From assembly GCA_019752595.1 (NCBI GenBank), contig JAIELV010000001.1, positions 184,486 to 248,485 of the forward strand: 64,000 nt of DNA, written 5' to 3'. The notes beneath the pieces are model-generated. The model did not search any database. It was given only the letters and a program-made list of their open reading frames with translations, and was not told the origin of the DNA. Both the position numbers and the translations under genes were made by a program. This document shows, piece after piece, positions 1-64,000 of this stretch (within the stretch, counting starts at the first letter, position 1; every line of letters starts with the position of its first letter). This DNA is from Patescibacteria group bacterium. GTDB lineage: Bacteria > Patescibacteriota > Minisyncoccia > Phycocordibacterales > Phycocordibacteraceae.

Positions 1-306
1 GAGACTGGTGAGAGTTACAGAGGAAGTGTGTACGGTCGTATGAGTTGGGACAAGCCGGCTCCTACGATGACTACGCAGTGTACAGGGTTAGGAAATGGAA
101 GATACGGCCATCCAGTTCAAGACAGAGCCATATCTCTCAGAGAAGCAGCATTTTTCCAAACCTTTGGAAAAGACTATAAATTTGTTGCGCCTGACCAGAA
201 GTTAATTGTGAAACAGATCTCTCGTTTTATTGGGAACGCGGTTCCCGTAAGAGGAGGAGAAGTGATCGCAGAGAGTATCCGAAGGCACCTCAACCTTGTG
301 CCCTAA
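1..306 (+). CDS. DNA (cytosine-5)-methyltransferase, C-terminal fragment (5' end lies outside the window)
   Basis: Frame open from the window edge. Motif RAISLREAAFFQTFGKDYKF...IGNAVPV matches C5-MTase motifs IX-X (R.LT.RE.ARLQ.FPD.F.F ... GNSV.VP). Confidence 0.7.
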   Translation, partial: ETGESYRGSVYGRMSWDKPAPTMTTQCTGLGNGRYGHPVQDRAISLREAAFFQTFGKDYKFVAPDQKLIVKQISRFIGNAVPVRGGEVIAESIRRHLNLVP

Positions 307-2201
307 GTTGATACAAGTGAGTTTAGTTTCGTTTTATTTGCAGATTCAGATTGTGGCCTGTAGCCCAGTTTTTCGGATACAAAAATCATCCTTTCAACAA
401 ACTTGTCAAACTCCAGCGGGTCCATTCTGATATCTCCACTCGTATCTAAATAAGTTGATTGCCATAACTTTGCTACGTCTAGAGGGGCTTCAGGTCTGTG
501 GCCTTTTACATTGAAGATTAAATGAATGCTTTGTGCTACCCACCCAGCCCCAACTTCTGCAACTGGATTCCATTCCTTTGCCATTCTCTCGCTCGTAACA
601 TATAGGACGAGTATTTTTTCATTGGAAATGCTATCGATAAAGAACGAACGAAGATAGTCAAAAAGGCTTTCGTCTATCGGGAGACGCGATTCTCTAGATC
701 CACTGGTATAAAGGATTACGTCTTCAGGTATGTTATTAAAAACGAGCATTTGAAAAATTAAGTCGGCTAAAGGCTTATCAAGTCCGGAATGACTGATTAA
801 TACTTTCTTCTTGTTGGAATCTACCGTGTTTTTTAATTTCAGAATCTTGCGCGACTCATCTAGTTTCCTAACAACACGTAGGGTCATTTCTTCTTTGGAA
901 AGGTTCTCATTTTTCAAGACCTCACGGACAATTTTAGTGGCAGTTAAATTACTGAAATTATCCACGGTTTCTCGCAACTTCTGCTCTTGTCTTTTTTGTC
1001 GTTCGAGTTTCTCTTTATCCTTTTGTTCGTTTTTAAAACCAACCCACTTGTTTCTCAATTCAATTAGCTCTGGCAATAATTTGTCTCTTATTATTTCTGT
1101 AGCCTTGATATACCTAGGATCGTCAGATTTATAACCCTGTCTGTTGCTGAGTGCCATATCAGGTAGCTCCGTTTCTTCAAAAAGATCAATGTGCAGCTGA
1201 CCCACAACATACACTTCCTGGAGTTTATTTTTACCCGCAATAGGGAGAATATTATATTCACCCATCTTTCCATTTGATAAAAGCGAAATAAAATTGTCAG
1301 GAAAGTCGCCTTTATGTTTTTTCCTATCTTTCGTAGTCTTATAGATACCAAGCCACCCTTCTATCTTGAGGTCATAATCTCGCGTTTCTAGATTTATTGT
1401 CTTCAACGAGAGGGGAATAGAGATAGGGTCCGCTTGCTTCAAGAGATCTTTCAAAACTCGATATTTTTTTTGCGGAAGTTCAGGATCAAAGTACTTTGAA
1501 AGACTTTTATATTTATGTCCAAAGGTCATTAGGCCGCCAAGTTGTTTTACTATCTCGGTATCGAAACTTTTAATTGTTACAGCATCATTGCTCGGTGTCT
1601 CTATGTGAATTTGGAAGTCTTTGCTTATAAGGGGAAATATTTTCACCACGTTAGCTTTAATAACTTGAGGATCTGAAGGAAAGTCGTATTCGGGGTCTCG
1701 CATCACAATTGACGTACCATGTGTTGATATTTTATCGAACTTAATGTCTTCCTGATTGATAGGTATAAGACGTTTACTAGAAGGAACCTTACGAGGAAGA
1801 ATAAATCCCGACCTCTGCTCGTTTTTGATAGTTTTCACAAGCACCTCTTTTGATACTGCTAAAGCAGCCAATTTACCGATACCTTTTCTTCCAAGCCGAC
1901 GGCGGGTTTTACTCGAACCCTTAACGTACACGTCGCCACTGCTGGTCCTCGTTTCTTCAGCGACCCTTAAGTAGTGATCTGTATCACCGTCGTCATAAGA
2001 CATTCCGAAACCATCATCTTCCACTATTATTTCATTGCTTCTTTTAATAATGTAAATGTTTTTTGCATTAGCATCATAAGCATTCGCAATAAGTTCGGCG
2101 AGTACGTAATATATATTGGTGTATAAACTTGGGCCAAGTAGTTCAAGAATCCCTGGCTCAATGCTAATCGGGTATATTCGATCTTCTGATTTAGGAGTCA
2201 C
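303..2201 (-). CDS. GHKL-superfamily ATPase (MORC/HATPase_c_3-like) with an uncharacterised C-terminal domain
   Basis: Bergerat-fold motifs: N-box ELIANAYDA, G1 DDGFGM, G2 GRKGIGKLAA. 632 aa. Overlaps the MTase fragment by 4 nt. The C-terminal ~150 aa (VLISHSGLDKPLADL...ILVLYVTSERMAKEW) is of unknown, possibly TIR-like, nature. Confidence 0.6.
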   Translation of the reverse strand: MTPKSEDRIYPISIEPGILELLGPSLYTNIYYVLAELIANAYDANAKNIYIIKRSNEIIVEDDGFGMSYDDGDTDHYLRVAEETRTSSGDVYVKGSSKTRRRLGRKGIGKLAALAVSKEVLVKTIKNEQRSGFILPRKVPSSKRLIPINQEDIKFDKISTHGTSIVMRDPEYDFPSDPQVIKANVVKIFPLISKDFQIHIETPSNDAVTIKSFDTEIVKQLGGLMTFGHKYKSLSKYFDPELPQKKYRVLKDLLKQADPISIPLSLKTINLETRDYDLKIEGWLGIYKTTKDRKKHKGDFPDNFISLLSNGKMGEYNILPIAGKNKLQEVYVVGQLHIDLFEETELPDMALSNRQGYKSDDPRYIKATEIIRDKLLPELIELRNKWVGFKNEQKDKEKLERQKRQEQKLRETVDNFSNLTATKIVREVLKNENLSKEEMTLRVVRKLDESRKILKLKNTVDSNKKKVLISHSGLDKPLADLIFQMLVFNNIPEDVILYTSGSRESRLPIDESLFDYLRSFFIDSISNEKILVLYVTSERMAKEWNPVAEVGAGWVAQSIHLIFNVKGHRPEAPLDVAKLWQSTYLDTSGDIRMDPLEFDKFVERMIFVSEKLGYRPQSESANKTKLNSLVST

Positions 2202-2559
2202 TTATTAACTCTACGCCCTTCATCAAGTACCGCAAGTTATGCGGGGAACTGAAGAGGGGATATGCAATGGTGGCATAAACGTAAATAGGTGGACCATAAC
2301 CCCCCCGGTTCTAAGTTTCGTGTGGGGCCTCCAAAAAAACGCGTGGGCTTTCCAAAAGTAGCACCAAAAATACTGTACGTTCGTTTGATTTTCTCACCCC
2401 CGATTGGGTGAGTGTTTCAAGAGTGTGTCATTAATAAGTAGGGAGAAGGGCTTTCAGGTCCCTGTCTCCCTACGAAGATACTTCGCACAATATATCTTTT
2501 GCGAAGTAATATAGGCAAGGATACAGGGGCTTTTCGCCCCCTGCATCTACCTCGTCTTT

Positions 2560-2841
2560 CTAGACTCCTCGTAGACCTATTGATGTTCCTGGAATGTTCT
2601 CGCGGTTGATTACGCGTACGCTTGCCCAAAATGCCTGACGTGGAGTCTGATTCCTTTTGTTTTGTGAGATAAAGTCTGGAAATTCTGTACCAGTTAGATC
2701 AAATACAGGCTCTCCGTTCAATTCGCCGTCGTAGTCTACCTGTAGGCATCCATTTATGTACCAAACCTTTACTGGAGTTCCGTCTCGCAATTTTCCTGGA
2801 AATGTTATCGCTAGAAGTTTTTCTTTTGTCATGGCTTGCAA
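2560..2841 (-). CDS. hypothetical protein (93 aa)
   Basis: ORF only; no recognisable motifs. Confidence 0.3.
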   Translation of the reverse strand: MQAMTKEKLLAITFPGKLRDGTPVKVWYINGCLQVDYDGELNGEPVFDLTGTEFPDFISQNKRNQTPRQAFWASVRVINRENIPGTSIGLRGV

Positions 2842-2929
2842 CTGTATTTCTTATTGCAGTTCTTGTCAAAGAATTTCGTGGTTTTTTGTACGTCAGAGGA
2901 TGTTATTTTCTTTTGTCCACACCCATATA

Positions 2930-2959
2930 TTGCATAAATTTAAAACAATGGTCTAATAT
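2930..2959 (+). promoter_or_regulatory. sigma70-like promoter TTGCAT-18-TAATAT, predicted leaderless transcript
   Basis: -10 ends 7 nt before the ATG at 2967. Confidence 0.3.
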
Positions 2960-2966
2960 ACTGAGC

Positions 2967-3260
2967 ATGGTAAACACCAGACTTTCAGAAGTAGGTCCCG
3001 CCACTCCCCGTCTACTCGATAAAATGCGCGAGGAGCTTGAGGGACTGTCTAATCAAACAGGCATCATTGCGCGTCGCGTGTCGGCCGTTACGCGTGTGCG
3101 TGGCATCAGAAACGCACACATAGGGCGTTTAGGTGCTATTTTCTTCACTACCAACAAGTTCGGCAAGGTTATTTTCTTCCCCAAAGGTGGGCGGATGCTT
3201 TTACACGCTCTCTTTGTCGATCCCGTGCCTGCGCGCTCAATTCAGAGTTCGCGATTGTGA
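2967..3260 (+). CDS. hypothetical protein (97 aa; start chosen at an internal Met of ORF 2802..3260)
   Basis: ORF preceded by a promoter-like element; no family recognised. Confidence 0.3.
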   Translation: MVNTRLSEVGPATPRLLDKMREELEGLSNQTGIIARRVSAVTRVRGIRNAHIGRLGAIFFTTNKFGKVIFFPKGGRMLLHALFVDPVPARSIQSSRL

Positions 3261-3262
3261 AC

Positions 3263-3502
3263 TCACGCTTTCTTTTCCTCCGTCACGCACAACCTACAGG
3301 TCTTTTTATGTTCGAGCAACAGATACACCGCTGATAATGCTACGAGTACGTACATAATTTTAGACATTGAGGCGTCCATACCGCCAAACAGATTACCCAG
3401 CTCCCAGCCTGTTACTGCAAGTAAGCCCCAATTCAGGGCTCCTATAACGACTAAAACGAACGCTACTGTGTGTACGTATTTCATATACGCATAGGATATC
3501 AA
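3263..3502 (-). CDS. DUF378-family small membrane protein
   Basis: 79 aa with two TM segments. GALNWGLLAVTGWELGNLFGG...YVLVALSAVY matches the DUF378 pattern. Confidence 0.55.
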   Translation of the reverse strand: MISYAYMKYVHTVAFVLVVIGALNWGLLAVTGWELGNLFGGMDASMSKIMYVLVALSAVYLLLEHKKTCRLCVTEEKKA

Positions 3503-3546
3503 AAAACCTCGTCTCCGAGGTTTTTATACAGGTACTCTTGTTTTAA

Positions 3547-3750
3547 TTAATCCGCGTTTCTGCCTACGGCGTCTGCGAATGCATCAAACGAATGCGATAC
3601 AAGCGTTGTGCCAAGTTGCGCATTCTGATTAAGAATGTCACTGAGAATAAGTGTTGCGGCATGTGCAGTGTCTACACCGCCAAGCTCACGAGCTTCAGCA
3701 ACAATTTTCACAACAACATCAGGCGTCAATGCAATTTTTTCTGTAGCCAT
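3547..3750 (-). CDS. hypothetical protein (67 aa)
   Basis: ORF only. Confidence 0.25.
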   Translation of the reverse strand: MATEKIALTPDVVVKIVAEARELGGVDTAHAATLILSDILNQNAQLGTTLVSHSFDAFADAVGRNAD

Positions 3751-3800
3751 ATAGGTTAGATTAACACGGACTTAAAATAAGTCAATAGTAGAGCCGTATT

Positions 3801-5171
3801 CTAGAGATATTTCAACGGATCAAGGTACGCATCCGTTGGCGCCACAGGAATTGTGGCGTTTGCGCAATTTGTTTTTGCTTTCACGTCGCCGTAACGCACA
3901 ACTTTAACCGCATCCGATACATAGAGCGTAAAGTGCAGGTGCGGGCCCGTAGCGTAGCCTGTTTTACCTGAATAGCCGATTAAACCTCCGCGTGATACTG
4001 CCTCCCCCTTTGTAACGCTAATTACCGAAAGGTGGGCGTAGAGCGTGGAGAGGCCGTTTGTATGCTTTACCAGAACCCATTTACCGTACGAATAGCAGCC
4101 TTTATACGCGTCTGTGTTCCCTGTCGCAGTTACTTCACCAGGGAGGGCAGAAACTATTTTAGTGCCCGTTGGAGTGCCGAAATCGATGCCGTTGTGGTCT
4201 TTTCCGTTATATGCGCCTGATTGTGCGAACGAAGTGTTGCCATAATACTGAGTAATGCAGTAGTTGTTTTTAAACGTACTGTAGCGGTCTTTGCACTTCG
4301 CCATAAACGCAGAGTCGACAGGGAAACTCAACACGCCACTCCCCGCTTTCGGAATTGATGTAGGGTCAAGGTTAAATTGAAGCGCAGCTTCGTAATCACC
4401 TAACTGTTTTTCAAACTCCAGTTTCGCAGCCTGTTTTTCGGCAAGAAGAGTTTGGAACTCTGATTCTTTGTTTTTTGTATCTGCTAGAAGGTTTGCCTGT
4501 TCTTTGCGGTTTTGATCCAATACTAATTTTTGATTCGCCAGTTCGCGTTTAAGGTTTTTCAGTTGATTTTGTTTCTTTTGGGTTTCGGTTAAATCGAGCG
4601 TGAGTTCTTGTTTCGTATCAAGAAGGTTATCAATCTGCGCGCGAAGTTTTTCTTGTACGATTCGCTCGCGGTCTGCAGTAGTCCACGCGTTCTCTAAACC
4701 GTTTGCCGTCAGCAAGTGTTCAACAAGTGTTGTTTCGCCAATTTTATAAATATTTTGAAATGCAAGATTAACCGCTTCCTTCCCAGCGTTGATACTTTTT
4801 TCTTTTTGACTGATTTCACCACCAAGTTCTTTAATCTCGAGGCTTGCTTCCGTAATCCTGTTTTCAGTAACAGAAATATCCGTACCGATTTTTTTGCGAG
4901 AAACGTCAATGCGCTTCACCTCGCTCTCTAATGTTGATTTTGCCGAGCCGATAACCACCAACTGGCGCTCATATTCGGCAATTTCTTTTTCAAGCTGAGC
5001 TATTTTTGCGTTTTGAGTGGCAATCCTTGCTGCTATTTCTTCAGCTGTTTCGGCTAGAGTATTTGTAGGTAATGTAAAAAGTGCACCCAGAACGAGGAGT
5101 GCAACTATACAAAGAGGCGCAATCCTATGAAAGCGAATCGATAGCACGGTTGATGCGCTTTTCAGTTTCAT
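3801..5171 (-). CDS. M23-family peptidoglycan metalloendopeptidase with N-terminal signal/TM and a long coiled coil (EnvC-like)
   Basis: C-terminal GIDFG...PHLHF (HxH) M23 motif. N-terminal hydrophobic segment, then a Gln/Glu/Lys-rich coiled coil. Confidence 0.8.
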   Translation of the reverse strand: MKLKSASTVLSIRFHRIAPLCIVALLVLGALFTLPTNTLAETAEEIAARIATQNAKIAQLEKEIAEYERQLVVIGSAKSTLESEVKRIDVSRKKIGTDISVTENRITEASLEIKELGGEISQKEKSINAGKEAVNLAFQNIYKIGETTLVEHLLTANGLENAWTTADRERIVQEKLRAQIDNLLDTKQELTLDLTETQKKQNQLKNLKRELANQKLVLDQNRKEQANLLADTKNKESEFQTLLAEKQAAKLEFEKQLGDYEAALQFNLDPTSIPKAGSGVLSFPVDSAFMAKCKDRYSTFKNNYCITQYYGNTSFAQSGAYNGKDHNGIDFGTPTGTKIVSALPGEVTATGNTDAYKGCYSYGKWVLVKHTNGLSTLYAHLSVISVTKGEAVSRGGLIGYSGKTGYATGPHLHFTLYVSDAVKVVRYGDVKAKTNCANATIPVAPTDAYLDPLKYL

Positions 5172-6567
5172 CTTTCCCTATAATACCTGCAATAGTAAAC
5201 GGATCAGGAGACTTTTCCTTACCAGAGAGGGCAAAGCGCAATGGCCACAGCACATTTCCCCTCCCTTCAGCCTCTGCGTACTCCCATACAGCGTTTTTGA
5301 CCGTCTCGGCTGTCCAACTTCCCTCTTGAACTGCCTGCAGGCGTGTGAGAGCTTCTGTAAGGCGAGAAGCGGTACCTGTAGCATCGGCGTTTTTTGGAAT
5401 GAGTTTTACCACCTCTACGTTTGGTGTTTCGGCAAAGTACAACCATTCTCCAGCAGAATCCATCTCTGTCAGATCTTTAAACACCTGAATGCGCTCGTGC
5501 ATTATCGGCACCAATTTTTCAAGCACTCCTTTTGTTTCAAGCGCTGCGCATGTGTCGGAAGACAGAAACTTTTTTGCGTACTGTATAAATTCAGTTTCAG
5601 GAAGTTTTAAAATGTGTTCGCGGTTAAACCATTTTAGCTTCTCTTCATTCAAAATCCCGCCGTGGGTTTGAATTTGATCAATAGAAAATACTTGCACCAG
5701 CTCTTCTTGTGAAAATATTTCTTTCTCACCCCCAGGATTCCAGCCAATAAGCGCTAAGAAATTTACAATTCCTGCAGGTAGGTATCCTTCAGTTCGGTAC
5801 TCAAGAATGTCTTTTGCGCCATCACGCTTGCCGAGTTTCTTTTTCCCGTCCGCACCCAAAATCGGTGGAAGTGTGACAAACACTGGATATGGAATACCTA
5901 ACGCATCATAGAGCGAGAGAAATTTTGGCGTAGACGCAATAAATTCATCAGCCCGAAACACGTGGGTCACGCCCATGTGCAAGTCGTCAATGATGTGTGC
6001 GAAGTTGTAGGTTGGATATCCATCACCCTTAATAAGAATAAAATCGTCGAGTGCCTCTTCTCCAGCCTCAAGTTCTCCGCGAACCGCATCATTCCACTTG
6101 TATCTCTTGATTTCTGGTACACGAAAGCGAAGTGGTTTTTTCCCATCCCACGTTTCAATTTTTTCTGGACGGTGATTTCTATACAAAAACGGGCGTCTTT
6201 CTTCCTCTGCTTTTTTTCGAAACGCTTCAACTTCTGCTTCTGTGTAGGGATCGGGGTACGCGTGACCTTTTGCAATCAGTTCATGCGCAGCCTTCACATA
6301 GGTATCCAAACGCTGAGATTGAATAGCCGAACCAAAAGGGTTTTTCTTGTCAGGGCCGTAATCCCAATCAAGGCCAAGCCACTGCAAGGATTCCTGAATA
6401 TGTTCAAGCGAGCCCGCCACTTCGCGCGCTTTGTCGGTGTCTTCGATGCGCAAAATAAATGTACCGTTTGTTTTACGTGCAATAAGCCACGCAAAAAGGG
6501 CGGTTCTGATTCCACCGATGTGCATGAATCCCGTCGGAGACGGTGCAAAACGCGTAACGACTTTCAT
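5125..6567 (-). CDS. gltX: glutamate--tRNA ligase
   Basis: N-terminal RFAPSPTGFMHIGG (HIGH), KLGKRDG (KMSKS-like), 480 aa class I aaRS. Confidence 0.9.
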   Translation of the reverse strand: MKVVTRFAPSPTGFMHIGGIRTALFAWLIARKTNGTFILRIEDTDKAREVAGSLEHIQESLQWLGLDWDYGPDKKNPFGSAIQSQRLDTYVKAAHELIAKGHAYPDPYTEAEVEAFRKKAEEERRPFLYRNHRPEKIETWDGKKPLRFRVPEIKRYKWNDAVRGELEAGEEALDDFILIKGDGYPTYNFAHIIDDLHMGVTHVFRADEFIASTPKFLSLYDALGIPYPVFVTLPPILGADGKKKLGKRDGAKDILEYRTEGYLPAGIVNFLALIGWNPGGEKEIFSQEELVQVFSIDQIQTHGGILNEEKLKWFNREHILKLPETEFIQYAKKFLSSDTCAALETKGVLEKLVPIMHERIQVFKDLTEMDSAGEWLYFAETPNVEVVKLIPKNADATGTASRLTEALTRLQAVQEGSWTAETVKNAVWEYAEAEGRGNVLWPLRFALSGKEKSPDPFTIAGIIGKDETEKRINRAIDSLS

Positions 6568-6591
6568 TCGCTACAGTGTACAACCTTCGCT

Positions 6592-7020
6592 TTAATCCTG
6601 GAATTGCGGAACTGAGAGTTTTCTTGGTCGTTTCAGGGCATATATTGTTCCTTCAGGTGAACCCGCAGTAACATAGGCAAGAGAAAGTAAAAAACCTGTG
6701 AAAAAGAATTGTGGGTATATCTTGTCTGAAACTCGCACATACAAATCGCCGTATTCTGCATATTCCATATAGTCGTCCTTCACTCGCCGTGCTTTATCTG
6801 CTGCTGCCGCTTCTTGGGGAGAGAGTTTCCCTTTTTCGCGCTTCCTATTTGCAATATGAATTGCTTCCAGTAATCGACCCTGTCTCCACCCGACAACCGT
6901 CCAATCCCAAGGAGCTCTTTCGCCGTTTATGACGCGTTTGAATGTTTTTTCCGCCGAATCCGCATTATTCCGTAAACCTTTTTCAAGGTTGATAATCATT
7001 AAAACATTATAACACGGCAT
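6592..7020 (-). CDS. hypothetical protein with C-terminal TM segment
   Basis: 142-aa ORF between gltX and murG. Confidence 0.35.
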   Translation of the reverse strand: MPCYNVLMIINLEKGLRNNADSAEKTFKRVINGERAPWDWTVVGWRQGRLLEAIHIANRKREKGKLSPQEAAAADKARRVKDDYMEYAEYGDLYVRVSDKIYPQFFFTGFLLSLAYVTAGSPEGTIYALKRPRKLSVPQFQD

Positions 7021-7036
7021 TGCTAAAAAAGCAATG

Positions 7037-8176
7037 TTACTGTTCGTGTTGCAAAGAAGTGTCTACGAGTGCGTTTGCAAGCATTTTTGCTGCATCTTTC
7101 TTCGCAAATTTCTTTGCCGCTTCAGCCAAATCATTTCGAGCTTTCGGGTTGGTGAACAAGCGATCTATTTCTGAAAGCATGACGTGTGGGGTCAAATTCC
7201 CCTGCTCGAGAACCACTGTGGCACCCGTTCGCGCAAATGCAAATGCGTTTGAGCGTTGGTCGCGAGATACGTCCTCAGGAATGGGCACTAAAATCGACGC
7301 TTTGCCCCACGCGCTGATTTCCGCAATCGAGCCCGAGCCAGCGCGGGCGATAACCAAATCAGCAGCACCCGCCGCCATTTTCATAGCCAAAGGGGTGAGG
7401 TATCCGTAGGGCTTGTAGTGGTATCTGCGTTCGTTTTTTTCAAGAATAACGCGTGCGGTTGAAGAAACGGATTCAAAATGCGCTTGCCCTGTTTGGTGAA
7501 TCACTTGATAGCGCTGTACCAAGTCAGGTAAAGCTTCAAGAACGGTATTATTCAACACTTCAGCGCCCAAGGAACCTCCGAGAATCAAAAGAACAGGCAC
7601 ATTGTTTTCGAGTTCGAGAAATTCATGCGAACCATCGCGCGCAGGGTTCATTAAATCTCTCCTGATGGGGTTTCCTGTGAGTGCAATTTTGCCACGCACT
7701 TTTTCAGGAAAATACTGAAGTGCTTCGTCGTATGAAATAGCAATACGTTTTGCAAATGGCGCTGCCATTAATGTCGAACGCCCAGGAATCGCATCCGAGT
7801 CGTGAGCGATTATTGGGATGTTTAGAATGCGTGCAGCAATAACGGTCGGCACTGAGCCGTAACCGCCTTTTGAGAAAACCACACTCGGGAAAATAGCGTA
7901 GAGCTTGAATACGGTATCTAAAATTCCCCACGCGGTTGTGAAGATGTCAAAGAAATTCATGAGCGAGAAATATCGACGCATTTTGCCTGCAGGTGTCTGC
8001 ACGAACGTAATACCGTTTTCGTAGAGCGCACGTTCGTCAAAGGCGTTCGGGCCGAAATAGTAGAGTTCAGGCTCCAAAAGCTTCCTCTCTTTTTCTATGT
8101 CGTGCAGTGCTTCAGCAACCGCTATGATCGGGTAAAAGTGTCCTCCAGTTCCTCCTCCAGTAAATACGATTTTCAT
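7037..8176 (-). CDS. murG: UDP-GlcNAc:undecaprenyl-PP-MurNAc-pentapeptide GlcNAc transferase
   Basis: N-terminal MKIVFTGGGTGGHFYP, GT28 architecture. Confidence 0.9.
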   Translation of the reverse strand: MKIVFTGGGTGGHFYPIIAVAEALHDIEKERKLLEPELYYFGPNAFDERALYENGITFVQTPAGKMRRYFSLMNFFDIFTTAWGILDTVFKLYAIFPSVVFSKGGYGSVPTVIAARILNIPIIAHDSDAIPGRSTLMAAPFAKRIAISYDEALQYFPEKVRGKIALTGNPIRRDLMNPARDGSHEFLELENNVPVLLILGGSLGAEVLNNTVLEALPDLVQRYQVIHQTGQAHFESVSSTARVILEKNERRYHYKPYGYLTPLAMKMAAGAADLVIARAGSGSIAEISAWGKASILVPIPEDVSRDQRSNAFAFARTGATVVLEQGNLTPHVMLSEIDRLFTNPKARNDLAEAAKKFAKKDAAKMLANALVDTSLQHEQ

Positions 8177-8220
8177 TGCTTTTCAGGGCATTTTAGCACT
8201 TTCCTGGGGTTGTGGCTCTG

Positions 8221-9321
8221 TTATGTATGCACGCTTCGAGAAACTGAGAGCAGTATGCCCGCTGCTCCCATTGATGCCAAAAGCGCACTCCCCCCATGCG
8301 AGACGAACACGAGAGGAAGTCCTGAGAGCGGAAATACGCCAAGCATCGCGGCTATATTCAGATACGATTCAGAAACAATCAGAACCACAATGCCAAGCGC
8401 CAAAAGACCACCGAAAACATCGGGAGCGCGGGCAGCAATCCAAAAACCGCGTAGCGCAAACACTAGGTACGCAATAACTAACGCAGAAGCACCTACAAAT
8501 CCTGCTTCTTCAGCGAACACAGAAAAGATTGAATCGGATGTGGGTTCAGGAAGTTTTCCAAATTTTTGCACACTTTGTCCAAAGCCTCTCCCAAAAATTT
8601 CTCCCGCGCCGACCGCCATAAGCGATTGCTGAATTTGGTATCCCGTTCCTTGCGGGTCGAGCCCAGGGTTTAAGAAACTCGTAATTCGATCTGCAACATA
8701 CGGACGAAAAGTGATCACGATAATGCCCGCAATCACGCCCAAGAGAACAATAATAGCGAGGTCACGTACTTTTGCTCCAGAGGCTGCAAACATTGCAAGT
8801 CCCGAGAGCGCGATAATCATAAACGTGTCGGTGTCTGGCTGAAGCAGAAGCGTTGCCCCCACGATTCCTGTGATGACGAGAAATGGCAAAAGTCCGTACC
8901 GCATCTCCCCTATTTTTGACTTTGCACCTGAAAGCCATGTAGCCAAATACAGCAGATAGCCAATTTTCAAAAATTCCGCAGGTTGCACCGTAAAGATTCC
9001 GAGGTCAATCCAGCGTCTGGCGCCGTTCAATTCAAGTCCGAGAGGTGTGAATACTAAAAAGCAAAGCGCGAGAGAACTTAAAAATAGGTACAGAGAAACA
9101 CCTCGCCAAAACCGATAGTGAATCGCAAGGCATATAAGAAAGACTACGGTACCGCCACCTAAGCCCAAGACCAGCTGGTTTCTTGCAACGTTCCCGAATT
9201 CAGGACCGCTTCCAGCCAAGAGACCAAGCGAGGCGGAGAGAAAAATTAAAAATCCTCCTACGATAAGGAGAATGATGGTAGAAAAAAGTATACGGTCCGA
9301 ATGTCCGCGCCCCTTAGTCAT
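8221..9321 (-). CDS. ftsW: SEDS-family peptidoglycan glycosyltransferase/lipid II flippase (FtsW/RodA)
   Basis: 10-TM SEDS protein with the conserved C-terminal region, between mraY and murG. Confidence 0.8.
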   Translation of the reverse strand: MTKGRGHSDRILFSTIILLIVGGFLIFLSASLGLLAGSGPEFGNVARNQLVLGLGGGTVVFLICLAIHYRFWRGVSLYLFLSSLALCFLVFTPLGLELNGARRWIDLGIFTVQPAEFLKIGYLLYLATWLSGAKSKIGEMRYGLLPFLVITGIVGATLLLQPDTDTFMIIALSGLAMFAASGAKVRDLAIIVLLGVIAGIIVITFRPYVADRITSFLNPGLDPQGTGYQIQQSLMAVGAGEIFGRGFGQSVQKFGKLPEPTSDSIFSVFAEEAGFVGASALVIAYLVFALRGFWIAARAPDVFGGLLALGIVVLIVSESYLNIAAMLGVFPLSGLPLVFVSHGGSALLASMGAAGILLSVSRSVHT

Positions 9322-9327
9322 GATCTC

Positions 9328-10395
9328 TTAGGGAATGAGCGCGACAGAAACACCGAGAATAGAAAAAATAATCGAAAGAATCCAGTAGCGCATCGTGACT
9401 TTGTATCCAGGCCAGCCGATTGCTTCAAAGTGGTGATGCAGAGGGGCAATCTTGAAAACCTTTTTGCCGTTTCTGAATTTTTTTGAAAGAACTTGAATGA
9501 TGTTTGAGAAAACTGTTGCAACTAAAAGAAATGCAATGATGGGGAGTGCGGTCAGCCCCTTCCCTTCTCCTAATGTGTCTGTCATGAACGCAACGACGGC
9601 AATAGTGAGCGTGAGGCCCATCGAGCCTGTTTCGGTCATCCAGAAGCGTGCGGGAGGAACGTTGAACCACAAGAACGCAAGGATACCGCCTACGAGTGCT
9701 GCGCAGAATGCTGCAAGATTTATTTGTCCTAAACTAAATGCGATAAACGCATACGCAAAAAAGATGCTGGAAAATACTCCGCCCGAAAGTCCGTCAATGC
9801 CGTCAATCACACCCGAGGCGTAGAGAAACAGAGAAACTGCCATGAAGAGCGGAATGATGAGCCACCCTATTTCAAGGTTGGGACCGAATGGATTTGAAAT
9901 TGAAGTGACGTCGAGCTTTTCGTAAAACCACCAACCAATAAAAAGTGAAAGTGTAGCAACAAACGTCAGACGTGTGGACAATGGAATTCCTTTTTCTCCG
10001 CGTGGGTCGGTAACGTCCAGAATGTCGTTAATAAGTCCGACGATGGCGCCAAGAAGAAGTGTGGTGAGTGGGATCCATGTTTGGTCGCGTGTCAGGAAGT
10101 CCAGCTTTGCAGTTACATCACTCGGAGCAAATTGTGCAAGGAGCCAGAGGCCGAACGTGGTGAATGCCACGGATGCCCAAATCAGAATTCCGCCCATGCG
10201 CGGTGTTTTTGTTTCCGTTTCTTCGCGCAGTTTTCCAAAGACAACAGCAGCAGTACCGTCAAACGCGGTTTTTCCTGGCTTTTTCTTCCAGATTTTGTAC
10301 TTGTAGAGGTAGTGCGTGAGAATTGGCGCAAGCGCAATTCCTATCCAAAAAGTGGCAACAGCGGGGATAAAAACTTTCAACAGGTCAAGAATCAT
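9328..10395 (-). CDS. mraY: phospho-N-acetylmuramoyl-pentapeptide transferase
   Basis: Polytopic membrane protein. VIDGIDGLSGG motif of the MraY/WecA GT4 family. Confidence 0.85.
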   Translation of the reverse strand: MILDLLKVFIPAVATFWIGIALAPILTHYLYKYKIWKKKPGKTAFDGTAAVVFGKLREETETKTPRMGGILIWASVAFTTFGLWLLAQFAPSDVTAKLDFLTRDQTWIPLTTLLLGAIVGLINDILDVTDPRGEKGIPLSTRLTFVATLSLFIGWWFYEKLDVTSISNPFGPNLEIGWLIIPLFMAVSLFLYASGVIDGIDGLSGGVFSSIFFAYAFIAFSLGQINLAAFCAALVGGILAFLWFNVPPARFWMTETGSMGLTLTIAVVAFMTDTLGEGKGLTALPIIAFLLVATVFSNIIQVLSKKFRNGKKVFKIAPLHHHFEAIGWPGYKVTMRYWILSIIFSILGVSVALIP

Positions 10396-11317
10396 CCTGA
10401 CATACTAGCATTCTGGTCATCCACTTTTTCACTCCTTCCGCGAGCATTTTCATATCTTCGTCACGCCCTTCCCGCGTCGAACCAAGAACGACTGCGACAA
10501 CAGGCCTTCCTGGAAGTGCCTCAAATACAATGCCTAAATTGCCACCCGCGATGTCTGTAAACCCCGTTTTCGAGCCGAGAGCCCCAGGGAGTGTGGCTAT
10601 AAGAGAAGAAGTATTTTTTCCTAGGTGTGCAGTGCCCGAAAGCGGGTCAAAAGTTTTTTCGCTTTTCGTGGTGGCTTCCAAAAGACGAGGATTATTGCGG
10701 TAGAGGTATTCAAACAGAAGTGTAATGTCTTCTGCAGAACCGTAGGATGCGCCGACAGTTTCTGAAATATCGAGCCCCGTTTCGTTCGCAAAATAGGTTT
10801 GCGCAAGACCCATTGATCGAGCGTTTGTATTCATTGCATCGATAAATGTTTCATAGGTACCCCCATTCTTTTCGATTGATGCAAGAAGAAGCGCGCGGGC
10901 GCCGTCGTTCACTGATGAAAGTAATGTGTAGTCCGCTAGTTCACCTGCGGTCCACACTTCACCTTGTGCAAGGCCGTTCCCTTCTGGGCGCATTGCATCC
11001 GCTGAAATTTTGACCTCATCTTCTAGCCCAAGCGTTTGGAGTGCCGTATAGACGGTCATCAATTTCGTCAACGACGCGAGTGGAAGCTGGGCTGTGGCAT
11101 TTTTCTGATAGATAACTTCGCCAGTCGTGAGGTCCTTCGCATACCCCGCGTTTGCCTGCATATCTACTGAAAGGCTTCTATCTAAGCAGTACGGAGACGC
11201 AAGCGCTGAATACGCTGATGTGGTTGGCTGTGGCCACGCAACAAAAACGATATTCGCAAAAATAAATACGACTCCCGCGAGGATAAGATTCAGGCGTGCG
11301 ATATCGTCTATGTTCAT
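10385..11317 (-). CDS. D-alanyl-D-alanine carboxypeptidase (S11 PBP5/6-like)
   Basis: SxxK (ASLTKLMT), SxN (SSVNDG) and KTG (SKTGFT) motifs. Confidence 0.75.
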   Translation of the reverse strand: MNIDDIARLNLILAGVVFIFANIVFVAWPQPTTSAYSALASPYCLDRSLSVDMQANAGYAKDLTTGEVIYQKNATAQLPLASLTKLMTVYTALQTLGLEDEVKISADAMRPEGNGLAQGEVWTAGELADYTLLSSVNDGARALLLASIEKNGGTYETFIDAMNTNARSMGLAQTYFANETGLDISETVGASYGSAEDITLLFEYLYRNNPRLLEATTKSEKTFDPLSGTAHLGKNTSSLIATLPGALGSKTGFTDIAGGNLGIVFEALPGRPVVAVVLGSTREGRDEDMKMLAEGVKKWMTRMLVCQDDS

Positions 11318-11916
11318 ATAGTTTCAGTATCTGAAGCTTCGCTCATGGCTTCCTTTTTAGCAAGCGCTGATGCCTGTTGATCACGTTCTGTAAATATCGC
11401 CTCTATCTGTGCGCGAGTTTCCGCAAACTGCGGAAGTTCAGAAATTTTTCCGATGCCAAAGTATGCAGGCAATTCCGCTGTTGTCTGGTAGAGGAAACTT
11501 CTTTTGTCGGTAGGGTTTTCTGTTCGTTCAATAAGACCGCGAATCAAGAGCGAACGCAAAATGGAAGAACAGTTTACACCGCGCACGTATTCAATATCCG
11601 CACGGGACAGTGGCCCGCGGAAAATAATAACTGAAAGCGTTTCTAGTCCCGCTTTCCCTAACGGCCCATCGAGCTCTTCGCGGCGCATTTTTTCAATAAG
11701 TTCGTGCGCGGAAGGCGCTGTCGCAAGGGCGAAGGTGTTCCCGTCTCGAACAACGCGTACTCCCCTTCCTTCTAGCGATGCGGAGAGTGATTCTGCATAC
11801 GTTAATACTTCTTCTTCCGAAACTGAAAGCGCTGATGCGAGTTCTTTTACAGAAACAGCACCTCCTTTATAAAAGAGTATTGCTTCAATTTGATTTTCGA
11901 GAGGTTCTTTTGGCAT
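11314..11916 (-). CDS. scpB: segregation and condensation protein B
   Basis: N-terminal IEAILFYKGGAVSVKELAS winged-helix pattern typical of ScpB. 4-nt overlap with the neighbour. Confidence 0.8.
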   Translation of the reverse strand: MPKEPLENQIEAILFYKGGAVSVKELASALSVSEEEVLTYAESLSASLEGRGVRVVRDGNTFALATAPSAHELIEKMRREELDGPLGKAGLETLSVIIFRGPLSRADIEYVRGVNCSSILRSLLIRGLIERTENPTDKRSFLYQTTAELPAYFGIGKISELPQFAETRAQIEAIFTERDQQASALAKKEAMSEASDTETI

Positions 11917-11919
11917 AGA

Positions 11920-12645
11920 TTAATCGTAGCGAGGCGCGCCCACACTGCCAGCGTAGTTCATGCGGATATCCGCAAAATCCCGCTCCTGCTCCACAAGAAG
12001 CATTCCGCGCTTCACGAGCTCAAGCATAGCAAGAAAACTAACCACTACTTCGCGCTTATCAGACGCTGAGCCAGCAAAGGTACTAAAACTCATATGTATT
12101 GCTTTTTGTATGCGCTCCGACAAACGATCAATCATGTCTTCAAGCGACATAACAGATTTCACATTTACTTCTGCGAGTTTTGTTTCTTTGGGCGCATTTG
12201 CCAACACGCGATTCACTGCATCTTGAATTGAATTCAAGGAAAGATCTTTTGATGGCATGAACACAGGGTCTTCAATCTTCGCGCCTGAACCGAAAAACAT
12301 ACGCGCGGTTCCATTCGGGAACAGTTTTGCCGCAGCCCTGACGATTTGATATACGGCCAATCTGAATTCTAAATCTTTCACGTCCCCTTCCTCCTCGTCC
12401 GAGAGGGTCAACACGGGAAGGAGTGAGCGAGACTTAAGAAGAAGGAGTGTAGCGGATACGTAGACGAAATTCGCTGCCTGTCCCAACGGGAACGTACCCT
12501 GGGTCTGAATGAACTTCAAAAAATCGTCGGCCACGGAAGTGATAGAAACGTCGTTGATGAGCATTTTCCGCTCCTCAATGAGGCTCAACAAGAGGTCCAG
12601 CGGGCCCTCAAAATCCCGTACTTTTACCGAAAAAGCGGTATTCAT
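11920..12645 (-). CDS. scpA: segregation and condensation protein A
   Basis: FEGPLDLLLSLIEERKMLINDVSITSVADDF kleisin N-terminus, 241 aa. Confidence 0.8.
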   Translation of the reverse strand: MNTAFSVKVRDFEGPLDLLLSLIEERKMLINDVSITSVADDFLKFIQTQGTFPLGQAANFVYVSATLLLLKSRSLLPVLTLSDEEEGDVKDLEFRLAVYQIVRAAAKLFPNGTARMFFGSGAKIEDPVFMPSKDLSLNSIQDAVNRVLANAPKETKLAEVNVKSVMSLEDMIDRLSERIQKAIHMSFSTFAGSASDKREVVVSFLAMLELVKRGMLLVEQERDFADIRMNYAGSVGAPRYD

Positions 12646-12725
12646 TTCCTGTAACTATACCGTAAATTCAGCATGGTACGCCGATACTTGACGTGTTGGT
12701 TTTCTGGGTGTACTTTCCATTCACT

Positions 12726-12962
12726 ATGTCGACTCCATTGGAAAAGCTCTCTCAGGCTCGTGAAAGATTACAAGTAGCTCTTTTGTTGGGGAAGGTTGTG
12801 CAGTCGGCAACAAAAGCAGAAGTGGAACCATACGTACCAGGAGAACCTACCCATACTGGTCACAAAAGAATCATTAGTCGCTTCACTAAGACAGCGCGTG
12901 AGCTTGTATTGAGTGTACCTGATTTGTTGGACACTGAAGGTAAAACCGCTCGCAGAAAATAG
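12726..12962 (+). CDS. hypothetical small protein (start at second Met)
   Basis: ORF only. Confidence 0.25.
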   Translation: MSTPLEKLSQARERLQVALLLGKVVQSATKAEVEPYVPGEPTHTGHKRIISRFTKTARELVLSVPDLLDTEGKTARRK

Positions 12963-12978
12963 AATCTGTTTTTTTGCA

Positions 12979-13006
12979 TTGACAAGTTTTTTGTACAATG
13001 TATTTT
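12979..13006 (+). promoter_or_regulatory. sigma70-like promoter TTGACA-16-(TG)TATTTT
   Basis: Perfect -35, extended -10. TSS predicted near 13013. Confidence 0.35.
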
Positions 13007-13012
13007 GATTGT

Positions 13013-13102
13013 ATGTCCGCACACACGGCATCACAGACGTCCAAAGGATTCGTCCTTGGTCTTATCGTCATCCTCTCCACCGAGGGGGTTTGTGATGTGT
13101 AG
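13013..13102 (+). CDS. 29-codon mini-ORF MSAHTASQTSKGFVLGLIVILSTEGVCDV (possibly leaderless), or a non-coding sRNA
   Basis: ATG sits at the predicted TSS. Hydrophobic core. Followed by a terminator. Confidence 0.25.
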   Translation: MSAHTASQTSKGFVLGLIVILSTEGVCDV

Positions 13103-13131
13103 GCAGACAGAAATATAAAGCCTCAAACACA

Positions 13132-13167
13132 ATCCAGCCCTCTCAAAAAGAGGGCTGGATTTTTTTG
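13132..13167 (+). terminator. rho-independent terminator
   Basis: 12-bp GC-rich stem ATCCAGCCCTCT/AGAGGGCTGGAT, 5-nt loop, then TTTTTTT. Confidence 0.7.
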
Positions 13168-13418
13168 TCGCTTAGGTCGAACATTTAACAGACAAAAAAT
13201 TTCTCTATGCAATCAATGAAAAAGCCTGAAAGTATGCGTGGGTTATCCCTATGGCTGACCCCAAATGCACGCTATATACCCCACCCAGATGGCAAACGAC
13301 CAGCACGACGTTTTGAGCCTACCGAAAGAGCGTTAACTGACTGTGTTCACAATCCCCCAGGATACGGGTGGTGTCACAACTGTTTTCCTAAAACTTGTTA
13401 ACTAATTAATACAAAAAC

Positions 13419-13571
13419 ATGGACGGAATATTAGAAAAAAGAGGACGTGGCGACAGAAGCGCGCGAGCCTGTATGCGCTGCGGGCATGTATGCAGTCGCG
13501 GTTTTTGCGACTGTAAGCAGAGGCGCCAAGGAAGCCATAACTGCGGGTGCGGAGGGTGCCCTAAACACTAA
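13419..13571 (+). CDS. Cys-rich small protein (50 aa, 10 Cys; under the ORF-track length cutoff)
   Basis: MDGILEKRGRGDRSARACMRCGHVCSRGFCDCKQRRQGSHNCGCGGCPKH; intact ATG..TAA. Confidence 0.3.
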   Translation: MDGILEKRGRGDRSARACMRCGHVCSRGFCDCKQRRQGSHNCGCGGCPKH

Positions 13572-13636
13572 GTAAAATGTTCAATACTTCGTATAGCACA
13601 TTTTTGAATCGCACGGTGATGCGGTAAAATGATCGC

Positions 13637-15016
13637 ATGAAAATAGAATTCACCGCCCCCAAGAACGCGACTCAGGTAGACCTCATCGCAGGAGATCAGA
13701 CAAAAATCGTTGAAGACCAAAAAGGCACCGCGATTATCAAGATAGCTGTCGGTAAAGCTGATGACGTAACGCGTCGCAAGCTCATTCCCCTCGCCCGAAA
13801 AGCAGTCCGTTTAGCGAAGGACTACAAATTGAAAGTACTTTCTGTTTCTTTCAAAGACTTTCAGTTCAGAAAGGCAGAGATTGACGATTATCGTTTGGGC
13901 AGGCTTTTGGCAGAAGCGTTTGAAATGGCGAACTACGAGTTCACCAAATACAAAACTCCACCGAAAGAAGGCTTTGCCAAAGTGGAAACAATCTACGTCA
14001 CTGACGCTACGGAGGACGCAAAACGCGGGTTTAAGGACGGCTTGGTGATTGCCGAGGAAATTAATTATGCACGCGATCTTGCCAACACTCCTGGTGGCGA
14101 CATGACGCCCACTGTTCTTGCAAACGCTGCTATCAAACAGTTGAAAGGCACCAAAGCGATGGTGACTGTCTTGGACACTGCGCAGATAAAGAAATTGAAA
14201 ATGGGCATGATGCTCGCGGTTGATAAAGGTTCTGCGGAACCGTGTAAGTTCATCATTGCGGAATACTGGGGTGCAGGAAAAGGTAAAGAAGATCCGATTG
14301 TGCTCGTTGGCAAAGGAATTACATTCGATACAGGTGGTGTGAATTTGAAACCATCAAACTCAATGGTGGGAATGAATCAAGATATGTCGGGTGGTTCAGC
14401 AGTGATTGCTTCAATTGCGATTGCCGCAAAGCTTGGCATCAAGAGAAATGTGGTAGCACTTGTGCCTGCAGTTGAAAATGCAATTTCAGGTTCAGCCACA
14501 CTTCCAGGCGACATTGTGACCGCGATGAACGGGAAAACTGTTGAGATTTTGAATACTGATGCTGAAGGACGATTGGTTCTTGGTGATGCGTTTACGTATG
14601 CAGAGCGCTACTCCCCTCGCCTGGTGATTGACGTAGCGACGCTCACAGGCGCAGCGCTCGTAGCGCTTGGAAAACGCGCTTCGGCGTTGATGACGAACGA
14701 TAGAAAGGTGGAAGACACACTTAGGGATTTGGGTGAACGCTCAGGTGATTACGTGTGGCCGTTTCCTTTGTGGGATGAATTCAAAGCAGACATGAAAGGA
14801 ATAAGTGCTGATTATGCAAACATTCAGCCAGGCGACAAAGGTGGTGGCGGTGTGATTTTGGGAGGAACGTTCCTTTCGTTTTTTGCAGAAAAATTTCCAC
14901 GATGGGCACATTTGGATATTGCGCCTCGCATGGAATCAATTCCTGAAGATAATTTGGCCAAAGGCAATACGGGAGCACCCATTCGCCTCTTGGTTCGCGC
15001 GATTGAGACTTTTTAA
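13637..15016 (+). CDS. pepA: leucyl aminopeptidase (M17)
   Basis: NTDAEGRLVLGDA M17 signature, 459 aa. Confidence 0.9.
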   Translation: MKIEFTAPKNATQVDLIAGDQTKIVEDQKGTAIIKIAVGKADDVTRRKLIPLARKAVRLAKDYKLKVLSVSFKDFQFRKAEIDDYRLGRLLAEAFEMANYEFTKYKTPPKEGFAKVETIYVTDATEDAKRGFKDGLVIAEEINYARDLANTPGGDMTPTVLANAAIKQLKGTKAMVTVLDTAQIKKLKMGMMLAVDKGSAEPCKFIIAEYWGAGKGKEDPIVLVGKGITFDTGGVNLKPSNSMVGMNQDMSGGSAVIASIAIAAKLGIKRNVVALVPAVENAISGSATLPGDIVTAMNGKTVEILNTDAEGRLVLGDAFTYAERYSPRLVIDVATLTGAALVALGKRASALMTNDRKVEDTLRDLGERSGDYVWPFPLWDEFKADMKGISADYANIQPGDKGGGGVILGGTFLSFFAEKFPRWAHLDIAPRMESIPEDNLAKGNTGAPIRLLVRAIETF

Positions 15017-15024
15017 TTTGAATT

Positions 15025-15243
15025 ATGGATAGACGCGAACTGCGACGGCGGGCAGGTTTTCGATGGCCCCAAAATGCCACGATGTATTCAGAGGTACGAA
15101 TACATTTCAAAGACGGCAGAGAAGCAATGGTCGGTGTTTTAACGGGTACAGCAGACGTAGTGCAGTTAAACCGTGAGCACACCTTTACGCACGAAGAAAT
15201 CGCCTCAATTGACGTCATAAAACCCCACGAAGAAATTTTGTAA
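15025..15243 (+). CDS. hypothetical small protein (72 aa)
   Basis: ORF only. Confidence 0.3.
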   Translation: MDRRELRRRAGFRWPQNATMYSEVRIHFKDGREAMVGVLTGTADVVQLNREHTFTHEEIASIDVIKPHEEIL

Positions 15244-15286
15244 TCGGTCCTTGTGTCCTGGGCGTCTCTGCCTATAATGCGAAGAT

Positions 15287-15544
15287 ATGGCAGAAGCAAA
15301 GGTAGGCGCTACGCCCGCCCTTAACCCACAAGGAGAAGTTTTAGCCTCTATGGCGCGACAGAATTTGGACCGTGGTAGCCGCGTGTGGCTTGTATTAAAA
15401 GAGATCTACCTTGGCAGAGAAATTCACCCAGGCACTATCGGTGAATATAAAGATGCACAGAACCTGCATATCACAACGGAAGAAGGCGCTGATTTACCCA
15501 TTCCGTGGTCAAAAATTCATCACGTTGAATCGCGCGCTGATTAA
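15287..15544 (+). CDS. hypothetical small protein (85 aa)
   Basis: ORF only. Confidence 0.3.
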   Translation: MAEAKVGATPALNPQGEVLASMARQNLDRGSRVWLVLKEIYLGREIHPGTIGEYKDAQNLHITTEEGADLPIPWSKIHHVESRAD

Positions 15545-15549
15545 GCGCG

Positions 15550-16971
15550 TTACTGTTTTTTCTTGAGTTCCAACCCCAGCTCATTGAGCTGTTTTTTTGT
15601 GAGTTCCTTTGGAGCTTTCATTACGGATGTCTGGCCACCTCGTGTCATCGGAAACGCCTGTACTTCACGAAGTTGAGTTTCGTTTGCCAAAGTCATTGCA
15701 ATTCTTTCCACTCCGATAGCAATACCACCGTGCGGAGGAGCGCCGTATTTGAATGCCTCGAGCATGTGCCCCACTTTTTCTTGCGTCTCATCATCGGTGT
15801 TGCCCATTACTCGGTATGTGGCTTTCAGAATTTCAGGGTCATGCGCGCGGATAGAACCGCCACCAGTTTCAAAGCCGTTGCAGACCAAGTCGTACTGCGT
15901 GGTCAAAATGTCGCCGATGTTCTCCCCTTTCAGCAAAGATTCCACATGTTCAGGAATCGGCATGGAGAACGGGTTGTGCGTAAACGTCCACTCCCCCTTC
16001 GCCTGCCCTGAGTTTGTCGAAGGGTCTGTTTTCTCGAAGAATGGGAAATTCACGACCCATGCAAACGCAAGAACGCCGTTTGCTTTGTCTTCCTCTGTTC
16101 GCATGTCGAATTTGTCTGCGCCGTATTTTGCCATAGCGTCCTTGTAACTGATTCTTGGGAAGGGCTTTTCTTTTATCTTGTAGCCGAGCTTTTCTACGGA
16201 TTGCGTTATCATCGCTTCCACGGTGCTCATGACGTCCTCCATTTCAACGAACGACATTTCCAAGTCTATCTGCGTGTGTTCAAAGCCACGGTCTGCACGA
16301 AGGTCTTCGTCGCGGATAGCGCGAGCAATCTGGAAGTAGCGTTCCATGCCGCCGACCATCAAGAGTTGTTTGTACTGCTGGGGCGATTGTGGAAGTGCGT
16401 AAAACTTTCCTGGGTTCAGGCGTGACGGCACTACGAAGTCGCGAGAGCCTTCGGGAGTAGATTCAGTAAGAAGTGGAGTTTCAATTTCGACGAAACCCTC
16501 TTTGAAAAGAAATTCACGTGCGTTCTGGATAAAGGCAGAACGCGTGCGGATGTTTTTTTGCATTCTTTCCGAGCGGAGGTCGAGGTAGCGGTACTTGAGG
16601 CGAGCGTCTTCGTCGATTCCTGATGTATCAGCCGAGATATCAAACGGCGGAGTTTCAGATTTTGAAATGAGAGTGATTTTTGAAATTTGCATCTCAATGT
16701 CTCCGTTCTGCATGTTCGGGTTTACGTTTTTCTCTGGGCGTTTTACCACGGTGCCTGTAAATGCCACCACCCATTCAGGGCGTATTTCTTTGAGTTCAAA
16801 CGCGCCCTCCACCTGTACGTCCTGCATCGCAACACACTGAATCTTCCCGCTTCTGTCGCGAAGGTTCAGGAATGACATTTTTGACTGATGGCGGACTACG
16901 TCTACCCAGCCTTTAATAGTCACCGACTCGTCAATGTGGTTTTTCAGGTCTCCTATGAGGGTTCTAGTCAT
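15550..16971 (-). CDS. aspS: aspartate--tRNA ligase, short archaeal/eukaryal-type (no GAD insertion)
   Basis: N-terminal OB fold, class II motifs FEHTQIDLEMSF and GGGSIRAHDPE, 473 aa. Confidence 0.8.
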   Translation of the reverse strand: MTRTLIGDLKNHIDESVTIKGWVDVVRHQSKMSFLNLRDRSGKIQCVAMQDVQVEGAFELKEIRPEWVVAFTGTVVKRPEKNVNPNMQNGDIEMQISKITLISKSETPPFDISADTSGIDEDARLKYRYLDLRSERMQKNIRTRSAFIQNAREFLFKEGFVEIETPLLTESTPEGSRDFVVPSRLNPGKFYALPQSPQQYKQLLMVGGMERYFQIARAIRDEDLRADRGFEHTQIDLEMSFVEMEDVMSTVEAMITQSVEKLGYKIKEKPFPRISYKDAMAKYGADKFDMRTEEDKANGVLAFAWVVNFPFFEKTDPSTNSGQAKGEWTFTHNPFSMPIPEHVESLLKGENIGDILTTQYDLVCNGFETGGGSIRAHDPEILKATYRVMGNTDDETQEKVGHMLEAFKYGAPPHGGIAIGVERIAMTLANETQLREVQAFPMTRGGQTSVMKAPKELTKKQLNELGLELKKKQ

Positions 16972-17078
16972 AAAAAATACTTTATCACGAATACATTTCT
17001 TCTTCCTCTACATTCCTCTACAGATTCCTGGTAGCGCTACATGACTAACTCAATAAATATATATGAGTAAAACTCTAT

Positions 17079-17112
17079 GAATAACTGATATGATATATCA
17101 TATCAGTTATTC
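17079..17112. promoter_or_regulatory. 34-nt perfect palindrome GAATAACTGATATGATATATCATATCAGTTATTC (putative operator)
   Basis: Self-complementary. Lies between the TrpR-like gene's 3' end and the aspS 5' region. Confidence 0.5.
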
Positions 17113-17135
17113 ACGAAGCTTGACCCCTGACTTCT

Positions 17136-17534
17136 TTAGGGGAAAAGGAGGAAATGGAGAGGATATTTTTTCTTTAATCCTTTGTATAGGTTTTTTGCAC
17201 TCAAAGGGTCTTTGCGTGAAGCAAATTCTTTCTCCAAGCCTTGAATAGCGTTTTCATATCCTGGCATTTGGTCTGATAGCCACTTCTGTACGCGCGCAAT
17301 GGTGTCAAAACCTACACCCAATCTTTTGCTTATCTCGCGCGTTTTCTCGCCCTGAATCAAAAGGCGGGCAATGATAATTCTGCGTCCGAGCATCACGCGC
17401 TCGCTTTCTGTAAGCAGGTCGCGCAGGAAGTTCTTGACCGCGCCTTTCCCCTGCACCGAAGCGGCAGCCGTGTACAAACTGTCGAGAAGCACCATTCGCT
17501 CCTTCTCTCCTAAATCTTTCAGTTTTACTTTCAT
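17136..17534 (-). CDS. TrpR-like YerC/YecD-family DNA-binding protein (paralog 1)
   Basis: FLRDLLTESERVMLGRRIIIARLLIQGEKTREISKRLGV...RVQKWL matches the Trp_repressor/YerC family. Start set at MKVKL by alignment with paralog 2. Confidence 0.65.
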   Translation of the reverse strand: MKVKLKDLGEKERMVLLDSLYTAAASVQGKGAVKNFLRDLLTESERVMLGRRIIIARLLIQGEKTREISKRLGVGFDTIARVQKWLSDQMPGYENAIQGLEKEFASRKDPLSAKNLYKGLKKKYPLHFLLFP

Positions 17535-17578
17535 AAAAAGTGAATATACATAATATGAACCAATATACATACAGCTAC

Positions 17579-17606
17579 TAACTGATATGATATATCATAT
17601 CAGTTA
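17579..17606. promoter_or_regulatory. 28-nt perfect palindrome TAACTGATATGATATATCATATCAGTTA (same core as 17079..17112)
   Basis: In the upstream region of the TrpR-like gene, between it and the trpS stop. Confidence 0.5.
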
Positions 17607-17703
17607 TTGAGTGTATAAGAACCATCTAAGAGGTGGAGGTGGGGATTCTGAAAATAGACCTAAAAATAAATCCAAAAATAAATCTAAGAAAGATTATAGC
17701 GGG

Positions 17704-18657
17704 TTATATAGTTAGGCCGATTTTCTCGCGCACTACTTTCATTTTGGCTTCGGCCTGCGAGCGAGCTTTTTCGTTACCTTCTTTCAGGATTGCGTCTACC
17801 GCAGGCCTATCTGATGCATAACGCTCACGGCGTTCGCGCATGGGAGCGATAAATGATTCTAAATCTTCAATGAGCGCTTCTTTCAGGTCTTTGTACTTCC
17901 CTTTCTTTTCTTCATACAGTGGTGCGAGTTCGGCTTCCGATTTCAGAAGGCGGTGGATGGAATATACATTTGCGGGGCGTTCACCCGATGAATCCGTAAC
18001 GATTCTCATCACGGCTTTTGATATTTCGTCTTTCGTGCCGAAAAGCGGAATGGTGTTGCCGTAACTCTTGCTCATTTTTTGGCCGTCGGTTCCCGGAACG
18101 GTGGCGACCTCTTCAAGGAAAATTCCTTTTGGGTCTTTGAATGTTTCTCCGAATGCGTTGTTGAATTTCGATGCCGCTTCGCGCGCGTATTCAATGTGCT
18201 GAGCTTGGTCTTTGCCGACGGGTACTAAATCAGTGTCGTAAAGAAGAATGTCTGCGGCCATCAGCATCGGGTAGTTGAAAAGCCCTGCGTTTGCCTCCAT
18301 GCCTTTCGCCACTTTGTCTTTATATGAATGCGCCTGCTGCAAGAAAGGAACGGTAACCAAACATTCAAAAATCCATGCAAGTTCTGTGTGTTGAGAAACT
18401 TCCGATTGGCGGAAGATAACCGCTTCTTTCGGGTCGAGGCCCGCGCCTAGGTAATCCAAAACGACGTCCAAAGTGTTCTTCTTCAGCTCCGCAGGGTTCT
18501 TGAGGCTCGTCAGGGCGTGGTAATCGGCCACCATCAGCATGCTCTCAAATTCGCTGTGACGGTCTATAAAAGGCTTCAGAGCCCCGAAATAGTTCCCGAT
18601 ATGCAGCTGCCCCGAGGGCTGTAGCCCGGTCAGAAGCCTTTTTTTGCCATTTGACAT
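17704..18657 (-). CDS. trpS: tryptophan--tRNA ligase
   Basis: GLQPSGQLHIGNYFGA (HIGH) and KMSKSYGN (KMSKS). Start set at MSNGKKRLL. Confidence 0.85.
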   Translation of the reverse strand: MSNGKKRLLTGLQPSGQLHIGNYFGALKPFIDRHSEFESMLMVADYHALTSLKNPAELKKNTLDVVLDYLGAGLDPKEAVIFRQSEVSQHTELAWIFECLVTVPFLQQAHSYKDKVAKGMEANAGLFNYPMLMAADILLYDTDLVPVGKDQAQHIEYAREAASKFNNAFGETFKDPKGIFLEEVATVPGTDGQKMSKSYGNTIPLFGTKDEISKAVMRIVTDSSGERPANVYSIHRLLKSEAELAPLYEEKKGKYKDLKEALIEDLESFIAPMRERRERYASDRPAVDAILKEGNEKARSQAEAKMKVVREKIGLTI

Positions 18658-18676
18658 GCCCCAATAATAGCAGAAA

Positions 18677-19582
18677 ATGAAGAGAATTATGGACGAAACA
18701 AATCCTGCCCACGGAATTGATCTCAAGAGTCTCTCGAAGTCTCAACTTCGCCAATTACTTGATGGCGCACTTCAAAAAATTCAGGAGATAAATGAAAAAT
18801 ATCCCAATGTAACTGCGCAATATTCAGAAATAGAGAGAGCTCATGGAGCGTTGTTCAGTGCAGAAAATCCTCTTGCATTGAAAGCAGAGACTGCTACAGA
18901 AGATATAGAAAAATACCGCAGTCAACTTGATTCGGAAATCAAGCCAGAGATTCAAACAACAAGAAATGAGTTGACTGGACTCTTGTCTAGTACGACACTT
19001 GCGACACTCGCAAATGCATATGAACAGGCGAAAACAGAGTACTCACGTGTTCCGCTCAGGAAATACGAAGGCAAGATTCTATCCCACATCTTCACTTTCT
19101 TTTACAATACCGTGTGGCGGAATCTTGATTTCTTTTTCAGCTACGCCTTTTTCGTGGCTCCGCTACTCGCGATTTGTTTCATATTCCTTTACGAGGACAC
19201 AGCAAAGGTCGTGCTGGACACATTGACTACAGCCAACTCAGTACCAACCGCACTCGAGTTAATTTATATAAAGACAATTATTTCGTTGCCTTTGATTTGG
19301 ATTGCTTGGTACGGGCAAAGAAATATCTCTCAAAGAAAGAGAATGTTTGAGGAATACAATCACAAATTACGCGTCGTGCAGATGTACACCATGTTCACGT
19401 CAGATGACACTTCGTATCGATTCTCCGATAATCAGAATAGTCTTAAATTAGAGACTCTTCTTATCGACACTATTGGTAATAACGCAAGTAAAGTTTTTGG
19501 AATGGACGAAACTATTTTGGATAAAATCAAAGAAATTATCCGTGCGAATAAGGGTGGCGCGGAAGAGAAAGACGGTGAGTAG
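18677..19582 (+). CDS. hypothetical membrane protein (301 aa)
   Basis: Long ORF with hydrophobic segments in the C-terminal half. Confidence 0.4.
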   Translation: MKRIMDETNPAHGIDLKSLSKSQLRQLLDGALQKIQEINEKYPNVTAQYSEIERAHGALFSAENPLALKAETATEDIEKYRSQLDSEIKPEIQTTRNELTGLLSSTTLATLANAYEQAKTEYSRVPLRKYEGKILSHIFTFFYNTVWRNLDFFFSYAFFVAPLLAICFIFLYEDTAKVVLDTLTTANSVPTALELIYIKTIISLPLIWIAWYGQRNISQRKRMFEEYNHKLRVVQMYTMFTSDDTSYRFSDNQNSLKLETLLIDTIGNNASKVFGMDETILDKIKEIIRANKGGAEEKDGE

Positions 19583-19583
19583 A

Positions 19584-19612
19584 TTGACAAATCCCCTATT
19601 TCCGTGTATTCT
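19584..19612 (+). promoter_or_regulatory. sigma70-like promoter TTGACA-17-TATTCT with a ~200-nt 5' UTR before the helicase gene
   Basis: Consensus -35 with a 17-nt spacer. Confidence 0.35.
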
Positions 19613-19816
19613 ACCTGAGTAACTTAAATCTCTTGGTTTTTCTTTTTTAGGTATTTCCTAGAAACGCCAAAGCCCCACAGCAGCCCTCTGCTAACCAGGC
19701 TTTTCTAAAAACTCACGAGGCAGGCCGATTCTTTATATTTAGGGCCTAGGGTTATAGAAAAGCTCTTTTTGCTATTCATTTTTTAATGAAATGGTGGGGT
19801 GAGCGACTAAAAAATT

Positions 19817-21088
19817 ATGATAGGTAAAAACTATTATGGCAAAGGAGGCCGTCCTTCTTTCCGTTCTTCCGCATCACGCTTCAAAAGCGGCGGCGCACGA
19901 GGGGGTTCACGTTTCGGTGGTAACACTGGAGGTGGACGTTTTAACAATGCTCGCCGCCGTGGACCGGTAGACGAGCGCATTGAACATGCACGCTTCATCA
20001 ACAAGGCAACGGAAACGGCGCCTGCTGATGTGTATGTGAACAAACACACCTTCGCGGACTTCGCACTTCATGAAAACATGAAAGACGCTGTTCTCAAGAG
20101 AGGTTATTTGGTTCCTACGCCGATTCAGGATTCTGCGATTCCGCACATCCTTGAAGGCAAGGACATTGTAGGTATTGCAAACACTGGTACTGGTAAAACA
20201 GGCGCTTTCCTTATTCCCCTCTTGAACAAAGTAGGAATGAACATTGATGAAAAAGTGCTTGTCATGGTTCCGACTCGCGAGCTCGCGGTTCAGATTCAGG
20301 ATGAGTTCAAAGGTTTCGCGAAACACCTTCGCATCTTTTCGGTGTGTGTGGTGGGCGGAGCGGCTATCGGTCGTCAGATTTCTGATTTGCGCCGTGAGCA
20401 CAACTTCGTTATCGGAACCCCTGGACGTATTAAGGACTTGATTGAACGCGGAGTTCTGGACCCTGCTGAATTCAACACCGTTGTGTTGGATGAAGCAGAC
20501 CGCATGTTGGACATGGGTTTTGTGCATGACATGCGCGAAATCATGGACAAAATGCCAACGGAGCGCCACACCTTGTTCTTCTCAGCTACCCTTTCCCGTG
20601 ATATTGAAAAATTGATTGGGGACTTCTTGAATAACCCTGTTCGTGTCTCAGTTAAAACCCGCGACACATCTTCGAATGTGGATCAGGACGTGGTTCGCGT
20701 GAAGCGTGGCGACAACAAGGTGGATGTTCTTCATGACCTTTTGGCCAAGGAGGAATTCAGCAAGGTGTTGATCTTCGGTCGCACGAAGCACGGCGTTGAG
20801 AAGCTTTCAAAGGTTCTTACTGAACGTGGTTTCAAGGCTGAATCTATTCACGGCAACAAAAGCCACTCACAGCGCCAGCGCGCACTCGGCAATTTTAAAG
20901 ACAGCCGTTCAAACGTGCTCGTGGCAACAGACGTTGCTGCCCGCGGTTTGGATATTCCTGACGTGAGTCACGTGATTAACTTCGAACTTCCTGCAACGTA
21001 CGATGATTACGTACACCGCATCGGAAGAACAGGTAGAAACGATAAGAAAGGTAAAGCACTTACCTTCGTTGACTCTCATGGCGCTTAA
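19817..21088 (+). CDS. DEAD-box ATP-dependent RNA helicase with N-terminal RGG/Gly-Arg-rich tail
   Basis: Q-motif/PTPIQ, Walker A ANTGTGKTGAF, PTRELA, DEAD, SAT, HRIGRTGR. Confidence 0.9.
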   Translation: MIGKNYYGKGGRPSFRSSASRFKSGGARGGSRFGGNTGGGRFNNARRRGPVDERIEHARFINKATETAPADVYVNKHTFADFALHENMKDAVLKRGYLVPTPIQDSAIPHILEGKDIVGIANTGTGKTGAFLIPLLNKVGMNIDEKVLVMVPTRELAVQIQDEFKGFAKHLRIFSVCVVGGAAIGRQISDLRREHNFVIGTPGRIKDLIERGVLDPAEFNTVVLDEADRMLDMGFVHDMREIMDKMPTERHTLFFSATLSRDIEKLIGDFLNNPVRVSVKTRDTSSNVDQDVVRVKRGDNKVDVLHDLLAKEEFSKVLIFGRTKHGVEKLSKVLTERGFKAESIHGNKSHSQRQRALGNFKDSRSNVLVATDVAARGLDIPDVSHVINFELPATYDDYVHRIGRTGRNDKKGKALTFVDSHGA

Positions 21089-21290
21089 CAAAAAGAGTCA
21101 GGCACTAAAGCCTGTGGCCCGCACGCAGAATTCATATAACGGTTGGAAACCAAAAGTTACCCAGTCCGTTATTTTGGTCTGCAAGGAATGCAAAGTGAAG
21201 TACATCAAGACCCGCGAACCGCAAATCGTGTGCATCAAATGCATGCGCATGGAGGTCGCAAGCCCTGTCTTCAGACTTCAGAAGGACTAA
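21078..21290 (+). CDS. small zinc-ribbon protein (CxxC-x13-CxxC), paralog A
   Basis: MALNKK...SVILVCKECKVKYIKTREPQIVCIKCM. Start overlaps the helicase stop by 11 nt. Confidence 0.45.
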   Translation: MALNKKSQALKPVARTQNSYNGWKPKVTQSVILVCKECKVKYIKTREPQIVCIKCMRMEVASPVFRLQKD

Positions 21291-21304
21291 TGTAGTCCCA
21301 AAAA

Positions 21305-21333
21305 ACTCCCGCGCACAAGCGGGAGTTTTTTTG
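21305..21333 (+). terminator. rho-independent terminator
   Basis: ACTCCCGC-gcacaa-GCGGGAGT followed by TTTTTTT. Confidence 0.75.
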
Positions 21334-21349
21334 TATACTGGGAAGAGAA

Positions 21350-22357
21350 ATGTCTTTGCGTAAAACTCAAGGTTTTGTATCAGTCGGTGTAGCGATAGCT
21401 GGCAACGGCTTCGTCACCATCCTCAAATTCATTGCTGCAACCGTTTCGGGTTCAAGCGTGATGTTCTCAGAAGCTATACACAGCCTCGCTGACACCACGA
21501 ACCAAGTACTTCTTTTGGTCGGATTGAACCAATCTTTAAGAAAGGCTGACGATAAGCACGAGTATGGCTATGGCACCGAGAGGTTTTTCTGGGCACTGAT
21601 TTCAGCCTGTGGCATTTTCTTCCTTGGCGCAGGCATTACGCTTGTTCATAGCGTCGAAGCACTCCTCCATCCAGAAGAAGTGGTTTTCAGCCCGCTGGTT
21701 TTTGGAGTGCTGCTTATCGCTCTCGTTGTCGAGGCGTACACGCTTGTTGTTGCCGTGAAGGAAATCAAACGCCACTTCCCTGGTTTGTCGTGGGCTGAGA
21801 GGTTACAAGAAGCTGATTCGGCTACTCTTGCTGTTTTACTTGAAGACTCGGTTGCCGTTCTGGGAGTAATGGTGGCAGCGGGCAGTATTGGGCTTGCCTA
21901 CTACACAGGGAACCCCGCATGGGACGCGCTTGGAGGCCTTGTTATTGCGGTTCTCTTGGCGTTTGTGGCAGTCTTTCTCATCATCAGGAATCGCGAATAC
22001 CTGTTGGGGCGTGCGCTTTCTGAGGAAATCAGAGAAGAAGTTATTGAGCTTCTGAATAAAGAGCCTTCGATTGATAAAGTGATTGATTTCAAATCAAGCG
22101 CGCTGGCGTTTGGTGTGTATCGCATAAAATGCGAAGTGGAATTCAACGGCGCGTCGCTTCTAAAAGAGGCGTATCGCGGGCAGACGATGCGCGACCAGTA
22201 TGATGAGATTGATGGTGACTTTGAGGAGTTTAAGAAATTCAATGCGTATTTTGCAGACAGAATCCCTCGCCTTATCGGTAAAAAAGTAGACGACATAGAG
22301 GCGAAAATCAAAAAAGCTTTTCCGATGATTCGTCATATCGACATCGAAATTAACTAG
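21350..22357 (+). CDS. cation diffusion facilitator (CDF) family metal transporter
   Basis: 6 TM. HSLAD in TM2. Acidic pair in TM5. C-terminal cytoplasmic domain. 335 aa. Confidence 0.7.
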   Translation: MSLRKTQGFVSVGVAIAGNGFVTILKFIAATVSGSSVMFSEAIHSLADTTNQVLLLVGLNQSLRKADDKHEYGYGTERFFWALISACGIFFLGAGITLVHSVEALLHPEEVVFSPLVFGVLLIALVVEAYTLVVAVKEIKRHFPGLSWAERLQEADSATLAVLLEDSVAVLGVMVAAGSIGLAYYTGNPAWDALGGLVIAVLLAFVAVFLIIRNREYLLGRALSEEIREEVIELLNKEPSIDKVIDFKSSALAFGVYRIKCEVEFNGASLLKEAYRGQTMRDQYDEIDGDFEEFKKFNAYFADRIPRLIGKKVDDIEAKIKKAFPMIRHIDIEIN

Positions 22358-22367
22358 ACCACAATAT

Positions 22368-22396
22368 TTGACAAATAGCTTTTTTGGGTGTATTAT
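22368..22396 (+). promoter_or_regulatory. sigma70-like promoter TTGACA-17-TATTAT
   Basis: Near-consensus; 27 nt upstream of the ATG at 22424. Confidence 0.45.
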
Positions 22397-22423
22397 ATAA
22401 ATAGGGTTTTTCCCTATATTTGT

Positions 22424-22582
22424 ATGGCTAAAAAGGTTATTTCTACTCGTCCAAATCCTGGAGTGTACGTACATCGCATTACCCGTTCGACCATTTTGAT
22501 TTGCAAAACGTGCGTTACGAAGTTCGTAAAGACTCGTGACCGCCAGACTTTGTGCCTCCGCTGCATTTTTAAGGCGAAATAA
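22424..22582 (+). CDS. small zinc-ribbon protein (CxxC-x13-CxxC), paralog B
   Basis: MAKKVISTR...STILICKTCVTKFVKTRDRQTLCLRCI; aligns with 21078..21290. Confidence 0.45.
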   Translation: MAKKVISTRPNPGVYVHRITRSTILICKTCVTKFVKTRDRQTLCLRCIFKAK

Positions 22583-22585
22583 ATT

Positions 22586-22777
22586 ATGTCTAGACAAAAT
22601 TCACGTAGAGAGGCTTCGCTTCGAATTGGCTACCAGTTCGCAACTGGGCTTATTCGTCCAGTCGACAGAACTGAAGATAATCGAAGACGTAGAAACGCTA
22701 TAGCGCAAAGAGCTCGCTCAGAACATCCAGTTACGGATTACCGAAACGGATACACACACTGGAAAATTGGAGTGTAA
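22586..22777 (+). CDS. hypothetical Arg-rich small protein (63 aa), translationally coupled to paralog B
   Basis: ATG 3 nt after the preceding stop. Confidence 0.25.
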   Translation: MSRQNSRREASLRIGYQFATGLIRPVDRTEDNRRRRNAIAQRARSEHPVTDYRNGYTHWKIGV

Positions 22778-22836
22778 GACTCCCCTAGCTCGCGATAAGC
22801 GAGTAGCTGGTGAGTACACCACTACACTTGGATTCT

Positions 22837-23700
22837 CTAAGACGGGGTACCGTCAAGAGAATCTCGGCGGCTTTCTTTTTTGGCTTTAAGGTTTAGCGTC
22901 AACAAAAACGCAAACAGAAGAATATCCAAAAACGGTGGGAAGGCGCCAACGCCAAGGAAAAGCCAAGCGGAGGTAAGGAACATAATAGGCACCGTGGCAT
23001 AGAGCGCGGTTTTGTATGCCCCCTCGTATGTCATAGGAATTTTGCGGAGCTTTGCAATAAGAAGCGGTATCACAGCACCAAAAATCGACACGAAAAGATA
23101 AAAACCTGTCATGATGAACGCGAATAGTGGCGCACCAAAGATAATGAGGAGCGGGACTATAACCCACAAAAACGTCATCAAACCTTGTACAGCCGATGTA
23201 AGAAACGGTTTATCAAACGTGACGTCTTCGCCGAGTTCAGAGAGCGCAATCACACGCCCTTCCCCGCCGTCCTGATTTATATACAGTGATTCCTTTGTTA
23301 CTACTGCAACCGCCTTATACTCCTCGAGCGCCTGCACGGTAGTTTCAGGGCGGGTGTCAATAACAAGATAGTTTTCAAATGTACTGTTTTTTACTCTTTC
23401 ATCTTCAGGTATAGGAATGATATATGGCTCCTGGGCGCTGGTACTTGCTTTACCGTCTTTTATGCTAACGCTGAGTTCAGTGGGAAAATTTTCTTCAATA
23501 AAACTACTCGGTTGTATTGAGAGGAGCGATGAAATAGTGAATGCTGCTCCAACAATAACAACCGAGGTTGATACAAGGAGCGTGGAGAGAAACAAAAAAC
23601 CCACACTCGCACCGAATGATTTGTCGCGCGTGGAGGCGTAAAAAGAAGGCCCAAAGAATGAACTTTTAAGCTCTTCAAAAAAGCTTTTTATCTTAGACAT
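22837..23700 (-). CDS. hypothetical polytopic membrane protein (287 aa)
   Basis: Multiple TM segments; no family recognised. Confidence 0.4.
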   Translation of the reverse strand: MSKIKSFFEELKSSFFGPSFYASTRDKSFGASVGFLFLSTLLVSTSVVIVGAAFTISSLLSIQPSSFIEENFPTELSVSIKDGKASTSAQEPYIIPIPEDERVKNSTFENYLVIDTRPETTVQALEEYKAVAVVTKESLYINQDGGEGRVIALSELGEDVTFDKPFLTSAVQGLMTFLWVIVPLLIIFGAPLFAFIMTGFYLFVSIFGAVIPLLIAKLRKIPMTYEGAYKTALYATVPIMFLTSAWLFLGVGAFPPFLDILLFAFLLTLNLKAKKESRRDSLDGTPS

Positions 23701-23718
23701 TGAAACAGTATACCGATT

Positions 23719-25356
23719 TTAGTTTAAAAGCGGGAGTTCAAGGATAAAACGTGAGCCCTTGCCTTCCCCGTCCGATTCTGCCCATATTTTGCCTTTATGG
23801 GCTAGTACGTGTGCCTTGGTGATGTAGAGGCCGACTCCTGTTGAGGCTATGTTTATCTTCAGAGAGTTTTCCCCTGCAGAAAAAAGTTGGAATAATTTTG
23901 CAATGGTCTCCTTGGACATGCCGATTCCTGTGTCTTTCAATGTTATACGAGCCACAGAGCCCACTTTTTCTGCAACGACAGAAATAGTGCCTTTGGGTGT
24001 GTATTTAATTGAGTTATCCAAAAGATTATTAAATACCTCGTTAATTTTTGCCACGTCTAATCGTGCTTTTTTGTTCTCAAGTTCGGGGTTGAGAGTAAAC
24101 GTCATATGGACGCCTTTCTTCTCGGCGTTCGGCGTAAAGTCTTTTACGGCTTTTTTGAGTATCGGCGCGAGATCAACATTGATAAAATCGTACTTCATTC
24201 TGCCCTGTTCAATACGAGAAACGTTGAGGTAGGTATCAACTGATTTCGCCATGTCTGTGGCGCGTTCAAACACTTGGTGGAGGCCTTCTTCTGCGGCTTT
24301 TGGCATCTTGCCGTACGAGCCATCAAGAACCAGGGAAACGTAGTTTCGAATGACGGTCAATGGCGCGCGCAGGTCGTGGGAAGCAATTGAGAGAAATTCT
24401 GACTTCAACTTATCGAGTTCTTTTAACTTTTCATTTGCCAATTGAAGGTTTTTTGCTAGTTCCTGAATCTGTTCTCTTTGCTCAACTTCCTTCATGACTG
24501 AGCGTATTAAGAGAACGCCAGTGACGAGGATGAGAACAAAGATGCTTAAACGGAAGACAATTTGAGAAAAATCATCTGCAAAAAAGATTTCAAGTAAGCT
24601 GGTGAGTGCCAAAAGGCCGACGATGAATTGCGTGGCAAGGATTTTAATATCCAAGAGGTGGTGTTTAGTAATTGCATATGCGGTAAGGAAAATAAACGGA
24701 AAGGTAAAGACGCCCGCAAACGGCGCGAAGGTTGGGTTGTTTAAAATTGCTGGAAAGACAAAATTAAATATAAGTATCAATGTGTACGTCACCAGGGTGC
24801 CAGTTGCAATATACGTATATGCAGAGCGGGTAGAACCTCGTGAGGCAAAGAGTTTCTTAAAGATAATCAGAAGTGCCGAAAGGTGTAGAAGAATGACAGT
24901 TATACCGAACACAGGAACTGCGGGGCCGTTCGTGACCGTTGCCACTTGCCCTGCCACTATATTTTCAACGCCCTGAAACACGAGCGGGGTCAGCGTGAGA
25001 AGCGATACCAGTCCAACAAAAGGAATGAGGAGAAATCGATACCATGACGGAAGCACTACTGCAGGCTTGGGGAATACATAAAATAGCTGAAACACAGAGA
25101 ACGCGTGCCAGACGGCAAAAAAGACTGCGGCACGCAGGGTCCAGATAATTAGTGTGGGATCTGTTAACCGAAAGACTATGAGGTTGAGCGCCCCCCAGAG
25201 AATGACAGTTATTGAAGCAAACAGGAATGAGCGGTTAGTGAGGCTTTTGGGATTGTTGAAAAATACAATAAAACCAAAAATACCAATAGCGACCGCTACC
25301 AATCCGATAATAAAAATGTCTAGATTCTGCGTTTTCAGAATCTCACTGATTTCCAT
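23719..25356 (-). CDS. sensor histidine kinase with N-terminal 7-TM sensor domain (orphan; no adjacent response regulator)
   Basis: H-box LSIASHDLRAPLT, N-box LLDNSIKYT, G1 LKDTGIGM, G2 STGVGLYI. Confidence 0.8.
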   Translation of the reverse strand: MEISEILKTQNLDIFIIGLVAVAIGIFGFIVFFNNPKSLTNRSFLFASITVILWGALNLIVFRLTDPTLIIWTLRAAVFFAVWHAFSVFQLFYVFPKPAVVLPSWYRFLLIPFVGLVSLLTLTPLVFQGVENIVAGQVATVTNGPAVPVFGITVILLHLSALLIIFKKLFASRGSTRSAYTYIATGTLVTYTLILIFNFVFPAILNNPTFAPFAGVFTFPFIFLTAYAITKHHLLDIKILATQFIVGLLALTSLLEIFFADDFSQIVFRLSIFVLILVTGVLLIRSVMKEVEQREQIQELAKNLQLANEKLKELDKLKSEFLSIASHDLRAPLTVIRNYVSLVLDGSYGKMPKAAEEGLHQVFERATDMAKSVDTYLNVSRIEQGRMKYDFINVDLAPILKKAVKDFTPNAEKKGVHMTFTLNPELENKKARLDVAKINEVFNNLLDNSIKYTPKGTISVVAEKVGSVARITLKDTGIGMSKETIAKLFQLFSAGENSLKINIASTGVGLYITKAHVLAHKGKIWAESDGEGKGSRFILELPLLN

Positions 25357-25379
25357 ACTAGAGTTCTAGTATAACTCGC

Positions 25380-26435
25380 CTAAATGATGTGGGGTGGTTT
25401 TTTTGAAGAAAATGCGGATGGAGAGTCGCTCTCACCTATTCTAAAGAACACCGCGGGAACTCCGCTCACGTTTTTGAGTGTTGTTGTCAATACTTTTTTT
25501 GCTTCAGCAAGTTTTGTTTTCTGCTCCGAGGTCAGTTGAAGCGCTGTGTCTTCTTCGGCGCGGAGCGCAAGGTAATACGCACCCATGATTGGCTGAAGCG
25601 AAAGTCCTAGAGAGCCCGCCTTAAGCCAGACGTGCTCAAGTGCTCTACCTGCCTGAACTAGGTTTTCTTTAGTAAGGCTCGGGACAGTAATAACTCCTAT
25701 TGCGCCGACACTTGCATACACATTCTCGACATTTTGTTTTGCGGCAACACTTCCAAAACCGATAGCGCCGAATGTGCGTGCAACTGCGGGGTATTTGAGG
25801 ATGTTGAACATCCCACGAACAGGTGGCGGTAATTCAAACGTATCGATAAAAAGACCGCTCTTTTTTGTAGCTTCTTCCTTAGCAGTCCACACCAGATGCG
25901 GGAAAAGCGCGTCATGCACCACGTGTGCATTAAAGATGAGCCAGTCATTTACGCTCCATGCGTTTGCGACTGATTCAATATCCGTTTTTTCAGTGAGAAA
26001 AGAAACCCGAGCCGAAGATTGTATATCTCCAGGTAACACAGACAATTGCTGTAGTTTATTTTGCTCGAGCACTTTTTTGTATGGTTTACGGTTTGTTGTC
26101 CGCGTATCAATGTGTGCTACCAGCGAGGCTCTCCCTGTCCCCTGTCCTTTTGAAAGTATAAGTTTTAAGACGGTGTCGGATTCTTCTGGAAGTACCTCAA
26201 CTACGCACGCGTATCCAAGCGTTTCGGCAGTTATGACAGCGTTTTCGAGAGCAGCGCCGTGCGCCACCATTGAGCCGCGCTGTTTGTAGTTATATACAGT
26301 TGTGTCGTTTTCGGGTGCGTTTTGAAACACTATCGCATCATCTAGAATTTTGAACTTCCATGGCTGATAGTTGTGGCCAGATGGGGCCTGTACCGCTGCT
26401 TTCAAGATAATGTCGATGTCTTGTTTTGGAATCAT
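25380..26435 (-). CDS. extended nitroreductase-superfamily protein (351 aa; SagB-like or tandem-NTR size)
   Basis: N-terminal AAVQAPSGHNYQPWKF nitroreductase motif. Second NTR-like region near the C-terminus (AGRALEHVWLKAGSLGLSLQPI). Confidence 0.6.
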   Translation of the reverse strand: MIPKQDIDIILKAAVQAPSGHNYQPWKFKILDDAIVFQNAPENDTTVYNYKQRGSMVAHGAALENAVITAETLGYACVVEVLPEESDTVLKLILSKGQGTGRASLVAHIDTRTTNRKPYKKVLEQNKLQQLSVLPGDIQSSARVSFLTEKTDIESVANAWSVNDWLIFNAHVVHDALFPHLVWTAKEEATKKSGLFIDTFELPPPVRGMFNILKYPAVARTFGAIGFGSVAAKQNVENVYASVGAIGVITVPSLTKENLVQAGRALEHVWLKAGSLGLSLQPIMGAYYLALRAEEDTALQLTSEQKTKLAEAKKVLTTTLKNVSGVPAVFFRIGESDSPSAFSSKKPPHII

Positions 26436-27841
26436 GATGATATAACCAAACGAGGTTTTTTACCTGAAATCTGGAGGAGCGCCTTCTTTTCAAAGCGGGT
26501 CTCCGTACTTACTGTACCGCGTTTTTTGAGGCGTATTCGGGGAACGGCTGCACTTCCTATTCGGTCGTAAAGTTGCTTAAACTCAGAACTTACAGTGAGA
26601 AGTTTTTCCGTTATTTTCGTTGCAATCTTTACTTCCATTTCTTTAGTCGCCCGTACCTTTTCTTTCAGTTCGACGTCAATAATGAGTTCTTCAGAGTATG
26701 CCCCTTTACGCTTTCTGGTATATGCAAAATAGGAGCCAGTGCTGACCCCGTGCGGAATGCCAGAAGCTATCTGATCAGGATATATGTTGAGGGCGTACAG
26801 AGTAACGGCAACATCCGTTCTTCCGCTTATAGTGACCGCAGGAAGACGATCCCACACGGCCTTCTTGCTTCGCTTTTCAATCACTGCGAGCGCGCCTGGA
26901 GCGAATACGCTTCCTGTGTCGTGGATGTTGTAGCGAACCAACGGAATCGGCATATGTTTGGTAATCAGAAGTTCTTCCCCGCTTTCCTCTATATAGAGTG
27001 AGTCAGGCAAATACTGATAGATACCCCCTTGCTTCTCATCCTTCCCAAACAATTTTGAGTAGAGAGCCTTGTCAGTCCTCGCTTTACGACGCAAACGTAT
27101 AGTTGCAGGTGTTTCAAATGCCATTGAGCCTGCGTCCGCGGAACCGTAGAGGCTGATTATTCTTTCATACGAAGTCGGCTTGCCGATAAGTTTTGCAGCT
27201 TCGTCGCGCCATTCTTCAGAGAATTTATCGCCTGCCGTCAGAAGAAATAGCGAGCGGTGCATCTCCGTGTCGGTCGTCTTAAGCTCGCGAAGAAAATCCA
27301 TAACGTACGGTGGATACCCCGCTATAACAACGTGCCTGAAAAGGTGTACTGAATTTTTGTACGCAATCAGACCGTCCTTGCGGTCGATTCCTGGGGTAGC
27401 AACGGTGATATTGAAACCATCTTTTCGTAGTTCGCGCACGGCGTCTGCGGTAAAAAGACCCGCAACCCAGAGGCCCATTGAAAATGTGATGAGAACCAAG
27501 GTTGGCTCGTTCGGCTTTATTCCGTAAATTTTTTCAATAATGTATCGGTGCAGCGCTGCGCCCTCTGCGAGTGTTTGTTCGTCTCTAAACCAAACCGAAG
27601 GCTTGCCCGATGAGCCAGAGCTCACGTATGTTACTGCTCCTGCAGATTCATCCTGCAAAAGGTCATCCGCAGCGTACTTCTTTATGAAAGATTCTTTTGA
27701 GGTTACGGGTAGTTTAAAAAATGTTGCACTCGATACTTTTTTCGGCACGGTTCCCGTCATTTTTTTTACATACCTCTTATACGCAAGGGAGTGCTTCAGA
27801 GCCTTCTCAGCAACGCTACAGATTTTTCTAGAAGGTTTCAT
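26432..27841 (-). CDS. PaaK/coenzyme-F390-synthetase-like adenylate-forming ligase
   Basis: ANL P-loop YVSSGSSGKPSVW, A8-like YNIHDTG, 469 aa. Confidence 0.6.
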   Translation of the reverse strand: MKPSRKICSVAEKALKHSLAYKRYVKKMTGTVPKKVSSATFFKLPVTSKESFIKKYAADDLLQDESAGAVTYVSSGSSGKPSVWFRDEQTLAEGAALHRYIIEKIYGIKPNEPTLVLITFSMGLWVAGLFTADAVRELRKDGFNITVATPGIDRKDGLIAYKNSVHLFRHVVIAGYPPYVMDFLRELKTTDTEMHRSLFLLTAGDKFSEEWRDEAAKLIGKPTSYERIISLYGSADAGSMAFETPATIRLRRKARTDKALYSKLFGKDEKQGGIYQYLPDSLYIEESGEELLITKHMPIPLVRYNIHDTGSVFAPGALAVIEKRSKKAVWDRLPAVTISGRTDVAVTLYALNIYPDQIASGIPHGVSTGSYFAYTRKRKGAYSEELIIDVELKEKVRATKEMEVKIATKITEKLLTVSSEFKQLYDRIGSAAVPRIRLKKRGTVSTETRFEKKALLQISGKKPRLVISS

Positions 27842-28947
27842 GCGTGCTTCGGATTCTTTACCAAACTTTCTAAAGTATAGCTGTAACGACCTGAAGGTAC
27901 CGATTGCCCCGAAAGTATCTGGCGTGCCGTATACGCGACCGCAGCCCCCGCAAAGGCTGCTGAGGCGCCCAGCTGAGGTATTGAAGGAATGGTTTTACCA
28001 AGCTCCCCTATTGAAAAACGCATCGATTCTTCAAGCTCGTTTATACCCACTATGGCGTTGGCTAACTTCAACCACTCTTCGTAGCTTAAGTTTTTAAGTG
28101 TGTCAGGATCTACGTCGGTTCCAGGAAGATTGTAAAAAAGAGGTCGTTCTGGCTCAAGATCAAAGCGTTCAATGTCGAGAATAATGCCGTTACCGTTGTC
28201 GGTTGCCATGATGACGGGAATTTTTTCCCGCTTTGCAATCTGGCGCATGCGTATTTTGAATTCAATGGATTCTACCTCGTCTATGAGGAGGTCTAGCTTT
28301 GGAGAGCACATAAACGCTTCTATGTTTTCTGAGGTAACACCGTTTTCAAAAAGTTCGACGTTTGTGTAGGGGTCTAATTCCCACACTGCGCGGGCGGCGG
28401 TTTCAGTTTTCGGTTGAAGTATGTCGGGAAGACCCGCGCGAAGGCGATTCAGATTTGTTGTCTCAACGACATCCATGTCAGCTATCTTTATGTTTTTTGG
28501 ACCGCCCGATTGCACGAGGGCATTCAAAATTGCCGAGCCTACCGAGAGGCCTGCAACCGCTACGGTACCCGCACGGAACTTTTCTTGAACCTCTTTCGTG
28601 ATGAGGTGTTTGTTTCTGGCGGTCCTGAGTTCAAAGTATTCCGCCTCAGGCAAGGAACGTACCGCCCTTTTCAACCAGGGGTAAAAAATGAATACCGAAG
28701 TAATGTTTTTTTCGGCAACAAATGCTGTGCGTGCCCTTTCGAACTCTGGAGTGCCTTTTTTCGTGCCTGGATTACGGATAGAAAAAAGCTCTCCGCGCAT
28801 TGATGCGGTCGCATCAACAATTTCCGTACCTTTTGGTATATCTTTTTCTTCCTTGAATATCTGAGGCGCGTTTACCGCGTCGAACGAGGAAGAAAACGAG
28901 CGTTCACGTTCGTTTTTTCCAAGTGATGATGAGGAAAGACCTACCAT
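27838..28947 (-). CDS. E1-like (ThiF/MoeB/HesA-family) adenylyltransferase with ~120-aa N-terminal extension
   Basis: Rossmann VAVAGLSVGSAI and E1 signature DMDVVETTNLNRL. Confidence 0.7.
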   Translation of the reverse strand: MVGLSSSSLGKNERERSFSSSFDAVNAPQIFKEEKDIPKGTEIVDATASMRGELFSIRNPGTKKGTPEFERARTAFVAEKNITSVFIFYPWLKRAVRSLPEAEYFELRTARNKHLITKEVQEKFRAGTVAVAGLSVGSAILNALVQSGGPKNIKIADMDVVETTNLNRLRAGLPDILQPKTETAARAVWELDPYTNVELFENGVTSENIEAFMCSPKLDLLIDEVESIEFKIRMRQIAKREKIPVIMATDNGNGIILDIERFDLEPERPLFYNLPGTDVDPDTLKNLSYEEWLKLANAIVGINELEESMRFSIGELGKTIPSIPQLGASAAFAGAAVAYTARQILSGQSVPSGRYSYTLESLVKNPKHA

Positions 28948-30515
28948 GCGTCACCGTGTCCGTTTTGGATGGTTTTTATAAGGTTATTCAACTCTCCCGA
29001 GAACGAACGGTCTTCAATAACCACAGGTACTTCTTTTCGCACTTTCTCGTAAAGCTCGCGGCTCTTCACTGACAAACGAGCAGATGATTTTAGAACATCG
29101 GTTGCTTGTGCGAGTGTTATGAGTTCAATGGCTATCACGACAAACGCGTTCTCAATCGCTTTTGCAGCTATGAGCGCGGCGTCGGTACCCATTGAAACAA
29201 CGTCTTGGTTGTCAGCGTTCGTGGAGATTGAATGCAGTGAGTGCGGGTAGCCCATCGACTGACTGTCAGCCGTGGTTGACGTCGCTACGAACTGGAGGCC
29301 CTGCAAACCAAGTGTGAGTCCAGGTTGCTTCAGGTTCAAGAACGGTGGGAATGTTTGGTTTACATTTCGGTTCAAAAAGAAGTTGATTCTTCTCTCCGAA
29401 AGCATGGTGGTCTTAATCATTCCGATTTTCAGCTGGTCAACAGCAGCGGCGATGTATTCACCGTGGAAGTTACCACCGTGAATAAACTGTTTTTCCTTAA
29501 GGTCGATGATGGGGTTGTCGGTAACGGAGTTAAGCTCAACCGTTACATCCCCACGAGCTTTCTGAACAATGTCATACACAGGGCCTAAAATTTGAGGCAC
29601 ACAACGGAATGAATAGACATCCTGAATATGTTCAGGGGTCACATAGACGTTATCAATAACATGTACACGTGATTGAAGATCCTCTCTGTTCGTAAGCAAT
29701 TTCGAGGTTGCAACAATTTCGCGTAAACGACGCGCAACTTCGCGCTGACCCACGTGTGGACGGACAGCCGAAAGGCCGTCTGAGATAGCGTCGCTGATAC
29801 CGTTCACGAGCTCGAATGAAAGTGCGCTTGTCTGAATCGCCAAATCAAGCACTTTCGTAGCGCGGTACACGAGAAGTGCGCTGATACCTGTCATGAACGA
29901 GGTGCCGTTAATCAACGAGAGTCCTTCTTTTGGCAACAAGCGGTGTGGCTTGATGCGGAGTTTCTTCAGGACGCCTTTGGTTGGCTGGCGCTTTCCTTTA
30001 TAGAAAACTTCCCCTTCGCCTATGAGCGCGAGCGCAATGTGGGCAAGCTGAACCAAGTCGCCAGAGGTGCCTACAGCACCGTGACGCGGGACTATAGGAA
30101 TGATTCGGTGATTGATGAAGGATGCGAGGTGGTTGACCAGTGCTTCTGAGATACCCGAATGCCCCTTCACCATAGAGTTGAGGCGGTCCACCATTGCCGC
30201 AAGCACGAAATCTTCCTCGACTGGTTTTCCTGCGCCTACCGCATGGCTTCTGATGAGGTTGTACTGAAGTTCCTCAAGCTGGCTCTTGCCGATAATGTGC
30301 GATGCCATGGGACCGAATCCTGTAGTGATTCCGTACAAAACCTTCTTGTCCATTTCTTTAATTAAAAAGGCATTCGCGTCATGCACGCGCTTCATTGCCT
30401 CATGTGAGATGCTTACTTTAACTTTCGGATTCGCTACGACCTGATTTACTTTCTCAGGCGTAAGAGAGTTTCCGTCGAGCACTACAACAAGACCTTTCTG
30501 TGGTTTAGAAGACAT
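28941..30515 (-). CDS. MIO-dependent ammonia-lyase/aminomutase family protein (HAL/PAL/TAL-like)
   Basis: YGITTGFG, RSHAVGAG, GAVGTSGDLVQLAH (MIO triad as Thr-Ser-Gly), 524 aa. Confidence 0.8.
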   Translation of the reverse strand: MSSKPQKGLVVVLDGNSLTPEKVNQVVANPKVKVSISHEAMKRVHDANAFLIKEMDKKVLYGITTGFGPMASHIIGKSQLEELQYNLIRSHAVGAGKPVEEDFVLAAMVDRLNSMVKGHSGISEALVNHLASFINHRIIPIVPRHGAVGTSGDLVQLAHIALALIGEGEVFYKGKRQPTKGVLKKLRIKPHRLLPKEGLSLINGTSFMTGISALLVYRATKVLDLAIQTSALSFELVNGISDAISDGLSAVRPHVGQREVARRLREIVATSKLLTNREDLQSRVHVIDNVYVTPEHIQDVYSFRCVPQILGPVYDIVQKARGDVTVELNSVTDNPIIDLKEKQFIHGGNFHGEYIAAAVDQLKIGMIKTTMLSERRINFFLNRNVNQTFPPFLNLKQPGLTLGLQGLQFVATSTTADSQSMGYPHSLHSISTNADNQDVVSMGTDAALIAAKAIENAFVVIAIELITLAQATDVLKSSARLSVKSRELYEKVRKEVPVVIEDRSFSGELNNLIKTIQNGHGDAW

Positions 30516-30525
30516 ACATTAATTA

Positions 30526-31035
30526 TTATCTACCAAAAAAGAATAGACCGGCTAAAGGCGCTACGAGCCACCAGAAAAACATTTCTGGAGAGGCAAAGAG
30601 CGCAAGAGTAGGGGCACTGAACGTGTAGATCGTCTGCACAGGAAGCACGTGAATACTGATAGCAAGAATCAAGCCCGCAGTAACCCCTGAGAGGATTGCA
30701 GTCCCTAGGAAACTTGAGGTTGAGCGTGCAAGGAAAAAGGAGAGACCTGAAAACGCGAGTAGCGATACAAGTGTAAAACCCACAAAGACACCGATTTGGA
30801 TGTAGGCGTTATCTGCTGGAAATAGTGAGCCATAAGGGAAGGCTCTGTAGAGGACGATACCCGCATAGAGGGCTGCAATAAGAGAAATGAGGCGGTCGCG
30901 ACCGAAGTAGAACGCGATGGTTGCTATGGCGCCTGCAACGACAATGAAGGCAAAAAAATCAGCCCCAAACGCGATGACGTAATCAAGCGCTGCTTTGAGG
31001 GGCTCTGCAATACCAGGGTTCCCCAGCAAATCCAT
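30526..31035 (-). CDS. hypothetical polytopic membrane protein (169 aa)
   Basis: 4-5 TM segments; 10 nt upstream of the lyase gene. Confidence 0.4.
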   Translation of the reverse strand: MDLLGNPGIAEPLKAALDYVIAFGADFFAFIVVAGAIATIAFYFGRDRLISLIAALYAGIVLYRAFPYGSLFPADNAYIQIGVFVGFTLVSLLAFSGLSFFLARSTSSFLGTAILSGVTAGLILAISIHVLPVQTIYTFSAPTLALFASPEMFFWWLVAPLAGLFFFGR

Positions 31036-31071
31036 ATGGGGCTATAGTAGCACACAAGGAATACCAAAAGT

Positions 31072-32139
31072 CTATATCCCCTCCTTCTTCAGCTTCTCCA
31101 AGAGCTCCTTTGCTTCCTTTGAAAGTTTCTGTGGGAACTCGACTTTTACGCGAATCAACAAGTCACCGCGTTTTGAACGGTCCATGGGCACACCCTTCCC
31201 TTTCACTCTCAGTATTTCGTCAGTTGAGCGAAGCGGGGGCACATTAATGGTTACTTCACCATCCAATGTGTCGAGTTTGTACTCAGAACCGATGAGTGCG
31301 TCGGTAATTTTGACAGGCAAATCGGTCACGATGTTGTAGCCCTCTTTACGGAATTTTCTGTCAGGGCGTACGTGTACTTTGACGTACAAATCTCCTGGCC
31401 CGCCTGCTGAAACTGCTTCACCCAAACCACCCATTCTGATTACTTGACCACTGTCGATACCCGCGGGTACTTGCACCGTAATCTCTTCTTCTTTTCTCTC
31501 TACACCCTGACCGCGGCACATAGTGCATGGCTTTTCAGGCACCACGCGCCTTCCTTTGCAGGTCTGGCAGGTAGTAGATACGGAAAATACACCGAACGGA
31601 GAACGGCGTGATTCAACAACCTGCCCTTTGCCGTTACAGGTGGCGCAGGTCTTTGTTTTTGTGTTTGGTTCCGCTCCACTTCCAGTGCAGCGCTCGCACG
31701 TGCTGTCCTTGGTGATAAGCACTTTGCGGGTGACACCAAAGATTGATTCTTTGAACGAAAGTTCTATATCAATAGAGATGTCCCGACCACGATGCGAGCG
31801 CCCACCGCCCCCAAAAATGTCATTAAAGCCACCGAATATGTCGTTGAGATCTATATCAAATTCAACTCCATTTTGGCCACCGAAACCTGAGAAATCAAAA
31901 CCCTCCGCACCTCCTGCACCGCCTCCGCCTGAGAACACGCGTCCGTATGAGTCGTACTCTGCGCGTTTCTTATCATCAGAAAGAACCGTATACGCTTCGC
32001 TTACCTCTTTGAACTTTGCCTCGTCGCCTCCTTTTTTGTCAGGATGATACTTATGAGCCAGCGTTCGAAACGCTTTTTTTATATCTTCCTTTGTTGCTTT
32101 CTTTTCAACGCCGAGAATTTGATAGTAGTCCTTGCTCAT
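31072..32139 (-). CDS. dnaJ: chaperone DnaJ
   Basis: J-domain with HPD. G/F region. Four CxxCxGxG repeats. Confidence 0.9.
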
Positions 32140-32185
32140 AGTGTATCCATACTACTCTAAAACTGAAAACCGCCAAACAGGTGAG

Positions 32186-32494
32186 TTATTTTTCAACCGT
32201 GAACCGACTTGGGCGCGCCGTGTAAACCTTCTCGTACCCGTCCTCGAATGTTTTTAGCGCCCGCACTTTTGCAAGGTCAGTGAAGCCTATGACCACGCAT
32301 CCAGTAATGGGGGTTTTGCTGGCGAAGCCGCCATTATTTGTTGGGTTAAAGTAGGACACTTTAGCCCCAACTTGGATATCTCGTAATCTAAGCTCACGCG
32401 TATTACTAATTCGTTCAGAATCCTGCTGTGGCGTAAGACGGCGATTCGTCTCCGTCGGAAGCCCAACAAATATATAGTCTCGCTCTACGTTCAT
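32186..32494 (-). CDS. hypothetical protein (102 aa) inserted between dnaK and dnaJ
   Basis: ORF overlaps the dnaK stop by 4 nt. Confidence 0.4.
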
Positions 32495-34353
32495 ACGTCA
32501 GTGACGTTTCCCTCAGGTGCTGTACCTGCTTCAGGTGGTTTTTCGTCTTTCTTTTCCTCCTGCATGTACTGGCCAATTTTCTGCATCTCAGTTGAGAGTG
32601 CCTGTGTTGTTGATTTAATACCTTCTACATCCCCCGTATCGCGTCTTTCTTTCGCGGCAGTGATTGCAGTTTGAACGCCTGTTTTTACATCCTCAGGGAT
32701 TTTTGCACCGTGGTCTACGAGGGCTTTTTCTGCTGTGTAGATTGCTTGGTCTGCAAAGTTTCGCACCTCAACAAGCTCTTTTGCGCTCTTGTCTTTATCC
32801 GCATTCATTTCTGCGTCTTTTTTCATGCGTTCGATATCTGCATCCGTAAGGCCAGAACGCGCCTCAATCTTGATGGTCTGCTCTTTACCTGTCGCTTTGT
32901 CTTTTGCAGTTACTTTCAAAATGCCGTTCGCGTCGACATCAAATGTGACTTCTACTTGTGGCATACCGCGTGGCGCTGGTGGAATACCCTCGAGGATGAA
33001 TCGTCCGAGTGATTTGTTATCGTTTGCCATTGCGCGCTCGCCTTGAACCACATGCACCTCCACCGATGTCTGATTGTCTGCTGCTGTTGAGAATGTCTGA
33101 CCTTTTGCAGTCGGGATAGTGGTGTTCTTTTCAATAAGTTTCGTAGCCACACCTCCCATGGTTTCAATACCAAGTGAGAGCGGAATAACATCCAAGAGAA
33201 GAACATCTTTCACATCGCCCTGCAAGATTCCTCCCTGAATAGCGGCACCGAGCGCGACTACTTCGTCGGGGTTTACACCGAGGTGTGGTTCTTTTCCGAA
33301 GTAATCCTTTACCGCTTTCTGAATCATTGGCATTCGTGTCTGACCGCCAACCAAAATGACTTCATTAATTTCACCAATCTTAAAAGGCGAGGCCTCCATC
33401 GCGCGCTTGGTGATTGCCATTGAGCGCGCCACAAACTCGTCTGTGAGTTCTTCTAGTTTTGCGCGTGAGAGCGTCAAAAGGAGATGTTTCGGCCCTGAAG
33501 CGTCTGAGGTAATGAAGGGAATGTTAATTTCAGATTGAACGGCGCTTGAAAGTTCAATCTTCGCCTTTTCAGCTGCTTCGTCCAATCGCTGTCGCGCCAA
33601 TGGATCACCCATGATGTCGATACCCGATTCTTTTTTGAATTCGTCGGCAATCCACTGAATGATTTTTTGATCGATGTCACGACCACCAAGGTGCGAGTCG
33701 CCGTCCGTCGATTTCACTTCAATAACGTCATCCCCCACTTCAAGAATGGAAATATCGAATGTTCCCCCGCCGAAGTCGTAGACTGCAATTTTTTCATTTT
33801 TCTTTTTATCAAAACCGTATGCAAGCGCGGCTGCAGTTGGTTCATTAATGATGCGCTTCACATCGAGGCCTGCAATTTTACCCGCATCTTTTGTAGCTTG
33901 CCTCTGAGAGTCGTTGAAGTATGCAGGGACAGTAATCACGGCTTCAGTAATCGGTTCACCCAGGCGGGCTTCTGCGTCTGCCTTCAACTTCTGTAGAATC
34001 ATTGCTGAAACTTCCTCAGGGCGATAATTTTTATCACCCATTTTCACCTCAATACCGCCATTCGCGCTTTTGAGGAGTTCGTACGCCAGTGCAGATTTAT
34101 CTTTCTGCACCGCTTGTTCGTCAAATGTGTGCCCGATAAATCGCTTTATCTGATAGACAGTGTTTTTCGGATTTGTGACTGCCTGACGCTTTGCGAGAAG
34201 TCCAGCGAGGCGTTCTCCTGTCTTTGAGACAGCGACTACCGAAGGCGTCGTACGATTTCCCTCCGCATTTTCAATGATGCGCGGTTCGCCGCCTTCGACA
34301 ATAGCCATCGCCGAATTTGTAGTGCCCAAGTCAATACCAAGAATTTTTCCCAT
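32491..34353 (-). CDS. dnaK: chaperone DnaK (Hsp70)
   Basis: [17 protein letters not shown], 620 aa. Confidence 0.95.
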
Positions 34354-34365
34354 AGTTATTTCTAT

Positions 34366-34890
34366 TTATTTTTGATAATGCGCGACCGCAATGCGTGCCG
34401 GTCGGATGATGCGCCCGTTAAGGGAGTACCCTTTCTGGTGCACCTTGGTAACTCTATTATCCTCCTCTAGGGTTTCAACTGCAAGTGTTTCGACAGGTTC
34501 ATGAAGCGCGGGATCAAAGACCTCTCCTGTTTCACCGAATGAGCTGACGCCGTTTTCGGCAAAAACCTTTTCAAGTTGCGTTTTGATATTTTTTATACCT
34601 TCAATCTCGCCACCTCCGTGCTGGAGTGCCATCTCCAAGGCATCCATGACAGGCAAAAGCTCTGCCACCACTGATTCAGCCGCAAAGCGAGCCATACTCT
34701 TACCGTCTTCTTCGAAACGCTTTCGGGCGTTTATGTAGTCCGCCTTCATTCTTTGAAGAGAATCCAGATATTCGTCACGCTCTTTCTGAGTTTTTTTGAG
34801 CTTCTCACGCAAATCGGCGAGCTTCTGAGCACCAGTTTGGGTATTACCCTCCCCGTCTTCAGCCTCAAGTGTTACATCGTCTTCGTTCAT
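34366..34890 (-). CDS. grpE: nucleotide exchange factor GrpE
   Basis: Coiled-coil N-terminus plus the GrpE C-terminal beta-domain pattern. Confidence 0.85.
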   Translation of the reverse strand: MNEDDVTLEAEDGEGNTQTGAQKLADLREKLKKTQKERDEYLDSLQRMKADYINARKRFEEDGKSMARFAAESVVAELLPVMDALEMALQHGGGEIEGIKNIKTQLEKVFAENGVSSFGETGEVFDPALHEPVETLAVETLEEDNRVTKVHQKGYSLNGRIIRPARIAVAHYQK

Positions 34891-35073
34891 AGGGATTCTA
34901 TTTTACAAAACGTGTACAGTGGTCGTCAAAATTATCAAGATAACGCTTCGGTCACAACTCTCGTCATGCCGTCGCACTCCTCGGTCGCGACCCCGCCTCG
35001 TCCGTTTTCTGAAACAGAAAACATGACTCTGGCCGTCGAAACTGCTATCTAAAAACAAGCAGTTGTTTTTAGA

Positions 35074-35466
35074 TTAGCGTTTCGACCAAGATGGTCTCTT
35101 GCGGGCCTTGAGGAGCCCTGGTTTCTTGCGTTCAACAGCTCTTGGATCGCGCTTCAAGTACCCCGCAGCTTTCAATACACCTCTTTTCGAGGCGTCATGA
35201 GCAAGAATTGCGCGGGCAATGCCGTGCCTTAATGCGTCAGATTGACCTGAAATACCACCTCCCGAAAGGAGGGCGGTGATAGTGAATTTGTCTTCAGATT
35301 CTTTGAGTGGCAAAAGCGCGTTGTCGGCCTGCTCTTTGATTGGGAAGAAATCTGCAATGGTTTTACCGTTTACAGTGATCGACTGCTTTGCAGAAGGTGT
35401 AAGGCGGACGCGTGCTTTTGCGGTTTTTCTTCGGCCAATAGCTTCAATGTAGCGTGCTGTACTCAT
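35074..35466 (-). CDS. rpsI: 30S ribosomal protein S9
   Basis: GGGISGQSDALRHGIARAL...C-terminal KARKRPSWSKR. Confidence 0.9.
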   Translation of the reverse strand: MSTARYIEAIGRRKTAKARVRLTPSAKQSITVNGKTIADFFPIKEQADNALLPLKESEDKFTITALLSGGGISGQSDALRHGIARAILAHDASKRGVLKAAGYLKRDPRAVERKKPGLLKARKRPSWSKR

Positions 35467-35468
35467 AG

Positions 35469-35813
35469 TTATTCGGTAATGTTGAGGTTTTTAAGCATTC
35501 CAGGGCGGAGTTTGTTGTTTGGAATCATACCGCGTACTGCGCGTCGTACTACTTCTTTGACACCAAGACGAGTGGTGACTGCTTCGTCGGATTCAAATTT
35601 TTGACTTCCTGGGTAGCCTGAGAAACGAATGTGGCGCTTTTCTTTTGTCTTTGCTTCAGTACGGCTTATTTTGCCAACATTAATGATTGAAACTTTTACT
35701 GCAGGAGCTTTGTGACGAGCGAATGTAGCAAGGTTCTTACCCATCAAAATAGAAGCTGCTTGAGAAGCAATGCGCCCGAGTTTCTTTCCTTTTGCGTCAA
35801 TAGTGTGTTCCAT
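35469..35813 (-). CDS. rplM: 50S ribosomal protein L13 (start set at MEHTIDAKGKKLGRIAS)
   Basis: L13 N-terminal LGRIASQAA pattern. The longer ORF would overlap rplQ by 47 nt. Confidence 0.85.
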   Translation of the reverse strand: MEHTIDAKGKKLGRIASQAASILMGKNLATFARHKAPAVKVSIINVGKISRTEAKTKEKRHIRFSGYPGSQKFESDEAVTTRLGVKEVVRRAVRGMIPNNKLRPGMLKNLNITE

Positions 35814-35817
35814 ATGT

Positions 35818-36174
35818 TTATACAACGAATTCAATAACCGCGCTCTGTCTTCCGTCGGATGCACGCTTTACCACTTTCGTGATGCGGAGGTATCCACCTT
35901 TTCGGTCTTTGTATCGAGGTGCCAACACTTCAATCAATTTCTTAGCGGTCGAAGTTCTACCACCTAATGTTGAGATAAGGTCACGACGTACCGCAAGCGT
36001 GCCTTTCTTTGCCTTCGTAATCATCGATTCAACAATCGGGCGAAGTTCTTTTGCGCGCGCTTCAGTAGTCAAAATCTTCTCACGAGACACAAGCGCTTCA
36101 ACCAATGAAGATTTGAGGGCCGTACGTACGTCCTTTGTTCTACCGAATTTTCTTCCTATTTTCGAGTGCCTCAT
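35818..36174 (-). CDS. rplQ: 50S ribosomal protein L17
   Basis: MRHSKIGRKFGRT...EKILTTEARAKELRP. Confidence 0.9.
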   Translation of the reverse strand: MRHSKIGRKFGRTKDVRTALKSSLVEALVSREKILTTEARAKELRPIVESMITKAKKGTLAVRRDLISTLGGRTSTAKKLIEVLAPRYKDRKGGYLRITKVVKRASDGRQSAVIEFVV

Positions 36175-36176
36175 AG

Positions 36177-37121
36177 TTATGATTTCAGAGTCACGCCGTA
36201 CTTTGCCAATCCCTGGCGAAGTTCTTCAACTGCTTTTTCACCAATGCCCTCGATTGAGAGAAGGTCTTCCGCACTCTTTCGTACCAAACCGCCTACAGTT
36301 CGGATACCTGCCGTTGTAAGCGCGTTTGCGGTGCGTGTTGAGAGTTCAAGAGATTCAACGCGGGTCTTCATGACGTCCTCGCGTGTCTCTGCGCCCATTT
36401 CTTCCTCTTCTTCAGCTGATACAGGTTCGTCTTCTTTGAAGCCTACAACTGCTTTCAACTGCTGAATCATGACACCGATTGAATGTTCCAATGCTTCACG
36501 TGGGGTCAATGTGCCGTCTGTTTCAATCATAATGCGCAAACGATTGAAGTCAGTTCTGTCGCCAACGCGCATGTTCTCCACTTCGTAGTTCACGCGGCGG
36601 ATAGGTGTAAAGACTGCATCAAGCGCGATAGTGCCGATATCAACGCGCTCCTTCTGAACGATTTCTTTCGGGACGTAGCCCAAGCCAGTATCGACAGTAA
36701 TTTCCATTTCCAACTTTGCGCTCTTGTCAGTAATTTCTGCAATGTGCGCTTCGGGGTTCAAAATTTCAACCTGACCAGGAGTCTGGATATTTTTTGCAGT
36801 AACGGTTTCAACGCCTTTCACTGAAAGCGTGAGCGAGTGTGACTGATTATCAAGAATCTTCAAACGAACTTTCTTCAAGTTAAGGATGATGGAGATAACG
36901 TCTTCCTTAACACCTGAAAGCGTACCGAACTCATGAGAAACGCCGTCAATTTTGACCGAAACAATAGCAGAGCCTGGAATTGAAGAGAGGATGATACGGC
37001 GAAGAGAGTTACCGAGCGTATGGCCGTACCCAGGGTACAAACCGTCAATTTCATAGACACCTGTCTTACCTTCTTCGGAAACGATGCGAGGCTTTGAGGG
37101 AAGTGAGATTGAATAGTCCAT
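36177..37121 (-). CDS. rpoA: DNA-directed RNA polymerase subunit alpha
   Basis: GNSLRRIILSSIPG N-terminal domain and C-terminal CTD. Confidence 0.9.
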   Translation of the reverse strand: MDYSISLPSKPRIVSEEGKTGVYEIDGLYPGYGHTLGNSLRRIILSSIPGSAIVSVKIDGVSHEFGTLSGVKEDVISIILNLKKVRLKILDNQSHSLTLSVKGVETVTAKNIQTPGQVEILNPEAHIAEITDKSAKLEMEITVDTGLGYVPKEIVQKERVDIGTIALDAVFTPIRRVNYEVENMRVGDRTDFNRLRIMIETDGTLTPREALEHSIGVMIQQLKAVVGFKEDEPVSAEEEEEMGAETREDVMKTRVESLELSTRTANALTTAGIRTVGGLVRKSAEDLLSIEGIGEKAVEELRQGLAKYGVTLKS

Positions 37122-37154
37122 AATAAAAAATTAGCTCTATTAAAGATGTGAAGC

Positions 37155-37757
37155 TTATCGGGTGTAATACTCGAACACTGCGCCCATGTCAGCTGCGGCG
37201 TCCTGCTCTGCAAGTACTGGATCTTTAGTCATTGTGCCTTCAAGCGTACCTGTATCGAATGAAACCCATGACGGCATTTTAAATTCCTTCATTTTATCTA
37301 CGACATTTGCAAACAACGCGCTTCCTCGACTTCCTTCGCGAATAGCTACTGTGTCTGAAGAAGACACGCGGTATGAAGGAATGGTGACGCGACGACCATT
37401 AACCGTGAAGTGACCGTGAGAGACCAACTGTCGCGCATGACGACGTGTAAGCGCAAGACCCATACGATACACAACAGAATCGAGACGGGTTTCGAGCTCA
37501 TTGAACAAAGTCGTCTGCGGATTTGAAGATTCAAGCGCGCGCTTCACGTACATAGAAAACTGCTTCTCAGTCAAACCGTACGTCAGACGCATCTTCTGCT
37601 TTTCAATCAACTGACGCTGGAAGTCTGAACCTCCACGACGACCTTTTTTGTTTTTCTCAGAACGTTCTTTTGAAAGAACGAAACGCTGTGTTTGCGTTTT
37701 TTCGAAGATAGGGCTACCCAATCTTTTTGCAATTTTATATCGTGGTCCTAGTTTCAT
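37155..37757 (-). CDS. rpsD: 30S ribosomal protein S4
   Basis: MKLGPRYKIAKRLG...S4 domain. Confidence 0.9.
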   Translation of the reverse strand: MKLGPRYKIAKRLGSPIFEKTQTQRFVLSKERSEKNKKGRRGGSDFQRQLIEKQKMRLTYGLTEKQFSMYVKRALESSNPQTTLFNELETRLDSVVYRMGLALTRRHARQLVSHGHFTVNGRRVTIPSYRVSSSDTVAIREGSRGSALFANVVDKMKEFKMPSWVSFDTGTLEGTMTKDPVLAEQDAAADMGAVFEYYTR

Positions 37758-37769
37758 ATATCAAAAATA

Positions 37770-38204
37770 TTAGACGCGACGAGGCTTACATGGGCGAGGG
37801 CCGTTATGAGGCACTGGAGTGACATCGTGAATTGAGAGCACCTGAATCCCCTTACCTGCAAACGCACGAAGTGCTGACTCGCGACCTGAACCTACACCTT
37901 TAATGTAGACATCCACTTCTTTAACACCAATAGTTGCTGACTTTTCGCCAATAACCTCTCCCACCTTTGCAGCTGCAAACGGAGTTGATTTTCTGTTACC
38001 CGTAAAGCCCATTGAGCCTGACGAAGCCCACATTACCGTGCCACCGTTAACGTCCGCGAGAGAAACACGAGTGTTGTTGTAGCTCGATTCAATATGCAAA
38101 ACTGCGCGATCCAATTTGCGCTTTGCAATTTTAGAAAGAGCGCGATCCCGCTTACCAGAATCAACACCGCTTCCCTGCTTTTTAAGAATTCGTCTTTTTC
38201 CCAT
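37770..38204 (-). CDS. rpsK: 30S ribosomal protein S11
   Basis: C-terminal ...GVGSGRESALRAF...HDVTPVPHNGPRPCKPRRV. Confidence 0.9.
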   Translation of the reverse strand: MGKRRILKKQGSGVDSGKRDRALSKIAKRKLDRAVLHIESSYNNTRVSLADVNGGTVMWASSGSMGFTGNRKSTPFAAAKVGEVIGEKSATIGVKEVDVYIKGVGSGRESALRAFAGKGIQVLSIHDVTPVPHNGPRPCKPRRV

Positions 38205-38210
38205 AGTATT

Positions 38211-38591
38211 TTATGTTTTCTCAAGCTTACGACGACCTGAACCCATGGTCTTCCTGACGTTACCTCGGACGGTTCGCGAATTAGTTTTCGTGCGCTGTCC
38301 GCGGGTTGGAAGGCCTCTCGTGTGGCGGATGCCTCTGTGCGCCTTAATGTCTTTTAAGCGTTTTACGTTTCCTGAAACTTCTCTGCGCAAATCGCCCTCG
38401 ATGGTGTAAGCCTCAACTGCTTGTCTGATTGCTTGTTCTTTTTCTGCAGACAAATCCTTTGCAAGTGCGTTCCCCGCTACTCCTGTTTTCTTCAAAATGT
38501 CAGCTGCGCGGTTAGGGCCAATACCATAAACTGCCGTCAATGCGTGCGATAAATGCTTCGTATCTGGAATGGTAATGCCTGCTATACGCAT
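38211..38591 (-). CDS. rpsM: 30S ribosomal protein S13
   Basis: MRIAGITIPDTKHLSHALTAVYGIG. Confidence 0.9.
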   Translation of the reverse strand: MRIAGITIPDTKHLSHALTAVYGIGPNRAADILKKTGVAGNALAKDLSAEKEQAIRQAVEAYTIEGDLRREVSGNVKRLKDIKAHRGIRHTRGLPTRGQRTKTNSRTVRGNVRKTMGSGRRKLEKT

Positions 38592-38595
38592 GTGA

Positions 38596-38716
38596 TTTAG
38601 TAGCCCTGACGCGCTTTACGGCGTGGATTTCTCTTATTGATTCTGTACAAACGACCACGACGACGAACCAAAATGTCGCCAGCCTGTTGGACCTTGAGTG
38701 ATGCGAGTACTTTCAT
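38596..38716 (-). pseudogene. rpmJ: 50S ribosomal protein L36 (rpmJ), apparently disrupted by a 1-nt frameshift
   Basis: Frame 1 gives MKVLASLKVQQAGDILVRRRGRLYRNQ*. An alternate frame gives ...VVCTEINKRNPRRKARQGY*. Together these resemble L36 (MKVRAS...RRGRV.VIC.NPKHKQRQG). The shift lies in an ACGACGACG run near 38650-38665. Confidence 0.35.
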
Positions 38717-38723
38717 AAATGAA

Positions 38724-38942
38724 TTAGAGTCTGCGCACTATTCGTGCACGGCCCCCGTACGGATCGAGGATCATGGCAACCTTATCGCCGACGAGAACAC
38801 GAATTCTGTGAAGTCGCATTTTACCTGCAAGGTATGCAAGTATTTCTTCGCCGCCTTCTAAGGTGACGCGAAAGAGAGCATTCGGCAGAGACTCGGCCAC
38901 TTGGCCGATAACCTCCTCCGTCGTGTCTTTCGGGCGTACCAT
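38724..38942 (-). CDS. infA: translation initiation factor IF-1
   Basis: GQVAESLPNALFRVTLEGGEEILAYLAGKMRLHRIRVLVGDKV. Confidence 0.85.
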   Translation of the reverse strand: MVRPKDTTEEVIGQVAESLPNALFRVTLEGGEEILAYLAGKMRLHRIRVLVGDKVAMILDPYGGRARIVRRL

Positions 38943-38994
38943 TTGATCGTATCTGAAACCGACTAGGGCGAAAGCTATAGTAACAGAAACAGCC

Positions 38995-40290
38995 TTACTG
39001 CGTCAAGCCTTCGGCGGGGGCTATCTCTACTTTTACGTTCTTTGCGTCCATAGGAATTTGGACCCTCCAGAACGGGTAGACTTTGACAAGCAAATCTGCG
39101 ATACCAGGGTACTGTGCAAGGACCTCATTCACGGTGTTTTTGCTCTTCCCCAGGAGGTCGTTTGCAAGTTGTTCAGTGGGTATCATGGCTACGAGTGAAG
39201 CAGAACCCGAAACGGTAATTGAGAACGGCGAATCTGTACCCACGGAATCAGGAGTTGTGACTTTGACTGTAAGCGAAGCGGGGTTTTCGACCATAAGGGG
39301 CGTGTTTGCAGTCACCGCTCCTGCTGTTGCCAAGGCCTGTGCGAATGCAGCCTGAGGGAATGCAGGGGCAGAAGCAGTACCAGAAACACGCACAATTGCA
39401 TTGCTACCTTCTGCGGTGTCGGTTCCTTCTGCGTATACAACAGAGATAGTGTCAGCAAAAATCAAATAGTCAGCAGGAGCATTTTGCTGAAGCTTATCTC
39501 GGAGTGCGCGGTCAAGCTCTGCCTTGAGTTCTGAAACTGTCTGGGCGCGAAGCGAAGGTTCTACAACCGCCTGTTTGCCAACAAACCCACCACTCATAGG
39601 TGTTTTTGATTTCGCGTAAATAAGTTCCGCTTGTTTTGGATCTTTAAGCCCAGGCAATTTGAAATCTGAGAGACCTATGTTGTATGTCTCACCGGGTTCC
39701 GACGCATACACCGTGACGTCAAGACTTCCAGGAACCTTGATACCCGCCTTCATGGTGTAGCCAGGAACCACTATTGGAGTGTGCACGCGGTAAATTTTCC
39801 CTTCAGGAGTTTCGAAGCGGGTGTTCGTGATAAGGCGTTCAGACTTTGTGCTGAATGCGTTGTAGACGGTTATGGTGCCTGACGCTCTGTTTTCTACGTC
39901 CTTAGTTCCTGTTGCAGGTACCGATTTTGTTTTTGTATCTTCAGAGGTAACTTTTTTATGCGGGAGAAGCGGATTTTCTGAAGACGTTTCAAATGTTGAA
40001 TCGACGGTTGCCGTATAGCGATGTGGTGTGACGACCACGTCAGCCCGATGGAAAAATACACTAACCGCTGCGAGTGCGGCTGCGACGAGAATAAGAGCTC
40101 CAACAACAAAAATAACCAGATTCACAGGACCTTTCGGTCTATCGGGGCGCAAATCCAGTGGTTGTGGCGGAGTGGGGGGCGGTGGTGGCGGAGGAGTGGT
40201 GCCCACAGGGTTCATATTCGGACGAATAGGGCGACTCCGTGCAGGCGGAATTATGTCCTGAATTGAACGATGGGGTTCTTGTTGAGACAT
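38995..40290 (-). CDS. hypothetical membrane-anchored protein with Pro-rich N-terminus (PPPPPPPTPP) and single TM
   Basis: 431-aa ORF. Extracytoplasmic Thr/Ser-rich domain. Confidence 0.4.
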   Translation of the reverse strand: MSQQEPHRSIQDIIPPARSRPIRPNMNPVGTTPPPPPPPTPPQPLDLRPDRPKGPVNLVIFVVGALILVAAALAAVSVFFHRADVVVTPHRYTATVDSTFETSSENPLLPHKKVTSEDTKTKSVPATGTKDVENRASGTITVYNAFSTKSERLITNTRFETPEGKIYRVHTPIVVPGYTMKAGIKVPGSLDVTVYASEPGETYNIGLSDFKLPGLKDPKQAELIYAKSKTPMSGGFVGKQAVVEPSLRAQTVSELKAELDRALRDKLQQNAPADYLIFADTISVVYAEGTDTAEGSNAIVRVSGTASAPAFPQAAFAQALATAGAVTANTPLMVENPASLTVKVTTPDSVGTDSPFSITVSGSASLVAMIPTEQLANDLLGKSKNTVNEVLAQYPGIADLLVKVYPFWRVQIPMDAKNVKVEIAPAEGLTQ

Positions 40291-40315
40291 AGCTTGGATT
40301 TGAAGTATACCTCGC

Positions 40316-41428
40316 TTATGAACGTACCTCTATAAGTCGGTCCCTGTTTCTGTGGAAATACAACGATTCTACGCAAAGGAAAGAGTCGTAAAATGCTTCT
40401 TCTTCAATCATTACAAACGGTTGGAAAAAATCGGGCGGTATAGGGATAGCGCGAGTTGAAAATGCTCCATGGGTTGCAGAAATAAAACTCTCAAGCCATT
40501 TCAACTGTTCGGGGTCTCCAAAAAGGAACGTTGTCTGCGGAATTGCCACCTCGTTTGCAGCAGTTTCAAGGATCGCAGTGAAATTCTTTTTCCATTCTTC
40601 CGCAGCTGCCGAAAATTTACCTCCCACTGCGGCATTCTCGTCATTTGAAAGTTCATTTTTCGCATACAGAGTTAACCGTGAAGCCGCCTCCCCCACGCTT
40701 CCACCTTGCGCGACGGCACGAATGATGGAAAGTGTACCTATGGGGAATGTGCCGATAAAGCGAAAGCCGTCGTGATGGGCCACACCAACATCAGTTATTT
40801 CTCCGCCAACGTCGAGAAGTACGAAGTTTTCCTCGTCACGAAGTGCACGGAGTGCTGCAAACGCAACAAACGCGAATGAATGGAATGTGACTTTTGCGTT
40901 TGGGAACGTCTTTTTCACACTCGCAGTTATCTGATTTACAAACTGAGTGTCTGCCTCCGAAGAATAGTGATTCACACGAAGCGTAGTCCCGAGAAGTGCC
41001 TCTTTAATTGCCGTTGGATAGCCGTTAACGTAGGCCTGACTCACCACAGACTCCAGTAGTGTGCGGCCCTGGGGTGTTGCTTCGTTCTTTTGCGCAAAAT
41101 ACTGCTTAACCGTACGCACTACCGTTTCAGTAGTAACCCGCACAGGACGTTCTGATTTGGTAGTTATTGTCCTTATCTTCGCGTCATACCAAGGCGAAGC
41201 AAGGACAATACGCACGAACTGCGGAGACGCAGTTTTGTGGAAAGATTCCAAGGATTTCGTAACAGCCTGAACCGTGAGTTCAGTGATTGCCGTTTTTGCT
41301 TCTTCCGTTCCAGAAGAAATGGGAGTGCGTACGGTTTTACCGACAACAGGTTGCAGTTTTCCTTTTTCCAAAATACACACGCCGACAGACGCGCTTCCAA
41401 CATCAATAATGCACTCAGTAGAGGCCAT
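40316..41428 (-). CDS. actin-like ATPase (PilM/FtsA family)
   Basis: Phosphate-1 IIDVGSASVGV and phosphate-2 LDVGGEITDVGV ASKHA motifs. 370 aa. Confidence 0.5.
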   Translation of the reverse strand: MASTECIIDVGSASVGVCILEKGKLQPVVGKTVRTPISSGTEEAKTAITELTVQAVTKSLESFHKTASPQFVRIVLASPWYDAKIRTITTKSERPVRVTTETVVRTVKQYFAQKNEATPQGRTLLESVVSQAYVNGYPTAIKEALLGTTLRVNHYSSEADTQFVNQITASVKKTFPNAKVTFHSFAFVAFAALRALRDEENFVLLDVGGEITDVGVAHHDGFRFIGTFPIGTLSIIRAVAQGGSVGEAASRLTLYAKNELSNDENAAVGGKFSAAAEEWKKNFTAILETAANEVAIPQTTFLFGDPEQLKWLESFISATHGAFSTRAIPIPPDFFQPFVMIEEEAFYDSFLCVESLYFHRNRDRLIEVRS

Positions 41429-41445
41429 TAGTGCATTCTAACCTG

Positions 41446-43353
41446 TCATTGCACAACAGCTTTGATTCTACGCACACCCTGTGCGACCGCTTCTTCTTTC
41501 AGAATTTTAAATTTCTTTCCGCCTTCACCTATCAGACTCGTGTTTTCTACATGCGGACCGCCACAAAACTCCAACGAGAACGCTTCAGGAATTTTCGGAG
41601 TATCTTGCGTAGCGTCTTTCGGTCCAACTGAATACACCGAAACCATGTCAGGATATTTCACGCCGAATTCCATCTGTGCTCCCAACTTCTCCGCTTCTTC
41701 TCGTGGCATCACGGTTCGAGTGACAGGAAGATTTTGGGAAATGATGTCGTTCACGATGTCTTCTGCTCTCTTTTTCTCCTCGTCGGTCATTTTACGAGGT
41801 GCAGAAAAATCTATGCGCAAACGCTCCGAAGTAATGTTGCTTCCCCGTTGTTTTACTTCTTCGCCGAGAACCATCTGTAAGGCTTTGAGCAGAATGTGGT
41901 GGGTGGTGTGGTACTTCACCGTCTGTTCCTGATGATCGGCAAGCCCCCCTGCAAACTTTTGCGCAGCACCCGCACGAGACTCCTGACGGTGCTTTTCCAT
42001 CGCTTTGTCAAAATCTTCGCGGTTTATGGCAATTCCCTGTTCTTTTGCCAACTCTTCAGTCAATTCAAATGGGAAACCATATGTCGTAAAAAGAACGAAG
42101 GCATCGTCGGCAGATACGCTCCCTTTTGCTGTGATTTTTGAGAGTTCACGCATTCCTTCAGACAGTGTTTTTCTAAATCTTTTTTCTTCCTCAAGAAGTC
42201 CCATGAGAATAGTTGAATGGTTTGCTGAAAGTTCGGAATATTGGTCTTTATATGAAGCAATAATCGAATCAATAATCCTGCTAACCGTACCTTCCTGAAC
42301 CTGTAGCTTGTCCATGTGGCGTACTGCTCGCCGAATAAGACGGCGAAGGATGTATCCCTGGTCGGTATTACTTGGCAACACTCCATCGCCAAGCATGAAG
42401 ATTGCAGCACGCATGTGATCTGCAATCACACGGAATGATGCCTGATATTCAGAGTGATTGTAGTCTTTTCCTGAGCCTGCTGCGATTTCAACAATGATTC
42501 TCTGTAAGACATCAATCATGAAGACGTCGCTTCTGTTGTTTGCTGCCGCCGTGATGCGCTCCAGTCCTCCGCCGTAATCGACATTCTTCTTGGGAAGCGG
42601 GACGAAGCCGTCCGCTGTCCGCATGTACTCCATGAATACGGAATTACCGAGCTCAATGTAACGTCCGCAATCGCAGTTTGGATGGCAATGTTCCCCGTAC
42701 TTCGTGTTGTGCTGAATCTCAGGAAACATGTAAAACATTTCCGTGTCGCCCCCTCCTGGCTCTCCCACAGGCATTTTGTCTGGCGTACCCGAACGACTCC
42801 ACCAATTTTTCTTAGCGTCATAGAAAAAGATCCGCTCACCTGACTTCATGCCGCGCACATATCCGTCTGCTTCCGAGCCGATTTCAGCAATACCGTTTGT
42901 AATTCCTGCTTCCGCGAACATGCTCTGCCAAATTTCTGCTGATTCAGTGTCTTTAGGAATATTATTTGAAGGGTCACCGATAAAACAGGTGACGTAAATC
43001 CTCTCGGGATCAAGCTGTATTTCTTCTGTTAAAAATTGCCAGAACCAACTTATTTGTTCTTTCTTAAAGTAATCGCCCAACGACCAGTTACCAAGCATTT
43101 CAAAGAACGTGGTATGGCGGTTATCACCCACCTCTTCAATGTCACCCGCACGAAACGATTTTTGTGAATCTGCAATCCGTGTGCCCTGCGGATGCGGTTG
43201 CCCAAGAAGGTACGGAATCAGAGGCTGCATGCCTGAGGAGGTGAACAGTGTTGTGGGGTCGTTTTCAGGTACGAGGCGAGACGACGGAACAATGGCGTGT
43301 CCGTTTTTTCTGAAAAAATCTAGGTATTTTTGTCTGACTTCGGAAAGGGTCAT
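41446..43353 (-). CDS. alaS: alanine--tRNA ligase (635 aa; lacks C-terminal C-Ala domain)
   Basis: N-terminal FFRKNGHAIVPSSRLVP...FFEMLGNWSLGDYFK. Editing-domain HxxxH/CGGPHV present. Confidence 0.85.
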   Translation of the reverse strand: MTLSEVRQKYLDFFRKNGHAIVPSSRLVPENDPTTLFTSSGMQPLIPYLLGQPHPQGTRIADSQKSFRAGDIEEVGDNRHTTFFEMLGNWSLGDYFKKEQISWFWQFLTEEIQLDPERIYVTCFIGDPSNNIPKDTESAEIWQSMFAEAGITNGIAEIGSEADGYVRGMKSGERIFFYDAKKNWWSRSGTPDKMPVGEPGGGDTEMFYMFPEIQHNTKYGEHCHPNCDCGRYIELGNSVFMEYMRTADGFVPLPKKNVDYGGGLERITAAANNRSDVFMIDVLQRIIVEIAAGSGKDYNHSEYQASFRVIADHMRAAIFMLGDGVLPSNTDQGYILRRLIRRAVRHMDKLQVQEGTVSRIIDSIIASYKDQYSELSANHSTILMGLLEEEKRFRKTLSEGMRELSKITAKGSVSADDAFVLFTTYGFPFELTEELAKEQGIAINREDFDKAMEKHRQESRAGAAQKFAGGLADHQEQTVKYHTTHHILLKALQMVLGEEVKQRGSNITSERLRIDFSAPRKMTDEEKKRAEDIVNDIISQNLPVTRTVMPREEAEKLGAQMEFGVKYPDMVSVYSVGPKDATQDTPKIPEAFSLEFCGGPHVENTSLIGEGGKKFKILKEEAVAQGVRRIKAVVQ

Positions 43354-43437
43354 CGGTTCAGTCTACAAGCGACGTAGAGCGAGAGCAATAGGAAATAGTA
43401 TTTCTTTTGCCGAACCGAGGATACTTGAAAGCTTTGC

Positions 43438-44721
43438 TTAAAGGAGATTACCGTTTGTATCGATCGCACCCGCAGCGGAAATGGCATCAATCTTGAGATA
43501 TTTGCGCGCTGCAGATTCAACAGTTTTTGCATCCAGTGCCTTTAATTTTGTGACAAAGGCATCGGATTCCGAAGGATTCCCAGTCGTCAGCATGCCTGAA
43601 ATAATTTCTGAGACCGCAGAAAGCGGACTTGAGAATGACACCGCAAGCTTGCCTTCAAGTTCTTGTATCTTTTCTTCATACCTCTTCTGAGGTATGCCTG
43701 CGTTCAAGAATACTTGAATTTCTTTTTCTAGTGTTTCTGTGCCTTTTTTGAAAAGCGTATTTCCAAACATTGCCCACGCAAACCAATAGAAACCATTTCC
43801 CGATTCCCGTCCGCGTATGCGCGCCAGTGTTCCGTAGGTCAAGCCGTCGCGATCTCTCACTGTTTGCATCAGGTGATCAGAGAAACCTCCACCCAAGAGG
43901 TCGAGTGCTGCAAGAACGGCTGGGGTTTCTTTGTCTTCTGACTTCAAGGGAACGTAGGAGCCCATGAAGACATCGACTGATTCTTTTCCTGGAACAGAAG
44001 AGAATGTCTTCTGTACTGCATCTTTCTGTGGCTCCAACTCGACAGGACGCATGACTGACGCAGACGTGTGATTCCAAGCTTTGCCCGCCTCAAGAAGCAG
44101 GTGTTCCATATCTTCAGGACGTATATCGCCGACAACAGCAATTTTCATCGGACCGCAATACGCCTTTTTAAAGAATTCTTTAATGTCGTTGCTTGTAACG
44201 CTTAATGTCTGCGCGCGTTCATCAAGAGGCGCAAAGCGGTACCCAGCGGAATTTGGTGTAAACAATGCTCTCGTGAGGGCGTGGCGAGCCAAAAGACGCG
44301 TATCTTCGGAGTCTTGTAGGCGAGCTGCTGATTCCCGCTCCACAACTTGTATACGCGATGCATCGTTCAGCGCAGGTTCGGTGAGCGCTTCAAACAAAAG
44401 AGAAAGTGCTTCTGGTAGTGCGAGCGTTGTTGCGCGAAGTGTAAACATCACAAACCTTCCATCGGCCCAGAAATTAAGCGATGTTCCTTTTTGTTCAAGA
44501 GTGTTTCTAAAATCCTCGCGAGTTCTCTTCTTAGTACCTTCATCCAACAGTGACGCAAGGACTTCGGCAACAGGCCCTTTCTGGGCTGAGCCGTGCCATG
44601 GGCCTGCTTCTATCGCGCCCGAGAGCGTAACAACACCAGTGCCGTATCGTGGAAGTACTGCAACGTTAAATGCCTGCGTCTTGAATTCCGTAATGCCTCG
44701 TGTGAATTTTAAATCACTCAT
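43438..44721 (-). CDS. M16-family peptidase homolog without HxxEH (non-catalytic partner subunit)
   Basis: M16 fold-like. 4-nt overlap with the upstream active M16 gene. Confidence 0.6.
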   Translation of the reverse strand: MSDLKFTRGITEFKTQAFNVAVLPRYGTGVVTLSGAIEAGPWHGSAQKGPVAEVLASLLDEGTKKRTREDFRNTLEQKGTSLNFWADGRFVMFTLRATTLALPEALSLLFEALTEPALNDASRIQVVERESAARLQDSEDTRLLARHALTRALFTPNSAGYRFAPLDERAQTLSVTSNDIKEFFKKAYCGPMKIAVVGDIRPEDMEHLLLEAGKAWNHTSASVMRPVELEPQKDAVQKTFSSVPGKESVDVFMGSYVPLKSEDKETPAVLAALDLLGGGFSDHLMQTVRDRDGLTYGTLARIRGRESGNGFYWFAWAMFGNTLFKKGTETLEKEIQVFLNAGIPQKRYEEKIQELEGKLAVSFSSPLSAVSEIISGMLTTGNPSESDAFVTKLKALDAKTVESAARKYLKIDAISAAGAIDTNGNLL

Positions 44722-46004
44722 ACGGCTTTCAAATATCCAACAGTGACTAAATCTTTTCCTAGGTACTTCTTTGCCGCCTCTGCAACCTCTGTGAGAGTTA
44801 CCTGCTGAAGTTTATGTTGAAACGAATAGGTGTCCTTCCAGTCACCGCGTGCAATTGACTCATTCATTGCTGACAGCATTCCTGCAACGGAAGAAAGTGA
44901 GTAAAGTCTGTCAGCAATTTTAAAGTGAACAGCACGCTCAAGGTCAGCTTCCTTTAGCTCACCCTTTGCAACAGATTCAACGATTTCAAAAATAACCTGC
45001 TCAACTTTTTCATGCGGAACGTTTTCAGAAAGCGCGACATATATTTCAAATAACGAGGGGTCTTTAAACCGTGGGAAATCGGCATGAAGCTCAGTCGCGA
45101 GCCCAGTATCGATAAGTGCACGATACAAAAGGCTTGATTTACCTTTTGAAAGCACTGCGGAAAGCGCTGAAACGGCATAGGCATCATCTGCAAGCCCAGC
45201 GGGTGCTTTGAAACACATCATGAGCGCGTTCACGGCGCCCTGGCGCTTCAACTCAAACCTACGCTCGCCTTTTTGTTCTGGCTCAACATGAAATTCTGGT
45301 TCAATGATTTCTCCTTTCGCGAATGAACCGAAAGCTTCTTCTGCAAGAAGTAATGCCGATTCAGTGTCTGTGTCACCGACAATCGTCACCGTAGCGTTAT
45401 TTGGCCAATAGAATGCGTCATAAAACTTTTTTAACTTCTCTACCGTTATGCCTTCAATGTCTTCCTTTGTTCCAATTGTTGGTATGCGGTACGGGTGAAC
45501 AGAAAAAGCTTGATACCACGCCTGTTTACCCAAGCGTTGCATCGGATCGTTCTCGCCTGATTCGTATTCGTTTCTAACTACGGTCATTTCAGATGCCAAA
45601 TCCTCAGCGCGCAGAAGTGCATTTCTCATTCTGTCGGCCTCAATGTGCAAAGCATCTTCTTTTAGAGAGACAGGAGAAATCCAGTAGTAGTTTGTTCTAT
45701 CACACCAGGTGGTTGCGTTTCCTTGCGAACCCTTTTTCTCTAAGAGCGACCAAATACCATTCCCCTTTTTCGGGTCGTATTTTTTTGAACCCTTAAACAT
45801 CAGATGTTCAAGAATATGCGTCGCACCAGTGTGGCCTGGGAGTTCGTGACGGCTACCCACATGATACGTGACCATAGTCCCAATGACGGGGAGTTCTCTT
45901 TTTTCGGCAATCAATAGTTTGAGACCGTTCTTTCTGTGTATGTACGACGAGAAACCGTGCGCCTCCTCAACAAGTTCAAAATCATGTGTTTTCCCCTTCG
46001 GCAT
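44718..46004 (-). CDS. M16-family zinc metallopeptidase (pitrilysin-like)
   Basis: Inverted zinc motif HILEHLMFKGS (HxxEH). Confidence 0.8.
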   Translation of the reverse strand: MPKGKTHDFELVEEAHGFSSYIHRKNGLKLLIAEKRELPVIGTMVTYHVGSRHELPGHTGATHILEHLMFKGSKKYDPKKGNGIWSLLEKKGSQGNATTWCDRTNYYWISPVSLKEDALHIEADRMRNALLRAEDLASEMTVVRNEYESGENDPMQRLGKQAWYQAFSVHPYRIPTIGTKEDIEGITVEKLKKFYDAFYWPNNATVTIVGDTDTESALLLAEEAFGSFAKGEIIEPEFHVEPEQKGERRFELKRQGAVNALMMCFKAPAGLADDAYAVSALSAVLSKGKSSLLYRALIDTGLATELHADFPRFKDPSLFEIYVALSENVPHEKVEQVIFEIVESVAKGELKEADLERAVHFKIADRLYSLSSVAGMLSAMNESIARGDWKDTYSFQHKLQQVTLTEVAEAAKKYLGKDLVTVGYLKAV

Positions 46005-46028
46005 GAGTATCTACAATACACTATTCTC

Positions 46029-46697
46029 CTAAAGCCAATCTATCGGCTTTTTACCCTGCTCTGTGAGGTACGTATTCGTTTGGCTAAATGGCTTTGAACC
46101 GAAAAAGCCGTTATACGCGGAAAACGGCGACGGGTGCGGAGATTCAATAACGAAATGCTTTGTACGGTCTATGTGGGCGCCCTTTGCTTTTGCGTAATTA
46201 CCCCATAGTATAAAAACTAAGTGTTCGCGCTCTTCTGAAAGTTTTTTTATAACTACATCAGTAAATTCTTCCCAGCCTTTTTCCTGATGGGAACCTGGCA
46301 TATTTCCCCGCACGGTCAATGTTGCATTCAAAAGTAACACTCCCTGCGTTGCCCAACGGGACAAATCTCCGCTTTTGTTTTTTAGTGGCGCTTTGAGGTC
46401 TGACTCTATTTCTTTAAAGATATTCTGCAGAGATGGTGGAAGCGGAACATTTTGGCCGACCGCGAAGCAAAGCCCGTTTGCCTGCCCTTTACCGTGATAC
46501 GGATCCTGCCCGAGAATCACCACACTCACTTTTTCAAACGGACACAAATCAAACGCACGAAAAATTACTTTCGGTGCTGGATAGACAATCTGCGTGTTGT
46601 ACTCACTCCTAACGAAGTTAGTCAATTTCGCAAAATACGGTTTTTCAAACTCCGCTTCAAGTTCCTTTTTCCACGACGACTCGATAACTACATTCAT
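46029..46697 (-). CDS. ung: uracil-DNA glycosylase, family 1
   Basis: VVILGQDPYHGKGQANGLCF and HPSP motifs. Confidence 0.9.
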   Translation of the reverse strand: MNVVIESSWKKELEAEFEKPYFAKLTNFVRSEYNTQIVYPAPKVIFRAFDLCPFEKVSVVILGQDPYHGKGQANGLCFAVGQNVPLPPSLQNIFKEIESDLKAPLKNKSGDLSRWATQGVLLLNATLTVRGNMPGSHQEKGWEEFTDVVIKKLSEEREHLVFILWGNYAKAKGAHIDRTKHFVIESPHPSPFSAYNGFFGSKPFSQTNTYLTEQGKKPIDWL

Positions 46698-46741
46698 ACC
46701 AGGTATTCTACCCGCATTAGATTGAAAATCCGCAATTCAAA

Positions 46742-46761
46742 GATTACCATATATGTTAATC
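46742..46761. promoter_or_regulatory. 20-nt near-palindrome GATTACCATATATGTTAATC (1 mismatch; putative operator) in the ung/TrpR-like divergent region
   Basis: Seen in sequence. Related to the perfect copy at 47214..47231. Confidence 0.45.
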
Positions 46762-46769
46762 TTTGATCT

Positions 46770-47183
46770 ATGAAGAAAAAGATTGTTGACTTAACCGAAC
46801 CAGAAAGGATAAAGACTCTTGATCTTCTGTACACAGCTGCTGCTTCAATTCGCGGACGCGACGCAATGAAACTGTTTCTCCGTGACCTTCTCACGGAAAG
46901 CGAACGCGTTATGTTGGGAAGACGCATCTGGGTAGCCAGGCTTCTTATGCAAGGACAGACAACTGAAGATATAGCGCGTGATTTAAAAATGAGTCTCAGA
47001 ACTGTGTATCGTGTGCAGTACTGGTTAAAAGATCAATTCCCTGGCTATGAAACTACACTAAAAGAGATGGAAAAAGTTATGGATACCCGAGCAAAACTTC
47101 ACGAGGCCAAGGCAGAGCCTTTCTCATACGCAGCGCTGAAAAAACGTTTTCCTCTCCACTCTCCACTTTCTACTTTTCCCTGA
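46770..47183 (+). CDS. TrpR-like YerC/YecD-family DNA-binding protein (paralog 2)
   Basis: LLYTAAASIRGRDAMKLFLRDLLTESERVMLGRRIWVARLL...RVQYWL. Shares the C-terminal tail KKRFPLH..L..FP with paralog 1. Confidence 0.65.
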   Translation: MKKKIVDLTEPERIKTLDLLYTAAASIRGRDAMKLFLRDLLTESERVMLGRRIWVARLLMQGQTTEDIARDLKMSLRTVYRVQYWLKDQFPGYETTLKEMEKVMDTRAKLHEAKAEPFSYAALKKRFPLHSPLSTFP

Positions 47184-47213
47184 ACCAAAGCCGAAAAAGA
47201 AATTTATAGATTG

Positions 47214-47231
47214 ATTACCATATATGGTAAT
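47214..47231. promoter_or_regulatory. 18-nt perfect palindrome ATTACCATATATGGTAAT followed by a T-run (operator and/or weak terminator)
   Basis: Immediately downstream of the TrpR-like paralog 2 stop. Confidence 0.45.
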
Positions 47232-47265
47232 TTTTTGTTAGAGAGCAGACAAGGTAGCAGACTGT

Positions 47266-47532
47266 TTAGAGTGCGCCTTCTTTTTTCAAAAGCCTTTCTT
47301 TTTCCCCGCGCAAACCGTTATAACCTCCTAAACCGCGAACACCAACCACTCTGTGACAAGGAATACTTTTGTCCTTATTTGAGCGCATGATTGCTCCCAC
47401 AGCGCGTGCGGCTAACGGATGCCCTGCTTTTGCTGCCACCGCTTTGTAGGTCATCGTTTTGCCTTTGGGGATACTTTTTACAACGAGCACTACCTTAGTT
47501 CTAAAATCTTTCTTTGAAAAATCAGAAATCAT
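47266..47532 (-). CDS. methylated-DNA--protein-cysteine methyltransferase, C-terminal (active-site/DNA-binding) domain only
   Basis: LAARAVGAIMRSN...IPCHRVVG...GGY.GL...RLLKKEG matches the Ogt/Ada C-domain, including PCHR. Confidence 0.75.
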   Translation of the reverse strand: MISDFSKKDFRTKVVLVVKSIPKGKTMTYKAVAAKAGHPLAARAVGAIMRSNKDKSIPCHRVVGVRGLGGYNGLRGEKERLLKKEGAL

Positions 47533-47909
47533 AATTTCAGGTTACGCTTTGCCGCAAAGAGCGCGAGTATAGAGTCTGATTGAGTCTCCGAAATAAGGTC
47601 GGGTTTGTTCTTTTTTGTTCTCTCAAGATATGCGCGAACTATGCGGACCTGATCTTCAGGAGAGTAGTGCGCTTCAGGGTAGTGTCGGCGGGTGTCTTCG
47701 TCTATCAAAAAGTAATGAGGTGTCGGCTGGGGCTCTACATATTGCATGAAGTTGCTCAGATTAATCATGGGATCGTAATCTAATTTAAGAACCTCCTGTA
47801 TAGAAGACGTTAATGCTCTTCCTATATCCTGATGCAAAAATCCCCAATCAGGCGGAGGAAGTGAATCCTTTTTTTCTCGGACGTGTTTTTTCTTAGCTTC
47901 CTGAGTCAT
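47529..47909 (-). CDS. hypothetical protein (126 aa)
   Basis: ORF, 4-nt overlap with MGMT. Confidence 0.3.
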   Translation of the reverse strand: MTQEAKKKHVREKKDSLPPPDWGFLHQDIGRALTSSIQEVLKLDYDPMINLSNFMQYVEPQPTPHYFLIDEDTRRHYPEAHYSPEDQVRIVRAYLERTKKNKPDLISETQSDSILALFAAKRNLKL

Positions 47910-47933
47910 ACAAACAGTGTAGTACTATCAACC

Positions 47934-48752
47934 TTAATCGAAAAGTTTTTGTTCATTTTTCTCAGACTTCGCAGATTTATTCTTCTCCACGTGCGCTTTA
48001 AATTTCTTACCTGCCATGTCGCGGTATCGGCAGTAATCGCAGTCCTCGGTCGCTTCTGGAATTGCGGTGCTCGTAAGGCATGCTTTTATATCGCGAATTG
48101 TTCCGTCAACCCAGGACGTATTCCCGACGTGCGGTATGAGGGTGACTTCAAATTCCAGTTTTGCATCAAAAGCTTCTCTATCTTTCGATGCATTCGCGTA
48201 CACGAAATATCCTGTATCTGAAACCGTAAAGCCGTTCATGCGGAAAAGCCACTGATAGATTTCCATCTGTCGCTTGTATCCGTTATGCCACTCTTCTTCC
48301 AACGCCACTATGCTCTCGTCTTTACTGGTTGATTTATAGTCAACGATAATCAACTCTCCTTTTGGATTCACCCATACGTCGTCAACCGCACCCGAAACGG
48401 TCATGCCTGTTTCTGGGTGTGCGTAATCGATTCCCTTAAAGTTTTCTCTCCAAATATCCATTTTTGGATGTTGAAACGGCACAGCGTCAACACCGTACTT
48501 TTCCATGAGTGGGTGCGCTGTTTTACCCGCACGATGTATGTCGAATTCTTTCTTAAAGAGGGCGTCGACTGCGGAGTTTAAGTTAAACGGAAAACCAGGA
48601 GGTCGGGCCGTGCCAAGTGCGTTATCAAGGTAAAAACAGCGCGGACATTCCTGAAACAAGCCAATTTTTGAACGCGACAACCGCCATCGGGGTCCGCCGA
48701 AATTCCAATCTGCTTTTCTGTCAGGTTTGTAATAAAGACTCATACTCCGCAC
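47934..48752 (-). CDS. PD-(D/E)xK nuclease, Cas4/RecB-nuclease-like, with 4 Cys (CPRC...CDYC)
   Basis: IIVDYKSTSK...EIYQW core. N-terminal CxxC and C-terminal CxxC, as in Cas4/AddB Fe-S nucleases. Confidence 0.45.
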   Translation of the reverse strand: MRSMSLYYKPDRKADWNFGGPRWRLSRSKIGLFQECPRCFYLDNALGTARPPGFPFNLNSAVDALFKKEFDIHRAGKTAHPLMEKYGVDAVPFQHPKMDIWRENFKGIDYAHPETGMTVSGAVDDVWVNPKGELIIVDYKSTSKDESIVALEEEWHNGYKRQMEIYQWLFRMNGFTVSDTGYFVYANASKDREAFDAKLEFEVTLIPHVGNTSWVDGTIRDIKACLTSTAIPEATEDCDYCRYRDMAGKKFKAHVEKNKSAKSEKNEQKLFD

Positions 48753-49567
48753 AGCGCTCTGCTTTCCTTAATGACGTCGTCTAATTTTTTACCACCAATA
48801 CCGATACGCTGAAGAGACTCAGGGTTTTCTGCCACCATCTTGCAAAGCGTAATGCCATTCTTCAAAAGTCGCGCTTTGTCTGCTGAGGTAAGTGTGGTTA
48901 AAACCGTTACGGGATACACTTTCGTGCGGTCAATCATGTCGGCAATACTGTTGCCGTGCGGAAAACTCCAGCCGATAAGACGTATACCAGCGCAGCTCGC
49001 ATAATCAATAGCGTTGCCTGTAAATTTTGTGTTCGTAATCAACCACCCTTCGTTTATTCCCGCCTCTTCACCTCTATCTTTCGCCCCCCACTCAATATCC
49101 CAATAACGAGCGCGAACGTAGAGTGCGGTTTTCAAATCAGTTTTAAAACCTGGTGTGTTGTGGAACTTGAGTTCCGCACCTGCGGTTTTTCCGTCCTTTT
49201 TCAAAACGACATCCACTTCGTGCTCGATACATCTTCCAGCAACCATGACCCGAAGTTGAGTTTCGTACCCTTCGGCTTTCATGAGCTCCGCAATAAAATC
49301 TTCAAACGGAAAACCTGTAGGACCAAGCTCAAGAATGGCGCGACGCATAGAATAACGTGCAGCAGTGGTGCGCTCATCTTTGCGGAGAATTTTAAATGCT
49401 TCGCGATAAATGTGCGTTGTCGACATCCCTTCACGCACCATTTTGACTATGCGTGCGGCAATTTGTTTTGAGAGCTCTTCGTCAGCACCTGAGTGCTGAA
49501 GCGAGCGTAAAAGTTTTTCAACCTGAAATTCTTCGCGTGTTCCGTCTCCTTTTACGACTATCGGCAT
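48740..49567 (-). CDS. ATP-cone domain fused to Mrr-like restriction-endonuclease (PD-(D/E)xK) domain
   Basis: N-terminal VVKGDGTREEFQVEKLLRSL (ATP-cone-like). Then RCIEHEVDVVLKK...ELKF nuclease motif. Start set at MPIVVKGDG. Confidence 0.45.
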   Translation of the reverse strand: MPIVVKGDGTREEFQVEKLLRSLQHSGADEELSKQIAARIVKMVREGMSTTHIYREAFKILRKDERTTAARYSMRRAILELGPTGFPFEDFIAELMKAEGYETQLRVMVAGRCIEHEVDVVLKKDGKTAGAELKFHNTPGFKTDLKTALYVRARYWDIEWGAKDRGEEAGINEGWLITNTKFTGNAIDYASCAGIRLIGWSFPHGNSIADMIDRTKVYPVTVLTTLTSADKARLLKNGITLCKMVAENPESLQRIGIGGKKLDDVIKESRALCGV

Positions 49568-50607
49568 TACGCAATAATACCACCACCCCTCATGTACCCG
49601 TCTTGTGTGTATAAGACGCATGATTGACCTGGAGCGATGCTTTGTGGATCTCTAAAAGTGACGGAATCTCCACTAACAACAGCGTGAATTAGTGGTTGAC
49701 GATAGCGATATCGAACCAGCACATCGCCCGCCACGGGAACGCCAGAGACCGAACTGACAGTAATGAGCTTGAAAGTCTTTTTTGCCTTATCACCAACTGG
49801 ATTTTCAGAAACGTACAGAATGTTTTTCTCGACGTCCTTCCCTACGACGTACATCTTTGGAGCATCCGCACCATCTTTTTTGACTCTTTGATATCCATGT
49901 CGCTGTCCTAAAGTGTAAAACCAAACCCCCTCGTGCTCGCCCACCGTCTTTCCATCCTCAGTCATTACCGAACCTTTTTTTTCAGGAATGTAACGTTTTA
50001 AAAAACCCTTCATGTCTACATGACCCAGAAAACACAAGCCTTGCGAATCGCGACGTTTTGCATTTGGAAGTTCAGCCTTTTCTGCTAGTTTCCGTACTTC
50101 TTCCTTTTCAAGATTGCCTACTGGAAAAAGTGCGTGAGCTAAATCATCTTTCGTAAGCGTCCAGAGAAAGTATGTTTGGTCTTTTTCGGTATCAACGCTG
50201 GCTTTTAGGTTCCAGGTGTCAGCTTCCAGGCAAGAAACAGCATAGTGCCCTGTCGCGATATAGTCAGCACCATCCGCCTTCGCTTTCTCCCAGAACGCTC
50301 CAAACTTAATGGCACGATTACACATGACGTCAGGATTCGGAGTTCGTCCTGCCTTGTATTCAGAAATAAAATAATCTACAACGTCACGTTTGTATTCTTC
50401 TTCTAGATCGTACGTCACAAACGGAATATCCAAATGTGCAGCAACACGCATTGCTTCAAGCCTGTCTTCTTTGCCCGTACACGGCAAAAAATCAGGCTCC
50501 CACCCTTTTATAAATGCACCCACTACGCGGTAGCCTTGTTTTTTTAAAAGATACGCAGAAACGGCAGAATCAACGCCACCTGAAAGACCAACAAAAACTG
50601 TTTTCAT
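49567..50607 (-). CDS. mnmA: tRNA-specific 2-thiouridylase
   Basis: PP-loop VGLSGGVDSAV, 346 aa. Confidence 0.85.
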   Translation of the reverse strand: MKTVFVGLSGGVDSAVSAYLLKKQGYRVVGAFIKGWEPDFLPCTGKEDRLEAMRVAAHLDIPFVTYDLEEEYKRDVVDYFISEYKAGRTPNPDVMCNRAIKFGAFWEKAKADGADYIATGHYAVSCLEADTWNLKASVDTEKDQTYFLWTLTKDDLAHALFPVGNLEKEEVRKLAEKAELPNAKRRDSQGLCFLGHVDMKGFLKRYIPEKKGSVMTEDGKTVGEHEGVWFYTLGQRHGYQRVKKDGADAPKMYVVGKDVEKNILYVSENPVGDKAKKTFKLITVSSVSGVPVAGDVLVRYRYRQPLIHAVVSGDSVTFRDPQSIAPGQSCVLYTQDGYMRGGGIIA

Positions 50608-50625
50608 TTTGATGAGTGTACCAGT

Positions 50626-51015
50626 CTAGTGAATTGTTACAGAATTTGACTCAAGCTGCAGAAGCGCTGCACTGGCATTATGCTCTGCTACGACACGCCC
50701 AATCTCTTCGGAGAAGGTGTGCACAAGAAGTGCCTGCACGCACGGCGACGGAACGTTTGGAAAAGTAAGGGTAAGTTCCTTTAATTCAATAGGTTCTTCA
50801 GCAGGAGTTTGTTTGAGTTTATAGCAGATAATAAAAACCGTTTTCCGAAACCACGGCACGAGCGCACGCAATTCGGATTGCTCTTCAAAAGAAAGATTGT
50901 CTACAGCAATTTGATATTCATCACGAGAATCTGTTTCCTTAAACGGAGGGTACTCGACCAAAATAAGATTTGGAAGGGCAGTTGTTTCGAGAAGCATTCT
51001 TCTGCGTTCGGACAT
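50626..51015 (-). CDS. hypothetical protein (129 aa)
   Basis: ORF only. Confidence 0.3.
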   Translation of the reverse strand: MSERRRMLLETTALPNLILVEYPPFKETDSRDEYQIAVDNLSFEEQSELRALVPWFRKTVFIICYKLKQTPAEEPIELKELTLTFPNVPSPCVQALLVHTFSEEIGRVVAEHNASAALLQLESNSVTIH

Positions 51016-51025
51016 ACACTAAATG

Positions 51026-51553
51026 TTAGAGGCCCTGTTCGCGTGACCATCGTTCTTTGTCACCAGCTGGGTCTCTCCCTATCTCAATGTGCACCCATTT
51101 ATTCCACATATTCTGTTCCGACTCGGAAAGAGGAGCAGAAAAACCTTTCCCTGGTAGAGGGCGGTCGCGCCAGTTCGGGTCCTGCACAAGTTCTCGCATA
51201 TAACTTCGAAACTGTGCATACGCATTCGAATCTCTTTCAGTAAAGATGGGTGTAAAAAAGTTTCCATTAACACCATTTGGACGAAGAGTAACTCCGACAA
51301 CTTTCTTTGGATTTCGACTTGCGTGTATATCTGCCTTTTCGCGAACAAGCGCTAACGCAGGCTCTTCAAAGTGCACCATCCCGCGTTCATCGACTTTCAG
51401 AGGGTTCGCGCTTCCAAGAGCAAGTATTTCCATACCTTGAGGGGCATAGTTTTGCACTAGTTGAGGGATAACCGAGGCAGAATATGGCCCGAGGAATGAC
51501 TCGCGCTCTGCTTGGCGTTCTCTTTGTATTGCCGCTAAAACTTCGTTCATCAA
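51026..51553 (-). CDS. hypothetical protein (175 aa)
   Basis: ORF only. Confidence 0.3.
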   Translation of the reverse strand: MMNEVLAAIQRERQAERESFLGPYSASVIPQLVQNYAPQGMEILALGSANPLKVDERGMVHFEEPALALVREKADIHASRNPKKVVGVTLRPNGVNGNFFTPIFTERDSNAYAQFRSYMRELVQDPNWRDRPLPGKGFSAPLSESEQNMWNKWVHIEIGRDPAGDKERWSREQGL

Positions 51554-51596
51554 TTCAACTTACAAGCATTCAATCTGCGAGGCAAGCCCGTCCGGT

Positions 51597-52547
51597 TTAT
51601 CTTAAATGCACCCTGTTCGCAACATGCTTTTCAAAGGTCTTTGCGTAGTACATAACACCGTCTGAACCAGTCAGATAATAGAGCCAATCATTGGCTTTTG
51701 GCTCAACCGCCGCAAGAATTGAATCAATGCCTGGGTTCGCGATAGGCCCTGGTGGCAAGCCACGATTAAGATACGTGTTATACGGTGAAACAATTTTTAG
51801 ATCATCAAAATTCGGCGCATAGCCACTTTTGCCCAAGATGTAGCCAAACACCGCGTCAACCTGCAGTGGCATACCGAGCTCTATTCGGCGCCAGAGAATG
51901 TCAGAAATAATTCTGCGTGTTTCTGGCTTTCTCGCTTCGCGTTCGATTATGGATGCCATAGTCACCACTTCGTGGACAGATTTTCCGCTTGCACGAATTT
52001 TCTCTTCTATGGGCCCCACTTTTTCTGCAAATGTACTTTTCATAAGCCGTACTGCAGCGGATGGGTCTGTACCTGGCAACAAATAATACGTTTCAGGGAA
52101 CAAATATCCTTCTTCTGCTTCCGCAAGAATACGAAAGCGCTCCGAGTCAAAGTTTCCCAAACGCTCTTTTAAAAGTTCAGCGATTTCCCTGCTCGTAAGT
52201 CCTTCGGGAATTGTTATGCGAACAGCTTCAATGCCCGTATCACCATGCGCAAAACGGTACGCAAGCTGTAGTGCGCTTTCTTTTTTGGAAAGTGCATACG
52301 TATTTGCTAATACTCCACCACCAGGATTCCACAGTCGAACGGCGAGCGTAAACGCTTCAGCGGAACGGAGTGCGCCTGCATTTTTCAAAATCACGGAGGC
52401 TTCACGAACACTGGCCCCTTCGGGAACTGTAACGGTAAAGCCTACTGGGTACGCGCGAGGGGCGACTATGAAGACCGCGTAGCCTGCCAAAAGTACAAAT
52501 GCAACGCCAAAAAGAACGAACTGGCTGTCTTTGAAAAAGAGTTTCAT
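51597..52547 (-). CDS. mltG: endolytic murein transglycosylase MltG/YceG family
   Basis: N-terminal TM. SPYNTYLNRGLPPGPIANPG signature. Confidence 0.8.
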   Translation of the reverse strand: MKLFFKDSQFVLFGVAFVLLAGYAVFIVAPRAYPVGFTVTVPEGASVREASVILKNAGALRSAEAFTLAVRLWNPGGGVLANTYALSKKESALQLAYRFAHGDTGIEAVRITIPEGLTSREIAELLKERLGNFDSERFRILAEAEEGYLFPETYYLLPGTDPSAAVRLMKSTFAEKVGPIEEKIRASGKSVHEVVTMASIIEREARKPETRRIISDILWRRIELGMPLQVDAVFGYILGKSGYAPNFDDLKIVSPYNTYLNRGLPPGPIANPGIDSILAAVEPKANDWLYYLTGSDGVMYYAKTFEKHVANRVHLR

Positions 52548-53770
52548 AGTGGAAGATTGTCTGGAGGTTCAATTCGTACGCCGTGTATGTTTGCCATCAC
52601 GCTTGCTCGTGCGAAATGTGGAAGATGGAACAGTGTTGCTAATTCTTCGGTATTGAGGACGAATGCGTTTCCTATATACGGAGGAAAAAAGAATGCGCGT
52701 CGCCTGTACATCTGAAGAAAATATTCACTCCACAGTGCGGGCACCGCAGTGAAAATATCTGACAGGGGCCACCCTACTTTCTTTTTTGGATCATAGGCTT
52801 CAAAACAGTTCAAATCGACGTCATTAAATCCTTCAAAAATTTGATCGATCTCTTCTGCAAATTTTTCTGAGTATGACTCACGATGTGCCACATACATCAT
52901 GCGTACTCCGCAATCGAAGGAAGGTTTTTTGAGGGCTGCTTCAATAGCGGCGATAGTTTTTTTTGTTTTCTCTGGAACAGCATTTATGTCACCCTGTTTC
53001 CCCAAGAGTTTTACGATTTCTTTTTGCGCGTCGTCGTGAAGTGAATCCTTCAGAGGGTCGAAGATTTTTTTTCTTTCACGTTGGTGTGGACGAATAATAA
53101 CTGAAAGCGCCGCATACTCTTGGTCACCGACTGCAACCATACGTTCCAACACTTCAGTAAACGCATCGCGTCTATCTTTTTTGTCCTCGTAATCAACGTA
53201 CGTCTTCAGGGGATACGGATCGGGCTTCACCAAATCAAATTCTCGCACCGCGAGCTTCATTTCGTATGGATTCCACGGTATTTCGCGAGCATAATCACGC
53301 ACTTGATCAATATCGATGTCGCGGTATTCAGCGCGAATACGTGCCTCCACTGCCTGGCGATGCGCAGTGGGCACATGTACAAAGAAACGAACCGCATTTG
53401 CGTGTCCAAGTATTTCAAATGACCATGGCATTCGCACGTGGCCCTTGAGATAGGTTTCTGTTAGCGAGAGGTCGGTGCGGTGGTAGAGCGCGTAGAAGAT
53501 TAATTCCATTGGGCGTGCGGAACGCGGGGTTTCGGGCCCTGGTTTTAGTTCTATGGTCGAGTACGGAATACTCATCACGAAGTACGAACGAATGAACGTG
53601 AGCCACAAAGGCCACGCAATCCATGCCAAAAGAAGTGGAAGCCATAAAGGCGCAAAGAAGGCTATGAATGCCACTATGCCCGCTGAAAGTTCTGGTGCGA
53701 TATAGATGAGAACTGGTATCGCGACAAGCACGCCGACAATAGCCCAGCTTATCGGCAAGCGGTTTTTCAT
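52544..53770 (-). CDS. hypothetical protein with N-terminal TM segments and large soluble domain (408 aa)
   Basis: ORF; no Walker motifs; no family recognised. Confidence 0.35.
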   Translation of the reverse strand: MKNRLPISWAIVGVLVAIPVLIYIAPELSAGIVAFIAFFAPLWLPLLLAWIAWPLWLTFIRSYFVMSIPYSTIELKPGPETPRSARPMELIFYALYHRTDLSLTETYLKGHVRMPWSFEILGHANAVRFFVHVPTAHRQAVEARIRAEYRDIDIDQVRDYAREIPWNPYEMKLAVREFDLVKPDPYPLKTYVDYEDKKDRRDAFTEVLERMVAVGDQEYAALSVIIRPHQRERKKIFDPLKDSLHDDAQKEIVKLLGKQGDINAVPEKTKKTIAAIEAALKKPSFDCGVRMMYVAHRESYSEKFAEEIDQIFEGFNDVDLNCFEAYDPKKKVGWPLSDIFTAVPALWSEYFLQMYRRRAFFFPPYIGNAFVLNTEELATLFHLPHFARASVMANIHGVRIEPPDNLPL

Positions 53771-53831
53771 ATCAAAAATATATCACGCTTGGCGCTTCGT
53801 TTAAGAAAAAACCGCCTCACGGCGGTTTTTG

Positions 53832-54860
53832 TTAAGCGTTTTTGAGTGCGTATTTACCTTTTACTTTTACGAATGCGGGATTTTGAAGGTTTACGATGAT
53901 TGTGTTTGGCTTTACATATCTTTCCTTACCGACACGCTTCATGATTTCATCTTTCGTCAAAGCACCTGCTTCTTTCAAAATGTGTTTGATGATTTCAACC
54001 ACAGGTCCCGCGCGGTACCCCCATTCTTTCAAAGCGTAAATACCCCTCCCGACGAGTACGAAACGATCATCCTTGATGAGTTCGTTGTGGGTTGTAGCTT
54101 CGTGTGCCCCTTTACCGAACAATTTTTCAATTGCTTTTGCTACTTCTCTAAAGTGCATTGGGGAACCATGGCGCTTCAATGCAAGATACGCATGATCACG
54201 AATATTCTTTACTTTAATGCCTGGCGCTGAAACACGACCCCACTCTCCTAATGGATTTCTCATGAGGCACGCTGAAAGTTCCAACCAACGACGAACAGTG
54301 TCTTTTGATTTGTATTTTGTATTGACGCGTGAAAGACAGGTCATGACATGGTCAACCATCTTTTCTTCAGACAAAACATCGGTTGATTTCACTGAACCAT
54401 GAACCTGCTTCAAAGCGTCTTCAACTGATTTCGCAAGGTCAGTATCAACGTACCAACGTGTTTTAAAGTCATCAGTCTCTTTCGCCATGATGAATGGCTT
54501 ACCGACGACGAGCAGGAAGTAGAGGTGATTTCTTGTTTCGTCGTCCTTTGCGAATTCTGAAAGCAATGTGTGCTCAGGCAAAATACCGCCCATGTCGCGG
54601 ATAGCAGACTCAAGAGCCTGGAAAGAAGCAGATTCTTTCTCCAGAGCTGGTGAATCTTGCAGTGCTTTGATAGCGTGATTTTCTATCTGACGAACACGCT
54701 CACGGGTGATGTTGTAGCGCTTGCCGATGGCATCCAAGGTCTCTCCACGGTTTTTACCTGAAAGACCGTAGCGAGAAACAATGACGTCACGAGCGCGTTC
54801 TGGGAGGGCCTGCACGAGGCGCTTTGATATTTGGCTGGGCTTGATAGCGAGTTTGGGCAT
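53832..54860 (-). CDS. sigma-70 region-4-like HTH plus C-terminal HARE-HTH domain protein
   Basis: N-terminal LDAIGKRYNITRERVRQIENHAIKAL (sigma r4). C-terminal AYLALKRHGSPMHFREVAKAI...RFVLVGRGIYALKEW (HARE-HTH pattern). Confidence 0.45.
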   Translation of the reverse strand: MPKLAIKPSQISKRLVQALPERARDVIVSRYGLSGKNRGETLDAIGKRYNITRERVRQIENHAIKALQDSPALEKESASFQALESAIRDMGGILPEHTLLSEFAKDDETRNHLYFLLVVGKPFIMAKETDDFKTRWYVDTDLAKSVEDALKQVHGSVKSTDVLSEEKMVDHVMTCLSRVNTKYKSKDTVRRWLELSACLMRNPLGEWGRVSAPGIKVKNIRDHAYLALKRHGSPMHFREVAKAIEKLFGKGAHEATTHNELIKDDRFVLVGRGIYALKEWGYRAGPVVEIIKHILKEAGALTKDEIMKRVGKERYVKPNTIIVNLQNPAFVKVKGKYALKNA

Positions 54861-54945
54861 ATCCGATGTCTTACCTTTATATCACAATTTTTCTATAAGG
54901 TCAAACTCCTGTCAAGAGCCTGTGGATAGCCTATTTCAAGGAACC

Positions 54946-57348
54946 CTAGGGAATGAAATTAATGATTCTTCCAGGCACAAAGACCACTTTTTTTGAATTT
55001 TCAGGGACGTACGCATTGAGTTTTACGTCTTTTTTCAATAACGCAATTACGTCTTCTTCAGAAGCAGAGCGCGGCACCACACAGGTGCCTTTTGTTTTAC
55101 CTGCAATTTGAAGGGCCAGTGTAACTGTTTCAGATTCAAGTTTTGCAGAGTTAAACACTGGCCATGGTGCTGTATGAATTGAATCTGTGTGACCGAGCTC
55201 GCGCCACAGTTCTTCCGTTATATGCGGAGCAAACGGCGCGAGTAATTTCAAAAAATCTTGGTATGCGTCTTTAGGCACAGCGGGAAGCGCTTCGAAAGCG
55301 TTCAGGCAAATCATTAACTGAGAAACTGCGGTGTTCATGTTGAAAGTTTCTATGTCCGCACCTACTTTTTTTATTGTCTGATGGAACACCGTTTCAGCGC
55401 CCCCCAAAGAATCTCCGTCAATTTTTTGAGACAAGCGCCACACTCGCTCCACGAATCTACGCGAGCCGATGATGCTTGCAGTGTTCCAAGGCTTCATTGC
55501 CTCGAGAGGACCCATGAACATCTCATAGATACGTATAGTGTCTGCGCCATAGAGCTCTACTACTTCATCGGGATTAATCACGTTCCCTTTTGACTTCGAC
55601 ATCTTACTTCCATCCTCCGCTAAAATCATTCCCTGGTGACGTAACTTTTTGAATGGCTCGGTAAACGAAATCATTCCGTGTCTATGCAAAGCTTTCGTAA
55701 AGAAACGCGCGTACATAAGGTGTAAGACGGTGTGTTCAGCACCCCCCATATATAAATCAACAGGAAGCCATTTCTTAATTGCTTCTGGTGAGGCAAACAA
55801 GTCTTCGTTACGCGGATCTGCGAAACGGAAGAAATACCACGATGAACAGACGAAGGTGTCCATGGTGTCTATCTCGGGTTTCCATCCTTTTCCAAAAATT
55901 CGCTCAGTTCTTTCTAAAAGCTCTTTCGAAGTACCTAATGGTGCGGTTCCTTTCGGTAAATATTCAACATCTGTCGGAAGAATCCAGGGCAAATGTTCTT
56001 CGGGAACAGCGTGCGGATTTCCTTCTGGGTCATACACAACAGGTATAGGAGCGCCCCAGTATCTCTGACGCGAAATCAGCCAATCACGCAGGCGATACGT
56101 AACTTTTCGTCTCGCTATCGATTCTTTTTCCATCCAATCCACCATTTCTGTAATTAACTCGGGTGAAATGCTTCGACCGGTGAAAGGACCTGAATCTTTC
56201 AAAACACCTACGTTGTCGTGTGCATTCACGAATTCCCCTTCTTCCCCGACCACGTGGCGAAGTGGAATGTGATACTTCTGTGCGAATTCAACGTCACGCG
56301 GGTCATGCGCAGAACAGCGAATAACTCCTGTACCAAAATCCATTAGAACAAAGTTTGCAATCCACACTGGCATACGGACACCTTTTCGGTACGGATCTTC
56401 TACATACCGCCCCGTAAACACACCAAGTTTTTCTTTTGCTTCACCGCGTTCTGCAGTCGTTGTTTTTGCAACCGTAGCAAGAAAAGCTCTGACTTCGGAT
56501 TCCTCTTTTTGTCCTCGTATCAAATCTTCTACCTGAGGATGTTCGGGAGCAATAACAATGAACGTGTCGGCGAACATCCATGCAGGATACGCGCTGAAGG
56601 TTTCGATACTGAAATCAGCATCGACCACTTTGTGCGGAACAACTATCCCCTCTTTGCGTCCAATCCAGTTTCTCTGATTAATTTTTGTTGACTCTGGCCA
56701 GTCGACATCATCTAGACCCTTGATAAGGTCATCACAGAACTCTGTTATTTTGAAAAACCACTGTGAGAGTTCTTTTTGAATAACAGGAGTGCCACAACGA
56801 AAACATACACCCTTTGTGCCGTCTTCGGCTACCGTTTGCTCGTTTGCAAGAACGGTTTGGTCTTTTGAACACCAATTAACCCGTGCAAGTTTTTTCTCTG
56901 CCAATCCATTTTTGTAGAGAAAGAGAAAAAACCACTGAGTGAATTTGTAATACTCGGGAGTGTGCGTACCTATTTCGCGCGACCAATCGTACGAAAGACC
57001 AAGACTTTGAATTTGTGTACGAAAATTTTGTATTGCGACATCTGTCGAAGCCTGCGGAGCAGTACCTGTTTTGATAGCGTAGTTTTCTGCAGGCAAACCG
57101 AACGCATCCCAACCCATCGGGTGCAACACTTCCTTACCCTGCATTCGCTGATAACGCGTGATGACGTCCGTTGCCGTATAGCCTTCTACGTGCCCCACAT
57201 GAAGCCCTGAGCCCGAGGGGTACGGAAACATGTCCAAAATATAGTGAGGTTCTTTTTTCGTATCAGAATCGGCTTGGTAGATACCCGTTTTCTTCCACTC
57301 ATCCTGCCACTTCTCTTCTATTTCCTTATGATCGTATTCTTTCGCCAT
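54946..57348 (-). CDS. leuS: leucine--tRNA ligase
   Basis: HVGHVEGYT (HIGH), KMSKSKGN, 800 aa. Confidence 0.9.
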   Translation of the reverse strand: MAKEYDHKEIEEKWQDEWKKTGIYQADSDTKKEPHYILDMFPYPSGSGLHVGHVEGYTATDVITRYQRMQGKEVLHPMGWDAFGLPAENYAIKTGTAPQASTDVAIQNFRTQIQSLGLSYDWSREIGTHTPEYYKFTQWFFLFLYKNGLAEKKLARVNWCSKDQTVLANEQTVAEDGTKGVCFRCGTPVIQKELSQWFFKITEFCDDLIKGLDDVDWPESTKINQRNWIGRKEGIVVPHKVVDADFSIETFSAYPAWMFADTFIVIAPEHPQVEDLIRGQKEESEVRAFLATVAKTTTAERGEAKEKLGVFTGRYVEDPYRKGVRMPVWIANFVLMDFGTGVIRCSAHDPRDVEFAQKYHIPLRHVVGEEGEFVNAHDNVGVLKDSGPFTGRSISPELITEMVDWMEKESIARRKVTYRLRDWLISRQRYWGAPIPVVYDPEGNPHAVPEEHLPWILPTDVEYLPKGTAPLGTSKELLERTERIFGKGWKPEIDTMDTFVCSSWYFFRFADPRNEDLFASPEAIKKWLPVDLYMGGAEHTVLHLMYARFFTKALHRHGMISFTEPFKKLRHQGMILAEDGSKMSKSKGNVINPDEVVELYGADTIRIYEMFMGPLEAMKPWNTASIIGSRRFVERVWRLSQKIDGDSLGGAETVFHQTIKKVGADIETFNMNTAVSQLMICLNAFEALPAVPKDAYQDFLKLLAPFAPHITEELWRELGHTDSIHTAPWPVFNSAKLESETVTLALQIAGKTKGTCVVPRSASEEDVIALLKKDVKLNAYVPENSKKVVFVPGRIINFIP

Positions 57349-57379
57349 CAGGCGATTATACCCCTTCTCTTAAATCTTT

Positions 57380-57949
57380 TTAACGACTTCGTCTTGCACG
57401 CACTGCTTCAGCTTTTTGGTACGTCATATTTTCGTTACGAATTTGAAATGCTGCCCAAAGTAGAAAAGCTGCTCCTACAGCAAGCCCAACGGGTGGGTAC
57501 GCCAAAGTGGCTCCTACAACTCCGAGTGCCTTTCCTCCTGCAACGAGGACTCCTGTGCCAAGCAATTCAAGTGCTCCAGGAATCAACGGAGCAAGGTATG
57601 CAAGTATACCCGCTACGCTTCCGAGGGCAGCAGCAGGGACAAGAATTTTTGCGAGCATTTGCGAAATCTCGATAAAGTCTGTTGGCACGCGCAGTGCTTC
57701 ATCTACGTATCTTTCAGCGGTCATAGGGTGTTTAATTTTGTAAATAGGCGGAGGTTCTGTTATATCGAAAAACCGAGTGTGCGGTTGAGCTTCAGAGCGA
57801 GGTAATCGGCTTTCAAGTTTTGCTCGTGAATCAGAGATTCTTTCTGCTTTTGGAACAAATACATCACCAGACACGGGGCGAGATTCGCGTCTCGAATATG
57901 AAGACTGCCTTGTGGCACCTAGTTCCTGTGTTGAGCCTGTATCAAACAT
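57380..57949 (-). CDS. hypothetical membrane protein (189 aa; C-terminal Gly/Ala-rich TM pair)
   Basis: ORF only. Confidence 0.3.
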   Translation of the reverse strand: MFDTGSTQELGATRQSSYSRRESRPVSGDVFVPKAERISDSRAKLESRLPRSEAQPHTRFFDITEPPPIYKIKHPMTAERYVDEALRVPTDFIEISQMLAKILVPAAALGSVAGILAYLAPLIPGALELLGTGVLVAGGKALGVVGATLAYPPVGLAVGAAFLLWAAFQIRNENMTYQKAEAVRARRSR

Positions 57950-58003
57950 AAGTCAATTATACCACATATAGTGGCTGTTTGTCAAATACCGCTCTGTTGA
58001 GGG

Positions 58004-58936
58004 TTAAATGGTCTTTTTGTACGGAGGGTAGCGTTCGGGGTCTATAGTTCTGTCGAAACACACTTCCCCTTCCGCGTGTTGCCAATTTTCGTTTGAAAGA
58101 TCTGGGCGCATAGGTGTTGAAACACCTGCAGTGTCACGACTTGGCATATTGAATACCGCACACAGCTTGAATGACGCATCAGAGGTTCGTTCGTACGTGT
58201 ATGAAGCACCTGTCTGCGTGTCTAACGGCGGAACAAAACCGCCTATCGGGTCTTTCAGCTCGTCCATCGATTCAGGAAGAGTTTCTTTTGTTTGCCAGAA
58301 ACTGACAATCTGCCACTGAATGTTTTGAAGGTCGGCAACTTTTTGATCATCAAACTTCATAAGGCGTGCTGATTCAGGAGAACCGATGATGAGGAATGAA
58401 GATACGACTGCGATTGCGACAACGAGCGAAACAACGCCTCCGATTGCAACAGAAAGTCCTGCTTTTCTCTCCCACGTTCCGCGCAGTTCTTCAATGAAGT
58501 AGGAAAAGACACCTGCAAGTACCGCAAAGACGACACCTGCTTTGAGTGCGAAACGAATTGAAAGGTCGCCCTGAAGATACGAGTTAATCAGGATGATGAC
58601 GTCAATTGCCATTACCAATCCTGCAATAAACAGAGTGATGAACACGAGCCAGCGACGAACCCAAATTTCTTTCTTTTCAGGTACTTTTCGAATGTCCTGA
58701 TGAATCATACGAAGCATCCAGACAAAGAGCGGGAACATTACGAGAAGTGAAGCAATAGCAAAACGTATTGGGCCCGAGTACGGGTCACCATACATAATCA
58801 TTTCGTTCGGGAACCAAATATCAATGTACTGATGCGAAAGAAGGATAAAAGAAACTGCAGAGATATACAGCGCAACCATTGCGCCGAGCCATAGGAAAAA
58901 ATCTTTCGGGGTTGTTTTTGGTTTTACTGTGTCCAT
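58004..58936 (-). CDS. hypothetical polytopic membrane protein (start set at MDTVKPK)
   Basis: Several TM segments followed by a soluble C-terminal domain. Confidence 0.4.
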   Translation of the reverse strand: MDTVKPKTTPKDFFLWLGAMVALYISAVSFILLSHQYIDIWFPNEMIMYGDPYSGPIRFAIASLLVMFPLFVWMLRMIHQDIRKVPEKKEIWVRRWLVFITLFIAGLVMAIDVIILINSYLQGDLSIRFALKAGVVFAVLAGVFSYFIEELRGTWERKAGLSVAIGGVVSLVVAIAVVSSFLIIGSPESARLMKFDDQKVADLQNIQWQIVSFWQTKETLPESMDELKDPIGGFVPPLDTQTGASYTYERTSDASFKLCAVFNMPSRDTAGVSTPMRPDLSNENWQHAEGEVCFDRTIDPERYPPYKKTI

Positions 58937-58943
58937 GTACCTA

Positions 58944-59144
58944 TTATAACGTATGCGGATGGTGTTCGTGACAGCGGTAAAACGGTCCTCCGCCGTCAGG
59001 TGTGCATTCAAAGGCCGCATCTCGACGACATTCAAACGTCCAATCGCATTGCGGAGAATAAACGGGTATTGTTTTTTCTTGACGTTTGAGGCCAGTAATT
59101 TTTACTTGCACTCCGACAGGATCAAATTGTTCTGGGTAACTCAT
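58944..59144 (-). CDS. hypothetical Cys/His-rich small protein (66 aa)
   Basis: CDWTFECRRDAAFECTPDGGGPFYRCHEHHPH. Confidence 0.3.
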   Translation of the reverse strand: MSYPEQFDPVGVQVKITGLKRQEKTIPVYSPQCDWTFECRRDAAFECTPDGGGPFYRCHEHHPHTL

Positions 59145-59176
59145 AGAAACAGTTAACTACGAATTTAAATTGAGAC

Positions 59177-59208
59177 AAACAAAAAAGTGCTATACTAAGT
59201 ATAGCACT
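59177..59208 (-). terminator. rho-independent terminator (minus strand)
   Basis: Perfect 10-bp stem AGTGCTATAC/GTATAGCACT with a 3-nt loop. On the minus strand it is followed by TTTTTTGTTTG. Confidence 0.65.
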
Positions 59209-59223
59209 TTGGCGGGCGTTTTA

Positions 59224-59409
59224 TTACGATCGATCTGGACGCTCACTGACTTCAACGTAAGGCTTTGGATGAGCATCTTCCCTTTCTTGGGCAGACAATT
59301 GATGTCCAACCAGCACCTTGCCGAGAGCAGCAATGAGTTCGCGTGGGGTGAAGTCGAGCTTATAGCCTTCTTCCCAGGGCATTATCTCTCTTTCAGGTTT
59401 TATAGCCAT
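59224..59409 (-). CDS. hypothetical small protein (61 aa)
   Basis: ORF immediately upstream of the terminator. Confidence 0.3.
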   Translation of the reverse strand: MAIKPEREIMPWEEGYKLDFTPRELIAALGKVLVGHQLSAQEREDAHPKPYVEVSERPDRS

Positions 59410-59482
59410 GTTTTGTGGTTTATATTATATATGTGAATTTTGTCAACCTTTGTGCAACACTGAGTATTGCACAAGGTGGGGA

Positions 59483-60580
59483 TTAGATTTTGAACTCTAT
59501 AACGTCGCCGTCTTTGACGATGTATTCCTTTCCTTCTGTACGCACCCACCCTTTTTCCCTTGCCTTCACGAGTGACCCTGCTTCTACGAGCTGGTCATAG
59601 GCAACTACTTCTGCACGAATAAATTTATCTTTAAAATCCGTGTGTATTGCCTGCCCCGCTTCAGGTGCGGAAGCGCCGACCTTCACAGTCCATGCACGTG
59701 TCTCGTCTTCACCTGTGGTGAAATACATCATAAGTCCAAGCAGTCGATATCCTGCACGAATCAGGTCGTCGATACCGTCGTTAAAAACTCCAAACTCGCG
59801 ACGCAAATTTTCCCTGTCTTCATCCGCAACGTCTCTTAATTCGTTTTCTATTGCAGCATCGACAACCGCGTAGGTCGCTCCCATGCTTTCTATAAACTGA
59901 ATGAGCTCTGTGTAGCGGGCATCCTTCATCTCATCCAAATTGTGACCGCCCGCCTTTTTGTTGAGGATGTACATAATTGGTTTCATGGTCAAAAGCTGCA
60001 ACCCGCGTACAGCAAATTTTTCTTCGTCTGTCAGCGTTGTGGTTGATGCCAGTTTTCCTTCTGAAAGAGTTTTGTCTAACTTCTGAAGAGTTAGTTGTTC
60101 AAGGATGGCTGCTTTGTCTCCGCGTTTTACATCGCGGTCTACGGAGTTGAGGCGCTTTGCAACAACTTGCAGATCCGAAAGGACAAGCTCAAGGTTAATG
60201 ACCTCAATATCATTCACTGGATGAATGCGGCCTTCCACATGCAAAATGTCAGGATCTTCAAAGATACGAACTACTTGTGCGATAGCGTTCGTCTCACGAA
60301 TGTGTTGGAGAAATTGATTTCCTAACCCCTGCCCTTCAGAAGCACCTTTCACCAAACCTGCAATGTCGACGAATTCAACTATTGCGGGGATAGTTTTTTT
60401 AGAATTCGAAATTTCAGTAAGTACCTGAAGACGCGGGTCTGGCACGCTCACCACACCGACCGAAGGGTCGATAGTGGCAAAGGGATAATTGGCAATCAAA
60501 ATATCTTTGCGGGTAAGCGCTTTGAAAAGAGTTGATTTCCCCACGTTGGGGAGTCCGACAATACCTAATGAAAGACCCAT
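59483..60580 (-). CDS. ychF: ribosome-binding ATPase YchF
   Basis: GIVGLPNVGKSTLF...ANYPFATIDP and C-terminal TGS domain. Confidence 0.9.
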   Translation of the reverse strand: MGLSLGIVGLPNVGKSTLFKALTRKDILIANYPFATIDPSVGVVSVPDPRLQVLTEISNSKKTIPAIVEFVDIAGLVKGASEGQGLGNQFLQHIRETNAIAQVVRIFEDPDILHVEGRIHPVNDIEVINLELVLSDLQVVAKRLNSVDRDVKRGDKAAILEQLTLQKLDKTLSEGKLASTTTLTDEEKFAVRGLQLLTMKPIMYILNKKAGGHNLDEMKDARYTELIQFIESMGATYAVVDAAIENELRDVADEDRENLRREFGVFNDGIDDLIRAGYRLLGLMMYFTTGEDETRAWTVKVGASAPEAGQAIHTDFKDKFIRAEVVAYDQLVEAGSLVKAREKGWVRTEGKEYIVKDGDVIEFKI

Positions 60581-60621
60581 AGTTCGCCAATACTAGCGGT
60601 TTTTTCTCTTACGTCCAAATT

Positions 60622-61203
60622 CTATCTGTCTTTTTCGTTTGTAAATACATACCGCTCGCCTGTTGCGGTCGAATGTTTCTCTGCGAAACCATCGCGTTCA
60701 AGTGCTTGCCAGGTTCGTGAACCGCCGTCTCCCCACGGTCCTTTATTGTATGTTTCAAAATCAGACCAAAGCGGCCCTTGCCCAAGTTCCACCAGACGCG
60801 TATGCATACTCTTAAAAAGGCGTGTGCCGATTCCTTTTTTCTGAAGCCCGTCTTGAACTTTTATTCCCCAAAGAATGTATTGATCTTTATACTCTGCTGC
60901 CTGCTCGGGATTTTGATTCGGATGCCCCTTCGGCGAATACGCAGCGTACGCTTGAGCAGCAACAACTCCGTCCCTGACAACGTAGCATTGCAAAATTGAC
61001 GGGGTTTCTTTCTCTTCGAAGGCATATGTAATTTCCCCTTGCCCCACACTTTCAGAGACTCGAACATATTGCTCGTGCGCTTTTTTCCCCTTCGCATTCA
61101 ACTCAATAGTAGAGATGACTGCTTTCGGTACACGCTCAAAAGGAATTTCGGTAAAACCAGGAATAGTTTCTCTCTGTTCTGCTCCAGAAAATTCCCCAAC
61201 CAT
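60622..61203 (-). CDS. GNAT-family acetyltransferase (putative)
   Basis: QKKGIGTRLF motif-A-like segment. Confidence 0.4.
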   Translation of the reverse strand: MVGEFSGAEQRETIPGFTEIPFERVPKAVISTIELNAKGKKAHEQYVRVSESVGQGEITYAFEEKETPSILQCYVVRDGVVAAQAYAAYSPKGHPNQNPEQAAEYKDQYILWGIKVQDGLQKKGIGTRLFKSMHTRLVELGQGPLWSDFETYNKGPWGDGGSRTWQALERDGFAEKHSTATGERYVFTNEKDR

Positions 61204-61252
61204 GTACGGTTAAGTATACGCAAAAAATGAAGCGGTGTATGGTATCTAAAAA

Positions 61253-61837
61253 CTAAACACCTCGTCTACCTATCCTACGAACTTCATCAAGCCACTTTGC
61301 TTTTTTTGGTTCGGAAACAGTTTCGGATGGATAAAAGATAGAGAGTGGGATAGGACTGAAGCCTGCAAAACCCAAGGTTGCTCTCTGAAGCTCATTGGTA
61401 AATTCGCCAAATAGAAACCACTGTATAAGAGGGCTTGTGTTTGCAAGAAGAATAATGCGAGCAGAACGGCCTTTCAGGCGTGCCGTCCACCACCAGTCGC
61501 CCTTGTGAAAATTAAACGCGAACCCAGGAAGCCATGCGCGGTCAAAGACACCTTTTAGAAGTGCTGGTGTCGTACACCACCAGTTGGGATACACAACGAC
61601 AAAGTGATCGCACCACTTTACGTTCTCCTGAAATGTTTTCAGGTCTGGTTCAAGTTCTTGAATGACTCGGTAGCCCTTATGCAAAATGGGGTCAAATTTC
61701 ATTTCGGGAAGGTTTTGACGTCTGACTTCATGCCCCGCTTCTAAAGCGCCCGCTTCATACGCATCAGCCATTTTTTTGGAAAGGGTTTCCATGTCCGGAT
61801 TCCCCATCAGGATGTAAATTTTCTTTTTCTGGATCAT
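61253..61837 (-). CDS. flavodoxin-like-fold NAD(P)H-dependent oxidoreductase (NQO/MdaB/KefF-like)
   Basis: IYILMGNP...HFVVVYPNWW...P.LLKGVFDR pattern of the Flavodoxin_2 family. Confidence 0.55.
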   Translation of the reverse strand: MIQKKKIYILMGNPDMETLSKKMADAYEAGALEAGHEVRRQNLPEMKFDPILHKGYRVIQELEPDLKTFQENVKWCDHFVVVYPNWWCTTPALLKGVFDRAWLPGFAFNFHKGDWWWTARLKGRSARIILLANTSPLIQWFLFGEFTNELQRATLGFAGFSPIPLSIFYPSETVSEPKKAKWLDEVRRIGRRGV

Positions 61838-61844
61838 AGGCGAG

Positions 61845-62120
61845 TTAGGGTTTCAGTATACGTTCGAGTTCGGCCTTATGAGTCGTGAGTACCCCCATAA
61901 TAGCTGCCTGTTGCGGCTCGCCTTTCTTCAGCCGTTCTGAAATTTCCGCAATAAGGTTCTTGAAAAAATCTGGATTATCGTCAAACGCCTTCATGACCTT
62001 CGCTTTTTGATCAGCTGGCATGTTTGCCAACTGCTTTGCGAGCATTTGTTTAATGAAGAAGTTCATCATAAAGTCATATGCTAACAGAAATTTGTCTCTG
62101 ATGGTCATTTTTTCCCACAC
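61845..62120 (-). CDS. hypothetical protein (91 aa)
   Basis: ORF only. Confidence 0.3.
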   Translation of the reverse strand: MWEKMTIRDKFLLAYDFMMNFFIKQMLAKQLANMPADQKAKVMKAFDDNPDFFKNLIAEISERLKKGEPQQAAIMGVLTTHKAELERILKP

Positions 62121-62177
62121 GTAAAGTCATACATTTCGTACTTGTACGTCTCTTGGGGGTCGTGGTACGCTCGATGC

Positions 62178-62429
62178 ATGTTAAAAGCAAACTTGGACGG
62201 GAACGAGTTCTTAGGCTCAACCACGGTCGGCGCAAAAGGTCAGGCGGTAATACCCGCTGAAGCCAGAAAAGCAATGAACCTTAAGGAGGGCGACAAACTT
62301 CTTGTTTTTCGGATAGGATGCGACATGGTTGCATTCTCAAAGGTTTCTCAGATGGAACGTTTTGCGAACCATCTTTCAAAAAAACTTACTACCGTCCGTT
62401 CAGCAATTAAAAAAGCTCAGCACCCTTAA
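62178..62429 (+). CDS. AbrB/MazE/SpoVT-type swapped-hairpin DNA-binding protein
   Basis: VGAKGQAVIPAEARKAMNLKEGDKLLVF matches the SpoVT_AbrB pattern. Start at an internal Met. Confidence 0.5.
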   Translation: MLKANLDGNEFLGSTTVGAKGQAVIPAEARKAMNLKEGDKLLVFRIGCDMVAFSKVSQMERFANHLSKKLTTVRSAIKKAQHP

Positions 62430-62434
62430 ATCAT

Positions 62435-64000
62435 ATGCAAGAACACCTCACCCGCGCGCTTACTCTTTTGAAAAGCGCAGCGAACCTTTTTGTAAAAGCC
62501 TCTGTTGAACTGTGGGCCTGGGCACGTGCGAATAAAAAGTTCTCTATACCTGGCGCTCTTGTTTTGGTTGTGCTCATTGGAGCTGGAGTATATTTTCTTG
62601 GTATGTCGGCAAAACCTGAAGATGCCGATACCCGCCGTGAAGTAGAGCTCACTTCGGTTGCTGATGTTTCCTCTGGCGAGCCTATTACCGTTATTGGTGA
62701 AATCCGTTCCGTATCTGAAGCTGACGTTGCACCAGATTCAAGTGGTCGCATTATCGGTGTCTATCGAAAGATTGGTGACTATGTAGGCGCAGGTGCAGTT
62801 ATTGCGGAAATCGAGAACTCGTCTCAGCGCGCCGCAGTAGCGCAAGCGGAGGCCGCACTTCAGCGTGCAAAGAGCGCCTCCACTATCTCGGGGATTTCGG
62901 TCGGTTCAGCGTCTGCAGGTGCTGAAACTGCTCGTCAAAGCGCGTACGCAGCGATAAATGACGCGATTGTAAGAAAGGCGGACGAAACGTTCACAAACGG
63001 GAGTTCAAAAACTTTCTTTGTGTCAGTCACTAACTCACAGCTGAAATACACACTTGAGGCAAAGCGCCTGGAGATGGAGGTTATCTTACAGCGACACGCC
63101 TCAGTTCGTTCTCAGACACTCTCTGACACTGAACTAATTGCGGAACTTCAGACACTTGAAAACGAGGTGCGCGCCGTTCGTGGTTTTATGAGCGATTTAG
63201 TGAATGCACTTGCGGGAGGAATTTCAACAGGCTCTGTAACAACTGCACAGATAGAGGGTTATGAGGCAAATGCAAACGCAGGTCTCTCTTCAATTACAGC
63301 ACTTGAAGGAAGTTTGGCAGCTGCTTCAGGCGGACTTCAGAGCGCGAAAGAAAACTTGAGCCAGGGAACGAGCGGAGAAAGCGCAGACATTGCGATTGCA
63401 CAGGCTTCCCTTTCAGCAGCAAAAGCAGTTCTTGAAAAAACAATTGTACGAGCACCAATTTCAGGAACTATAAATTCGATTTCTCTTGAGCAGGGTAACT
63501 TCGCGGCAGCAGGTGTTCCTGCAGTTCGCATCGTGAACGTGAGCGGCCTTGAAGCCGTTGCGTACCTCTCAGAGCGAGATCTTCCGCGCGTTACCGCTGG
63601 TTCGTCAGTGCGCATTTCTGGTATCGCGGACGGTAGAGTGAGTCGTGTTGCGCCAGCCTTAGACTCAAACACCCGTAAAGCGGAGATTCGAATCTCGATT
63701 CTCGGAACGGATTCAGGTGCAAATCGTTTTGTGGCGGGTCAGTCTGCAACCATTGAACTCTCACCTGCTCGTAAAGAAACAGATAAAGCAATTTTCATTC
63801 CTATTTCCTCTGTAAAAATTACACCTGACGGTGCTGTGGTATTTATTGCAAATGATGTGGGAGAGGACGGTACAACCACACTTCAGTCAATTCCGGTTAC
63901 CTTGGGCGCACTCTCTGGAGGAAAGGTGGAAATTACCAGCGGACTTTCACTCGACAATGTCATTGTCGCGGATGCTCGAGGTTTGAAGAACGGCCAGGAG
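62435..64000 (+). CDS. efflux-pump periplasmic adaptor (membrane fusion protein, HlyD family); 3' end outside the window
   Basis: N-terminal TM, long coiled-coil hairpin, C-terminal beta-barrel motifs (IVRAPISGTI...). Frame open to the window end; not in the ORF track because no stop. Confidence 0.7.
   Translation, partial: MQEHLTRALTLLKSAANLFVKASVELWAWARANKKFSIPGALVLVVLIGAGVYFLGMSAKPEDADTRREVELTSVADVSSGEPITVIGEIRSVSEADVAPDSSGRIIGVYRKIGDYVGAGAVIAEIENSSQRAAVAQAEAALQRAKSASTISGISVGSASAGAETARQSAYAAINDAIVRKADETFTNGSSKTFFVSVTNSQLKYTLEAKRLEMEVILQRHASVRSQTLSDTELIAELQTLENEVRAVRGFMSDLVNALAGGISTGSVTTAQIEGYEANANAGLSSITALEGSLAAASGGLQSAKENLSQGTSGESADIAIAQASLSAAKAVLEKTIVRAPISGTINSISLEQGNFAAAGVPAVRIVNVSGLEAVAYLSERDLPRVTAGSSVRISGIADGRVSRVAPALDSNTRKAEIRISILGTDSGANRFVAGQSATIELSPARKETDKAIFIPISSVKITPDGAVVFIANDVGEDGTTTLQSIPVTLGALSGGKVEITSGLSLDNVIVADARGLKNGQE

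Follow-up and report, generated by a model that had tools for sequence, protein, structure and literature searches.

The gene at 46770..47183 on the forward strand of the window—the whole 64-kb stretch of DNA analyzed here—probably encodes an autorepressing TrpR-type dimer, which would read paralog-specific palindromes and be assisted by a helper site downstream of its own gene. In the proposed mechanism, the product is a helix-turn-helix repressor that belongs to the TrpR superfamily and forms a dimer, and its cognate operator would be the 18–22 bp palindrome GATTACCATATATGGTAATC. The upstream copy of this palindrome would cover the −10/start region of the gene's own, probably leaderless, promoter and lead to self-repression; the downstream copy, past the (ancestral) stop codon and ahead of a convergent neighbor, would be a second binding site. 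This second site would most likely aid the first by cooperative binding or by looping over ~470 bp. In addition, it may shield the autoregulated unit from transcription into and out of it, as a protein roadblock together with a weak hairpin terminator. A paralog at 17136..17534 would have the same layout with a different palindrome, read through differing base-touching residues (Arg66 and Asp77 versus Glu66, Arg77, and Tyr80). Binding, repression, and the role of the downstream copy are what we infer from sequence.

The two palindromes bracket the gene. As judged by direct reading of the sequence, ATTACCATATATGGTAAT is a perfect 18-bp palindrome at 47214–47231, and ATTACCATATATGTTAAT at 46743–46760 is the same palindrome with one mismatch, a right-arm T in place of G. 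A search for ATTACCATATATGGTAAT over the whole 64 kb, allowing up to three mismatches, returns these two matches only; 0.04 are expected, and at least two matches occurred in none of 100 shuffles. The pair reported in the preliminary description is thus confirmed and is unique in the 64 kb. The upstream predicted operator spans 46742–46763 with its core at 46743–46760 and its center 18 nt 5′ of the ATG; the downstream one spans 47213–47234 with its core at 47214–47231 and lies between the regulator and a convergent MGMT-like gene (47266–47532, reverse strand). The distance between the two sites is 471 bp. Both spans carry the repeat GATTACCATATATG[T/G]TAAT[C/T]TT, which is slightly longer than first noted. 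The upstream palindrome extends to 24 bp (46740–46763) with one asymmetric pair at position 5.

The protein is 137 aa long in the assembly and shows 100% identity to NCBI K2P56_01315 (Patescibacteria group bacterium). It scores 47.8 bits against Pfam Trp_repressor (PF01371, cut-off 27), and the 17136 protein scores 55.5 bits. The equivalog cut-offs are missed by both: the YerC/YecD (HisR) model TIGR02531 (cut-off 42.2) gives 32.3 and 27.8 bits, and the TrpR model TIGR01321 (cut-off 67.25) gives 21.1 and 31.3 bits for the 46770 and 17136 proteins, respectively. The AF2 model of the 46770 protein is all-helical, with a mean pLDDT of 72.7, and features helices at residues 65–72 and 76–88. The top PDB matches in a fold search with this model are 3KOR, 3FRW, 2OZ9, and 1TRO (TrpR/YerC), with Foldseek probabilities of 0.95–0.99 and with E-values that are weak because the model is a monomer and its counterpart an intertwined dimer; this search confirms a TrpR-like fold and shows nothing beyond it. 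Searching PDB sequences with a profile finds 3FRW at 1.6e-10. In a 24-sequence family alignment, Arg81 is invariant and Thr78 nearly so (at least 90%); hhalign pairs Thr78 and Arg81 with TrpR Thr81 and Arg84.

The paralogous TrpR-like gene at 17136..17534 (reverse strand, 132 aa) lies between trpS and aspS, and its ORF is 54% identical to that at 46770. It is bracketed by AACTGATATGATATATCATATCAGTT at 17083–17108 and 17580–17605, with no other match in the 64-kb window. The downstream predicted operator (17083–17108) is the center of a 36-bp perfect palindrome at 17078–17113. Stray half-sites of either paralog's palindrome were not found within the 64-kb window. The two palindromes are different, as had been proposed, and each matches only the flanks of its own gene. 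The upstream predicted operator of the 17136 paralog (17580–17605) is centered 58 nt before its ATG; this position is outside the core promoter and counts against the promoter-overlap picture.

This arrangement is a trait of a family that is widespread in Paceibacteria-type Patescibacteria. The family was sampled as 162 Paceibacteria-type loci from genome and metagenome contigs, with a site defined as a 20-bp palindrome that has an ATATAT center, at least 8 of 10 symmetric pairs, and a distance of at most 120 bp from the gene. Such a palindrome is present upstream in 134/154, downstream in 125/150, and on both flanks in 113/146 loci. The preliminary description had suggested a search of related genomes for the gene-plus-palindrome-pair arrangement, and it is found there in about 80–87% of evaluable flanks. 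The same class of palindrome occurs in other sequence at ~20 sites in ~520 kb (~1 per 26 kb), against which the enrichment beside family genes exceeds 100-fold. The rare orphan sites adjoin unrelated genes, some of them at 3′ ends and convergent junctions. Proximal upstream sites are centered 0 to −40 from the ATG in 108 of 122 cases; downstream sites lie at a median of 23 nt past the stop codon, with the center within 15 nt of it in 29/109 loci. The two sites of a locus are separated by a median of 475 bp (range 441–596). The ATATAT center is fixed across the family, and the arms vary from paralog to paralog. Within a locus, the upstream and downstream copies are 93–99% identical at positions 4–9 from the center, 55–67% identical at position 10, and at background level from position 14 on; copy identity thus ends beyond approximately position 10, which indicates a footprint of 18–20 bp. 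Genomes carry several paralogs, at times in tandem, with a within-genome identity of only ~50%. The family protein has a C-terminal extension of ~40 aa that ends in a conserved YPLHFLLFP motif. Patescibacteria (Candidate Phyla Radiation) are mostly uncultured, and transcription control in them is almost unstudied; a search for TrpR-like regulators in Patescibacteria found nothing relevant in the literature library covered. Comparison alone here yields a concrete regulator family with predicted operators, and to have a second predicted operator conserved past the stop codon is unusual.

The half-sites vary together with the protein. Rules were derived from 137 nonidentical family members, and the mutual information computed for columns of the protein alignment against positions of the half-site has its maxima at the helix-turn-helix residues 66, 76, 77, and 80. 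Asp77 goes with G4 in 48/48 members, and non-Asp residues go with C4, with two exceptions; Arg66 goes with G9 in 28/29, Tyr80 with T8 in 17/21, and Pro76 with A6 in 34/34. As judged by hhalign, residues 66, 76, 77, 80, 78, and 81 align with TrpR Arg69, Ile79, Ala80, Thr83, Thr81, and Arg84, and these are the six DNA-contact residues listed for TrpR (PMC9413887). The preliminary description had called for a comparison of the recognition helices of the two paralogs, and this comparison gives a consistent code: the 17136 paralog (Arg66, Phe76, Asp77, Ala80) has G9 and G4, and the 46770 paralog (Glu66, Leu76, Arg77, Tyr80) has A9, C4/C5, and T8, both as the family rules predict. The Asp state of residue 77 switches ~9 times on a tree built with the helix-turn-helix masked, and members of the Asp group share an identity of 0.62 and those of the non-Asp group one of 0.61, hardly above the 0.59 between the groups; the covariation is, therefore, not merely shared ancestry. 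Even pairs that are ~80% identical outside the helix-turn-helix still differ in Asp77/G4. Because the palindrome of each gene matches the DNA-reading residues of its protein, the palindromes are almost certainly the own binding sites of the family proteins. The suggested co-divergence of regulator and site after duplication is, hence, supported by three lines of sequence comparison: the related genomes; the uniqueness of the palindromes; and the residue-base rules. The family represents a natural specificity experiment, in which dozens of paralogs differ in a few contact residues and in the bases that match them, at a constant fold and site center. It offers rules, open to test, that link amino acids to bases in TrpR-type helix-turn-helix proteins, and orthogonal repressor/operator pairs may be obtainable from it.

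The upstream site overlaps the candidate promoter. The genome looks leaderless: a Shine–Dalgarno-like core is present in 1 of 59 window genes, and a TAnnnT ending 5–9 nt 5′ of the ATG, a placement used as the leaderless criterion (PMC3160421), is found in 46% of window genes versus 2–9% at control positions. The candidate −10 hexamer TAATCT at 46757–46762 (forward strand) is of the TAnnnT type, ends 7 nt before the ATG, and lies within the right arm of the upstream palindrome. An alternative −10, TACCAT at 46745–46750, is paired with TTGAAA at 46722–46727. Both hexamers fall inside the upstream palindrome, and the window-wide leaderless signature favors TAATCT. Since the upstream site covers the likely −10, autorepression is indicated. 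A −35 element conserved across the family at a fixed distance from the upstream site was not found.

Co-regulation of ung, in contrast, is not supported. The uracil-DNA glycosylase gene ung (46029..46697, reverse strand; NCBIfam ung equivalog, 321 bits) is the divergent neighbor, and the upstream copy is indeed located in the 72-bp divergent ung/regulator spacer, which had led to the proposal that ung might be co-regulated. The geometry is against it: the operator center is ~54 bp before the first base of ung and clear of the likely ung −10, TAGAAT at 46705–46710, which is separate and 33 bp from the operator. In addition, the upstream neighbors vary across the family. In relatives, the divergent neighbor is the MGMT-like gene and not ung, and across the family Obg, tRNA ligases, MGMT-like proteins, primase, GrpE, and others occupy the upstream divergent position, with no conserved regulated neighbor among them.

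Among the closest known systems are TrpR and HisR, both of which recognize palindromes of 20 bp and in many cases control their own genes (PMC9413887). Escherichia coli TrpR shares several features with the family: the same Pfam family PF01371, with TrpR/YerC structures as best PDB matches; an 18–20 bp palindromic operator over the repressor's own promoter, which here is a candidate promoter; and aligned DNA-contact positions, with the equivalent of Arg84 invariant and that of Thr81 nearly so. However, the 46770 protein is far under the TrpR equivalog cut-off (21 versus 67 bits), and the family differs from TrpR by the ~40-aa C-terminal extension, by several paralogs with own half-sites, and by an operator after the stop codon. 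HisR (the histidine repressor, YerC in Bacillus subtilis) is the closest solved and described relative by sequence (3FRW, 3KOR, 3G1C). It is usually single-copy, with one lineage-wide motif and a regulon of his genes, whereas conserved target genes were not found for the family here, and its arms are paralog-specific around the fixed ATATAT center. An own site precedes about half of hisR genes (PMC9413887). As to the leaderless start, a statement to this effect in PMC10491246 has lambda cI translated from a leaderless mRNA.

The downstream copy may take part in looping, act as a roadblock, or terminate transcription weakly. The two predicted operators at the 46770 locus are within looping distance of each other. 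In lambda CI (OL/OR), phage 186 CI (FL/FR), and LacI (O1/O2), looping between cognate operators is proven, and the lambda operators flank the repressor gene itself. The family resembles these systems by having cognate sites on either side of the regulated promoter or no more than a few hundred bp from it; in contrast to them, it has an unrelated fold, looping is a prediction, and neither phasing nor an oligomerization element was detected. Periods from 9 to 12.5 bp, 36 in all, were tried for helical phasing of the site spacing, and none showed it (best R of 0.14, Rayleigh p of ~0.12). The tail motif, a candidate oligomerization element, shows no association with the downstream site, at low power since few genes lack the tail. 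The downstream site as operator of the next gene was dropped as a general rule: the neighbor is convergent in 100/137 loci. The site is equally present for both neighbor orientations (83% and 84%).

Alternatively, the upstream copy alone would be an operator, and the downstream copy would mainly be an RNA hairpin that ends or stabilizes the transcript and blocks convergent transcription, with its operator-like sequence explained by its origin as a copy of the operator. This alternative has a real but minor share of the probability. It is favored by the predicted downstream hairpins, at −9.5 kcal/mol (z of −3.4) followed by U6 for the 46770 gene and at −28.9 kcal/mol for the 17136 paralog, by the frequent convergence of the downstream neighbor (100/137 loci), and by the symmetry of the downstream copies, which reaches positions 18–20, well past the part common with the upstream copy; arms of at least 15 nt occur in 48/155 downstream versus 30/160 upstream sites. 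Self-complementarity would suffice for a hairpin, yet positions 4–9 of the downstream copy match the upstream copy at 93–99% and also follow the protein contact residues. The preliminary description had noted a T-run after the downstream copy and proposed that the copy doubles as a terminator. The T-run is there (47230–47237, forward strand), with its first two bases within the palindrome, and a weak intrinsic terminator could arise from it and the 8-bp A/U-rich stem; the proposal holds as a possibility for this locus. At least five T in the next 8 nt follow 11% of downstream versus 7% of upstream sites, and the U-tract as a family trait of downstream sites was dropped for lack of enrichment. 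The genome has canonical G+C-rich terminators elsewhere (3502–3525 and 53807–53830). The terminator scan made no call at the downstream palindrome of the 46770 gene because of its few G–C pairs. A hairpin role is compatible with autorepression through two operators and could coexist with it as an added function.

A broader reading departs from classical regulon control as the main task of the family and is improbable. It holds that cassettes of a protein and two sites are mutually orthogonal, with a readable residue-base code, and that in small leaderless genomes the gene-end sites may act as sequence-addressed boundaries (roadblocks, terminators, insulators) or the cassettes as self-propagating units. 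In many loci, the sites are the centers of much longer perfect palindromes with outer arms that differ between the two copies; a protein footprint alone is insufficient as an explanation, which counts against the proposed mechanism. If true, the boundary reading would explain these long perfect palindromes and the cassettes shifted against conserved neighbors, and likewise the sites, some orphans among them, that lie at convergent junctions and 3′ ends.

Quite unlikely is a mobile or recombining cassette of the gene and its two palindromes, in which the arms around the 6-bp ATATAT would be recombination or insertion sites and the protein an end-binding or accessory factor. Such a cassette would fit the two copies as both direct and inverted repeats around a single gene, the frequent orientation of the gene against its neighbors, the several paralogs per genome with some in tandem, and a 48-nt segment common to both flanks at one locus (L039). 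Both window paralogs also sit one gene over as compared with relatives of otherwise kept gene order. However, the unit contains no transposase or recombinase, its protein being a 137-aa helix-turn-helix; the within-genome paralogs are only ~50% identical and, therefore, not recently copied; and solo-site footprints were not found at "empty" positions in relatives, nor any relatives in viral contigs. In addition, copy identity stops sharply at approximately position 10, an edge not expected of a duplicated target or a conversion tract, and the covariation at positions that contact DNA in TrpR is a sign of ordinary recognition of a duplex. The REPtron, a REP-associated tyrosine transposase unit, resembles the family by having the gene between its cognate palindromes and by the joint evolution of protein and palindrome classes. 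It differs by its protein, an HUH transposase that works on hairpins in single strands, where the family has a helix-turn-helix, and by its palindromes, of which tens to hundreds are dispersed, whereas the sites here are essentially confined to the own gene's flanks and rare orphans. A dispersed REP/MITE or REPtron identity was rejected: two copies per palindrome occur in 64 kb, the sole protein is a helix-turn-helix, and empty-site footprints are lacking. Two further readings are practically dismissed, namely generic repeats of the REP or MITE type between genes, since common intergenic repeats had been named in the preliminary description as an outcome that would overturn it, and A+T-rich palindromes that arose by chance: the palindromes are A+T-rich and contain −10-like hexamers, common in this genome's intergenic DNA, but each has two copies in the 64-kb window, both at the cognate gene, with a more than 100-fold enrichment at family-gene flanks and half-sites that covary with the protein.

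The C-terminal tail said to be common to both paralogs is only partly real. At the 46770 locus, a 7-bp tandem duplication of CTCCACT at 47154–47167 (forward strand; copies at 47154–47160 and 47161–47167) shifts the reading frame after His130, so that the annotated frame ends in ...KKRFPLHSPLSTFP. The other frame at 47155–47214 reads STLHFLLFPEPKPKKKFID, and its tail part LHFLLFPEPKPKKKFID* corresponds to the family consensus tail KKKYPLHFLLFPxPK. Since its tail is frameshifted and one operator position is asymmetric, the 46770 gene may be decaying. The ancestral TGA stop codon of the unshifted frame (47212–47214, forward strand) abuts the downstream predicted operator.

The open reading frame (ORF) at 46770–47183 (plus strand) lies between two copies of one palindrome, ATTACCATATATGTTAAT at 46743–46760 and ATTACCATATATGGTAAT at 47214–47231, as judged by direct reading of 46400–47500. 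With up to three mismatches allowed, these are the only two matches in the 64-kb window (0.04 expected), and no shuffled window gave two. The repeat common to both copies spans 46742–46763 and 47213–47234, is identical at 20 of 22 positions and is slightly longer than first reported; the upstream copy is palindromic over 24 bp except for one asymmetric pair. The encoded protein reaches 47.8 bits against Pfam Trp_repressor (cut-off 27), is identical to NCBI K2P56_01315 (Patescibacteria group bacterium) and shares 54% identity with the product of the ORF at 17136–17534 (minus strand). This paralog is bracketed by a different palindrome, AACTGATATGATATATCATATCAGTT, at 17083–17108 and 17580–17605 and nowhere else in the window. 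Both flanking arrangements claimed in the preliminary description—one palindrome around each gene, different between the paralogs—are borne out. Elsewhere in the window, a scan revealed neither another TrpR-like ORF nor another such palindrome, nor any isolated half-site. Two other long palindromes, ATCTAAAAACAAGCAGTTGTTTTTAGAT at 35047–35074 (12-bp arms) and AAAGTGCTATACTAAGTATAGCACTTT at 59184–59210 (13-bp arms), are unrelated to the TrpR-like sites; the latter lies in an intergenic gap, holds a −10-like TATACT, and may serve a different regulator as operator.

The gene-plus-palindrome bracket is a family trait. Loci were fetched with a protein alignment of relatives (A1), yielding 162: 80 from species-representative genomes, 80 from metagenomes, and the two window genes, labelled nearly all as Paceibacteria, Parcubacteria, Kaiserbacteria or similar. 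A site was defined by an ATATAT centre—imposed as a search criterion in the flank counts, not an outcome of them—with at least 8 of 10 symmetric pairs and at most 120 bp from start or stop. The arrangement was found in related genomes: upstream sites occur in 134 of 154 evaluable loci, downstream sites in 125 of 150, and sites on both sides in 113 of 146. Away from gene flanks, about 20 palindromes of this kind occur in approximately 520 kb, six of which bracket additional TrpR-like genes. The family consensus reads aaTAnTAT[C/G]ATA up to the centre and TAT[G/C]ATAnTAtt beyond it; a few loci (L005, L055, L058, L061, L078, and L079) have another centre. Two to four paralogs coexist in several genomes, where each has a half-site of its own. 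A second, far more divergent TrpR-like gene in locus L005 (L005b, 1411–1888; 139 aa, matching the family profile at E 6.6e-10) has a palindrome of its own, AACTATACGATATATCGTATAGTT, on either side, at −19 and +42; the design hence reaches past the core subfamily. Arrays of four to seven cognate sites, approximately 50–90 bp apart on both regulator flanks, are present in L013 (same as L119; 2796–3593) and likewise in L043, L139, L143, and L087. Paralog pairs stand in tandem in L100 (278–652) and L149 (1609–2001); in L100 the upstream copy, frameshifted within its helix-turn-helix, is probably a pseudogene. At position 5645 of L012, within an mnmA-like ORF, a hybrid palindrome joins a left half of the site of paralog L010, from the same MAG, to a right half of the L012 site; this could reflect binding of a heterodimer or coincidence.

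When the upstream and downstream copies were compared at 110 non-redundant loci, positions 4–9 from the centre were 93–99% identical between the two copies of one locus; identity drops to 55–67% at position 10, and from position 14 onwards it stays at background (∼28%). This profile is that of a predicted 18–20 bp footprint, a size matched by the TrpR and HisR operators (PMC9413887). Mutual information between protein columns and half-site positions is maximal at residues 66, 76, 77, and 80. In contingency tables, Asp77 occurs with G at position 4 (48/48) and other residues at 77 with C (all but two), Arg66 with G at position 9 (28/29), Tyr80 with T at position 8 (17/21), Pro76 with A at position 6 (34/34), and Asn77 with T at position 5 (26/27)—associations that, as covariation, come close to rules. 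Asp with an opposite-strand cytosine and Arg with guanine are classic contacts. Profile alignment to Escherichia coli TrpR places residues 66, 76, 77, 78, 80, and 81 at Arg69, Ile79, Ala80, Thr81, Thr83, and Arg84, the six DNA-contact residues listed for that protein (PMC9413887). Arg81 is invariant in A1 and Thr78 nearly so; these two would read the invariant centre, and the four variable contacts covary with the variable arms.

This covariation is not explained by shared ancestry, because a neighbour-joining tree of the family, computed without the helix-turn-helix columns, needs about 9 changes of the Asp state and about 11 of the G/C state, the two agreeing in all but two tips, where shuffling leads one to expect about 40 changes; because Asp77/G4 differs between proteins 78–81% identical outside the helix-turn-helix; and because mean identity is 0.62 within the Asp group and 0.61 within the non-Asp group versus 0.59 between them. 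The Asp77/G4 rule holds for L042b, an extra paralog outside the rule derivation, and does not hold for the much more distant L005b. In the window, the 17136 gene combines G9 and G4 with Arg66 and Asp77, as the rules predict, and the 46770 gene fits them with A9, C4/C5, and T8 alongside Glu66, Arg77, and Tyr80. The contact residues of the two recognition helices differ, each set matching its own half-site. The inner half-site TTACCATA is common to the 46770 gene and its nearest helix-turn-helix relatives (L092, L082, and L083). Co-divergence of regulator and site, the main reading of the preliminary description, is supported by this comparative evidence, which amounts to a computational specificity test, and the palindromes are the predicted sites of the regulator protein itself.

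The upstream copy coincides with a putative promoter. Shine–Dalgarno sequences are essentially missing from the genome, with a core of this kind ahead of only 1 of the 59 long ORFs of the window. In 46% of these ORFs, a TAnnnT hexamer ends 5–9 nt upstream of the start codon, versus 2–9% at control distances, a pattern published as the signature of leaderless genes (PMC3160421); it is weaker, at 28%, in related Paceibacteria loci. The candidate −10 of the 46770 gene, TAATCT (46757–46762), ends 7 nt before the ATG within the right arm of the upstream palindrome, and the −10 of an alternative promoter from a promoter scan (TTGAAA, 17 nt, TACCAT) likewise falls within this palindrome. The centre of the proximal upstream site lies at most 40 nt from the ATG in 108 of 122 cases family-wide, most commonly at −17. 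Since protein bound at the upstream copy would block the regulator's own promoter, autorepression of the 46770 gene is the natural inference. This mechanism is conventional and agrees with the behaviour of TrpR and HisR (PMC9413887). The proposed co-regulation of the divergent ung gene found no support, because ung has its own −10 (TAGAAT, 46705–46710, 7 nt before its start), the operator centre lies approximately 54 bp upstream of that start, and the divergent neighbour in the closest relatives is an MGMT-like gene instead.

The last 20 residues in A1 feature a variable linker, a near-invariant K-K-K-Y-P-L-H-F-L-L-F-P, and a basic P-K-P-K-K-K; as a sequence pattern, this looks like a short docking motif. 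The tail described earlier as shared by the two paralogs is indeed the family consensus, KKKYPLHFLLFPxPK, but is frameshifted past His130 in the 46770 gene by a 7-bp tandem duplication (CTCCACT twice, 47154–47167). The other frame (47155–47214) reads LHFLLFPEPKPKKKFID, restoring the consensus, and its TGA stop (47212–47214) touches the downstream palindrome. Either this copy has lost the tail through a genuine mutation that inactivates or truncates the protein, or the assembly is in error there. The frameshift and the single asymmetric operator position may jointly reflect decay.

For the downstream copy, which lies between convergent genes at the 46770 locus, three roles are considered. It could act as a protein roadblock insulating the small unit. 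It could also act as an RNA hairpin: symmetry of downstream copies is kept to positions 18–20, past the part common with the upstream copy, arms of at least 15 nt are commoner downstream than upstream, and the 46770 site has a folding energy of −9.5 kcal/mol, with U6 behind it. However, a purely RNA role sits poorly with downstream copies tracking the specificity positions as closely as upstream copies do and with the lack of U-tract enrichment after downstream sites. Partnership in cooperative binding or looping has nothing positive beyond the site pairing itself, with no helical phasing of the inter-site distance and no association between tail motif and downstream site among the family loci. 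Service as operator of the downstream gene is not a general rule, because 100 of 137 loci have a convergent downstream neighbour and site presence is independent of that neighbour's orientation.

Perfect palindromes of 34–62 bp are centred on many sites (L007 3478, L034 3462, L117 ∼3440, L027 615, L142, and others). Their outer arms differ between the two copies of one locus, and the surplus symmetry is stronger downstream. They could stem from a hairpin function or from template-switch growth; on our own inference, template switching at quasi-palindromes could have produced them as a neutral side effect. The genome uses ordinary terminators, as canonical bidirectional intrinsic ones (A5, G+C-rich stem, T5) stand at 3502–3525 and 53807–53830; their stems contrast with the A+T-rich palindromes behind the regulator genes.

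Both window proteins belong to the Trp_repressor superfamily and miss the curated cut-offs of the NCBIfam equivalogs TrpR and YerC/YecD (HisR). Members of the family are already known to bind a 20-bp palindrome and to autoregulate (PMC9413887). Unlike TrpR and HisR, the present system features a C-terminal extension of approximately 40 aa, a second operator past the stop codon, many paralogs whose sites keep one centre but differ from each other in their arms, and a clear residue–base code, and lacks a conserved regulon: none emerged among upstream neighbours of family loci or genes beside orphan sites. In lambda, the repressor gene cI is bracketed by its own operators, OL and OR. Such operator-bracketed repressor genes are functionally the closest design, with binding here predicted from sequence. 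The resemblance to REP-associated transposase units is formal, as transposase and dispersed sites are lacking and no footprints were found in the relatives compared. Searches within one collection of papers returned nothing on TrpR-like regulators in Patescibacteria. The comparisons support an autoregulator of the TrpR superfamily whose gene stands within a conserved pair of operators and whose recognition is paralog-specific. What merits experimental follow-up is the bracket across the family, the readable residue–base code, the downstream site, and the long palindromes.

Both window cassettes sit one gene over compared with relatives of otherwise kept neighbour order, as judged by comparing 15550–18726 and 46029–48752 with L002, L005, L095, L031, L066, L069, and L134. 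Relatives read ung-mgmt-[TF]-cas4-like and trpS-aspS-[TF], and the window reads ung-[TF]-mgmt-orf126-cas4-like and trpS-[TF]-aspS. The trpS–aspS interval of L134 contains an isolated site of the type that the cassette itself carries, 27 nt ahead of aspS. The 272-aa protein at 47934–48752 (minus strand) gives a weak, below-cut-off Cas4-like (PD-(D/E)XK nuclease) match (E 1.1e-6), and its gene is kept beside the regulator in relatives. With ung and an 88-aa MGMT-like DNA-binding-domain protein (47266–47532), it forms a small DNA-repair-type gene cluster.
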